64,000 bases of DNA, taken from contig MNCI01001941.1 of the NCBI GenBank assembly GCA_015680685.1, positions 430,515 to 494,514 of the forward strand, given 5' to 3'. Below the pieces are notes generated by a model, which made no database searches, was not told the DNA's origin, and was given only the letters and a program-made list of their open reading frames with translations. The number at the start of each line of letters is the position of its first letter. Position 1 is the first letter of the stretch. The translations under genes and the position numbers were made by a program. Shown here piece after piece: positions 1 through 64,000 of this stretch. This DNA is from Gnetum montanum (taxonomy: Eukaryota > Plantae > Gnetophyta).

Positions 1-155
1 CAACACCAACAAGACTGACGTCTCCAAGGTAAAACCTTCATACAATGCTTTCACTTCAAAGCACACAATGATAAAAAGGCTACCCCAAACCTTCTATTTA
101 TGAAGAAACATGAGGACCAAACCCCAATCCTAATACATGTGGGATAAAACACCAA

Positions 156-265
156 CATTAATGATTGTAACCACCACCATTAATGATTGTAACTATCATC
201 ATTAATAATTGTAACCGTCATCATTAATGATTGTAACCGCCACCATTAATGGTTGTAATCGCCAC
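156..265. repeat. 22-bp minisatellite (CATTAATGATTGTAACCRCCAC) inside the A LTR; 5 copies, with a 6th at 8327-8346
   Basis: Unit starts at 156, 178, 200, 222, 244 and resumes after element B. Absent from the sister LTR at 10542. Confidence 0.9.
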
Positions 266-1154
266 TGATGAGTCGCCATTTTAGTTAACCGTGATATCGC
301 AGCCTGTCTCCTCATTTGTAAATAAGAGGTAGATAGTTCCGATAAGCAGTTTTTCAGTTCTTAGTTTAATTGTTAAGTTTTATGTAGTTCTTCTCTTAGC
401 CCTTCTCTCCTAGTGTATGCCCGCAGTGTGGTGATTGTAATTGTACAACATCCTTATTCGAGTGTGACGTACTTGGACATGCACATGACCGGAAATAAAN
501 ATCACACTTAGGCTAGCTTAGATTCTTTCTCACCCTCTCCCTCTTAGCTTAGTTAATATCACTTTCCATTACACTCAGGAGTAGCATTAGTATAGGAACA
601 CGTCGTATACCTCATTTTGGACTAAACCATACGTGACAAAGTTAACACTAGTTCAGATGGAAAGACAACGAACTGCAACCTAAGAATAACTGTCTTGATA
701 CCACAACTAGCCCGTCTTCAGAGTTCGACTAGATCGTGCGTGAAACGCTCGTATTCGTATGGTTNTGGAGTTCGACCAGATCGTGCGTGAAACGCTCGTA
801 TTCGTATGGTTGAGTGTAGGTGTACCTCGGCACTCATCATTGGTGCCGTTGCCAGGGACAGTGCTAGTTATCTAGATTAGTTATATCATACAAGGTTGCT
901 GTATAGGAATTAACGATATATCTTTTAAGAAGAAATAATTATAAAAAGTCACATATAAAGTCACACACAATTTCACAATGATGCCTCTCCTACAAGACTA
1001 TAATAATGCCACATCTAGTGAGGAAGTTCATTGGAGAACCAACGAACTATATGACAATGAAGGTTGGAGTACGCAACCTGAGGTGGGGGTTTCTTATAAA
1101 CATAAACGAAGGCAACATCATCCCAACGCACGAAAGCATAACTTACCCAATAAC

Positions 1155-2600
1155 GATGAACCCCTACTGGCCACTACAAGCTTAACGTAAATACAAGAGG
1201 CTGTTCGAATCTCCCGTAGGCATCGTAAAGAGAGCCGCCTACCCAGGCTCAATTTAAACAACTTCCCTAATTTCTCAGGAGGCTATGACTTAGATTCATA
1301 TCAACCTTTACAAGCCTTCTACAATGCCTGTACGTGGAACAACATTGATAACAGTTGGCAAAAACTCAAGCTCTTCCCTATGACACTCGTTTGCCAAGCA
1401 AAAGTATGGTATAGATCATTAAAACCAAATTCAATACGACGTTGGCCAACAATGGTAGAACTCTTTAACGAAAGATATCAAACCTATGCAAGAGTGTNNN
1501 NNNNNNNNNNNNNNNNNNNNNNNNNNNNNNNNNNNNNNNNNNNNNNNNNNNNNNNNNNNNNNNNNNNNNNNNCAACTATACGAACTACGAACCCATCAAG
1601 TCCAAGAGCTTATTAAGTGGGTAGCAAAAGAAGAAGGAGAAATGGCTAGATGGGAGAGTGTTGAAAAACATCAACAGGACCAAAAACTCAACTTAACAAA
1701 GGTCCATAATCACAAAAAGGAGAAATCAACCAATCTCAAGGGGGGAAAACCATCTTTGCCAGTACAACATTCATTAGAGGAAGTCGAGGCAAAGATCAAT
1801 AAGATGTTGGAATGGACGCATGAAAAGTGTGGAGAATATATTGATATCATTGGAGATAGAGTTTTGACAACCTGAGAAGCAGGATAAAGTATCATTGGAC
1901 AATCAGAAAGAAGGGATAAGGAAAATAAGAGCTCAACTGCCAATCACACGTATGAATGCAACATTTGCCTGTATGATCACCCCAAGGGCCAATGCCCAAT
2001 CTTGTTACATTTATATGAGCATTGGGGAAGCACGTTACATCTCGAGTTTGTACAGAGATACTGTGTTCAATCACAGTGGCAACAATCCCAGTTGTGGGGG
2101 ATGCCACCCCTAAACTGGAGACACTTTTCATATCATCCGAATTCAAATGCTTATCTAGTCCAATTCCCTGTTTCTCCAACTGGGCCAGTATACTCTATCT
2201 CACCGCATTATCATTCTCCTCAATACTATCAGCCCATGTCCTCAACACAACCATCACCTTGTGCACCTTACACTTCTCCTAATTTTCAACATTCTCATCC
2301 TTTTCCTCCTACATCGCCACTAACTGTTCCTGAAGTGTTTGCACCGCAGCAACAACCCACGAATGTTATTTGTGCTACTATTGCCAACAACAGTGAGAGG
2401 CCTCCTCAACATCAAAAGCGTCCCTTCTTTAAACATGACCGTAAGAAGGGACAACACAATTCCAAGGCCACTGCATTCTCTAACTCAGCACAAGTCCAAC
2501 ACTGTGGTGCACCCTTCCCTTCGAACCAACGCCTCATGTCACCTCATCAAGGCCACCAATTAACACTCCAACCACCATACGGCCCAATGAATACAGCCAT
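1155..2600 (+). pseudogene. gag: Decayed gag of element B
   Basis: Fragments DEPLLAT, KLKLFP-TL, WYRSLKPNSIRRWPTMVELFNERYQTYARV, QWQQSQLWGMPP and KRPFF align with the intact F gag (60316-62802). Contains stops and frameshifts. Confidence 0.88.
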
Positions 2601-4287
2601 GGAGGGCGACATCCTGATCCTTGCATACCATTTAACGGTCATAATTATCATAGTGGGTCAACTCATTATCCGAAAGCTACATCTTATAAATTGCCCCACT
2701 ATGCTTACTATAATCAGGTGTGTGAACCCCGATGGGGTAAGTATGACCAGGTCCCAATATTTCCAACATGCAAGGATCCTCATCTTTCATTTATTAATCT
2801 TTGCCATCCTCAACCGTTTAGTTATGGGGGATATCCCCCATTTTAATAACAAGCAAGATTAATAAATATTTTTCATTTTCTTCAATTTTACAACTTTTTG
2901 TTTTCCAGTTTTTCATTTTTCAATTTCTTGTTTTACCTTTTTGTCTTTTTGTCTTTTTACGTTTTTATAAGTAATCTCGTCTACAAATAAAACACTCATG
3001 TGGCTCGTTGGTTGAGATGTGTTTTATGTTATCGAGTCTCGAGTGATCAATTATGTGGATAGTGAGCCCATTACACCCACTCATCCATTCTACAAATAAG
3101 AGGTTGTGATCGAGGGTACAATGATATTCTTGACATTTTTAAAAAACTTAAAATTAATTTTGTGTTCATTGTACCCAGAATGAAGAAGGATGGATCAAGA
3201 GGGAATGATTAGGGTGTGACATCAAGGGGACTTGCCGATTCTCTTTGGTGATGTTTGTGAGAGTTGTCATGCAACGTGGTTGTACTAAGATCATTGTAGA
3301 TCTAACGAAAAATGGGAGTAAGAGTAATCAAAAGGTACTTAAAAATCCAATGCTGTCCTAGGGGGTCCCACTGGAAAGACATGCACCCATGCTTGAAGGT
3401 TGGCGGTTTCTTTGGATTTAGCAATCATAAAAAAAAAAAAAACACAAAGGAAGTGCCACAAAACAAAAATCACTCCTCCCTTGAACAAAATGCCAAGTGA
3501 TCGTACGCCTCATTGTTTTGGTACTCTCATGGTCGCTCATCATGGGATGAAACAATGCGGTGTCACTGATCGGAGAATGGACTTGGTCCTGATCTCGGAA
3601 CGACAGGTTAATGGCACGTTAATCATGCTTTTCACGTAGGATTTATTGTGCCCTAGGTTGGTTACCTCATGTCCCAATCTCTACGATCCCTTCTATACCT
3701 CGTCTCATCTCACTGTTCGTGTAATTGTAGCTCGTGTTGTGTGTAACGTAGAATTCTTACCTCATTCCGGTGATATTTACATGTGTGTGTTTTGTGGAAT
3801 TAGTGTGGATTACATTTAACCCTTCGAGTGCCCATGGACACTTTTAAGTGTGGTTATGCAAGGGCATTAAAGGTTGGAACCTGCTTTGGGGAGGACCCAC
3901 TTGCGTAATTTTTGTAATTTGCACTCATGACCCATCTTCCACACAACATTTATTACCCTTAGCATATTGCCAACGATATTCTTTCTCTTATTTACTATCC
4001 CTCCGAATTTCAACGTTCTTATGAACCATTACATGGCCTTTTTCTCTCATTTACCACCCGAGGCCTTATTGATCAATTCCACCCACATATAATTATATGT
4101 GCCTTCAAAACTATCTAAATTACCTTAGAACCCTTTAACACGTGCCCACATCTCCTTAATTTCCACTTTGAATTCCAGAAAAACCTTCAAAATTCGGTAT
4201 TTTCCCTTGGGCCTAAACATTGATAGGCCACGATATCGCGTACGTGATATCACGGCCGACGTGATATCCCGTCGCATCAAACTATAT

Positions 4288-4329
<42 letters not shown>

Positions 4330-4771
4330 NACAATTCACGTGGGGGAGTTTTTCGAATTTTTCTCTACGACTTGTGATTGTGAGACCCTTGCTTTTATAC
4401 CTATATCTCACTCGCTGGTACTTCGACTTTCATTCCGTTTGAACCTACTTGAACCCGGAGTGTTCAGCTTAGTTGTGGGGGAGGGACACACACCGAATAG
4501 CACATAACTTTTTTGGAATTTTTCACCGCCCGAAGGACATCATCAAGGGTAATTAGCTATAACATTAAGGATAATTGTGCTGAAAATAATTTCATCCCTT
4601 TAGGTAGACCGGAAAACTAAAATTGGAAACCACCTAAGTAAAACGGACTCACTATTATAATCTTTCGGGAAACATCACACAGAGATAAAAATAAATTAAT
4701 TAAGGCAAGCAGTAAGGTATAACTTAACTTCGGAAACAACCTTACTAACGCTTGGCCTCGTGTGATTGCAG

Positions 4772-7324
4772 ATGGCCCCGAAACGTGGACAACAGGAAGG
4801 TCCTGCTCAAGGTGGAAGCAAATGACCTAGGAGAGGTGAAGAACAAGTCCTTGCCGGACAACATGGAGAGCAGGAGGAATAATCATTTAACATTCATCAA
4901 GAAGACCCTGTTACTGTACAGTCCGGGTAGGTAGAAGGAGGAGCTGCTGCAGCGCCTAAACAGGGACAACATTTCACATTGCCCCAGAATTGTGTTCAGG
5001 CTATCCACGAAAGGTCCACATTCACTGCGGTGATTGTGGAATTAAATTTTGAATCTTTCGCAGAGTTTGCTCCTGAGGTTGTTAGGGACCACCTCAAAGA
5101 GTCTCCCTTATGGCCTATCCTCTCTGCAAGTAGTGCCTGGTACCTAGGGGAAACGTACCAGTTTTGGCACAATAGAGAACAAGGCACCACCATTAACATT
5201 TGTGGTGTGACAGTTGACTTCTCTGTGCAGGCCATTTCGGAAGTATTAAACCTTCCGAATACAGGGCCCAAGGTTGCTCAGTTGTCTACCCGTTTAGACC
5301 CTGATGTGCAACAAGTTTGGTTGAAAAGGGCATATGGCAAGGATAAGGCATTTGGAGAGTTGATGATGGAAGAGAGGATCTATTTCAAAATTGGAACGTG
5401 TCACCTCTTCCCCACGAAGGGCCTAAAAAGGATTTCAACATATGCGGCAAGGGGGTGTGCAATGCTGATGTGAAAGGTTAATGCTAACCTGCCTTATCTA
5501 TATTTCATGGAGATCCTGAGGCGGTTTGAAGAACGGAAGACAGGGAAGCTTGCATTACCCTTCCCTTGTCTTATCAGGAAGTTGTGCCAATGTGCTGGTA
5601 TCAGAGGATACACTAATGATGTCCTCTGAAAAGCCCAGAATGCTTCATATGCTAAATTGTTAAAGCCACCAGTTGCAAGGAAAATCATTGGTGAGATGCT
5701 GGGACCAGAACAAGAAAAAGAATAGACAGCTGGACCAACTGCAAATCAACTTGCAGGACCCAGCCAACTTCCAAGTATGGGACCCAGCCAACAACAGGAA
5801 GCAGGGCCTAGCACGGGCCAGGATCAACCACCACCGNNNNNNNNNNNNNNNNNNNNNNNNNNNNNNNNNNNNNNNNNNNNNNNNNNNNNNNNNNNNNNNN
5901 NNNNNNNNNNNNNNNNNNNNNNNNNNNNNNNNNNNNNNNNNNNNNNNNNNNNNNNNNNNNNNNNNNNNNNNNNNNNNNNNNNNNNNNNNNNNNNNNNNNN
6001 NNNNNNNNNNNNNNNNNNNNNNNNNNNNNNNNNNNNNNNNNNNNNNNNNNNNNNNNNNNNNNNNNNNNNNNNNNNNNNNNNNNNNNNNNNNNNNNNNNNN
6101 NNNNNNNNNNNNNNNNNNNNNNNNNNNNNNNNNNNNNNNNNNNNNNNNNNNNNNNNNNNNNNNNNNNNNNNNNNNNNNNNNNNNNNNNNNNNNNNNNNNN
6201 NNNNNNNNNNNNNNNNNNNNNNNNNNNNNNNNNNNNNNNNNNNNNNNNNNNNNNNNNNNNNNNNNNNNNNNNNNNNNNNNNNNNNNNNNNNNNNNNNNNN
6301 NNNNNNNNNNNNNNNNNNNNNNNNNNNNNNNNNNNNNNNNNNNNNNNNNNNNNNNNNCAAGGCACTCAAGGCCTTACAAGAGGAAAACAAGCAGCTTGTT
6401 GCTGACAACTTTCAGTTGACCTTTGTGGAGAAGCAAAAGAATGTTCTCGAAGAGCATTTCCATTAGTTGCGAGAACAATTCATCCAGGTCAACCAAGACA
6501 TGAGCCATTTAGCCAGGGATAATCGAACCCTCTTAATGGAGAATGTACGTGCCATCCGCCAAAAGATAGCTATCGAAATAAGCGTGTGGAAAAATGAGGC
6601 TAAACGACATGAAAAGCTAAAGGAGCACTTTCGGGACTAGGTGGGGATGTACAAACAGATCCTTGAGAAAGAGATCCATATGGCCAAGGCTCACATCAAC
6701 GCTATCAGTGCTCAACACACTGATTGGCGGGCCATATTGGACACATATGCATTTGCCCACCAGGCGGAAGTTAAGAACCGGGACCTGCAGATCCAAGATC
6801 TTACAGAATACATGGAGTTGGCAAATCTACGGTATGCCAACCTTGCCATGTTAACAGTAGGACGCTCGAGGACAGAGCTCGATTAACAGGTAGCTACCAC
6901 CTACAGCAAATATGAAACAGAATTTGCAGAACGCAAGAAGATATTGCAAAAACTGGAGATTGCAAATTCTGAACTTGAGGTGGTGAAAGCAAGCTATCAA
7001 GGATAGAAAGGTGTCGCAATAGATTTGGCTCGACGGCTTGCGAATTTTCAAGAATATAAAGACAAAGCCAGAGCCTATGAGGAGGAACGATGGGTGTTTG
7101 CGGCTTGGTATGTCAAGGCAAATCAAATGTTTCTGCAACTACCCTGCCTATGGGAGGTGCCGACTCCATCAAACGTCGGAAAATTAGCATGGACGACACA
7201 AGATCCCCGAACCGAAGAGGAGAAACTCCAAGCCATACTTCAACGCTATCAAGTCCCAAGACCTGGAGCACAAGACAAGGGGAAAGCACCTATGGAGGAG
7301 CCACCGCCACCAGGAACTACATGA
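4772..7324 (+). pseudogene. Env-like / extra 3' ORF of element B (plant retrotransposon accessory protein with coiled-coil C-terminus), disrupted
   Basis: ATG at 4772 (MAPKRGQQ...); in-frame segments 4979-5473 (VDFSVQAISEVLNLPNTG), 6641-6886 and 7025-7324 are separated by stops. Lies between an internal PPT-like tract (AGTTGTGGGGGAGGGA, ~4471-4486) and the 3' LTR, the position of the Athila env-like ORF. Confidence 0.72.
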
Positions 7325-10300
7325 GTTCCACCAATTTTGTAGTTGTAGGATTTCCTTTCGCATTCCTTATGGTGTGTCTCAATTTTGTTTTTATTCCACA
7401 CTGCGGCATAAACCCATTTTCACGATTCAATAATCTTGTACCTATCCACTGTGCAATCAATAGAGCTTGTTCTCACTGTAACTCGAGGACGAGTTTTCAT
7501 TCAGTTGTGGGGGTATGATGAGTCGCCATTTTAGTTAACCGTGATATCGCGTATGTGATATCGCGTACGCGATATCGTAGCCTGTCTCCTCATCTATAAA
7601 TAAGAGGTAGACAATTCTGATAAGCAGTTTTTCAATTCTTAGTTTAAGTGTTAAGTTTTATGTAGTTCTTCTCTTAGCCCTTATCTCCCAGTGTATGCCC
7701 GCAGTGTGGTGATTGTAATTGTACGACATCCTTATTCGAGTGTGACGTACTTGGACATGCACATGATCAGAAATAAAGATCGAGATTTCTTCGTCATTGC
7801 AGCATCCACTTAGCTTAATTATTTATTTAATTGTTATTTACTGCTTTCTTAGTTAATATCTCTTCACCCTAAACTCCTGTTAAACGCGAAATGAGTACAA
7901 CTTGATTACGAGCATTTAAGTGTGACTACTTGGTAACCCAGTAGCGTATCTAGGATCTGCACTTGGTAATCCCAATGGTAGTTGTGCACGAAGTCCAAGA
8001 TGTGTACGGATGATCGAGGAACGGATGCTCATCGCACTTAGGCTAGCTTAGATTCTTTCTCACCTCTCCTTCTTAGCTTAGTTAATATCACTTTCCATTA
8101 CACTCAGGAGTAGCATTAGTATAGGAACGCATCATACACCTCATTCTGGACTAAACCATACTTGACAAAGTTAACACTAGTTCAGATGGGAAGACAACGA
8201 ACTGTGACCTAAGGATAACTGTCTTGATACCACAACTAGCCCGTCTGCAGAGTTCGACCGGATCGTGCGTGAAACACTCGTTTTCGTATGGTTGAGTGTA
8301 GGTGTACCTCGCCACTCATCAGCCAGCATTAATGATTGTAACCACCAATCCTAATACATGTGGGATAAAACACATCCCCACATCAAATGCAACATAAAAG
8401 AAAATACAACAATTAATGTATTTGTCTTCATTTTTCCAACAATATCTTCCCCATAGACATAGTGCTCTCCGAATCAACTGAGGTCACCATTGGTTGCATC
8501 TTTGTACATGTGCTACCTGCAAAGACTGAGACAATAGCTTAGAAACATAGAAGTTAGCAGGAACATGATCAGCACATCAACCTCATATACAACCGTCAAG
8601 TATGATCATATAACAGAGAAATATCACTCTCGCAACATCATAATGAGCAAGACCTCAGCAACATGCATAGAGATCAATCATGCAAAATATTGATGGGTCA
8701 ATTAGATACACTCACACAAATGAATTCATCATGAGGCACATCTAGAGAGAGCTAGAACACTCTCAAAATTCCAAGATTCATATACAACAAACATTCCTAA
8801 CCACTGACACTGGTTCCAACCAAGATCAAAATCTCAACACATTCATAAGAGGCGTGGGCAATAAGGAATCGTTATCTCAACTCAAAAATAAGGTGGAAGA
8901 CTAAGGTTTAGCCTACAATAGGTCTCCATAAACCAATTCTCGCTACGACGAGCAACATCAAGGAGGATGTGTCCACAAGAAAAACTTCTCATCAAAAGAG
9001 GTGTGGTCTCAACAAGAACCAACAATAGGATGACCCACACCAAAAGTCTTCAAATCAAAGTGCCCAAAGAAATGTCACCAATCAAAAGAGTAATGCCACA
9101 AACCCAAGGGCAACACAACCAGCTCAAACAAGGGAGCAAAACTCACGAAAGGTCAGCAACAAGGGCAATCTTGCCTCAAGCGCAAGAGGTTGTCAAAACA
9201 AGACAACAGACATTTGGCTTTAGGATGGCACAAACGGCCTCAAAATGCATCCTCAACAATCCCAACAACAAGTCATCATACTACGTAGAACACAAAGCCT
9301 TGCATTATGAATGATAGACACGACAAAGGTAACACACATGCAGAATTTGAGAACGCAACCAAGAAGACATGCATACACAAATTGATAGACATACAATCAC
9401 AAGCACGAACATACGAAGTCTACTGGCAATGGTCTTAATCCACCCAGAACAAGGCTCACCAAAAGCACATGTTTGTAGGCCCTCCGTCTTGAGGTACTTG
9501 GGAACCAACATGTCCCAAGTTGTAATTCACATACTCACTATATCTAGGGCGAGTTGGAGTGCAAGGATATCACATCCTACACAATTCAATCAATGCCATC
9601 TTCATACATGTCATCTGGGTGGAAATCGAAGCGGAGACTAAGTCTGATTCATCCTAGATGAATCACTGGAGGCCAAAGATAAGAGCTCCTCAAGCAACAA
9701 TGATTTATGAGTTGCCAANTCAAAGATAAGAGCTCCTCAAGCAACAATGATTTATGAGTTGCCAATAGAACTCTCCTCTACCATATCAAGTGAAACCACA
9801 ACTGGTCCAACCACAAGTAAACACGTGGAGAACAATACCACAATGCAATCGTATACATCCTCAAGGAGAACAACATACATCAGTTGCTTACAATGTAACA
9901 TCAGTCCCCTCATGAAGAGCGTAAAAATATCACCGTAAGGAAACTCTTCAAAGAATACATAAGGATATGATCCTAGATCACCTAGGTATCAATATGAAGG
10001 GACCATTAATAGAACAACCTCTATGGAGTAACACAACCAAAGAGCACATGCATATCACAACACGATTTCAAAATGCTCTGATACCATCTGTAACAACGTT
10101 GCCCTGACATTGTCCAGCACCCCAATGAATTCAGTAAGATCCAATGGAATTGGGGCAAAAGACCTGGGGAATACGCCTCTAACAAGCAAGCATCCCAAGA
10201 AAGAGTACAAGCAGAAACATAGCTTCTTAATATAAGTATGAGAATGCACCTCAAGGAGGATAACTAACTCCAAATGAGGACCTTGCAAACAAGCACACAA

Positions 10301-10541
10301 ACAACCTTATAGACAACATCGGTGGAAGGGAAAATGATGCATTTACAAGGAATGGTGCCTCACCCCTAGAACCCTCACATTCTGGTACAAGGTGTGGCTT
10401 GGCACCAGACCAGAACTATCCAATCCTAGTTGCCTACGTATCTACAACCACCGTTGAATTAGGGCCATGTAGTTCTCCATGTGAGGGTAGTATGAAAAGA
10501 ACTTAGAGAGAGTTGCAATAGGAGGGTGTCCTGTTGCTGAC

Positions 10542-12182
10542 TGTTGGAAAAATGAAGACAAATACATTAATTGTTGTATTTCCTTTTATGTTGCATTTGA
10601 TGTGGGGATGTGTTTTATCCCACATGTATGAGGATTGGGGTTTGGTCCTCATGTTTCTTCATAAATAGAAGGCTTGGGGTAGCCTTTAGTGTGTGCTTCA
10701 AAGTGAAAGCATTGTATCAAGGTTTTACCTTGGAGACGTGAGTCTTGTTGGTGTTGATCTGAGATCTGTTGGAATAACAGATTGTGTGTTTGAAAAGTTG
10801 CAAGGACGGCTTGTGTCCTTAAGATTTGAGAAGAATAGAAGGCAGATCAGCATTGTTGTGGAAGTAGGGTAAAAGGGGCCCGAACCACGTAACTCTCTGT
10901 GTTCTTGTGCTATTTCTTTTTTACTGTTTTCATTCTGCTTTCATTCTGTTATCACAGCAAATGTTTGCTAGAGTTTGGAATGTTTTGAGAGTGGTTTATA
11001 GTGTTTCTTACAGTGCAATATTTTGCCTCTAATGATTTATTCAGATCTGTAGGGTTTCTAATAATTTCTCTAGAGCATTTGTAGTGTGTTTTCAGATCTG
11101 ATTATAACACTGACTTGGTACCACCAAGCTGGGATGGGTTTTTTCTAACACTTGAGAGCCACCCAAGGATGCCTCAGAGTGTTCCATGGCCCCCGAACCA
11201 TGGGGAGAGCCCAGGAGAACCACCACCCTGGGACATCTCTCATAGTCAATGTTACTTTCTGCTCTGAACTTTAAAACTAACAACAAACATCCTGAAAGTC
11301 ATTATTTCAACATCAAAATTCATATACGATTGAAGATACACCATATCTTTTCTAGAATAGTGTCAAAATCTTAGAAATCTCAACTTCAAAACTGCATGTG
11401 AGTTTTAACATCCAGCGTTAACTCTTTGTTAGCTCTGCAGAAGAAGACCTAACGTTAGAGTTAATGGCCAACATGAACCCTTTATTAACTTTGACCCGGA
11501 CATCAGTTGACATTTAATGCCAACTCTCAACATTGGTGTTAATTTTGCTAAAGAACAGTTAACGCACAATGTTAACTATTGACATTAACTCTCAACATTG
11601 ACTCTGAAAGCTGAATAGTTAACGCTCAGTGTTGACTCCAGCGTTAACTCTGTGATTGTTCACATTTCATCTCCCCATCAAAGGCTTTGAAGAGACTATT
11701 TTTCGTTCTTGTTACAACCCAGCAATCTCATTCTATCAACCTTGATATTCCTATGTTACACTTGTGAAGCTACCTTCATTCCCAACGTTACTTCTTGGGA
11801 ACCTGATTTCACAAGCTGTCTTTCAGCCTCGGGTGAAGCTGATATTCCAGAATTCACTGCAGAAGCAAGGCAGACAAATTGAGGCATTCTTCCATCTAGC
11901 TAAAGACACTCAATTCCTTTTTCTGTTGGAGAATTCTAGTTTTGTTTGGAGAGCACTTCCATCGTATCCTCATCCCTATTGTAATGTTCAGCGTCCTGTT
12001 CATATTTTACAATTACAGCTTGATTCATTGTTTTGGTGATTTGTTGCTGTGATTTTCTTAATAAAGAAGCTATTGTTTTTTGCTTGTCACCTCATTCTAG
12101 TTTAATTATCTGCTTTAATTTTTTTCTTTACTGTTTGAAATTTACATTATCTTAATTTTCTCATTCTTTTGTGCTTCCAACA
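10542..12182 (+). mobile_element. Solo LTR of family A, opposite orientation to the copy at 1-8441
   Basis: Termini TGTTGGAA...TTCCAACA. First ~215 nt match the reverse complement of the A LTR. No PBS follows. GTTAAC-rich palindromic cluster at ~11410-11650. Confidence 0.78.
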
Positions 12183-15100
12183 CCTGTTGCCGAGTACTTT
12201 TAAGATCTTTTTCAATTCAAAAGAAATTTTGGACCATTTATATGTAATACCCCACCTGCCTGACCCAAGCCGAGCTTGGGTGAAAAGCGTACTCTAACGT
12301 CCACTATCAAAGGAACACGAAAAGGATCAAACAACACAGCGGAAAACTATAAATCACTCTTTGAAAATCACATCAATCACAATAGCGGAATACAACATAA
12401 ACACCAAACCATCACTATTAGATGCATACCATCACCAAAACAAGTACATCTCCTGCTACCTAAACATAGCTAATAAGTCTAAAGATCACAGGATAACAAT
12501 CGATACATCTGGCACATGACCATGTACTCACAAAATATATACCTTGTACACAATGGGCAAGACCACAACTCATTGATTATCCAAACCAGTGCCTAGAGCA
12601 AACACATCCATCTCTCTTATGAACATATGTAGCAGTACAAGCAAGAATACTGAACTAAGATCACCATCACCTGCCTCAGGGCCTTGAACCTCCTAAACTC
12701 TGACTCTATCACTTGCATATAAATGAGGTCAGTATAAGATTGAGTGGGAGCCTTTACACACCCCCTGTGGATCTAGTCTGATACTGTGCTGGAGGTGTGG
12801 TGTTCTCTGAATAGCTTGCATCAGGGCTAGTACGTCAAATGCCATACAACACATCAAAACACCATACACATCCATGATCTCACCTAGACTATAAGCACGA
12901 TGTCATAACAAACAACACATATAAACTACACAGAAATGCCGCCCCATCATATCACTATGTATAATACGTCATGACTACCCTATCAATCACCATGACTCAA
13001 TCACAAATGCACAATACAGAAATCATACCATCCGTCCAATGTCAATTGGTGCATAGCATAAATATCATCATACATATATAACATGGATTTCTGGCAACCA
13101 GTGGTCTAAAGGATCAAACATATCATCACAAGTATATCACATAGTTCTGGGCAACGAATGCTCATAGGGATCACACCATACTGAAAAACCTAAACTAAAG
13201 GGCCCTGGATCTTCTACCTATGCTGAGCAGAAAGTAAAGAACAAAAATAAACTCTCTTAATATGCTAATCTTCAATCTATTATTATGAGTATGTGCTGCT
13301 ACAAATATATAAAGTTGGATTCTTCCAACAACATTCAAGGATGAGACAATCATGGATATAGATAAACATGAATATGGATAAGCATGGACAACTAGGATCT
13401 CATCTTATTCAGAAAAGATAGAAGGATGAGATCAAACTCCTAAAAATGTGGAATGTCTACAGATCATCTTCCACAAACCCCCCCATGATGGTAAGAGGTT
13501 CCACGCCAAGGAGGTCTCTGAAGGATGCAAACTTTTCACGGCTCATTGGCTTGGTGAAAATGTCTGCTAGTTGCGCTTCAGTTGCACAATGTACCATGTT
13601 GAGGAGATTCTCTTGGATCAGGCTTCGAAGATGGTGATGCTTGATGTCAATGTGTTTGGTACGTCCATGCTGAACTGGATTGTGTGCCATTGCAATAGCA
13701 CTTGTGCTGTCACAGTATAAGCGAATGGGAGGAACAAGTGTAAGTCCCATTTCAGTGAAAACAGAGTGGATCCACATAGCCTGAGACGCAGCATGAGAGG
13801 CAGCAATGTATTCTGCTTCTGCTGTTGAGAGAGCGACGGAAGACTGCTTCTTTGATCCCCAAGAGATGAGCGATGGACCAAAGAAGAGACAAAAACCAGA
13901 AGTTGACTTTCGATCGTCAAGGTCGCCTCCCCAATCTGCATCAGTGTAGCCCCATACCTTGAAATTTGAATGACGATGGAATGTGATCCCAAAATCTGTG
14001 GTAGTTCTCAAGTAACGTAGGACTCTTTTTGCAGCTTTCCAATGTGATTCATGTGGATCTTGCATGAACCGAGAAAGGTAATTCACAGCATATTGAATAT
14101 CTGGTCGGGTATTGGAGAGATACAATAAGCCACCAACTAGGGACCTGTATAGAGATGGATTGACTGAAGGAGATTTATCATCCTTGGTAAGTTTGATGCC
14201 AAGGGAGAGAGGTGTGTCTGTGGGATTACTAGTAAGCATGCCAAATTTCTCAAGTAAGGATCGGGCAAATTTCATTTGGCATATGGAGATGGATTTTGAT
14301 CTCTGGATTACTTGAAAACCCAAAAAATATGACATTTTCCCTAGATCAGACATTTCAAACTCGTTTTGCATAGCATTCAGAAAATCATTTCCTAATGCAT
14401 TCGTAGATGAAAAATAAATTAAATCATCTACGTACAGACAGACAAAAATAAAATCATCTCCGAGTACCTTTTTGTAAATTGTAGTTTGGGACTGAAGATG
14501 AATGAACCCTTCTTGGATGAAAAATGAATGAATTCGTGCGTACCATGCACGAGGAGCTTGCTTGAGTCCGTACAAGGCTTTGTGAAGCTTGTACACATGA
14601 TCTGGTTTGCCTTCATCGACAAAACCTGCAGGTTGTTCCACATAGACTTCTTCATTCAGAACGCCATTGAGGAATGCAGATGCCACATCCAGTTGATATA
14701 CCACATAGCCAGCGTGAGCAGCAATCGCTAGAAAGATTTTCACGGATTCCATTCGTGAAACGGGAGCAAAGCTATCGTCAAAGTCTCTGCCTTGTTGTTG
14801 GAGATAGCCTTTGGCAACAAGGCGAGCTTTGAATTTTTCTAGTTCACCGTATTGAGTCCTCTTGAGTTTGAATATCCATTTTAAGCCGATGACAGGCTTA
14901 CCAGATGGGCGAGGAACTAGACTCCAGGTGTTATTTTTATTGATTTGCTGAAGTTCATGTTCCATTGCTACTGTTCAACGATCATCCAGCGCAACTTCGA
15001 CGACGGTAGAGGGTTCTACCAAACCATCAGAGCTCCCCCCCAGCGGCATAAGCAGCGCGTAAAATTCATCACCCACGTTGGAGAAGAGAGCAACGGTGGA

Positions 15101-15254
15101 AGCATCTGGGGGTAGCTGGTCAGGCTGCTGGTGAGAATGACTGCGGGTGAAGCGTCTATTAAAGTTCAGATCCAGAATTTGGGTGGCGGGGTGAGAGAGA
15201 GCCACCCAGGAGGAAGATGGCCGAGGAGGAGAGGGGGTCGGTGCAAAGGAGAGG

Positions 15255-15440
15255 ACCGGTGAAGGCAGGTCGCCAGGGCGTCGCGGTGAAGGTAGGTTGC
15301 CTGTGCGTCGTGGTGAAGACAGGTCGCTGGTGCGTCGCGGTGAAGACAGGTCACCGGTGCGTCGCGGTGAAGGCAGGTTGCCTGTGCGTCGCGGTGAAGG
15401 CAGGTTGCCTGTGCGTCGCGGTGAAGACAGGTCGCCGGTG
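15255..15440 (-). repeat. 27-bp coding minisatellite (~7 copies) in the integrase-RT linker of D, encoding G(N/D)L(P/S)SPRRT
   Basis: Unit GCGTCGCGGTGAAG(G/A)CAGGT(C/T)GCC-NGT on the + strand; in frame with RT (ORF 14975-15454). Confidence 0.92.
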
Positions 15441-15734
15441 TGTAGACATTCCACATTTTTAGGAGTTTGATCTAATCCTTCTATCTTTTCTGAATAAGAT
15501 GAGATCCTAGTTGTCCATGCTTATCCATATTCATGTTTATCTATATCCATGATTGTCTCATCCTTGAATGTTGTTGGAAGAATCCAACTTTATATATTTG
15601 TAGCAGCACATACTCATAATAATAGATTGAAGATTAGCAGATTAAGAGAGTTTATTTTTGTTCTTTACTTTCTGCTCAGCATAGGTAGAAGATCCAGGGC
15701 CCTTTAGTTTAGGTTTTTCATTTGGTATCGGAGC
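15439..15734 (+). repeat. Third, inverted copy of the D LTR (282 of 294 bp) followed by a PBS-like TTTGGTATCGGAGC
   Basis: Reverse complement of 15439-15720 matches both D LTRs apart from 2 private substitutions; it lacks the first 12 nt of U3. Confidence 0.95.
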
Positions 15735-18732
15735 GGTGCTGGTGCCTGCACAAAAATTTTTGCTGCCTGGAAAAAAAAGATTAAGGCTAAAACAATCCTG
15801 CTCCAGAAAACGAACGTCACAGGAATCAATGATCATGTGCTGGGTGGGGTCATAGCAACGGTAGGCTTTAGAGGTGGGAGAATAGCCAACGAAAATACAA
15901 GGCTTGGCTTTGTCATGGAATTTCTGGCGGGTGGGGGCAGGAATGTGCACGTAACAGGGCGAACCAAATATTTTTAAGTGGGAAAGATTGGGGGTACGAC
16001 CATGCCAGAGTTCATAGGGTGTTTTATTTTGAATGGATCGGGAAGGCACCCTATTTAAAAGATAAATTGCGGTGGCACAAGCTTCTGCCCAAAAGGTATC
16101 CGCCAAGGAAGACAGTTGTAACAAACACCTGGCCATTTCAACCACGGTCCTATTTTTCCGTTCGGCAATGCCATTTTGTTGGGGTGTATAGGATGTGGTT
16201 GTTTGATGAATAATGCCATTCTTCTTGCAGAATTCTGCAAATTCTCGGGACAAAAATTCACCACCTCGATCTATTCGGATTTGCTTGATGGGACAGCCAC
16301 TTTGATTTTCCATTGCCGCATTGAATTCTTTAAAAAAACTCAAGGTTTGATCCTTTAATTTCATAAAATAACCCCAAGCGAATCGGGAGAAATCATCCAC
16401 AATGATGAACAAATAGCGGTTTTTGCCTAGGCTCAATGCTTGCATGGGACCACATAAATCCATATGAACTAGATCTAATTTTTCTGGAGATCGATGTTCT
16501 TTCCTAGGAAACGNNNNNNNNNNNNNNNNNNNNNNNNNNNNNNNNNNNNNNNNNNNNNNNNNNNNNNNNNNNNNNNNNNNNNNNNNNNNNNNNNNNNNNN
16601 NNNNNNNNNNNNNNNNNNNNNNNNNNNNNNNNNNNNNNNNNNNNNNNNNNNNNNNNNNNNNNNNNNNNNNNNNNNNNNNNNNNNNNNNNNNNNNNNNNNN
16701 NNNNNNNNNNNNNNNNNNNNNNNNNNNNNNNNNNNNNNNNNNNNNNNNNNNNNNNNNNNNNNNNNNNNNNNNNNNNNNNNNATTTGGAAATAACATAGTT
16801 GTTACCTTGCATGGTTGTAAAGGCAAGCGATCCAATCCCAGCAATGGGTAACTTCTTCCCATTACCTATGGTGACCATTCCATCATATGGTTCTAGACTT
16901 GAGAAGAGTGACTTGTTCCCAGTCATGTGATTGCTGCACCCACTATCAACATACCACGTGTTGGCGTTGCTAGCATCTGNNNNNNNNNNNNNNNNNNNNN
17001 NNNNNNNNNNNNNNNNNNNNNNNNNNNNNNNNNNNNNNNNNNNNNNNNNNNNNNNNNNNNNNNNNNNNNNNNNNNNNNNNNNNNNNNNNNNNNNNNNNNN
17101 NNNNNNNNNNNNNNNNNNNNNNNNNNNNNNNNNNNNNNNNNNNNNNNNNNNNNNNNNNNNNNNNNNNNNNNNNNNNNNNNNNNNNNNNNNNNNNNNNNNN
17201 NNNNNNNNNNNNNNNNNNNNNNNNNNNNNNNNNNNNNNNNNNNNNNNNNNNNNNNNNNNNNNNNNNNNNNNNNNNNNNNNNNNNNNNNNNNNNNNNNNNN
17301 NNNNNNNNNNNNNNNNNNNNNNNNNNNNNNNNNNNNNNNNNNNNNNNNNNNNNNNNNNNNNNNNNNNNNNNNNNNNNNNNNNNNNNNNNNNNNNNNAGCA
17401 TTTGCAGAGATTCAAAATCTTTCCTGAAGGCTTGTAACTTGACAACACGAACTTTCAAAGATCCCTTGTATGCAATCTCCAGTGCATCCCATGCAGCTTT
17501 GCTTGTTTGATGCATGACGATTTTGGGAAAGACTGTCAGATCTAACCCAGATTGAATGATGAATAGTGCTTTTGCATCCTTTTTTCTAAGCTTCTTGACT
17601 TCATTCTTTTCATCTTCTGTCAAGGCCTGAAATGCAGCTTGATCAACATCTTGAAAGCCACCTTCAACAATATTCCACAGATCTTGTGAGATCATGAATG
17701 TCCTCATCTTGATTGCCCAATATTCATAATTTTCTCCATTGAATATAGGAATTTGGAGAGACACGGATCCGTTGTTTTGGGCCATTCTGGAGAGATCTGT
17801 TGTCAAGAATTTGAGCTAACCTGCTTTGATACCAAATGAAAAACCTAAACTAAAGGGCCCTGGATCTTCTACCTATGCTGAGCAGAAAGTAAAGAACAAA
17901 AATAAACTCTCTTAATATGCTAATCTTCAATCTATTATTATGAGTATGTGCTGCTACAAATATATAAAGTTGGATTCTTCCAACAACATTCAAGGATGAG
18001 ACAATCATGGATATAGACAAACATGAATATGGATAAGCATGGACAACTAGGATCTCATCTTATTCAGAAAAGATAGAAGGATGAGATCAAACTCATAAAA
18101 ATCTGGAATGTCTACACATCATCTTCCACACATACAACATACAATACATCATATACCGTTCTCATGACACTTGACACATCCACACTCTGTGTGTAACATG
18201 ATATCGTTGACATGAGTACTCATAAATCATAACAATGCATGCAAGTCTTTTATTAGCATTTGTTATCATACACTACTAGTGCTAGTGCTCATTGCTTCAT
18301 ATGCAGCCGTAGGCTACTAACCTTTTGAAGGGTAGTTCCATGCATGTCTATATGCCCCAAGATCTAGTGCCAATCATAGGCCTTGCCTATAGTCTCCCAC
18401 TCTAAGCACGAGGAGTGAAATAGGAGCTTTGGTAATGCATCTTAGCAAGCATCAACCTAACTCCTCTAGGGTGGCTCATCACCAATTGGTCCACATCCTT
18501 ATGTCAATTCCACTAGTATGCATGCATATACACATCATTTAAATAATGTCATAATCTAGTCAACCAACGAATAATCCAAGCAATCACTAACCCTAAGTAA
18601 CTAGTGCTATAGATGTCAACCAATATCCAAAGCATAATTATGATAGAATATATAGTGTAACTGTAGCTCATACACTAATCAATCTTTGATCCTATGCAAC
18701 CAGTGCTACAGGCATCAATTAAATATACAAGT

Positions 18733-20787
18733 TGTTCTTGCAGAAATATTCTTCACACTCCTACAAGGATACCTCTATAAACTAAGTGTCAAAATACTTA
18801 ATGCATGGCTGTGAATGATCTTTGAATCAATATAACCCTTGATATATTAACGATTATGAAATGAAGAGGCATAGAATCTCCAATCAAATACAAACTTAGC
18901 TTACCATACACAAACTAGGATGGCAGGGGAATGATGAAAAAGTAAGGTTTTAATGCTAAAAATAGCAAGTGTAAATCATTGAAAAAATGACCAAGTATAA
19001 ATTGCCAAAAAATAAACTAAGTATGGGAGAGACTATGAGTGATAGAATAAAACTAAGTATAAAATCTAAGTAAAAAGAGTATAAAATATTAAAATATTCA
19101 AACTACGATATGGGGGAAGGGTCTCCAATCCCTTTCCAAACAATAAAATGTTTTATTAAGGAGCAAACAAGTGTTTCCCCAACGGGAGTGGCGGCCCCCG
19201 AACGCCCTGACAGACTAGTTCCCACCCCNNNNNNNNNNNNNNNNNNNNNNNNNNNNNNNNNNNNNNNNNNNNNNNNNNNNNNNNNNNNNNNNNNNNNNNN
19301 NNNNNNNNNNNNNNNNNNNNNNNNNNNNNNNNNNNNNNNNNNNNNNNNNNNNNNNNNNNNNNNNNNNNNNNNNNNNNNAATGAGGAACTTCGGCAGGCCC
19401 CCCTCCCCCGCTGTCTCCTAGGGTTGGCTCCGGGGTCAGTGTTTGTTTTTGTTTGGTCTTGGGAGCTGTTTTGATTAATTTGGGGACATTGCAGACATGC
19501 TGATTTGGAGGATGGCACAAAGTTCAGCATTGTTGATGCTAGTGTTAGTGTCAGCATTGGATAGGGAGTTTCAAAAATTGTCAGTGATTTTCTAGGCCAA
19601 AAACTCTAACTCCCAAGATGCCAAAATTGGCCATAGAATGAGTTGCAACAATGATTTTTGAGTGTAGAGCATAGTTGCCAGAAACAAGCAAAGTGGCAAC
19701 AACAGAAACGTGACAAAAATTGGATGAAGGAAAGGTTGTAGATAAGAAACAGTTTACAAATCTTAGTGGTAGTATATACAAATTTGAATATATATATACC
19801 TTGAAAATGCATTGTAACTTGAGATATTTGGATAGAGATGAAAAGAAAATTGCATTTACATTATCATCCAGCTTATTGAATGATTCAATTTTGTATATAT
19901 TTGAAATTTTGAAATGGTATTTGATTTTATGACATTAAAAAACCTTTGAACCGTGAACACCAAGATGCAGCAACGTTTTGAAATGGGTTTCTATTGTAGA
20001 AACGAAAAATGTGAAACATTCCTAATCCATCACATTTCTAGCAACTATGATGTAGAGAATCTTGCAGACCTGTGAAATGGTGCAAACTATGTGTGTAAAG
20101 TGACTTGGATGTGCTAGAGATGCTTTTGGAGGCATTGAGACTAGCCATAAACTTTTCAATGTTCCAAACATTGAAAAAATGTTGGTTTTCTAAGTCCTAA
20201 AAGAACCTGCTAAAAGTGCCAATTTTGGAAGCTTGGAGTGCCGAAGCTATTATCGATGAGTTGCCCAAGCCTTAGGAACCCATTGCACATGTTGGAATAC
20301 AGTTTTGATGAGGTTTGGATGTGTTAACGATGGTTTTTTTTGGCGTTGACACTAACACTGGTGGCATCAACATCACCAATACTTCGAAAATTTTTTGACA
20401 TTTGTTTGAAATTTTCCAAGGTTGCCAAAACTAAAGCCAAGATGTTGGGTTATGGCTTGAAGGGTCCTTGGAGGCCTGTGAAGGCCACCAATGTATCTTA
20501 TGAAGTTGTTTTTAAGGTGGTTTATCCTGTAGTGTTGAAAGGAGATTGACGTAGAATCTGCGTTGCCTCCAACACTCAGAAAAATTTTGATTCCCAAACT
20601 TTTCCAGGGTCACCAAGAATGCACCTCATGCACTGGGTTATGAACCCAAAGGTCACTGGATGTCTCCGGGAGTTGGGAAAATGTTCCATGATGTTGTTTT
20701 TAGACTTTTTTAAGCTTGAAGTGAATGAAACAATGTCAATCCACACTTAGTGTTGGTTATGAGATAAATTTTAAAATGGGTACAACA
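18733..20787. mobile_element. Probable solo LTR inserted in the 3' LTR of C
   Basis: Absent from the 5' LTR of C at the equivalent site (~28640-28650). Termini TGTT...AACA; TSD CAAGT (18728-32)/CCAGT (20788-92). Confidence 0.7.
19670..20049. mobile_element. hAT-like MITE (380 bp)
   Basis: TIRs CATAGTTGCCAGAAA / TTTCTAGCAACTATG; 8-bp TSD GTGTAGAG (19662-69)/ATGTAGAG (20050-57). Confidence 0.85.
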
Positions 20788-22479
20788 CCAGTGACCATAT
20801 GATTCCACATAAACACATCAATGTCATGTACCGTGCCACAGACATCACAGACAAGCTGGGAAATAATTCAAAATTCATTTGCATTTATATGAGGGTATAG
20901 GTTCACATTTACTTTGATTGTAACCTTGAGTGTGACTTGTGATGCACCCGTGGTAGTCCTTTTCAAAGGATTGCAACCTCAGCGCAGCTCACGCTGAGTC
21001 TGCATTTCCCGTCTAACACCAACTGCAACCTTGATGCCCATGCCCTGTGACTGATACAAACTCACATTGGCTAAAAATAAAAATTTGAGGCTGGCCATAA
21101 CCTCACCGTGCTTGTTGCATGACTCATGTCCTAAAAGCCTTTCTAGTGTGACCGTATCGTGAGGATGTCGTGTCTGTGTCTGCACAACAATGACATACAA
21201 GGCACATTGTGACCGTAGTGCACCTAGGGTGTGACTTACGTTTCCAAAAGCCTACCACTACAACCAAGGCACAAAAAGGTTGTGACCTGTAGTAACTCGT
21301 GCTCATTAAATAAACTCAGCTTTTGATGATGCAGCATAAAATAAATGCCCAGAGCCAGATGCCCATATCATCATACACATACTATGGTACTCTATTAAGG
21401 CTTGGAGTTCAGCAATGGAACCTTTGCTCTCCCTAGCACCGACAAAAAATCACACACATTAATCTAGCCAACATATCATGGCACCCAAAGCATGAGAGTT
21501 ACTGCACAAGCATGCAGTAACTATTCATCCCAAACACCATATGACCATGCACAGAAATCAAAATGCCAAAGCATGGAATAGGTAAATACACCTACCTGAA
21601 ATTTGGAATCTCGTTATAACTAGAAATCAAAAAATAAAACACCAAAATGCCCCCAATGAAGTCTTGGATCCTCCCAAACCTGAACTGAACCTCCCAAATC
21701 ATAGCCTACCTAGCACTAGCTCTCCAGCATCTCAGAAATCATAGAAATCAGCTGAGAAATAGAGGAAATTGGAGGAGAAGAAATGCAACAAAAACCTAGG
21801 ATGCATGATCGAGAAGGAAGAAACGGAAAATGAATTATGGTTTATTTATAAAACAAAATATAAATCACTTTATTTATGGTTTATATTAATTAAGGTTTCC
21901 CATCATTTTTGCTCATATATCTAACGCTGAGGAACCCAACTTCATAACCATGCACAACCATCCTAAGAAAATACCAGTTCAATCCACTGTCATCATAATC
22001 TGTCCATCACATATCCATAAGGCCATACAAGCATCATAACTTATGTCGTCTAGCCACATGACACCACATGCATACCATATTAGACATCATGGCCTCATAA
22101 CATGATTAGATAAACAATACTGACTCACAATCATAGAACATGATCTGCCAAATAACACTGATTCTATGCACATAACTCATAACCATGACATGTAGTTTGA
22201 CATCATACATGCTCGATGCTTAGTCTTTCCGCACAATCCTCTCACCTTGCCAGCCACAACACCATACTAGACATCTAGCAAGATCACTGTGCATAGTCAT
22301 GATATCGGAATCACATATACATGATATCATAAGATCTCAAAAAATATTTCATTAAAATAATGCTAGTAACTAAGCGATCCCATGACCCACAATTGGTTGT
22401 AATTGCATATACACAAACATAACACAATATCCTAGGGTCCTACGGTGAGGGTTTAGACTCTCACCCACTTGAGAATCTT

Positions 22480-25400
22480 CCTCTTTGAAGATCTTCAGCT
22501 ACCTTGCCCGCACATTAGCCTCCACCTCCTAGGTGCCATGATAATCCCACAATACCTTTACCATAGACACTATTCTGCTACAGAGCTGCTGAACCATCCT
22601 ATCAACAATCTGAATTAGCCTCTCTATGTATGTAACATCAGGGTGTATTTGTACACCTGTCCAATCTATCACATGTTGCACATCGAGTATATATCATTGC
22701 AACATAGACCCATGAAATACCTTGTGAACCCCTGCCAACTATGGAGGTAAAGATACTCTGTAGGCTATCTTGCCAATCCTCTCTACTATCTCAAATGGCC
22801 CAATATACTTGGATGCCAACTTTCCCTTCTTGCCAAACTTCATCAAGCCCTTCAAGGGTGATACCCAAAGAAACACTCAATCACCAATCACAACTTTAAT
22901 GGTCTCCTACACTGATTGGCGTAAGCTACTATCCTGGACTGCCGTCAATTGGTCCTGAATCATCTAAATCTGCTCCGTGGTTTGCAACATCAGATCCGTA
23001 CTCACATGAGGTTTGTCCTCAATGGTATCCCAGCTCAACAGAGTCTTGCAGGATTTGATTATAGCACCTCATATGGAGCTGCTCGTAAACTCTCTTGATA
23101 ACTGTTATTATATGCAAACTCTGCAAGAGGTAATATGTGGTTCTAACTATCCCTAAACTGTAAGGCACATGCTTGCAACATGTCCTCCAGCACCTGGTTC
23201 ATCCGCTCCATCTATCCATCTGTTTGTGGATGATATGTTGAACTCAAGTCTAGCTGGGTATCCATCTCTCTCTGAAATGCTCTTCAAAATTTAGAGTCAA
23301 ACCTAGTGTTTGAATAACTGATAATCCTCCTCAGAACACCATGTAACCACAATCTTTGTGACATACAAATGAGTTGTCTCTTCTACACTCACTGCAGTTC
23401 TAATAGCCAAGAAATTTGTAGACTTTGTCAACAAGTCTACAATCACATATATAGGATCATGTCCTCTTTGGGTACAAGGCAACCCAACAATGAAACCTAT
23501 CTTCATAGACTATCACTTCCATAACGATATGTCATGGGGGTGCAAGAGTCTTTCAAGTCTCTGATGCTTAATCTTCACCTGCTCACATTCTAGGTAACGG
23601 GAAACATAATCACCCACATTTCTCTTCATATCAGGCCATCAATATGTATGTCGGAGACTCTGGTACATCATCTTGCTGCCCGGATGCAACTGATATATGC
23701 TCATGTGAGCCTCATCTAATAATTGGAAGTGCAAGACCTTCAGAATACAAATTCGATTATCTCTTCAAATCATACCCTGACTATTCACTATAATTGGTCC
23801 GTCAGCTGAAATTTGCCACCGTAGCTCTTTGCACTTAGAATCCTGCTGTTGTTTCTTGCATAGATTGTCATGAAAATCTGGATGGATAATAAGACTGCTC
23901 AACCTACTGGCAATCCTTCTCAGTGCATCTGCAACCCAGTTAGTCCTGCCATGCCTATATTGGATTGTGAAATTAAAGTTTTCAAGAAGCTTTACCCATC
24001 TCCTTGGTTGCAAGTTCAACTGGGGCTAAGTCATAATATATTGAAGACTTTTATGGTCAGTCCAGATGAACCCTTGCTTCCATACAGATAGCGCTGCCAA
24101 ATATTTAGTTGAAAGACCATTGTCCCAACTCTAAATTGTACATTGGATAATGGTTCTCATGTGGCCTCAATTGACAGGAAGCATAGACAACCACTTGTCC
24201 ATCTTGCATCATAACACACTTGAACCCATCTGTTGAAGTACCAATGCAAACATTATAAGGACGATTTGGAATAGGGGAAATTAACACTGGAGTAGACACC
24301 AATCTACTTTTGAGCTTATTGAATGTCATCTGACATGCTAAACTCTAGGAGAAATGGGTCTTCATCCTTAACAGCTGAGTCAAAGGAAAAGCTATGAAGG
24401 AAAAATGTTCAACAAATCTATGGTAATAACTAGCCAACCCCAAGAAGCTACAAATCTTTGTCACTGACTGTGGAACTGATCAATCCTGGACCACTGCAAT
24501 GTTGGCTAGATCCACAGCAATGCCAAGCCCAGAAACATGACCTAAGAATTGAATCTCTAACTACTAGAAGGAACACTTGGATGACTATGCATATAACTGA
24601 TATTGCCACAAAGTCTGGAGCACTATCCACAAATGCTCCATATGCCTATGCTCATCTAGGAAGCACACCAGAATATCATCAATGAAAACTATCATGAACT
24701 GATCAAAATATGGCTGCAACACACTGTTCATCAAATGCATGAACACTGTTGGAGCATTCATCATCTTGAATGAAAGCATTAAGAACTCATAATGGTTATA
24801 TTGGGAAAAATGTTGTCTTTGGCATGTCCTGTGCTCTGACTTGCACTTGATGATAACCAGACTTGAGACCAATCTTTGAGAACACATAGGCTCCTTGAAG
24901 CTAATCAAACAAGTCATCTATGCACAGAAGAGGATATCTGTTCTTTACTATATCTTGATTTAGCTGTTTGTAATCAATGCATAACCACAAACTTTGATCC
25001 TTCTTCTGCACAAATAGCACTGAAGCGCCCTAGGAAAAACACTAGGATGAATCAAGCCTTGGTCCATGAGCTTCTGTAACTAAATCTTCAATTTTGCTAA
25101 CTCTACTGGAAACATCCTGTTCAAGGCTTTGGAAATAGGCTCTATGCTTGGTTGCAACTCAATCTTGAACTCCACCTCCTGGGTGGTAAACTAGACAACT
25201 CAATATGAAACACATCAAGAAACTCATGTACTATTGGAGTTTGCTCAAGCTCTATTGTCTCAAATCGATAAGCTGATGCCATGTAACAACTATGTCATTT
25301 CCAAAGCGTCTGTAAGAAGACTTTGGAAGTCACCAAATCTAACCAGAATGGCCTAAAATGGATCTAAATCTTTATTTGCTTACCGTTTGCAAGTTGTAAC

Positions 25401-26900
25401 CTTAGGAGCTTCCACTAACAGACCAAACTAGCACTAAATTATGACAACAAATCCATACCTAGAATAACATCATAATTACTGAGTTGATCATTGCTTCATT
25501 GCCTCCCCTGCAATAGCACTGGCACATCTCGACATATCTAATTCACCCAAGTCTCATGACCCCCAACAGAACACATCAATAGTCACAGATGGAGAACATA
25601 ACACAGAAGAGATACCTAGGATATGATGTTAGGGCCTCTAAATGAATGACTAGTGTCAAGATCAAACAAAACTCATATAGGAAGGTCTAAGCTTGTACCT
25701 CCTATCTCCATGATGGTGTTGGGCTTCGCAGCCAATGGTTGGTCCATCAGAGCATACACTTGACCCTAGGCTCTTTGTCATGCCTACCCTATGCCATCTG
25801 GATGTCTAGTAGGAGCTCCTCATCCACTTGTAGCAGGAGGTCTCTGACCATGGCCTCTACCTTCACTGCCACCCACTGTCTATCTTTGTTTCTCTCTAGC
25901 CTAATGTCTTGGTTGACCATATGCATAAAAGTTGCCATAGTTCCTCTGAACATGCCCTAGCTGACCACATTGGAAACACATATGAGAACCTCCATAACTT
26001 GTACAAGTGGAACATCACTGTAGGCTAGCTGCTGTTTGCCACCACCATGACCATGACCATCACATTTACCACAAGCCTACTTGGAGGGCCCAGATCTCCC
26101 TCCAGATAATGGTGGTCCCCCTTTTTTTTTCCTCTGCTTGCACCCCTCTCAGGGAATATCCTTGATCAAACTCCTCTCTAGATCCATAGCTACCTCATGT
26201 GCATCATCATAGGAAGTGAGGCGGAGAGACAACACATGATGCTTCAGGATTAGGCAAAGTTCTCTAACAAACTTATTAACCCTATCCCAAGCATCCATAG
26301 GTTTAGTAACATAGCCACTAAACTAACCATAGTCAAGCTACCCTTATACAATAAGCAGAGTTCCTCTTCCTTCATCTAGACATACAAAATGGAAATATAT
26401 CTGCAACTAAAGGATACTAGGAAATTTGACCAAGTAACCTCTTGTCTTTCCCATCCCTCTGCCAATGTTTAGTAGTGTCTATAAGCTAATAAGTTGCAAG
26501 TTGGTCTACTGAGCTGACTTACATCCCATCAAATCAAATATCTTCCTTAGCTTCTTCAACCACTTAGTTGTTGCAATGGGATCCTTAGTGCTAGAAAATG
26601 TAGGACCCAACTTGCAGAACTGCTCCACCATCTTCTTGCTAATTGATTGCCTAACATACCTTATTTTATCATCCATGCTAGCTGTTGTTTTAGTGTCACT
26701 GCCATTGCCAGCCTCTCTGATGGCTGGCCCACCTATACCACTGCCATTCCTAACCTCTTAGGATAATTGTAGGAGGAGGTGGGGCAGCATTTGTCCTAGT
26801 CATAAATTGCTGAAGCAACATCTTCATCTGTTTTGTCAGATCCATTTAGACATCAAAGGTCCTTGTGCTCACTGATTGTGCTTGTAACTGACTAATTGCT
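22480..26900 (-). pseudogene. Decayed gag-pol of element C (gag, protease, RT, RNase H, integrase, chromodomain)
   Basis: Minus-strand fragments: [42 protein letters not shown] (RT); VVYASCQLRPHENHYP and RRWVKLLENFNFTIQYRHGRTNWVADAL (RNase H); GFIVGLPCTQRGHDPIYVIVDLLTKSTNFL (integrase); VKVLW-type chromodomain remnant near 22550. Many stops and frameshifts. Confidence 0.9.
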
Positions 26901-26972
26901 AGTCTTTCTGTAGCTTATGTGCTCAAAGGTACTTGAGCCTCATCAACAAGATGGCCTTTGCCACTAGATCTC

Positions 26973-27092
26973 TGCTTGATTGACATATCTGATACTTGCA
27001 ATCACAAAGGTAAGTACCACACATCACATACCTGTTTGATTGACATATTTGATACTTGCAATCACAAAGGTAAGTACCACACATCACATACC
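26973..27092. repeat. Tandem duplication of ~60 bp in the leader of element C
   Basis: TTGATTGACATAT(C/T)TGATACTTGCAATCACAAAGGTAAGTACCACACATCACATACC occurs twice in tandem. Confidence 0.85.
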
Positions 27093-29447
27093 AATCGGAG
27101 TAACATGCTTCAATATCGCTATGTAATATCTTGCTTGCTCAAACCAAGTCAAGCTAGGGTGAAAAGTGTATTCTAAGGTTCACTACTGAAGGAACACATA
27201 ACACATCATGGAATGGATTGAAGGACATGATGGAAGACTATAAATCACTCCTTGAAACTCACATAAATCACAATAGTGGAATACAACATAAATACTAAAT
27301 AATTACTATCATATCCATACCATCACTAAAACAAGTACATAACCTGCTATCTAAACATAGTTAATAAGTCCAAACATTGATAATAGTCAATACATCTGAC
27401 ACATGTCTATGTACTCACAAAATACGTACACTATACACTATGGGCAAGACCACAACTCGTAGACCATTCAAACTAGTGTCTACAACAAGCACATCCATGT
27501 CTCTTATGAACATATGTAGTAGTACAAACAAGAATATGGAACCAAGATCACCATCACCTCCCTTAGGTCCTTGAACCTCCTGAACTCTTGACTCCATTAC
27601 CTGCATATAAATGAGGTTAGTATAAGATTGAGTGGGAGCCTTTACACACCCCCTATGGATGTAGGCTAATACTATGTTGGAGGTGAGGTGTGGGGTTCTT
27701 TGAATAACTTGCATTGAGGTTAGTACATCACATGCCATACAAAACATCACAACACCATACACAACCACAATCTCATCTAAACTATAAGCACAATGTCACA
27801 ACAAACAATACATATCAACTTCACAGAAACACAACCCATCATATCACTATGTATAACACGTGATGACCACACTATCAATCACCATGGCTCAATAAAAAAT
27901 GCATAATATAGATTTCTTACCATTCGTCCATGTCAATCCGTGCACAACATAAATATTTTCATATACATATAACATGGATCCCCGATAACCACTACTCCAA
28001 AGGATCAAATATATCATCACAATCATGTACATAGTCTCCAACAACCAGTGCTCCTAGGGATCACACCATACAACATACACACATTAGATACTGTCATTAT
28101 GGCCATTGACACATTCACACTTTGTGTATAACATGATATCATTGACATGAGTACTCATAAGTCATAACAATGCTTGCAAGTCTTTTGTTAACTTTCATTA
28201 GCATACACCACTAGTGGTAGTGCCCACTACCTCATATATAGCCCCACACCACTAACCTTCTAAAAGGTAGATTTGTGCATGTCTATATATCCCAAGATCT
28301 TGCACTAGTCATAGGACTTACGTATAGTCTCCCACTCTTAGCATGAAGAGTGAGACAAGAGTCTTGCTAATGTATCCCAATGGTGGTTAATCCAACTCCT
28401 TCAAGGTATCTCATCACCAATTGGTCCACACCCTTGTGTTAGTTCCACTAGTATGCATGTCTACACACATCATATGGATAATGCCATAACCCAATTGACC
28501 GATGAGAAATTCAAGCAATCAGTGCTACACGCATCAACCAATATCCAAAGCATAATTATTATGGAATATATAATGTAACCATAGCTTATACACTAATCAA
28601 TCTCTAACCCTAAGCAACCAATGTTACAGATGTCAATTAAACATACCAGCAACTATACGGTTCCACATAAACACATCAACATCATGTACCATGCTACAAA
28701 AATCACAAACAAGCTGGCAAATAATTCCAAATTCATTTGCATTTATACGAGGGTACGGGTTCACATTTACTTTACATCGACTATGACCTAAGCACGACTT
28801 GTGATGCACTCATGGTAATCCTTTTCAAAGGACTGCAACCTTGGTGTGGTTCACGTTGAGCCTGTGTTTCCCTTCTGAAACCCACCATGACCTTGACGCC
28901 TAGGCCTCGTGATTAATACAAACTTTTGCTGGCTAAAAATAAAAATCCCAGATTGGTCATGACCTCACCATGCCTGCAACACGATTCACATCCTTCTAAC
29001 CCTCCCAATATAATCACATTGCCAGTAGAAGGACAGTAGTGCACCTAGGGCATGATCCACGTTTCCAAAAACCTACCATTGCAACCTGGCCACGAAAGGG
29101 CTACAACCTGTAATTACTCACATTTGCGATATGAACTTAGCTTCTGACAGCATAGCATAAAATAAATGCACATAGCAAGATGCCCATATCAAGGCCTGGA
29201 GTTCAACAACGGAGCTTTTACTGTCCCCAATATTGGAAGCAAATCACACACATTAATCAAATCGACATAGCATGGCACACAGCATGAGGGGTATCACACA
29301 AGCTTGCAAATTGATCATATCACAGAAACTAGAACACCTCTTCGTACCCATCTATCTGAAACACCCCATGACCATTCACATAAATCAAAATGCCAAAATA
29401 AGGAATAGGTAAAAATACGCTTATGAAATTTGGAACCCTATCAAAAC

Positions 29448-30550
29448 CATAGTTACCAGAAACGGAAACGGGGCAACGACAATGCAACGGAAACGGCAAA
29501 AAATTATGTTGCGAAAAAGAAACGAGCTTTAAATATAGAACCAACCAATTTAGTATAGAAGCTGCAGTGGGAGAGGTAATCAATATGCTAGAACTTGACA
29601 GTGACAAAAAGGTAGTGGCAGAACAAGTGAACAACATTCTAAATACCCCTCAGAGAGTCTCAGACCAATAATAAACGTAGATTCACCATTGCATGTTAAT
29701 AATCAAATAAAATCCTCAAAGATGAGCTGAAAACAGTGTAGAACTCTGCTGCTGCTCTTTCATCTAGATAAACAAGCATAAGGCAAGATCTGAGATTACA
29801 TCTACGAATAGAAGGATTTGCTGCCCCCCTTGAAATGGGAATAGAGAAAGGCCAAAGATGAGCTTACTATATTAACTTTGAAGAGATGGACTTTAAGAAT
29901 GAGACCCTAATATTTTACAGAATATGAATTGCAGTGATTGAACTTTACTATCTAACTCAAAGAAAAGAATCTCAGTAAAGAAAGACCAATGAAGAGATAA
30001 TATACAAAAATGGTCTCTGAATCCACGGTTTAGCCCATTTTGAAGAGGGAGGAGGAGTGCTTGTTGCAGAAGTAGTGACTTACCACATAGAGTTGACAAA
30101 CAATTTATGGTCATGGAGAGCGATGCAGAAGCAGCAGCAATGGCCGTGGAGAGCAATGCAAAAGCAGCAGCAATGGCCGTGGAGAGCAATGCAGAAGCAG
30201 CAGCAATGGCCATGGAGAGCGATGCAGAAGCGGCAGCAATAGCAAGATTAGCAGCGTTCACAGCACAGGCCCAAAATGCTTTACCTGAATCTGTTACTTA
30301 TTGCCGTCCTTGCCATAGAAGTGGCCCTATTTTTTTTCCCTCCATGTTTGCTGTTTCACACATTCAATTCACCGCAAACCTGCATTTAATTCGTGACAGA
30401 TGCAGTAGTTAAGAATAAAGCATCATCGGAAATGTTTCACCCAGCAAGTGACGGTTACTGTTTATGGGCAACGGCATTTTGAAACGGGATCCCGTTTCCT
30501 CAACGAAAAACACGAAACTTTATGAATCCATTGCATTTCTGGCAACATAG
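29448..30550. mobile_element. Non-autonomous hAT-like DNA transposon (1.1 kb) in the 5' LTR of C; same TIR family as 19670-20049
   Basis: TIRs CATAGTTACCAGAAA / TTTCTGGCAACATAG; 8-bp TSD ATCAAAAC (29440-47)/GTCAAAAC (30551-58); subterminal AAACGG repeats as in Ac/Ds; empty site present in the other C LTR (~21610-21625). Confidence 0.9.
30110..30243. repeat. 30-bp minisatellite (~4.5 copies) inside the hAT-like element
   Basis: Unit (A/G)TGGAGAGC(G/A)ATGCA(G/A)AAGCAGCAGCAATGGCC-like, repeated in tandem. Confidence 0.88.
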
Positions 30551-33500
30551 GTCAAAACTGAAAATTGGAAACTAAAATATCAAGATGCTCCCAATGAAGT
30601 CCTGGATCCTCTAGTGCTTGAACTGAACCTCCCAGACCACAGCCTACTCAGCATCAGCTCCCTAGTGTCCTAGAAATCACAGAAATTGACTGAGAAATGT
30701 AGGAAATTAGAGGAGAAAAATGCAACAAAAACTTGGGATGCATGATTGGGAAGATAAAAATGGAAAATGAATTATGTTTTATTTATAAAACATAATATAA
30801 ATCACTTTATTTACGGCTATATTTTCTAAGGTTTCTCATCATTTTTTCCCATCCCATCTAATGCCAAGGAACCACCCTCCAAAACCACTCATAACCATCC
30901 AAAGAAAATACCGACTCAACTTACTGGCATCATAATTTGTCCATCACATATCCATAAGGTCATACAAGCATCGTAGCCTATACCCTCTAGGCACATGACA
31001 CCACCTGCATAACACACTGAACATCATGACCTCATACTTGATCAATCAAACAACACTGACTTACAATCACATAGCTTGATTTGCTTAACAGCATTGATAA
31101 TATGCACATAACACAACCATAGCACAGAGTTTGAGATCGTACCTGCCTAATGCTCAGTCTTCCCTCACAATTCTCTCACCCTGCCAACCACAACACCATA
31201 TTAGACGTCCAGCAAAATCAGTGTGCATAGTTATGGCATCATAATTACATATACATGATATCATAACCTCTGAGAGAATATATCATTAAAATAATGTAAA
31301 TAATTAAGTGACCCAATGACCTTTAATTGGCTCTAACTGCATATACAAAAATGTAACGAAATACCGTGGGATCATATGGTGAGGTATTACATTATGGCCA
31401 TTTGCAGTCTTCCTGTTCCTGGTCAAACAAAACATTTTTACAGGAAGAATATGGTCCTCCATGAAAATGTGAGTGTCATGCCATCCAATATAAGGAATGC
31501 TTGAGAGAGTATAGGCTGGAACAATACCTTGTATTTTTTTCACTGGCACATTTTATTCATAAGCCTACTTTAAACTCTGCCACCTGCCACTGATTTTATG
31601 GCAAAAGTGGTTAAGGCCTGATTCTGGAAACTGTGGTGCACATGCTAGAGCCAATGGATACACAAATCCATAAGCCTTAGGGGCACACAGGTCTGAGTTT
31701 GCATGCCACCGTAATGGAGAGAAAGTAAGAACATCATTAGCCATGAGGGCACAACTTAAGGCTTGAGGTAACACAAACCACCTAAGAGCATGGTAAAAAT
31801 ATACATTTAGAATGATGCAGGTATATAGTTGGCCTTAAAAGCAATCAACGAGGTAGTTGCATGTCTTAATGGGTCATGTCAAATTAACAAGATAAAGTAA
31901 CAATGATAGTAATAAATTGTAGATGAGAAATATTTTTTTCTTTCAACATATTGCACTGTTTTTCCAAAGTTTTGAATTTTCAGATGATAATAGGCGAAAA
32001 TTAACTTGGTTAGAGCATGCAGGCTTGTGATTTGCAAGTTTGATCTAAAGGGTTATGCTTCCAAGGTGTTGGCTGACACATGTGCCAACCTAGAAGCATG
32101 CGGGGAAAAAAAACACATTTAGGCTATGGTATCAGGTAGATAGACAGTCATAGAAAATGATCATCAAATCCTTCACCTACTTTAATGGTTAGCCCAAAAT
32201 CATTAATGGATTTTGCTTCAGTTAAACTAAAAGGTAAATGTAGTCTTATTTTGCAATGATGGAAAATGCTATATCATGGAAGAAAATAACTTCAAATTAT
32301 ATTGACTCTATATAAAACATCAATGTACTAAATAATAATAGAGGTCATAACTTCCAGCAAATGCTTTTGTTTTGTTTTTTTCCCCCCCAAACTCTTAAGT
32401 ATGCCACGAGAACAAGTAATCGGCTAAGACTTTTTCATTGTAACTGTCATAAGCTTCTTACGTAACAAGGCAATCCATGTAGACTTTTGAAAAACTGCAC
32501 TAGTTATTGATAGTTTCAAAATTTTCGAAGTGAGGGATCTGTTGTGCAGAAAAATGCATGGTTCAGTCAATTAAAAATCCTTTCTCAACGTGAGAACCCA
32601 CGGCCAAAGTAAGAAGTAAAATTGCATAGAGAGTATTTGCAACTATTCATCATTTGCAACTCTATTAAGAAGACATTGAAGGAAAGCATGTTATTTATTT
32701 TCTTACATTCTGTGGGCAAAATGTTACTCATCCTCTTACGTTCCATGTGAAAAATATACTTGTTTTTTTTTTTTTGCGTGGGATCTTAATTCGTTGACCT
32801 ATTTCAGTTTTTAGTGATGGAAACTTTATTTATGGGGAGAATTATAGTAAGCCCTGCCCAAAAGCAACTAAGAGCTAATTTTTTTCAAATTCTTCTAGAC
32901 ACAGTTACCTGGGTTGTGCTTCAGTATATAAGTAAGCTACTTTCAATTGGTTCATGATGGTTTGCAGATCGAGAGGTTGCCAGTTTCCAACACCCTGAGT
33001 GGTTCCTGCCTGTTGCTATTTAAACTATAGACTTTTAACAAACGTCTGAAACTTTGCCATGCCTGGTAAGACCTTCATCTGTAGAATCTTTACATCTTTG
33101 GTATTTCTAGAGAAATGCTATGAAACCATCAGAAGAAAAACCAAGGGATCCAATATCTTCTCTTGCATCTAAGATTATCTACTTAATTTTGCTTTTGACT
33201 AAAATTTCAATTCTATTCTCATTCATCAGAACTACGTAATTGTAGCTTAGAAAAAGATTTTCATCTGTAACTCAGTTCACTCAGCAAGTTTCTAGTATGA
33301 TTCACGAAGTCGGTGAACTCTACAGCAGCCTGTTGATTGACACTGATTTACTTGAGCACATTCTTAGAACGGTTTGTATGTTTGTTCTCAGACTTTGCCT
33401 ATATCTAAATTTAAGGTGGAGATTAACATTTGAGACATTTGAAAAGTTCATATTTGAAAATTTGATGGAAATTTTATTTTTATGAAACTGCAATTCCTAG

Positions 33501-34079
33501 GCATAATTGTAAACGGATAGATGAAAGACGAACGAAGATTCAAAGGCTTGACCTTGTACTAATCAAGTTGAAAATAATTCGTTGTAAATAGATTGCCCAA
33601 GAACCATGTCTTCAGTTGGATTGTATAGAACTAAAGATTATAGTTTCAATCCCAATGATTTGTATTAAGATATACATGAAATCTGTTAAAAAATTCACGA
33701 GGACCAAACTGACCTGTGTCATGCCGTCAAATATTGTCCCCGCGCTGGTGGTTTTAAATTTCAGCATAATTTTGATGTTTCTGGTAACGGAGAAAAAATA
33801 AAAAATAAAAAATGAAACTCTTTGACCTGATAAAAATCGCTGGAGCTTTAGAAAGAATTTCTACTTGACAAGTTCGTTGACCTTTTACTGAGTTTTTGAT
33901 AGCAATATTGGAATTGAACTAGGAGGATTTAGGAGGTGAGGGGACAAGAAAGGATTTTCTTCTATGGTGGTTATAACACCCACATTATTTGATGATTAAA
34001 GCTGCAAAGCGTTTATTTAAGTAGATGTTACACTTGGCTGATAAGTATATATTACATGATCTGTGTTTTGTTCCTCCAG

Positions 34080-34648
34080 GATATACCCGATGTCGACGGT
34101 GACAGAATGTTTGGCATCCGATCATTCAGTGTTCGTTTAGGTCAAGAGCGGGTATTTGTTAATTTGTTTTCGACTCTTCCATCGTCATTTCGCATTTGTA
34201 GTTGACTTCCTAACACTTTCGTTTGCTTTGTTACAGGTATTTTGGCTGTGTGTATATTTATTAACGTCTGCTTACTTTATCGCTATGATCATGGGAATTA
34301 GGGCATCGTTTCTCTGGAGCAAACTCGGAACGGTGAGTAGATGCTTGTACCATTTTAAAAAATTTAACCTTGCTCGGAACAACAGAGTTAAATGATTTTT
34401 CTGGTATTTCTGTTGTTTTGATCTACAGGTATTGGGGCACATGGTGCTGGCTGTGCATCTTTGGCAAAGAGCTTTGGTTACAGACCTTAAAAGTAAAGTG
34501 GCAGTAACCTCTTTCTACATGTTCATATGGAAGGTAACCGTACTTGCAAGATCATTTCATGCATCTTTTTTGGGCTATATTGAGGCTGAAATTGCTTCCA
34601 TTGCAGTTATTTTATGCAGAGTATCTACTCATCCCATTCTTGAGATGA
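34080..34648 (+). CDS. VTE2: Homogentisate phytyltransferase (HPT/VTE2)-like UbiA prenyltransferase, last four exons: 34080-34151, 34237-34332, 34429-34533, 34607-34648
   Basis: GT-AG splicing gives [24 protein letters not shown]|[32 protein letters not shown]|[35 protein letters not shown]|[13 protein letters not shown]. This contains the second Asp-rich motif (K)DIPDxDGD and the HPT/HGGT C-terminal YMFIWKLFYAEY, with an open frame and all introns in phase 0. Orthologue versus paralogue (HGGT or a specialised prenyltransferase) is not resolved. Confidence 0.92.
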
Positions 34649-35194
34649 TGATATCATGATTAGATTATCCAAGTTTCCAGCATTTTATGAGGCTAGAACT
34701 GCATCCTAACGCTTATTGGCCACTAGCACCACCATTGCAAGGTTAACTGTGAAGAACTGTGTGAAAGCAAGTGATATTCTTTAAAAACTCATTTGATTTT
34801 AACAATTTTCAAAACCCTTGCCTTGCTATATGGAGCCAAGCATTCTTCGAGGCCTCGACACTAACGAAGTTCACAGGCCAAAGGATAAATGAGATAATAC
34901 ATGGTGCATATCATCTCTGCATACTGAATAGCCAATATTGAAATTTGAAGGTGCTGTTGAGGAAAGCTGTTGCAGAACATAGGTATTGGTTATACGGGTT
35001 TATGCTTGTTTAGTTTACACCTAAGGGCTAATCACGTTTTTACAATCTGAATGTGACATTGGCATGAATTCAGTTTCTCTTTCCGTTAGGTATTGTGTTT
35101 TTGTATCGTCGTGTTCATTTTGGTTGAGAGGTCAGTCTGTCAGGAAGGATAGTGGTGGCAGGATGTCCACATTATTTTGTGGACGTTGACTTCT

Positions 35195-35760
35195 AGTGGG
35201 AAAAGCAGAATTTTGGCGGGAAATTCTGGGGAGAAAAAGCGGAATCCATTTTGGCAGCCAGAAATTCTAGGCAGGAAAAGTGGAATCCATTTCACTAACA
35301 AAATCTGCATTTGATCACAGATAAAAGTTCATACTTAAATTTCAGCCAAATCATTTTAAGAAATTCTGTCGGAAAAAGGAACAAACAATTGTAGGTAGGA
35401 AAATTCAAACTTAAATTTTAGAGTGGGTGAGAAGATTTTTAAACATGAAAATTTGCATTTGACCACAGAGCCGGAAATTCTAGGCAGGGAAAGCGGAATC
35501 TATTTCACCAAATATTTGGATTTGATTACAGAAACTTAAATTTGAGTAGAGTAGGTGAGAAGACAATTAAACATAAAGATTAAAATATCAGTGGTTAACA
35601 ATTCAAACGCGAACATCGATTATGGCTAAAGAAAACTTAAAAATTAAAAATTAGGCGGTTTAAAATTTCAGAGCTTCAAACATGAACACAAATTGTGGCC
35701 AAAGATGAAAATTAAAATTGAGTAGGTTAAAAATTTCAGAGTCTCAAACATGAAAGCCCT
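35195..35760. repeat. Degenerate local repeats downstream of the HPT-like gene
   Basis: GAAATTCTAGGCAGG-AAAG-GGAATC-ATTTCAC at ~35260 and ~35474; AAAATTTCAGAG-TCAAACA at ~35662 and ~35730, with another copy at ~36508. Confidence 0.5.
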
Positions 35761-38700
35761 TCATTTAGATGGGCCGTCGTGTAATTCGTACATAATTTCT
35801 TGTTGAGCATGCATGCATTTTATCATCAATTGGATTGGGTCAAATATAGACATAGGAATGACTTTCTGTAATCATGACTGAACAACAACAATCAAGTTGA
35901 AGGTGGATCCAAATTTAATGATTTCAAATCGATTTGGTCAATTGATCAATATTTGAGTAAGTCTTATCCCCTAATGAGAAAAAGAATTTTCCATTCTTTT
36001 ATGTAGGTTGGCATAGCATTGGACTATAACTATCACCGTGATTGATGGGGAGGCCCATGGCTACCAAACACTTTTCTACTACATAATAGCCAACTAGATC
36101 AATATGTAGTGGTCAATTACATACTTGGCTCTTAAAGAAATATGTTAGATCTTATCAACATTCGTGAAAAATCCTAGATTCTTGATCTTCTTAATAATTG
36201 TCAAAGATGATGAGCAAATTCTCTAGATTATCTAGGTATCTATCATTGTCTCGTATATTTAATTTCCATGTCTATTATTGATTCTTCTAAGATGTGAGTT
36301 GAGGAGTAATTTTTTATGAATTTAGGCATTGTATTTTCATGATCAACCTACACTTTTAATTATAATAAAATGATTTTGATTTTAAAAAGTTTGGGGTTGA
36401 TTTCTTTATGTTTTAAGGTTGGAATCTATTTGCAATAGAATGAACAAGATTAAAAAATCATAATGGATTAGAAAATCATAAAGAAATTATAAAAATTGAA
36501 TCAGATCAAAAATTTCAGACCCTCAAACACAAATACAAATTGTGACTAGCAAACTCTCCAAATTATTTGTGTACCTATCACTCTCAACTATATTTAATTT
36601 TTATCTATATTTATGATTAGCCTTTGAAACATGTAGTGCTTGAAAAATTTGGTATTGGAACCTAAAATTTTTAGAGTGGAATAGTTTTGACCTTGGATTC
36701 ATTGGCCTTGAGAAAAGAATCCGAAGTGTCCTAGATGATCTTGTTGATCACCTAGGGACTTAAAGATCTATTACCAATTGATGTAAAATGTAGAAAAACT
36801 ATAATGAAAATGCAACACTAGATTCAAGAACAAGGAAAATGTGAAATAAATATTTGGCAAACAAAAAGAACTGCAACTTTTATATTGAGAGAAGTGCAGA
36901 TCAAGGCTTTTGAACGCCTAAGAAATAATAATGCCTTGTGAATCCAATGTAGATTTGTAGGGTGTGTTTTGTAACCATGCTCTACATTGGCCTCTTGATT
37001 TGATTTGCAATGATGCAACTCCTTGCTCTAGATGTTTTGCGTTGGAGGGGAAAAGGTTGTAGACTTTTGGAAATCTACATTGCTCTGAAAGTCTAGTTCA
37101 ATTGAATGCAAAATGACATAAAAGTCGTGACTAGGTTGTGATCTTTGATTAAATAGGCCATTAGTGTCTTGATTTGTTGTTGTTGATTTTGCCATGATTG
37201 CTGATAGATTTCTAACAAATTCTGGCATGTGTAGGACATTTTTTGATAGCTTATGAGCAACTTAGCTTTTTTTTTTTTTTCACTTTCATACGTTGCCCAA
37301 TGTGTGGGGCTAGGATGCCTAGCATATAGGCCTAAAATCCAAATCCTCTACAATGTCTCTGTAGGTTACCCAGTGCGTGTCATTGAAGTGCCTAGTGTGT
37401 GGGCTAAAAGATGCTAAATTTTGTGGTTTGCAAAGCATTTTCAACCTCCACAAGCTTGGATACATGAAATTTGCAACCCTCACAACCATGGAAGATAAGT
37501 CATTTACAACTTATGAAGCATGTTCTTAGCCTTCACAAGTTGGAATGTATTAGATCCATAGCATGTGAGCTACAAATCTCATATTTTACATTAAAACACT
37601 ACCTTTAACTTCTAGTAACATAAGGTCATAATGCTAGATTTTGGGGAAAACAAGGCAATTGTTTATGCCTTCATTTTCCCACCAAATTACAAAGAATTTT
37701 GACTATAGGCTGTAACATGAATTTTCTTTGAGGTGTTTAATTGACGCCTCTTTGTTGATGTTTTGAGGATTAACCTAAGAAACATTAACAAAAAATGTGA
37801 AAGATTGCCATAGGTTTATCACCAACGCTTTCTCTCCATGCTTGATTTTGTAGCTGTCAAACCATGTCAAAGAGTGCTTGTAATGTTGAAATAAGGTCAT
37901 GATGGAATGTTATGAGTTTGAGAAGAGATAAAGGCTATGTTGGTTATCAAGGAATGGTTACATGTGTTAACAAAGAATTCTAAATGTTGACATTATCATT
38001 ATAGTATGGCATTGACATGCTTGTTGATTGAAGTGGTCTTCACACTTTGTGCTTTGAAGTACTGGTTACTTGGTAATGTGTTAGGGGAACCAATACTCCA
38101 CTCTAAAGCATCTTTGGTCGTTAGGCTCCTCCCTTTGTTTGTTTGGAGCCATTGATTTAACTACAGGCTTCATTGGCATCTTGGCTTCTTTGGCAATTTG
38201 CTTCCCCATTTTTTCTTGAGGGATGAAACCTTCATTGGGCTTCATTGCCAAGGTCGAATAGTGTTCTATTTTCTTGTTGAATGAGATGTATTACATCTAA
38301 TGGAAAAGGAGATGTTATGTGGCCATAGTGCATAAATGTCAAACATAGGTTTTCATTGTTGTTAGGGTAAGGAAGGTTGTAATTTGGCTACAAGATTATG
38401 GCTCAAAAGAGGTAACAAAAGTGATGTGAGGCAAGTGCTCATAGCAAAGCAAGATAAGCTAATCAAATCTTGCACATCAAAGTCACATGGTAACTTGATG
38501 TTGCGATGAGTTGTACCTTTGTAATGAATTCAAGTTTCATCCTACAATCACAACTCTAAGAGGACAAGAAAACAAGTCAAAGAATACATGTTGTTACAAG
38601 ACATTGCATAAGGCTACATGAGATAATAGGTAGAATATAGACCACCATAGGCTACAATTGGTACAACATGAGAAACCTATATCTTGTTTCATAGTTTTAT

Positions 38701-41700
38701 ACAAAGTTTGCAATTTATCTGTTATGCTAAACAAACAAAGATAGAGGTCTTGCAGACTTGCTTGTTGTAGGTTACTGAGGTCATTGGTGTCAGTTGTTCA
38801 TTCGTACTTGTAGAGAAAGGTAAATAAAGGCTGTAGAAAAATAGGTTAGTGCTAGATGTAATAAGGTTTAAGATAAGAATGATTGACTATGTTGGCCAAT
38901 TCATTTCCATTCATGTCTACCAATCTAAATGCTTCGTTGTCATAGGCTTTGATAACTAGAAAAGGTCCTTCCCAATTGGCTGAGAATTTGTTTACATGTT
39001 TGCGAACAACCTTAAAGATAGGGTCTCCTTCCTTGCTCTTTTGGATATTCAGATCATGACGATGTTGTTGCTTCTACCTCTCTTGATACTGTTCAATGTG
39101 AACAAGCATTTGTATTCACTACTCTTCCACTAAATCGTGGTCAGTGGTACACAATTCCTTATTTTGTTTATCATGAATGAAGTTAGATAGAGCTACTCTT
39201 AGCGATGGAACTTGCAATGCAAGAGGCAAAACAACTTTAGGTCTGTAAAAAAAACTATACGGGGTGACACTAGTTGTAGTTTGAAAAGTTGTTCTATAAG
39301 CCCAAAGTGCATATATTAATTGTTCATGCCACTTGTGTTTGCTATTATTTTGCATCTTTTTAAGCAAGTTTATGATGACTTTGTTGCTTGCTTTAGCTTA
39401 TCCATTAGCTTGAGGATACTATGGTGACAAAAAGAAGTGTTTAATGCTTAGTTGGTCACAAAAGGCTTGTGTTTCTTGGCTACTGAATTGTGGTCCATTC
39501 TCTAGGACTATAGTTAGAGGTATGTCAAAGTAAGACACTATTATTAGTATGAATTTACAAACTTGTCAGGATGTTGTTTTCCTTAGAAGAACTCACTTTG
39601 TAAAATATTCAATTGTGGTGATGATGAAGCTATGCCCTGTGAAAGACTTAGGCATTATAGGTATGATAATGTCAATTTCCCATCATTGAAACTATGAAGT
39701 TATCTAAGTAGTATGAAGCTTAGTTGGTGGCACATGTGTTAAGTTATTGTGTTGTTTATAGGCATCACAAGTTTTAACCTTTTGCAGGTAGTCACTTTCC
39801 ATATGGGGCTAGTAGTATTCTAATTGTCTAATCTTTGCGGCCATGGCTCTAGGTCCTATATGTCCTCCACAAACACTTTCGTGAACTTGCTCAAGGACTA
39901 TGCGAGCTTCAATTTTGCCCAAGCACACTAACAATATGCCATCATAGGACCTTTTATATAGTGTGTTATCAGCTACAATGATATATTATTTTGATCTTTT
40001 ATGTACAACATCCTTTTGAGAAGTAGTTAGGTTTTGTGGAGATCATCATGCATTAGGTAAAACTTGATATTATTATACCATTCCTTTTGAGCAACATTGT
40101 CAACAGTGGCTATAGAGATACCTTCAGTGTTCTGCATGATGGGAAGAACACAGTTCTCTATTAAGGAAGGTAATTTGCTAAACACATTTGGCATCACACA
40201 TAGGGATAAGGTTGTAATGGTGTCAGCTAAGGTATTCTCAGTTTGGGGTATATGTTGAATGTCAACATCCATAAATTATTGCATGAGTTTCTTAACTAGG
40301 TCATAATAATGTTGTAAATGTTTGACTGTGCATACATAAACCTCAGTTACTTGGTTAACTACAAGCTATGAATCACCTTTTACCATCATGTGTTGGATTC
40401 CTTGGTTACAAGCTACCGTCATTCCTATGATCAACCCTTCATATTCTACCATATTGTTGGTACGTGGAAATTGGAACAATAAGCAAAAGATTGGATTGCA
40501 CTAAAGGATGATGTTATGATGGTAGTAACATTGGCCCCATGGATAGTTGAAGCCTTGTCAAAGTGCATGATGGCCTTGTAACCCTTGGGTACTTTGTTGA
40601 CAATGTTGACATGTTCATTAGGGAATTCAGGATCAATGACTACATTATCCTCAACTAGAAAAGCTATTAGTTGTGCAACTATAGCTTGACCCTTCATTAA
40701 GGCTTTGGAGATGTAATACATGTTAAACTTAGTTGTTATGGCCTTCCACCCACCTATATGATTCTATTAGTATATATTTGTGGTTATCACTCTTACGATA
40801 TTATCTTTACATATGACATTGATGTGGATCCTAAATAGGCATTGTCTCCACTTCTTCAAGGAGAAGACTAGGGCTAGGCAATACTTCTCAACCTTTGTGT
40901 ATTGGGTCGTGTAACCTATCAATGCATGGCTCAAGTAGTATATAGGCAGCTTTGCTTCATCATCTTGTTTTTGATAGAGTAGAGAGGCTATGGATGTGTT
41001 AGAGCTTCCAAGATAGATGTACAATGGTTTATCCTTTTGTGGTGGATACACAATGGGTAGTTGGACCAACTCTTAATGTTATCAAAGGCTTCTTGGTATT
41101 GGGTAGTCCACTCATAGTGAACTTCCTTCTTAAGTAAGTGTTACATGGGTTGTAGCTCATCTGTAAGCCTTGAGATGAAACTATGAATAAATTGCAATCT
41201 ACCTTGTAATCCATATAGCTCCATAAAGTTAGTGGGTACCGCCAAGTTAGTTATGGCTTTCCTACTTCAGATACTATGAAACCAAGCATCTTACTAGTTT
41301 TAACACTAAAGATTGAGTCTAAGTTTGTATTCGAGACAGCCATTGGCCATTTTGGACTTGACTGCCATGTCATCAACATAATCATTAACTTTAGCATGTA
41401 ATCATTGAATATATAGGTCATGGCTCATTAATAGGTCACACCATCATTCTTTAAGCCAAATGGCATCATGGTATAATAACAGGTTCCTTAAGGGATCATG
41501 AGGGTTGTGTAAAGTTGATGTTCTAGATTGATCCTAACTTGGTTGTATCCTAAGAATGAAGATTGTTGAACCTCGGGGGAGGGAGCGAGGGAGGGGCAGG
41601 GGTGGCATGGTGGGGCGGGCGGAGGCGGGGATGAATAAGTTTCCCAAATAAAAAATTAATCAACCAAAGTAGACACCAAATTTTATGTGGTTTCCCAACT

Positions 41701-43265
41701 TGGGTAGTCCACACTTGGAGGGTAGTTCTCTAGCACACCTTCGGACTTTGTTGCTCTCAAAATATGGTTTGAAGGGTATTACAACTTGTACAGCTTTAAG
41801 CTCTGCTATGGAGTGATTTGATGCCATGAATCCACTCAACCCCGCAAGGTCCCAACAAGCTTAGAATGTGGTTTCTAGGATCCCACACCTTTACAACTTG
41901 AGCTCCACTCCAGAGTATTATGGCGTTACACCAATACTCAATCCTGCAAGATCTTGACAAGGTTAAGGATGATTCCTTTTTGCAAGAAGTGCATCAACCT
42001 TGCAGGGCAACAAAAGAGAAACAAAAATTACAAGGAAAGGCTGCAACTAATTTTGCTGATCCTTGTACTTTGAGGTACAACACACTTTGAGCACTTACAA
42101 CAGTACAAAAGATAGTACAATGAGGTACAAGAACAATTGAATGATGTATAAAATGATTACTTGATGTTGACACTTGAAAGTTCATTATTCTTGCACATTT
42201 CCCAAGAGAATGAAGTCTACCTATAGCCTATATGTTTCCAAAATCACTTTGGAATTTGTGCTATCTAATGATCACTAAAGATATCTTCTTCGAGATTGAG
42301 ACATCTTTTAGCATTAGACTTCCATTCAGGAGAGATGCCTTCTCCACAAGGAAGATTTCTACTATTTCTAAGAGATGTCTTCTTTTGAGCAACCTTCAAC
42401 TTGGCCAAGACATCTTCATCATTAGGGAGATGTCTTCTCTTGTTAGTAGACATCTACTTTTTTTTAGAGATGTCTCTCTTCAATAAGTTCTTCAATGATA
42501 AGGCTTCCTCTTGAACATCAAAGTTGAGCTTTGAAGTCTTTGTTTCTTGTCCATGTTCTTTGATCTCCTACATGCTTCCTTGAGACTTTGTAGATGTCCT
42601 TGTTCTTTGAGCTCTCATTTTGTCTTAATCCAAGTTTTTGCCCTATACACACAATAACCACACAAGCATCCTTGTTCTTCATTTTTCTTAAGGTTTTGAC
42701 ATACCAAAAGGTCAACAATCTCCCCCTTTTTGGTGATGTCCAAAACTTAAGAAAATGGGTGAGATAAACTAGTAAAGAAAAATATTAAGACATATAAATT
42801 CCTATGGTATTCAGGGACTAGAATAAAAGTGCGGAGGTTCAAAGTAGTTCGGTACATGGGAGATAATGAAACAATGCAAAAATAAGGATAATAGAGATAA
42901 CTAAAGAAATATCATCAGTTTATACCATAAATCATCTGTAACTATCCATACAACTAACTGTCCAACCAATAACCACATCATACAAAATCATCCACATATG
43001 TGCAAGTCCAAAATGCACATATGTGAAAAACAAAAAAAAATTCTCCTATTTTTTGGACATCAACAAAAAGGAGAGAAAAATGATCACCCGAGGTGCCTAA
43101 TCACTAACCTTAGTTGCATCATCAGACTCAAATCCCTCCACTGCTTGGGATGGATGATAAGTCTTCTCCTCATTTTCATCACTATTGGTGTTGGGTTGGC
43201 TCGACTACTACTCATCCTCATTAGATGACTCAAGCTACTGGACTTGATCCCTCCAAGATAAAGCT

Positions 43266-44685
43266 TCACTCAAAATCAAGATGAAGTTGGTGGATTTGGT
43301 TGAATTGGAGGCTGCTAAGTTGGTACCCATTAGGATGTGGTCCTAAAGATACTCTCCATAGTTTGCTACTCAAATGAGCTAGGAGCATCAATTGATGGAG
43401 GAATTGAAGGTATAGGTGGTGCAGGATCATGATGCTCAGGTTGTTGCATGGAAACATGATGCTCCCCTTGTACATAAGTTGGTGGTGCCACAAGCTCAAA
43501 GTCTGACTTCATTCCTAAGTCATATGTTGGAGAAGGTTCAACTGATGCATAGTACCTTGCTGGGATAGGAATGTCCTCCTCATTGTCAAAAATAAGAGTA
43601 GTAACCTCGAACTCTTGTCCATTACAAGGAGGAGGAATACTAGCTGCATCCATACTCTTATGCAAGTAAGGGAGGTTTCTGCCAAGCTTCCCAATGGCTT
43701 GTGCAAATGGTTGAAGAAGCTTATTTAGTGAAGAATTGATTTGGGCACTAGTGGATTTGGATTTGCTTAGCTAGGAAGAGGTCCTCAATGATGATGCTTG
43801 CTTCTTCTTCTTCTACGATTTGGTGCTTAGTTCCTCTTTTGATGCATGAGAAAGGCTCCTCTTCTTAGCATATTCGATAAGGCTCCTCTTTCCTTTGAGC
43901 AAAGGCATCTTTGGAATAGGAACACCCTTTTGACGTATCAACAAGCTGATGAGGTAGGGGTGCCTAATGATTTTTTCCTTGGCATGAAAAATTAGCATGT
44001 CCCTGTAGAGTGTATGCCTCAAATCTAATGACAGTCCTATGAGAAGACAATAAAGCACAAAAGCTTGGGATGACAATAGATAACTGTAACTTTTCCTTTT
44101 TACCATAATGTTATACAACATGATAAGAGACAAGGTGGAAGCATTAGGTATCATCATGCTCCTCTCGATATGACCTCTATCAAAGGATACATCTTTCCCA
44201 AACAAGACATCACAAAATTCATCATGTCCTATGGGCATTATACCATTTGAATAAATGTTAGTCATGGCATCAATGGTGATCTGGAAGACATCTACATTGG
44301 AACTCTTAAGGATTGCATTTACAACTTGAGGAGAGACCTCAATGAGAATACCCCTAACCATGGATGTGAGTGCTCCAACAACAACATTTGAAATAATAAT
44401 GTTGCAATAGAATTCTCTAATTGACACTTCAAGAATTAGGAAATTCATTGTAATGAAGGAGCCCTCATTTAAAAATTTAAAATATTCCATCATAGTAGTT
44501 TTCCTATGGACAAGAAAAGAAAGAGAATGCTCAGTAATAATGTTTGTGGTTCGAGTTGCCTCAAACCTATGCTATGCACTTGAGCTTTTGAAATGGGATG
44601 TGTAGGAAGATGGCACGTTGCTAGAATTGCCCTTGGATCTCTTCTTTGGTGGTGGCCTAGACATCCCAATGTTCTTATGGGCCAT
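43266..44685 (-). pseudogene. Env-like / extra ORF of Sirevirus G, disrupted
   Basis: ATG at 44685 (MAHKNIG...PPKKRSKG); segment 43813-44493 (IREFYCN...VRGILIEVSPQVVNAIL...PYLISLL); Pro-rich and coiled-coil C-terminal pieces; lies just upstream of the PPT/3' LTR. Confidence 0.75.
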
Positions 44686-45179
44686 TTTTGACAAAATTTG
44701 GAAGAATAAGATAAAAGAATAAGGGTTTTAACTTTAATACTAGTGGCAAACTAGGACTTTGAACAAAAAAGAAGACATCTTTCATAGAGAGAAGCCATCT
44801 CATCTGCATTTTAAAAAAACTAGTAGACATCTTTCTCACATAGTAGACATCTTTGCCACACTGTAGGAAAAATTAGGTAGACATCCATTTCATGAGTAGA
44901 CATCTTCATGTAGATGTTTCTTTCTTGGAGCAGATGTCTTCATTGAAAGAGGCTCAATAGGATGGGGTTTGGGAAAAGTTGCTAAGGACTATAGTCTTAA
45001 TAGATACTTACAAAAAAAAAAAAGAAAAGCTTACCTCTACTTACCTACTATTTTGTTGAAAGTCGAAGGTACTTAGAGAGCTAGAGAAGGAATTTCCTCT
45101 TTTGAGGATTCTCTTGTCAACCAAACTTCTTCAATAGCCAAGGCTTGACTTTGTCTCATGAATTTGTTAGTGAGAGTTT

Positions 45180-46938
45180 CTTGGTTCCCTTGTTCCTACC
45201 TTTTAGCTCTCCATTCTTTCCTGAATCCTTTGTTCTTTTAAGTTATCCAGTCTTTTCTATGGTCCTGCAAAAATTTCTTTCTTGATGCACTTTGATAAGA
45301 CCAAGAAGTCTTATGATATGAACAACTATTCATATGATAATACTTAAGATTGCAATCCCATTATTTATGTCCTAATTTATGATAATAATAGCACCTAATC
45401 CTCCTATGGTTGTACGAATGATTAGGATGATCAAACCTTGTATGACCATTGCGGTGGATAGGAGCTTTCTTTGATTTTGATGTAGTAGCATTATTCTTTA
45501 GAGGATCATTTTATTGTGATGGGTTTATTGAAGGTGGTTACTCTGTACAACATCCCAATCCACTCTTATCATGTGGACTTCTTCCTTATTCTAATACCAT
45601 TCAAAGGGATTCCTTTTCCTTTACCAACCTTTCGTTTACTAATTTGACATTTGCAATTTCTATTTTGGCCTATTCATAAGATAGGGTTAGCTTTTCATTC
45701 TTAGCTCTTTGGTCTAAGAGTTTCTTAATAAGGTTAGAAATAGTTAAATTCAACAATGAGATTTCCTGATCCTTAGTTTTGACTTGTTTATTTAACTTAT
45801 TGTAAAGATTTTGAAAAGAGAAAATCTCACTACATAATAGATCAAACATCTCTTCATCATTAAGATCATCATCTGATGAGTTAGCGTCATCATTAGTGAG
45901 GTCCATGTAGATGAGATGAGAATTTTTCACATCATTCTCCACCTCTTCCTCACTTGGCTCCTCATCATCCCAACTTGTATAGAAGTTGGTCTTCTTTACC
46001 TCATCATTGGATCTATTCTTATGCTACAACCTACTATTGCTAGGACATTTGAAGGGCATATGACCTCTTCCTTCACAAACCCAACATTCTATAGAAGAGA
46101 AATCTAAGTTAGAAGTTAAAAATATTTTACCTCTTTCTCTACCTTTGAATAGGTTGGACCTTTGCGAAGTTGAGCCCTTCTTCTTGCTATTAGTCATTAT
46201 AGTTTCCTTGAGAGAAGGAAAATCTCATCTTCGCTACCCTCATCATGTTCATGGAGCTCCTTCTCCTTAGAGGTAGTCTTTAGAGTGATGGGTTTTTCTT
46301 GGATAGCCCCTTCACTTATGAGGTTCATTTCATAAGAAATAAGAGCACTTTGAGGCTCTTCAAATTTTAGAGTTGAAAAATCTCTAATTTCTTCCATTGC
46401 AGTTACTTTTGGTTTGAACTCCAGCTGAAGTGTTTTGATCATTTTAATAATGACATCACTTTTTGGCAGATTTTTGTTAGTACCTCTAATGGCCACAACA
46501 AGATCATTGGCTCTAGAAAAATCATCTTTTATTTTCTCACCTTCTCTCATTTCGAGCTTATCATATTCACTTTGTAAAACTAACAATTTAGATTGTTTAA
46601 CAATTGAGGTTTCCTCATAAGTAGCCTTTAATGTTTGCCAAATTTCTTTGGCCATTTTGCATCTAGCTACACTATTACACTCAGATTTATTTAAAGCAAA
46701 ATATAAAAAATTCTTTGCTTTTAAGTTAAACATAAACTTATCTTTTTCTTCTGAAATCCATTTGCTATGGGGCTTGATGGTTTCGATGGATTTATCAATG
46801 GGCGGCATGTAATCTTCAAGGACGGGCTTCCAAACTTTGAACTCTATAGATTTGAAGAATCCTTTCATTCTAGCTTTTCAATAGGCAAAGTTGAATCCAT
46901 CAAACATGGGTCACTTTGTATAAGATGTTCCCTCCATT
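45180..46938 (-). pseudogene. gag: Decayed gag of G with two zinc-knuckle remnants
   Basis: ORF 46197-46868 (AKEIWQTLKATYE, KVTAMEE; copia UBN2-type gag); ECWVCEGRGHMPFKCP at ~46045-46095; second CCHC relic at ~45350-45395. Confidence 0.85.
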
Positions 46939-49210
46939 GTTCACTCTTGATGTTGATGACGAAGAAGAGTACTAAGCTCTAATACCACTTAAAGATCGTT
47001 GAACTTAGAAGAGGGGGGCTAGGGAATAAGTTCCCTAAATAAAAAATTAATCAAACAAAGCACACACCAAATTTAACATGGTTCCCCAACTTGGATAGTC
47101 CACACTTAGAGGGTAGTTGTCTAGCACACCTTTGGACTTTGTTGCTCTCAAAATATGGTTTGAAGGGCACCACACCCTATATTACTCTAAGCTTCTCTTT
47201 AGAGCTATTTGATGCCATGAATCCACTCAACCCCGCAAGGTCTCAAAGAGCTTAGAATGTGATTTTCAAAATCCTAGAACCTTTACAAGTTGAGCTTTGC
47301 TCCGAAGTGTTGTGGTGCTATGCCAACACTCAATCTTGTAGGATCCTGACAAGCTCAAGGATGATGCCTTCCCACAAGAAGTGCATCAACCTTGTAGGCA
47401 ACAAAAGAGAAACAAAAATCACAAGAAAAGGATGCAACTAATTTTGCTAATCCTTGTATTTTGAGGTACAACACACTTTGACCTTTTACAATAGTACAAA
47501 AGATAGTACAATGAGATACAAGAATAAAAGAATGATGTATAAAATGAATGCTTAATGTTGACACTTGATAGTTCACAATGCTTGCATATTTCTCAAGAGA
47601 ATGAAGTCCACTTTAGCCTAGATGTTTTTGAAATCACTTGGAATTTGTGCAATGGCTATCTAATGGTCACTAAAGACATCTTCTTTGAGCTTAAGACATA
47701 TTTCTTCATTAGACTTCCATTTGGAAGAGATGTCGTCTCCACAAGGAAGACATCTTTGAGGAGATATCTTCATGAAGACGTCTTCTTCATAAGGAAGATG
47801 TTTATTCTTTCTGAGAGATGTCTTTTTTTGAACAACCTTCAACTTGGCCAAGGCATTTTCATCATCAGGGAGACATCTTTTCTTGTTGGTAGACGTCTGC
47901 TGTTTCTTGGAGACATCTTTTCTTGTTGGTAGACATCTACTATTTCTTGGAGACATATTTCTTCAATAAGTTCTTGAATGCTAAGGCTTCTTCTTGAACA
48001 TCGAAGTTGATCTTTGAAGTCTTCATTCCTTGTCCATGTTCTTTGAACTCCTACATCCTTCCTTTAGATCTTATAGATGTCATTCTTCTTTGAGCTCTCC
48101 TTTTTTCTTAATCCAAGTTCTTTCCCTACACACACAACAACCACATAAGCATCCTTGCTATTTGTTTCTTTAAGGTTTTGACATACCAAAAGGTCAATAG
48201 ATAATCCATCCATGAAAATAAAGCATGTCTAGCCATAGTATCGATGAGTTGATCAATACTAGGTAACAAAAAATCATGTTTAATAGTTGCTTTGTTAAGA
48301 TATCGAAAGTCAATATAGATATGAATGCTCCCATTTTTCTTGGGAATCACCACTATGTTAGACATTCAATTAGCGTAATCGACAGCTCGAATGAAACCAG
48401 CTTGGTAGAGTTTCATGATCTTATCATGCATTGCCATTAGTCTAGTCATATTTTTTGCTTAACAGGTTTGATATGAGGGTCGAGTATGATATTATGTTGA
48501 ACTGAACATTGGTCAAGACCTAGCATATCCCCGTATGACCAAGGAAAGGCTTTGAAGTTGTCTTAGAGGACCTTGGTAATGCCTTGAGCCTATTGTGGTT
48601 CAAGTGCAAAACTTAATTTTAGTGTTTTCTCCTTACCATTATGTGTTGTGATGGGAACTTTGGCTAAAGAATCCTCAATAATGTCATTAGTCTTGAGGTC
48701 AAGGGTTTTGACTATGTGTTTAGTGTACTCAAGGGGTTTTTCTATGAAGGCTACATGATCGAACAGGCTTTTAGGCTCAAGATCTAGGTAATCAAGGTCA
48801 ATGAATCACTCAACATCACCATACAGTCCATTTAAGCTAAGAGTTAAGCTAAATTGCATTCACATATCCATATTCTGGTCATGCACATCAACCAAAAGTA
48901 CATTAAGTGACATATGTGTAATAAAATTGTTAAATAATGTGAAGTATTGTAATGATAGAGTAACATAATCTTAAATAAGGACAAAACATAGTGAAACAAG
49001 GCCAAACAAGGCAAAGTAGGGTGGAATATGGTCGAATATGACCATATATTGCTAGTTTTAGGCCTTAGCAGCCCGTGGTTGGGGCCCATTTGACTTAGTT
49101 TGATCATTGGTAAGGTGGGCAGGCTCATTATAGGACTTGTTGGAGTGCCTTTGGCTAGGAACTAGCAAGCTTGGATTGAGTTCTTACTTGCTAAACTTTT
49201 ATATACTAAG

Positions 49211-50935
49211 CCCATACGCTAGCTAGCATATGGGATTGGGCCATGGCGTTTCCAAGTGGTTTCAACTTAATTTCTAGCATTCTTGGGCTCTTTTAGCAAC
49301 TTTTAGACTTTGTAGAAGGGTTTTGGTACCTTGTATGGCCATTTTAAGGTTCTTTTGGGTTGAGATAGAGCTTGTTTATGGCCCATACACTAGCTCATAC
49401 GTTGGCCAATGTATGGCACCTAGGTTGCTAGTATGTAGGGTTGAGAAATTAGTTTAAGGAGGCTTTCTTGACTTGTTTTTGGCTATTGCAAGGTTTTTAC
49501 ATTGGCATAGTGGCTTGGGAGGTAAGATGACTTAGTTTTGAGGTTGGTTTGAGCTAGTAGAAGGCTTAGAAGGGATTCACATGCTAGCCCATATGTTGGG
49601 TAGTGTATGGGGCTATGGCCCTAGTGTATAGTAGGTTAATTCTTGCTTTTGTGGTGTTCCCAAGGTTGGCTTCCTTGTTGTACCATACTTGTAAGGTAGC
49701 TCATAGGTTATGGTGTTAAGAATGACTATTCTGAAGTCAAAAGGAGTAAAAAAAAAGCTGTTTTGACATCCATACATTGGTCCATACGCTAGCCAGTGTA
49801 TGGAGCTTGGTGGCCTAATGTATGAAGACCAAAAGTCATCTTTCCTTAGTTTAGGGCTCCCAAGCTTCATTGGTTAAATTTCAAGAAATTTTGAGTTCTT
49901 TAAATCTCTCAAAACTTCCCATAAACTATCCCATATGCTAGCCAGTGTATAGAGTCTATGTACCTAGTGTATGGTACAGATATTGGCCAATTTTAGACTC
50001 ATTCGACTTAGTTTTGATAGGTTTCAATGTCACTGGTGTCTACGTCAATGGTTTGGCAATTCATGAGGAATTTCTGAGTCCATTATGGACTGGATTGAGT
50101 GTCCTTTATTGTCCAAACACTGGTCCATATGTTGGCTAGCATATGGTACCTACCCCATCAGTGTATAAAATCAAGATTTCATTTTGTGAGGCCTTTTAGA
50201 CTAGCCTTTTTTGCTCTTGTGGTTTTGTGCTAAGATATGGCTTTCTTGGCATCATGGGAAGAAAAAGAAGAATTTTTTCAAGGTTTACATGCTTCCCATA
50301 TGTTGGCCAACATATGGGCTTCATGTGCCTAGCATATAAGGCTTGAATTCATCTTTTATGAGTGAAAATTGGTGAAAGTTTGGGTTATCTTCTTCCTTGG
50401 GCCTTTGAACTTCCCACCATTTATTTTTAAAATCATTTTGAGCTAAGGAAACCTATCAAAATCCTCTCATATTCTCCCTATATGTTGGCCAACATATATG
50501 CTCTATGTTCCTAGCATAGAGGTTAAGAATTGACCAATTTTGACCTTTTTTAACTTGTCCTTTTAGATCTCTAGGGCCACAAAATGCCTCTAGCTAGGAT
50601 TTAAGGTTGGAATTTTCAATTTTGGAGGTTGCTAGAGGTTATACATGAGCATTTGGAATCCTACATCCTACCTCCATATGTTGGCTAGTGTATGGGATCC
50701 TTAAGCAATTTTTTCTAGCCATTTTGACTTATGTTCTTGGCACCTAGGAGCTTTCCTATAGTAGTGCATGAGCATTGACATGAAGCTCTATTGAGTAGCT
50801 CAAGCTAAGGATAAAATAAAGAAGTTATGCTACATAGTGGTTGAAGCCTTATAGACTACTTTATAGGCTGCATACTCGGTTGGACATGATTTCCCAGTGT
50901 ATGATCATGTTTTGGTTCTAAATCTCAGCGTATGG
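49211..50935. repeat. Dispersed array of a 24-bp palindrome (consensus ~CCCATAYGYTGG|CCARCRTATGGG), about 9-10 copies
   Basis: Perfect copy CCCATATGTTGGCCAACATATGGG at 50295-50318; decayed copies at 49211, ~49395, ~49588, ~49782, ~49930, ~50125, ~50477 and ~50674. Confidence 0.85.
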
Positions 50936-53163
50936 GATTTTTCTCAATATTAATTTATTTGGTCTTTGTGGGGTTCATCCAATGTCAAAAGGCTTTCCAA
51001 GTGATAATTCCAAGAAAACTTTTTGTATAGGATCTTTCCTTTTATGAACACTGAGTTCACTATGTGTTAAGTAGGCATCCTAGTGCATAAGGGTTTCCAT
51101 CTCAACGCATAAGTACAAGGAAAGGGCTTGGGTATTAACACTTAGCATATGCAATCATCCTGAGCTTGGCTTTTGCAAGGGTAGAACTTAGAAGTAAGGC
51201 TTGACTAATCAAGGATCTAATACTTAGTATTTGAGAGTGTATCCTACACTCATCCACCTCTAGAGGCAGTGTAGCTATTGCAGGAGTGCTCTCATTTGGA
51301 AACATGATGAAAAGAAAGGGATTTTAGAGCAAAAAGCCCATGCTAGAGGATGGAGATGAGGTAGTGAAGATTATTGTCTAGCTTCCAAATCCTTCTACAA
51401 GTGAGGGATCTTTTGCTAGCATGGCCAGGTATCCATATTTTGCCTTTTTTTTTTTTACTAATTTTCATTGAATTGTAAGGGCATTTTTCAATGCCTAGAC
51501 CTACTTCGATAAAATGTTTTTGGTTTATCTAAGTTGAATGTTGGCTTTAGGCTGTATGGTCATATTTGGATTGAATTTTTGGCCTTAGGATTTATTTCTA
51601 TGAAGATTTGAATTCTTCTCAAATCTGTTCCTTGCTTTTTCCCCAAATTTTTCTAAAAAATAGTTGAACTTTGCTATTTTTTAGAAGGTTATGGTGTAGA
51701 ACTTGTAGTTTTGGAGTCCATAGAGCTATTGTACGAGGTTTAACAATTATATTGGAGGTGAAATCACTATTTTCAGAGTTTGTATGAATTTTTTATGAAT
51801 TTTTCCATAATCCAATGCATAGCATTTTTGGCCTTTTCTATGGTTTTTCCTCCAAAGGATGGACAATGTTGACCATACTAGGATCACTTTTTGGTAGCGT
51901 CCAAGATTCTTGGGGATTACCAAGTTATTGTAGAGGGTTTTGAACAAAATTTGCAATTTTTTTGTATTTTTCCAAAAGCTTTTATACAATTTTTTCATTG
52001 TAAACTGTGTTTTTTTGGCAAAAATCCAAGTAATTCGAGGGTGTACTTTTAATTTTTCTAAGGTTGATGGTACAGTGTTAGAAAAATATTTAAATTTTCT
52101 TAGGCTTTCTTCTAGTGTTTTTAGCTAGAAATATTTTTTAAATATTTTTTTGTGAATTTTTTTAGCCATAGGAATTGCCTTAATCAGTTGCAATTTTGGT
52201 TTTTTGGGCTTTTGTGCTTTCTAGCCGGTACCAACTACAATGATCATTTTTGGGCTATGTACAAGCTCCCTAAAGGTCATTGATGCAATGTGAAGGGGTC
52301 TTGGATTTAAGTTTAAAAATTTTTGAAATTTTTTTCATATTCTCACAAAAGTTTTACTATAGCTATATCACTTTAAATTGGTTTTCTTTTTAGTAAAATT
52401 CAAAAGAATTCTAGCTGGAATTTTAAATTTTTTACAATTGTTAATGAGTGTTAGAGGAAGATTTAAGTTATTATAGGATTTTGTCTGGTGTTTAGAGAGT
52501 AATAATTTTTATGAATTTTTTAAGGCATGGGAATCACCCTAATTGGTTGCAGTTTTGGGTTCTAAGTTTTTTGGGCTTCCTCAGTCTATGTTGACAGTGC
52601 TAGGCACTAGAATATGATTTTAGAGGACCATTAAAAACTTTTTAAAAACTTTTTATGACTACTTTGACTACCCTACCACATTGTTTGAGGTTGCTAGATA
52701 GCGTGTGGGATGTTTTGGGGCTATAGCTTGATTTACCCACCATTCTCCCTATAGCCCCTCTAATCCCCAATGTACAAGCTACAAGAGTAGTTTTGTTATC
52801 ATGCGTTTTGTTAATTATTATGTATAAGGTTTCAATGTTGTCTAGTTTTGCTTACCATTTTGGTAAATACTTGGATTTATGCTAATTGTTTGCCTAACGG
52901 TTTACTAGTTGTACATTCATGTCAAGTGCTCATGAGAATGCTAATGGGATTAATTTTGACTTTTGTTATAGTTAAAATTAATGAGTTTGGTTATTTTATG
53001 TATTTTTATGCAATCTTGTGTAATAGTGTTGGCATTATATTTATTATTTTTGGCTTCAATGTTGTCAAATTTTGGCTTATTATCATCATGTTTCTTAACA
53101 GCTATATTTTTGATCATATAGGGCATTTTTGAAGTCCATCCTGATTATTATTTAACTATTCAG

Positions 53164-56100
53164 GATCCTATGTTGCCCAGGGGTAGCTACATAGAACAAC
53201 TTAACCCCCAACATGGTTCTTAACCATGGCTTCATGTGGTTTAGACATGGGGCAAAAGAGTTCCTGGCATATTTTCTTTAGAACTTCAATGTGATCACGT
53301 GGTCACACTTGGTGATGAACACTATAGCTATTCTTGCATAGACACTTCTACTAGGATTCGTTAGTTGCATCACAAAGTTCATGGTAGATGATCCCAACAC
53401 TCAAGTAGAGGGTAAGAAGCATGATGGTTTGTTTACATTAGGGGTATTAAAGTTATCCCAGATTCGGGACATGCCTAAGTATGCTTGGTATAATGCTAAC
53501 AAGACCCTAATGATAGGCCATCAGATCAATAGTTTGTTTTAGAATCCTCCCAGAACCTTCCATCTTTTGCAAGCATAAGATCTATCATAATTTTTAATTT
53601 TGTTCATGTTTTTGTTAGGCTATTTGCTCTAATGATTTTTGTGTTCTCATGTATAGGGTACATGATGGATGATTGATCAAAAGTGACAAAGTTCTATTTG
53701 TGGCATACACAATCTTGGAAATATTTACACAAGATTAAGTTATGATATTTGTGATGTTAGAGCAACTACATGATGACTTTAGTAGGTATACCTTATATGT
53801 TTCTTAGGTTTACCATAGGTGTTTGGCTACTAGAATTGCTCATACTTGGTGGGGTCTTTTAGAGTTAGACATACATGCATCCATGATTTCCAAGGCCCCA
53901 ATGTTGCTTAAGGCAAGTATTTTTTTGTTTACGTAAGACCATCATTTTCTATTTGCTTTTCTCTTTGGTTATTTTGGTTTTAACTAGTTAGTTGGTTTTA
54001 GCTTTGTGGTTATACATTTAGTTTTAATTTATTTTTTCACTGTCTGGTGTACCTATGTTGAAAATTAATGGGTTACTTGCTTTGGATTGTAGGTTTAGTG
54101 TGTAAGTCTACTTTTGCTTTGATTACCTCAGGCCATGTGGAGGAGAAAATCATCCATAAGTGGGGTAAAGTAGACTCATAACATGAGTGGTTGGCTAGTA
54201 ATGCTCCTAGGGAGATCCAACAAAGGATCTCTGATGTAGGTTTACTCAATTTATTCATGCTTCATAGCCCATTGATGTCTATAGTAGAGATGGTGAATGT
54301 AATTAATTCCTTTAACAAAGGAGTCAATAAGTTCATCTCTCATGTACATGGTGTGTTTGTGGTTATGAGCATTAATGTGTCTACATTCAATGATCTCTTT
54401 GGTGTACCTTCTGATGGCATCAAGGTTTCCATAAGAGTGGGGAAGGAGGTGAGCCATAGCGAGGAGATGGAGGAATGGCTTAACTCTTGTGGTAGCAGAG
54501 GATTGACCTTTGATTAGTGTAAGGTCAAAGAAGCCAATGAGATGTATCCTCTATTTCATTCTTGAGTGGATCCCTTATTGTTGTCACAAAAGAAGATCAT
54601 AGGTATTCAATAGGCTTGGATCATGAAAAAGGTCCTCACCAATGGTACTAGGTTCAATTGGGCTACATTCTTAGTCTTTGAGTTATGGGTAAAATTTGAA
54701 AATTCTTTACTAACCTTGATATGATATGCCATATGCACTTTGGATTCTTTGCTATGTATCTTAGAAGATTTGTAGAATTCTTGATGGTTAAGAAAGATGG
54801 AAAGTAGGTGAGCTATGATCCCTCTCATTTTTCCAAACCTTAGGCCAAGCACATCATTCCCGTGATGCAGGTCCAAGATCCATCAATTGAGGATACTGGA
54901 GAATCACTATTAGTTACCACTAAGAAGTTTGATGGCATGCATTATTCTTTCCTTGATAGGATGGGGATTGAACCCTATGTTACACATGGTGACACTAAAA
55001 AAGGTAAGAAGGTATGCGTAGAAGCTAACGGTGTAGCTAAAGATAAGCTAAAAACCTCACTAGTTAAAGAAATAGTTCCTGTTGTTTAATAGCCAACACA
55101 TAAGAAGGTATTCATTAGGTTCAACAGGGTGGATTAGTGTGTTACATGTATGCATGCATGCATTTTGTTTCATTATTTTGTATGTTCTTATCTTTTCTTT
55201 GTAATATTATGTATACATATCATGGTTAACAAATAGTTTGCTAACTTATTTTGTGTATTGCCTTTGCCATGATTGTAGGAAGACAAGAAGGTTTGGTAGC
55301 CCAAGTTGCTGCAGAAGTGAAACAAAGACACAAGGAAGAGGAGGAGCAAAGATGCCAAGAGGAGGAAGCTAGAGCACCTAATGAAGCATTGGAAGTCATG
55401 GATACTATTTTTGAGGACTTGCCTCTAGGAGATAACTCCCCTATGGATATATGCCTTATGATCCTCTAGGTACTTATTTAGTCTTCTTTATATTGTTGTT
55501 TTAAAATTTTTTTGTCTATTTTTGTTAACTATGTTGATGGTTATACTTGTAGTACCTAAGCCCATTCTAGAAGCATCTACATCCATGTTTCACTTGAAGC
55601 CTTGGGTTGAGGTTCTAGACAAGGTGGAATATATGCAAGGTATGGTAGATGATATGGTTGATCAGTTGTAATAGATAGATCTCAATGTTGGTAAGAATAG
55701 TTATCATATTTTGTTTTGCACTTCATATTTTTATGTTTTTTTATGTTTTATGTGTACATGATTTTAGTTGTTTAAAATGTTGCTATTATTTTTTTTTTCA
55801 CTATGGCTTTGGTTATTGCAATATCCAAGGTTAGATGGGATCTTGCACATGACATTGAGCTTGATGAGCTCCCTACACTACCACTCGATGTAGAGAATGT
55901 TTTACAAAGGTTATACAAAGGGGCTAATCAATATGTGATCTCATGTGCCATGAATTCTTGGGAGCACCAACACACCAAGGAATTCCTATGGGCTAGAGTG
56001 ATGGCCTTAGAAAAAGAGAACAAGAAGTAGATAGATGAGATTAGGAACCTTAGGGATCGTAAAGAGTTTATAGAGGCTTGTGTAACTGATAGAGACTCTT

Positions 56101-56839
56101 TGTGTACTAAGGAAATCAAGTGGCCACACTATTGGAGTACCATTTAGAGTAAGGTTGCCTTAGCCTAGAGAAACGTGAAAAAGGCTATGTAAATAGAGTT
56201 ATTGATTTGTAAGATGAGAGATTAGAGGGACTATTATGCATGGGTACTTGAGTGGAGCAAAAAAGAAAAAGAATCTCAAGTGGTAGTACAAGGTAGAGAA
56301 GGAGAGTTATCTAAAGTGGTTACATGAAAAGGCCATCAAGAGTCAAAAGCTTGAGTTATTTGTGCAAGGGATAAATGTAGAAGAAACTTTTAAGATGTTT
56401 GAAGGCTCATTAGTAGTGACTAATTCTCTTGCCGCTCAGAGCACTACTACATCTGGAGAGACTATCACTGCCTCCATTTCTTGAGAGCCTCCCTAGTGGA
56501 TAGACATTAAGAGGAGGAATATGTTAGTAGAGGTAGATCTAGGAGAGATCGACTGGGCCAATATGAGCAAAGACAAAATTCTTCATAGGCTATATACCGG
56601 TCTTCAAAACTTTGCCCTAGAAAATATTACACCAAAATCTCCAGAGGTTTGTCTTAAAGTTTTAAAGTTATATGTTATATTTCATGTTTACTTCCTTTTA
56701 GTTTACATGGTTTTAGAGTTATGTTTTGGCTATGATGATTACTAATTGCTTATGTTTTTGTTGTTTATAGTCCTCAAGTGATGGCAATGGCATTGACGAT
56801 GATGTAGGTGATGATCCTTCTTCTTCTTCTCCAGCTTAG
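53164..56839 (+). pseudogene. Decayed multi-exon gene antisense to element E (retrotransposon accessory gene; weak plant-mobile-domain-like segment, coiled coil, acidic tail)
   Basis: Purine-rich coding-like blocks alternate with T-rich introns. Acceptors before 53164, 53657, 54132, 54871, 55279, 55553, 56771; donors at 53913 (GC), 54808, 55108, 55470, 55691, 56647. ORF pieces 54191-54517, 54862-55089, 55251-55469, 55803-56030, 56521-56745; many stops. Confidence 0.6.
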
Positions 56840-57799
56840 TTTTAGCTATTGTTAATCATGCTATATTTTTGTCATTTTGGTTATAGTGTTGGTGTTATTT
56901 ATTTTGGCTACTATAGCCATTGAGGACTGTGTAGTATTTTATTATTGTTTTTGATTATTTCACAGTGCAAATATGGATATGTGACATTTTATTTATTTTT
57001 GCTCTTATGATTACTTCATCACACAATGTGACTATGGCTATTGGTATGGATATTTTGGCTATAATATTTTATTATTTCATATTTTTAGTTTGTTCATTTT
57101 ATGTTTTTCTTACATAAAAGGGGCTAAACGGTTAGAACGATAAGGCTATAAAGAAAAATTTGGCATAAAAAAGCAAAGATATAAGATAAAGTGTAATAGG
57201 TTACAATGTAATAAGAAAAGGGAAGTGATTACATTATCAGTTTTAGGCCCTGGCAAGTCACTAGTTTAAGGCCTTGGTAGGCCAATTTTTTTTATGCTTA
57301 AAATATTTTTATGAAGTTTTATGGTTTTATGTTTTTATGGAATTTTATAGTTTTAAAGGTAAACATAAAGGGAAAATAGGCATAAATCGTAAACATAATG
57401 CAAGAATGTAAAGCAAAGGCTATGTAGTAGATAAGTCAATAAGGCTTAATAATGCTAAAACTTGTAAAGTAAGGTAAAAAAATGAAATATATAGATAAAG
57501 GTTGAGAATTAGGTTACAAAGTAAAAGGCTATATGTTATAGTACACAATTGAATGATTAGGAGGTGTACTTAGTTATGTAATTGTTTCCTAATCTTTGAA
57601 AGATTAGGGAATGCATAAGGTCTCTATTGCATGATCTTGTACTCTCTATTGCAAAAGGGAAGTGATTACATTATCAGTTTTAGGCCCTGGCAAGTCACTA
57701 GTTTAAGNNNNNNNNNNNNNNNNNNNNNNNNNNNNNNNNNNNNNNNNNNNNNNNNNNNNNNNNNNNGGTGGTGGTGGTGGTGTTGGGTGGTCTTCTTGC

Positions 57800-59130
57800 A
57801 TTGTTTTGTTGGTGACTATTTATTCTTTGGTTGCAAAGAAATTGTCACATTGGCCATTATGGGAGGATGTTGATCAACTTGGATTGTAGGCGTAGTGTAA
57901 ATGGAAGGGGGCACTCTAATGATGAATGGTTCCTTGGGAGGCACAGGTGATGGTATTCTTATTACAAAAGGAGTTCTTGAACTTGATGAAGTTGAAGGAC
58001 CCCTTTGATCATGAGGAGCTACCCAAACCATAAATGACTCATTAGTAGGTTGAGGATTGTTGCTAATTTTGAATGTTGTTATTGTGTAAGCATTGTTGTT
58101 AGCATTTAAGAATCTTTGTACACCTACATGCTTTGGTTTTGAGGCCTAACTAGATTTGACATATCTAATACCAATTTACCATTATCTATCATTTTTTGTA
58201 AATCATCCTTTAACACTACGCAAAAATTTGTGTCATGGCCTAGAAGCTGGTGGTAATGGTAGAATCGATCTAGTTTAAAGTATTTTGGCACAGGTGGATC
58301 ATCCTTGGTTGCAATGGTGGGATCCTTAGCAATTTGAAATAAATAGTCATACCTCTTGTGGGAAATTTTGGTCATTTGTTTGTATTGTATGCAACCACTT
58401 TTGAGCAACTAGTTAAGAAGTTGAGATAGTTTCAAGGGAAATTTTTAATATTTGGACCAATCCTTTCTCTTAAAGTTAGACCTAGACTGATTAGATGTAT
58501 AGGCACCCAATGTTGAAGGTTTGGCGACGGTGGTAGGAGCCTTTTTTTGAGTTATTTTTGGTCGTGTTGTTTTTATTTCTTTGGTCACAGTGGCCATGGC
58601 TACATGGTTTTGCTTCCCTTTATTCCTATCCTTTCTCATGTGTTGATTCTTGTATGTTATGTAGGTAGGATAACCACTGGCTTTAGTAGCATCCTTAATG
58701 TTTTTCATTTGGGAGAAGGCTTGGCCAAGGGATTGTGGGTCTAGGTAGTATAGTTTAGACTTAATAAAGTTGTTGAATACTTTCTTGAAGATGGGAAAAA
58801 GATGAGTCTCAGCTATGGGTTTAGGAATCTCATTGTGGAGAGCATTTCATCATTATATCAACTTCTATATATGTTCAAGGGGTTCTTATTTAATCTTCAT
58901 TAGTTGATCAAGTATTGTATTGAGTTTCAAGTTATACTTGAAATGGTTAATAAATTGAGAAATCAAATCCTCTAATAAGTTAATGGATCCTCTAAGTAAA
59001 GTGTGATACTAATTCAAGGCTTTCCTGGTAAGGGACATAGGGAAGACACACATAATAGTGTCAAGCCAAACTTGTAATAATAAGCATTCAGAATAGAAAG
59101 TAACGAGGTGTGAGTTTGGGTCACCCTTAC
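57800..59130 (-). pseudogene. gag: Decayed Ogre/Tat-type gag, cut at 59130 by insertion of F
   Basis: Minus strand: KGDPNSHLVTFYSEC...FPMSLTRKALN*YHTL...LISQFINHF (retrotransposon gag); FYHYHQLLGHDTNFCVVLKDDLQKMIDNG (Tat/Ogre-type knuckle). Confidence 0.8.
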
Positions 59131-59155
59131 TGATGAGACACGACCTGCATGTGCC

Positions 59156-59200
59156 GCGATATCACGTCTTACCCTGCGATATCGCGTACGCGATATCGCG
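59156..59200. promoter_or_regulatory. GATATC-core palindromes upstream of the F LTR TATA box
   Basis: Perfect 24-bp palindrome GCGATATCGCGTACGCGATATCGC at 59176-59199; homologues in B at 7541-7578 and 4229-4270. Confidence 0.65.
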
Positions 59201-59463
59201 TCCCACCGTCATATCTATAAATAAGAGGTGGCACTCCCTTCATTTCCCAATCCTGGCTAGAAGTAGCGAAGCTCTGGCAGATTGATCACTCCAGAGTTAG
59301 AATTTTTCCCATGTGCCTGCAGTAGGAGTCCTAGAGTGAACGGCTCTTTATTTGAGCAGCTTGTAACCTGAACCCAAGTTGTGTACGGCAATAAAGACGA
59401 ACTTGTTTGGATAAACCTTGCAGCACGTGGTTTCATTTATTGCTTTATTTCCTGCTTTCCTAG

Positions 59464-59888
59464 TGCGTTCAAGTACGACTTGATTACGAGCGTCTACGGA
59501 CGTGTACGGCTAGTCAAGGAATCGGCTGCTTGACGCAATGCATGAGTACGACTCAATTACGAGCATTGGATGCTTGGTAACCCAGTAGCGTATTCCAGGA
59601 TTCTGCGCTTGGTAACTCCCGGGTCTAATGTGTACGGCTAGTTGAGGAATCGGCTGCTCATTGCTAGGCTAGATCGTGTGATAAGTACGACTTAGTTACG
59701 AGCACCCACGGGTGTGTACGGCTGGCTAAGGAATCGGCTGCTTATCACACGTAGGCTAAATAGGTGCCTCAGTACGACCACTTCGAGCACTTGCGTTACG
59801 TGTGGCGATCCCAGTAACGATTAGCGTTTGGTAAGCTGCAGTTGCATAGTTCAGGGTGTGTCCGGTAAGTGGGAACGGATGCTGACGC
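59464..59888 (+). other. Four tandem copies of a structured RNA module in the U5 of F (59464-59537, 59540-59664, 59675-59751, 59766-59888); one homologue in the B 3' LTR (7886-8035)
   Basis: Loop sequences are conserved while stems vary but stay complementary (see findings). Confidence 0.82.
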
Positions 59889-60315
59889 TAGTTAATTTAG
59901 ACTTAGATCTTTAGTTAGAGTTAGCTTGGTTTCTCAACCCTTTCTCCTGGTAGCATAGAAGATAAGCCAAAAATACCAAAAAAATCACATACCTCAGACT
60001 TGCTTAACCATACACCGTGACACTTACAAGCAAGCCTGGGAAGACAACGAACGATTAACCCCAAGTGTTTCTTGTGGTGTTAAGGCATTTAGTCTGCGGA
60101 GTTCGACCGGATCGCGCGTGCACGCTCGTATTCGTATGGTTGAGTGTAGGGGTACCTCGCCACTCATCATTGGCGCCGTTGCCGGGGACTAAGTGTTTTT
60201 ACGCCAATTGAACATAAGGGATATCACTCACATCGTTGTGAGCCTAAAACGAACCTTAGGGTTAATCAGTTAATTCAGAACATAAATAACGGTGAAAATT
60301 AGCACACCATTAGAA

Positions 60316-62802
60316 ATGGCTTCTTCTCATGCAATCAACTCACCTAAGGACAATACAGGAGAAAGTCAGGATCATACGCATAACCGAAATCAACCATGTC
60401 CTCAACAATCCAAAGTCACATATACTCATCCCGATGAGTATGTGCCAGATTTTACCTTTGTTTTCCATCAAGATGAGCAACTGCGGTGGAGAGACATGCA
60501 AGGTAACATCGTGTTACCCCCAGATCGATCCGCTCCCAACATGCTTTCCCGTGCTTTGGTACAGTATGGCATGCATGAGCTGCTTGCTGAATACGTTTTG
60601 GATGATTATGACACAAGGGATTATCATCCCACAAATGCCCAACGTATTCGGGATGCAAGGCAGGAGAGCCAACATTCACTATTGAAGGGCAAGGTTCCCC
60701 ACGTCATTAGTGAAATAGGAGAAGAGGAACCCCTCACGATGGGTTTCTTAGAAAATGATGTTCCTCCTCCTCACTCTAGTGAAGAGGTTAGGCATCAGGG
60801 CCTTAGATCAACGATACATATTCCAGGCTCTGATCCCCGTGAGCACCAGCTGTTCACGGCAGGAACAATCACTCGCACTAATGACGGACTCGTTGATCGT
60901 CACAACGATCGGGGCCGAAGCAGCCGAAGAGAAGGCAAGAAACATCACCATGGTGATGGATCCCCTTCTTCTTCCCCTTCATCACATCATTCACCCTCTC
61001 CTTCCACATCTGGGCGCAGCCACCATGAGCATAACGCGGAAAGTAAAGGTAGAAGAGATGAAATGCCTCGACAAGAAGGTCGAGAGGAGTTAGGACAAGG
61101 GCAAGGACGTAGGGAGAATAGGGAACCACAACGTAGACATCACAGACGTCATGAAAGAGATGATCATGACGAACCCCTATTCGCAACCCGAAGTATGCTT
61201 GATATTAGAGAGGCAGTTAGGATTCCCACAAGGCATTTGAAAGACAGTAGGATCAAGCGTTTGGATATAAATAATATCCCACGTTTTGAAGGGGGATACA
61301 ACGCTGATCCTCAACATCATTTACAGGCATTCCACGATGCCTGTGCCTTGCAGAACATAGACAATGAGTGGCAGAAACTCAAGTTGTTCCCAAGGACACT
61401 CACTAAAGAAGCAGAAAGCTGGTACCGGTCCTTAGAACCGGAAACCATCAGGAGGTGGAGTACGATGCTTGAATTGTTCAACAACAAATATCAAACGTAC
61501 TCCAGAGTGTCTAACTTGCGTAAGCAGATCCAAGGCTGGAAACAAGGAGCTCATGAATCCTTGGATGCTGCCATGGCCCGTTACTACACACTGCTACATC
61601 GTTGCCCGGGCCATGGGTACGCTAAACGGGATCAACTTCGCCACCTCGTGGATGGGCTACGAAATGAAACGAGAAGAACTCTTGGGACTTACGCCCAAGG
61701 GAGACTCTCCCAATTAAGAGCCCATGAAGTTGAAGTTTTGTTGGAACAAGTAGCGCAAGAAGAGGGTGAGCTACGTAAAAGAGAAAGTGCGGAGGAATAC
61801 AACCGCGATCCCTCCCTTCGCAAGAAGGGAGTGAAATTCTGTGATGAGGAGGATGAGTCACCACTCGAAGAGTTGGTGAACAGGAAAACCGTGCCGATCC
61901 AAAAGTTAACAACGGAGGTATCGGCTAAGGTAGACCAAATGTGGGATTCCTTAGACTCACGAATAGAAACAGTTTTGAAAATTGTAGAGGAGTCTAAGGA
62001 TGAGCAAAGTAGTGATAAAGGCAAAAACATGCGGAGAAACTTTAACCCTGCACATAACAAGGGTAAGGGAAAAATCTCTAACTCCGATGAGGCTGAAAAT
62101 TCTGATTCAGACAATGATGGTGGATGTGAGGTCTGCTACTATGACCATCCTAAGGGATGTTGTCCAATTATCTCACATCTGCAGGAGTCTGGGGTGTATG
62201 CATTAAATCCAAGACTTAATCAACGGCAAACACCCCGAAGGTTACCTTATCCACAAGGTAACCCAAGGCAGTTCCACCAACCCTTGACGTATTATCCAAG
62301 TGGAACGCCTCCGCAGCCCATTGGACAACACCAGCAGTGGCAATACCCACAGTCATGGGGGATGCCACCGCCAACACATCAATACCCTTACCGGCAGCCT
62401 GATCCTTATGGTTATTATGTGCAGCAGCCGGTTTCTCCAGGTGACTCTATGAGTCACACTACCCCCCAACGTCACTACCAAGCTCGGGAGTACTTCAGAA
62501 GGACTCCTTCTCCTCCGGGAGACATCCCACATTCCGTCCATCCTCTAACTCCACCCGCACCTCTTCCTCAAGTAGTTCCCATAACACCTCCTGCTCCAAC
62601 AATGCAAGGGGAACTTCCTCCTCAACCGCAGCAACGTCACGCTGCGAGAGCTGTAAATATCCAACCGGGTACTAGTTCTGGCGACAACTGTACAAAGAAG
62701 AGACCTTTTTTCAGAACTAAGAGCCCAGACAGACTCTCGCAACAACAAGCGGTTGAGGCCATGTATAGGCCTCTAACTACTAACGCTTCGGAGCACCCTT
62801 AA
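60316..62802 (+). CDS. gag: Gag of element F
   Basis: Long open frame; IPRFEGGYNADPQHHLQAF, KLKLFPRTLTKEAESWYRSL, CEVCYYDHPKGCCP knuckle, Pro/Gln-rich tail. Confidence 0.9.
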   Translation: MASSHAINSPKDNTGESQDHTHNRNQPCPQQSKVTYTHPDEYVPDFTFVFHQDEQLRWRDMQGNIVLPPDRSAPNMLSRALVQYGMHELLAEYVLDDYDTRDYHPTNAQRIRDARQESQHSLLKGKVPHVISEIGEEEPLTMGFLENDVPPPHSSEEVRHQGLRSTIHIPGSDPREHQLFTAGTITRTNDGLVDRHNDRGRSSRREGKKHHHGDGSPSSSPSSHHSPSPSTSGRSHHEHNAESKGRRDEMPRQEGREELGQGQGRRENREPQRRHHRRHERDDHDEPLFATRSMLDIREAVRIPTRHLKDSRIKRLDINNIPRFEGGYNADPQHHLQAFHDACALQNIDNEWQKLKLFPRTLTKEAESWYRSLEPETIRRWSTMLELFNNKYQTYSRVSNLRKQIQGWKQGAHESLDAAMARYYTLLHRCPGHGYAKRDQLRHLVDGLRNETRRTLGTYAQGRLSQLRAHEVEVLLEQVAQEEGELRKRESAEEYNRDPSLRKKGVKFCDEEDESPLEELVNRKTVPIQKLTTEVSAKVDQMWDSLDSRIETVLKIVEESKDEQSSDKGKNMRRNFNPAHNKGKGKISNSDEAENSDSDNDGGCEVCYYDHPKGCCPIISHLQESGVYALNPRLNQRQTPRRLPYPQGNPRQFHQPLTYYPSGTPPQPIGQHQQWQYPQSWGMPPPTHQYPYRQPDPYGYYVQQPVSPGDSMSHTTPQRHYQAREYFRRTPSPPGDIPHSVHPLTPPAPLPQVVPITPPAPTMQGELPPQPQQRHAARAVNIQPGTSSGDNCTKKRPFFRTKSPDRLSQQQAVEAMYRPLTTNASEHP

Positions 62803-63220
62803 GTCCAAGGGAGTGTAACGCATACAGTTATGTTAACACATATCGTAACTGACTGGATCAAGGTAGGCCACCTTCCCAAGAAACTAACTGACCCTGGGAG
62901 TCCCTTTATTTATTTGCAGATCGCTGGGAATGTACCACATCGAGCTCTTCTTGACTCAGGTTCCGGAGTCAACTTAATTTCGCAGAAGATGTATCATGCC
63001 TGGAACCTGCCCCAACTTAAGAAGAGCAACATCCAACTAGAGTTGGCAGACCAGTCCATCACTATTCCCTTGGGATTAGTGGAGGATGTTATTACCACTG
63101 TGGGTGGTTGGTCCTACCCAGCGGATTTCCTAGTGATCGATGTTGCCAACAACGAAGGGGACTTCCCAATTATATTGGGAAGGGCATGGCTAAGCACAGT
63201 AGATGCATGCCTTAGGATCC
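62803..63220 (+). CDS. Aspartic protease of F; same frame as gag after a single TAA; runs into an N gap
   Basis: LPKKLTDPGSP, ALLDSGSGVNL, PADFLVID, PIILGRAWLST. Confidence 0.9.
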
Positions 63221-64000
63221 NNNNNNNNNNNNNNNNNNNNNNNNNNNNNNNNNNNNNNNNNNNNNNNNNNNNNNNNNNNNNNNNNNNNNNNNNNNNNNNN
63301 NNNNNNNNNNNNNNNNNNNNNNNNNNNNNNNNNNNNNNNNNNNNNNNNNNNNNNNNNNNNNNNNNNNNNNNNNNNNNNNNNNNNNNNNNNNNNNNNNNNN
63401 NNNNNNNNNNNNNNNNNNNNNNNNNNNNNNNNNNNNNNNNNNNNNNNNNNNNNNNNNNNNNNNNNNNNNNNNNNNNNNNNNNNNNNNNNNNNNNNNNNNN
63501 NNNNNNNNNNNNNNNNNNNNNNNNNNNNNNNNNNNNNNNNNNNNNNNNNNNNNNNNNNNNNNNNNNNNNNNNNNNNNNNNNNNNNNNNNNNNNNNNNNNN
63601 NNNNNNNNNNNNNNNNNNNNNNNNNNNNNNNNNNNNNNNNNNNNNNNNNNNNNNNNNNNNNNNNNNNNNNNNNNNNNNNNNNNNNNNNNNNNNNNNNNNN
63701 NNNNNNNNNNNNNNNNNNNNNNNNNNNNNNNNNNNNNNNNNNNNNNNNNNNNNNNNNNNNNNNNNNNNNNNNNNNNNNNNNNNNNNNNNNNNNNNNNNNN
63801 NNNNNNNNNNNNNNNNNNNNNNNNNNNNNNNNNNNNNNNNNNNNNNNNNNNNNNNNNNNNNNNNNNNNNNNNNNNNNNNNNNNNNNNNNNNNNNNNNACT
63901 TTTAATGTTTTTGTTTTACATCATCGTTATACCTTTTCTACTTTTTGTGTGTGTGTGTGTCATCCATCATGTAAGTTCGTCACCCAATAAGTGTTCGGGC

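Follow-up and report, generated by a model that had tools for sequence, protein, structure and literature searches.

The leaders of HIV-1 and MLV RNAs are structured, with several Gag/NC sites and a poly(A) hairpin that pairs AAUAAA, and retroviral packaging signals usually lie 3' of the primer site. The CTE of simple retroviruses is a mirror-symmetric rod with two conserved loops on interchangeable stems that binds NXF1. In coronaviruses, structural motifs that are repeated and particular to a lineage serve, or have been proposed to serve, as packaging signals (PMC8206606, partial text), and for BARE, packaged and translated RNA form separate pools (PMC3735527, partial text). Athila elements make up a large share of many plant genomes, and in the literature we found no structural description of a packaging mark on plant Ty3/gypsy RNA. 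Here, we analyze an array of repeated, predicted hairpin modules in the LTR of a likely Athila-like element, F, and in its pol-less relative B, both within a window of 64,000 nucleotides from Gnetum montanum (contig MNCI01001941.1, positions 430,515 to 494,514). A sequence-only reading of this window had described five module copies, four in F and one in B; all five are present with the stems and loops it quoted, and we confirm the array as real. To this we add that the two loops of a module are one motif, and that F and B each have a one-loop module, module 0, whose predicted lower stem takes in the AATAAA signal. Covariation, family variants and the sharing of modules between F and B together support a conserved RNA structure on the genomic strand of an Athila-type LTR, as had been claimed.

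Elements F and B and their predicted hairpin modules

Judging from its sequence features, F is likely an Athila-like Ty3/gypsy (OTA) element (Table 1). As expected for the Athila clade, its LTR ends in ATCA and is followed by the primer site TGGCGCCGTTGCC, the site that ATHILAfinder uses for Athila, with specificity tested in Brassicaceae only (10.64898/2026.03.20.713144, partial text). Its Gag matches PF03732 (E 2.8e-12) and an aspartyl protease is also present, the combination looked for in plant Ty3/gypsy elements; the protein-atlas neighbors of Gag are plant Retrotrans_gag clusters, all below 0.9 and to be taken as a lead only, and Gag searches returned no relatives with genomic context. 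Athila assignment draws on RT/RH/INT phylogeny and the absence of an aRH domain (PMC6317226, partial text); pol of F enters an N gap and the window end, and RT is absent from the window. Of the earlier Athila/Tat label, the primer site favors the Athila half over the Tat half as the likely assignment. The F family is very abundant, with 130,942 contigs from a single DNA run mapping to 1151 bases.

Transcription of F would start about 30 nt 3' of its TATA-like element. About 950 nt separate the TATA box from the primer site, and the leader, about 1070 nt long, carries 7 upstream ATGs. Just 5' of the TATA box, short GCGATATCGC palindromes are grouped in both elements (59147-59208 in F, 7541-7580 in B), a possible U3 enhancer. 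At the other end of the LTR, a motif like F's GTTCGAC also precedes the primer site in plant-type loci from other assemblies. A G(G/A)(T/A)TCGA word recurs near the 3' end of Athila-type LTRs (60098-60108 in the window, and roughly 70-130 nt before the primer site in loci L027-L038); to us it resembles a tRNA T-loop, and it may matter for primer handling.

The Gag cores of F and B are 61% identical, and both Gags contain a CX2CX3HX4C knuckle. Their LTRs can be aligned only as short blocks, namely the TATA region (80% over 55 nt), a U-rich tract, the modules, a purine-rich 16-nt loop and the last 79 nt. The purine-rich stretch is 100% identical between the two and is predicted to lie in a large single-stranded loop, making it a second candidate protein site. 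Retention of the module by the pol-less B had been offered as an argument for function; the module is indeed present in B, but it argues for less than was proposed, B having a Gag-like frame of its own. B also contains an extra downstream frame at 4931-5470 with a faint Transposase_32 match (E 0.09). Elsewhere in the window, a Ty1/copia element at 13182-18130 combines a 27-nt tandem array (15230-15470) with a pair of 294-bp LTRs sharing 99% identity.

Table 1. Features of elements F and B (window positions) and of hairpin arrays in other Athila-type LTRs (locus positions)
Feature	Positions	Strand	Description
Element B	267-8321	+	LTR ends as F; gag broken; pol-less
Module 0 of B, 5' LTR	449..499	+	double-loop module expected next, missing at N join at 500
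3' LTR of B	7517..8321	+	from sequence and comparison with F
Module 0 of B, 3' LTR	7727..7781	+	AATAAA within lower stem; degenerate right loop
Double-loop module of B, 3' LTR	7888..8034	+	long form
5' LTR of F	59131..60169	+	1039 bp, TGATGAG...ACTCATCA; from sequence; ends same as B's LTR ends
TATA-box-like element of F	59216..59223	+	from sequence; block kept in B's LTR
Module 0 of F	59345..59397	+	one loop; lower stem UCUUUAUU/AAUAAAGA pairs AATAAA at 59390-59395; predicted fold
Module 1	59466..59536	+	short form; two internal loops; c(UACG)g cap; paired variants 59492/59501
Module 2	59540..59663	+	long form; apical domain with two UUGGUAA units
Module 3	59675..59751	+	short form; 13-bp outer stem; c(CACG)g cap
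Module 4	59766..59888	+	long form; 6-bp middle stem
Purine-rich 16-nt stretch	60037..60052 (F), 8187-8202 (B)	+	identical in F and B; predicted single-stranded
Conserved LTR 3' end of F	60092..60169	+	GTTCGAC motif and terminal hairpin; 91% over 79 nt versus B
Primer binding site of F	60171..60188	+	TGGCGCCGTTGCC..., Athila type (tRNA-Asp/Asn)
gag of F	60316..62802	+	828 aa; CX2CX3HX4C knuckle at residue 604; N-terminal part Arg/His-rich
L027 hairpin array	2885-3128	-	fixed loop C(GAGA)G with bulged G
L031 hairpins	121-171	+	fixed loop GAGACCGGAAGG, diverged paired stems
L036 hairpin array	519-684	-	fixed loop GAGCUURU, diverged paired stems

Loops 1 and 2 of each module are a single motif in direct repeat, its left strand being CGA and its right strand G(U/A)(A/C)(U)CGG with an additional free base; in the predicted fold, CG pairs with CG to leave a 2-nt bulge and an A opposite 3 nt. 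Short forms take turns with long ones, and the 13-bp outer stem of copy 3, both caps and the AATAAA at 59390-59395 are as the sequence-only reading gave them. The UUGGUAA repeats that it saw in the long forms are present too, with the correction that copy 4 has one exact and one degenerate unit. The apical domain of the long forms thus holds two like units, which could cross-pair around a near-symmetric loop. Four GGTAA donor-like words occur in the long forms and module 4. Module 0 of F matches the covariance model weakly (E 0.09), and its left loop is TGA in this copy and CGA in about 90% of family depth; in B, both LTRs keep the AAUAAA pairing, with a U-A pair replacing the inner C-G. A kink-turn has its bulge 5' of tandem G-A pairs, and loop E (sarcin-ricin) has AGUA opposite GAA adjoining a helix; by inspection against these definitions the modules fit neither, with extra bases 3' of GA and with AGUA paired to UGCU. 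Searches for tRNAs and for a tandem period found no tRNA and no remaining period.

Covariation, strand and variation within the family

That near-invariant loops sit on stems which differ yet still pair is borne out by the alignment of the five copies. In pairwise comparison, 175 of 200 loop positions (88%) and 120 of 120 loop-flanking pairs are identical, against 143 of 256 (56%) in the other, variable stem columns, while 115 of 116 stem cells pair. Ten of 24 pairs are changed on both sides, which none of 500 shuffles matches, and slid registers of the alignment give 27-40% pairing; the tally of further pair types falls short of significance (58 of 500 shuffles). Since the structure was drawn from these same five paralogues, the covariation test favors the drawn structure. 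A pattern for the left strand of the loops matches 7 times in the window against 0.07 expected, a number reached in 0 of 100 shuffles. A pairing-aware descriptor of a single loop, which demands the two strands of the loop together with the stem on either side, finds 12 matches on the + strand and 0 on the - strand, compared with 0-2 per shuffled window (10 shuffles). The two loops in each of the five modules account for ten of these matches; of the other two, one reflects cross-pairing between copies 1 and 2, and the last falls on a further module in the 5' LTR of B.

Folding energy lends this picture no support. The array folds to an energy no lower than that of its shuffles (z -0.31), copy 3 alone is significant when copies are folded singly (z -4.4), and the drawn fold lies above the minimum by 0.8 kcal/mol in copy 4 and by 0.1 kcal/mol in the B copy. 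We rejected the lower energy of the + strand (-147.7 versus -108.6) as a signal; shuffles reproduce the gap (-146.0 versus -115.2), which is therefore compositional. CpG retention was likewise rejected as specific to the modules, at 1.2 in modules versus 1.05 and 0.95 in flanking parts of the LTR.

The argument that G-U pairs on the + strand point to RNA-level selection survives in part. Module stems contain 18 G-U and 1 A-C cells, a count that is not independent of the drawn structure, and common variants create G-U pairs, but a strand-symmetric count is dominated by noise (26 G-U versus 19 A-C over ten regions, null 15.7 versus 15.7; 2 versus 4 in the F LTR alone). For the variants we used assembled contigs from three runs and a threshold of at least 17% in any run. 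This yielded 28 variants, 6 between module 0 and module 1 and 22 in modules 1-4, the latter comprising 16 on predicted pairs and 6 at unpaired positions. Pairing is kept by 12 of the 16, among them the two partners of an inner-stem pair at 48-61%, and broken by 4, all of them transversions outside the double-loop core. Among seven transitions at Watson-Crick pairs, six produce G-U on the + strand and the seventh is compensated at its partner base. Unpaired variants include one that turns CACG into UACG and one that turns GUC of copy 4 into the GUA of other copies, and the module 4 apical variants 59806, 59837 and 59838, all common, keep or tighten the cross-pairing. These family variants weakly favor selection on + strand RNA, being few and unphased and drawn from contigs that may in part be mapped to the wrong module. 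In some contigs, joints skip whole modules or apical domains.

In one RNA-library run, X19, which may contain DNA, 104 of 6752 contigs lie on the module array (59407-59796), deepest over module 1, and cover is zero at 59330-59389 and 59810-59900, where DNA runs have cover. Run X14, guessed to be RNA, is deepest 5' of the poly(A) signal. We set both depth profiles aside as evidence on RNA ends, as the runs disagree and contigs cannot show RNA ends.

Searches for described motifs and for arrays in other LTRs

The array matches no described motif that we could find, in keeping with the sequence-only reading. An Rfam 15 search of 58900-60300 at E up to 10 gave 7 weak matches, all scoring well under the gathering cutoff and lying outside the modules proper, so the array is without a family match. 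No ribozyme family appeared at that threshold, which agrees with the absence of hammerhead, hairpin, twister and HDV cores noted in the sequence-only reading and on our own comparison; twister-sister, pistol and hatchet likewise had no Rfam match, and the conserved CA in a 5x6 loop is absent. Our literature search, mostly of open-access main texts, found no description of such arrays in Athila LTRs; a short-motif text search gave, among the matches listed, only papers unrelated by title, and the main texts of the STRUCT preprint and of a 2025 survey of plant structured RNAs make no mention of retrotransposons. A fixed-loop, covarying-stem array in an Athila LTR is thus apparently undescribed.

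A covariance model had been proposed as a way to find further copies. Built from the F and B copies, it finds the weak module 0 match given above but nothing convincing in other sequence sets. A scan of viral contigs for the short-module pattern returned 0 loci, and 22 pattern loci in metagenome contigs were rejected as chance (a full middle stem in 0 of 22, the best with 6 of 8 pairs; best model E 0.077). Scanning viral contigs for the primer site gave 4 loci, GC-rich and without LTR features, which were also rejected. By scanning prokaryote assemblies for the LTR/primer junction we obtained 12 loci, 11 of which resemble plant LTR ends (L027, L028, L030-L038) and presumably represent stray plant DNA. 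The F/B motif is absent from these 11, and the F/B model run over all 12 primer-site loci reaches a best E of 0.61.

Some of these LTRs contain arrays of their own. We tested eight of the 11 loci for a 6-mer that recurs at the tips of hairpins whose flanks have diverged, leaving out L033 and L035 (near copies) and L037 (too short). This crude test was passed by three of the eight: L027 with 4 sites (0 of 20 shuffles), L032 with 3 (0 of 20) and L036 with 3 (1 of 20). L028, L030, L031, L034 and L038 showed nothing above shuffles; by eye, L031 has two like hairpins, and L028 and L034 have tandem copies. In L032 a clean stem is found at one of the three array sites. In L036, three of four GAGCUURU loops sit on 8-bp stems with 24 of 24 cells paired and 6 of 8 pairs changed on both sides, and in L027, three of five C(GAGA)G sites share the bulged G, with 27 of 27 stem cells paired and 7 of 9 pairs changed on both sides; both alignments were hand-chosen, and the omitted sites pair poorly. 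The L027 and L036 arrays are both placed 3' of a TATA-like word, at distances of 350-610 nt upstream of the primer site; for the F array this distance is 280-830 nt. Two unrelated Athila-type LTRs have clear fixed-loop, covarying-stem arrays of their own, and an Rfam search of the arrays in other LTRs found no family that covers them. On the opposite strand of L032, inside the Athila-type element, Rfam snoR71 scores above its gathering threshold at 1858-1965, which we take to be a spurious family match.

A proposed packaging array and its described counterparts

We propose that the array is a family-specific, multivalent protein-binding site on the genomic RNA leader by which Gag selects full-length RNA for packaging, a reading to which we assign a probability of roughly 0.45. 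The modules lie between the TATA box and the primer site, are among the few blocks common to two diverged LTRs, and repeat a single structured motif several times on stems that vary, as expected of a repetitive structural motif; fixed loops repeated on free stems argue for a repeated ligand site. In our model, the modules would fold in vivo on genomic RNA and present the same internal loop once or twice per hairpin, with the stems serving as scaffolds free to drift. Lying in U5, modules 1-4 would occur only at the 5' end and so mark full-length RNA, if poly(A) addition follows AATAAA; this placement depends on a putative poly(A) site near 59410-59425, and module 0 includes the signal itself. 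A protein would bind the loops, and this may be Gag, acting through its knuckle or basic region: Gag is a candidate because it is element-encoded and has a knuckle in both F and B, and an element-encoded reader fits the different loops of different families better than a host one. Module copy number may vary by unequal template switching, a pol-less relative could keep the motif for co-packaging with a helper's Gag-Pol, and through the one-loop module 0, poly(A) signal use may be coupled to this binding. The upstream ATGs suit a packaged pool more than a scanned mRNA. The position of the F array 5' of the primer site, where retroviral signals are usually 3', weakens the packaging reading, and so do the unremarkable folding energy, the derivation of the structure from five paralogues, the noise in the strand-symmetric count, the unphased variants and the modest yield of the crude array test. 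The earlier suggestion of a multivalent protein-binding array gains some support, by analogy, from the arrays in other Athila-type LTRs.

The features just described also fit, though less well in our judgment, a scheme in which a host protein or structure alone controls RNA processing, by poly(A) masking in the 5' LTR, export or scanning-independent translation. Module 0 pairs AATAAA in F and B much as the HIV-1 poly(A) hairpin does, the rod shape with its pair of conserved internal loops is reminiscent of the retroviral CTE, and both the seven ATGs in so long a leader and the four donor-like words would be at home in such a scheme. We consider it unlikely, given that four more modules lie away from the signal and that loops differing among Athila-type LTRs are hard to fit to one conserved host reader; module 0, being in both LTRs, cannot alone distinguish a 5' from a 3' end. 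RNA-RNA contacts for genome dimerization, through the near-symmetric apical domain or loop-receptor docking, would explain why its two like units cross-pair, why three common module 4 variants preserve this, and why short and long forms alternate, but a conserved self-complementary terminal loop is absent and the short caps are compact UNCG-type loops, leaving this reading improbable.

Conservation at the DNA level is more improbable by a shade. In such a reading GTACG words, which we take to be SPL-type cores, would be transcription-factor sites and the stems palindromes kept by template switching, and indeed 9 of the 41 GTACG words on both window strands fall in the F LTR and leader, CpG is undepleted across the LTR, and the strand-symmetric count is noisy. 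The loop layout nevertheless persists without GTAC on loop 1's right strand and in loop 2 of copy 4, the descriptor is silent on the minus strand, the array lies 3' of the TATA box, and both the excess of G-U over A-C stem cells (not an independent count) and the common variants favor the + strand. A new class of small self-cleaving ribozyme, with one in every module, is very improbable. Two conserved internal loops on variable stems recall the hairpin and twister-sister-like layouts (PMC11620745, partial text), and hammerheads occur in plant retrozyme LTRs (PMC4918200, partial text). Against this, twister-sister-like cleavage occurs at the conserved CA in a 5x6 loop that is absent here (PMC11620745, partial text), no Rfam ribozyme family was matched, and the two loops are one repeated motif of which module 0 has a single copy. 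Progeny would lose the array if several modules of both LTRs were cut, and cutting between R and the primer site would cost the R region and block strand transfer, making self-cleavage unlikely. Least probable of all is that the modules are functionless leftovers from tandem duplication of a chance hairpin: their folding energy is unremarkable, LTRs gain and lose repeats, and contig joints skip modules or apical domains, but the stems have diverged in step around unchanging loops, no tandem period survives, and the module is common to LTRs that are otherwise unalignable.

The packaging reading invites a broader and more doubtful proposal, which we hold only tentatively: Athila elements in general may tag their genomic RNA with family-specific fixed-loop hairpin arrays in a long U5, read by the cognate Gag, with this recognition code deciding which non-autonomous elements a family mobilizes. 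The F/B double-loop module would be the most elaborate case and would also gate the poly(A) signal. If each family has its own loop, helper/parasite pairs would be predictable from LTR sequence, and one 60-nt module offers a direct experimental handle on RNA marking.

Among described systems, retrozymes share with this locus a structured RNA in a retroelement (PMC4918200, partial text), but their hammerhead catalytic cores are absent here, and F encodes Gag and keeps a normal primer site; twister-sister-like ribozymes share only a two-loop outline with the modules (PMC11620745, partial text). Sirevirus LTRs also contain a high-copy, CpG-rich repeated motif in a plant LTR, as DNA palindromes 5' of the TATA box of Ty1/copia elements (PMC2829016, partial text), whereas the F modules lie 3' of the TATA box, pair over 30-130 nt and tolerate G-U. 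The CTE and the modules are both two-loop rods, but module loops are in direct orientation and have no Rfam match. Psi resembles the F array in its structured 5' leader and AAUAAA-pairing hairpin, but lies mostly 3' of the primer site and is not one repeated motif, while the F array is 5'. The coronavirus motifs (SL5a-c gUUYCGUc and the Embecovirus agc/guAAu packaging signal) offer a likeness in their 2-8 copies of a short structured motif on variable stems; they are lineage-specific and sit in the 5' UTR or a long stem-bulge, where they are read as capsid-protein binding sites (PMC8206606, partial text). The analogy would be one of design, since sequence and virus group are unrelated: here, a 3x7-8 nt internal loop appears twice per hairpin in the LTR of a retrotransposon.
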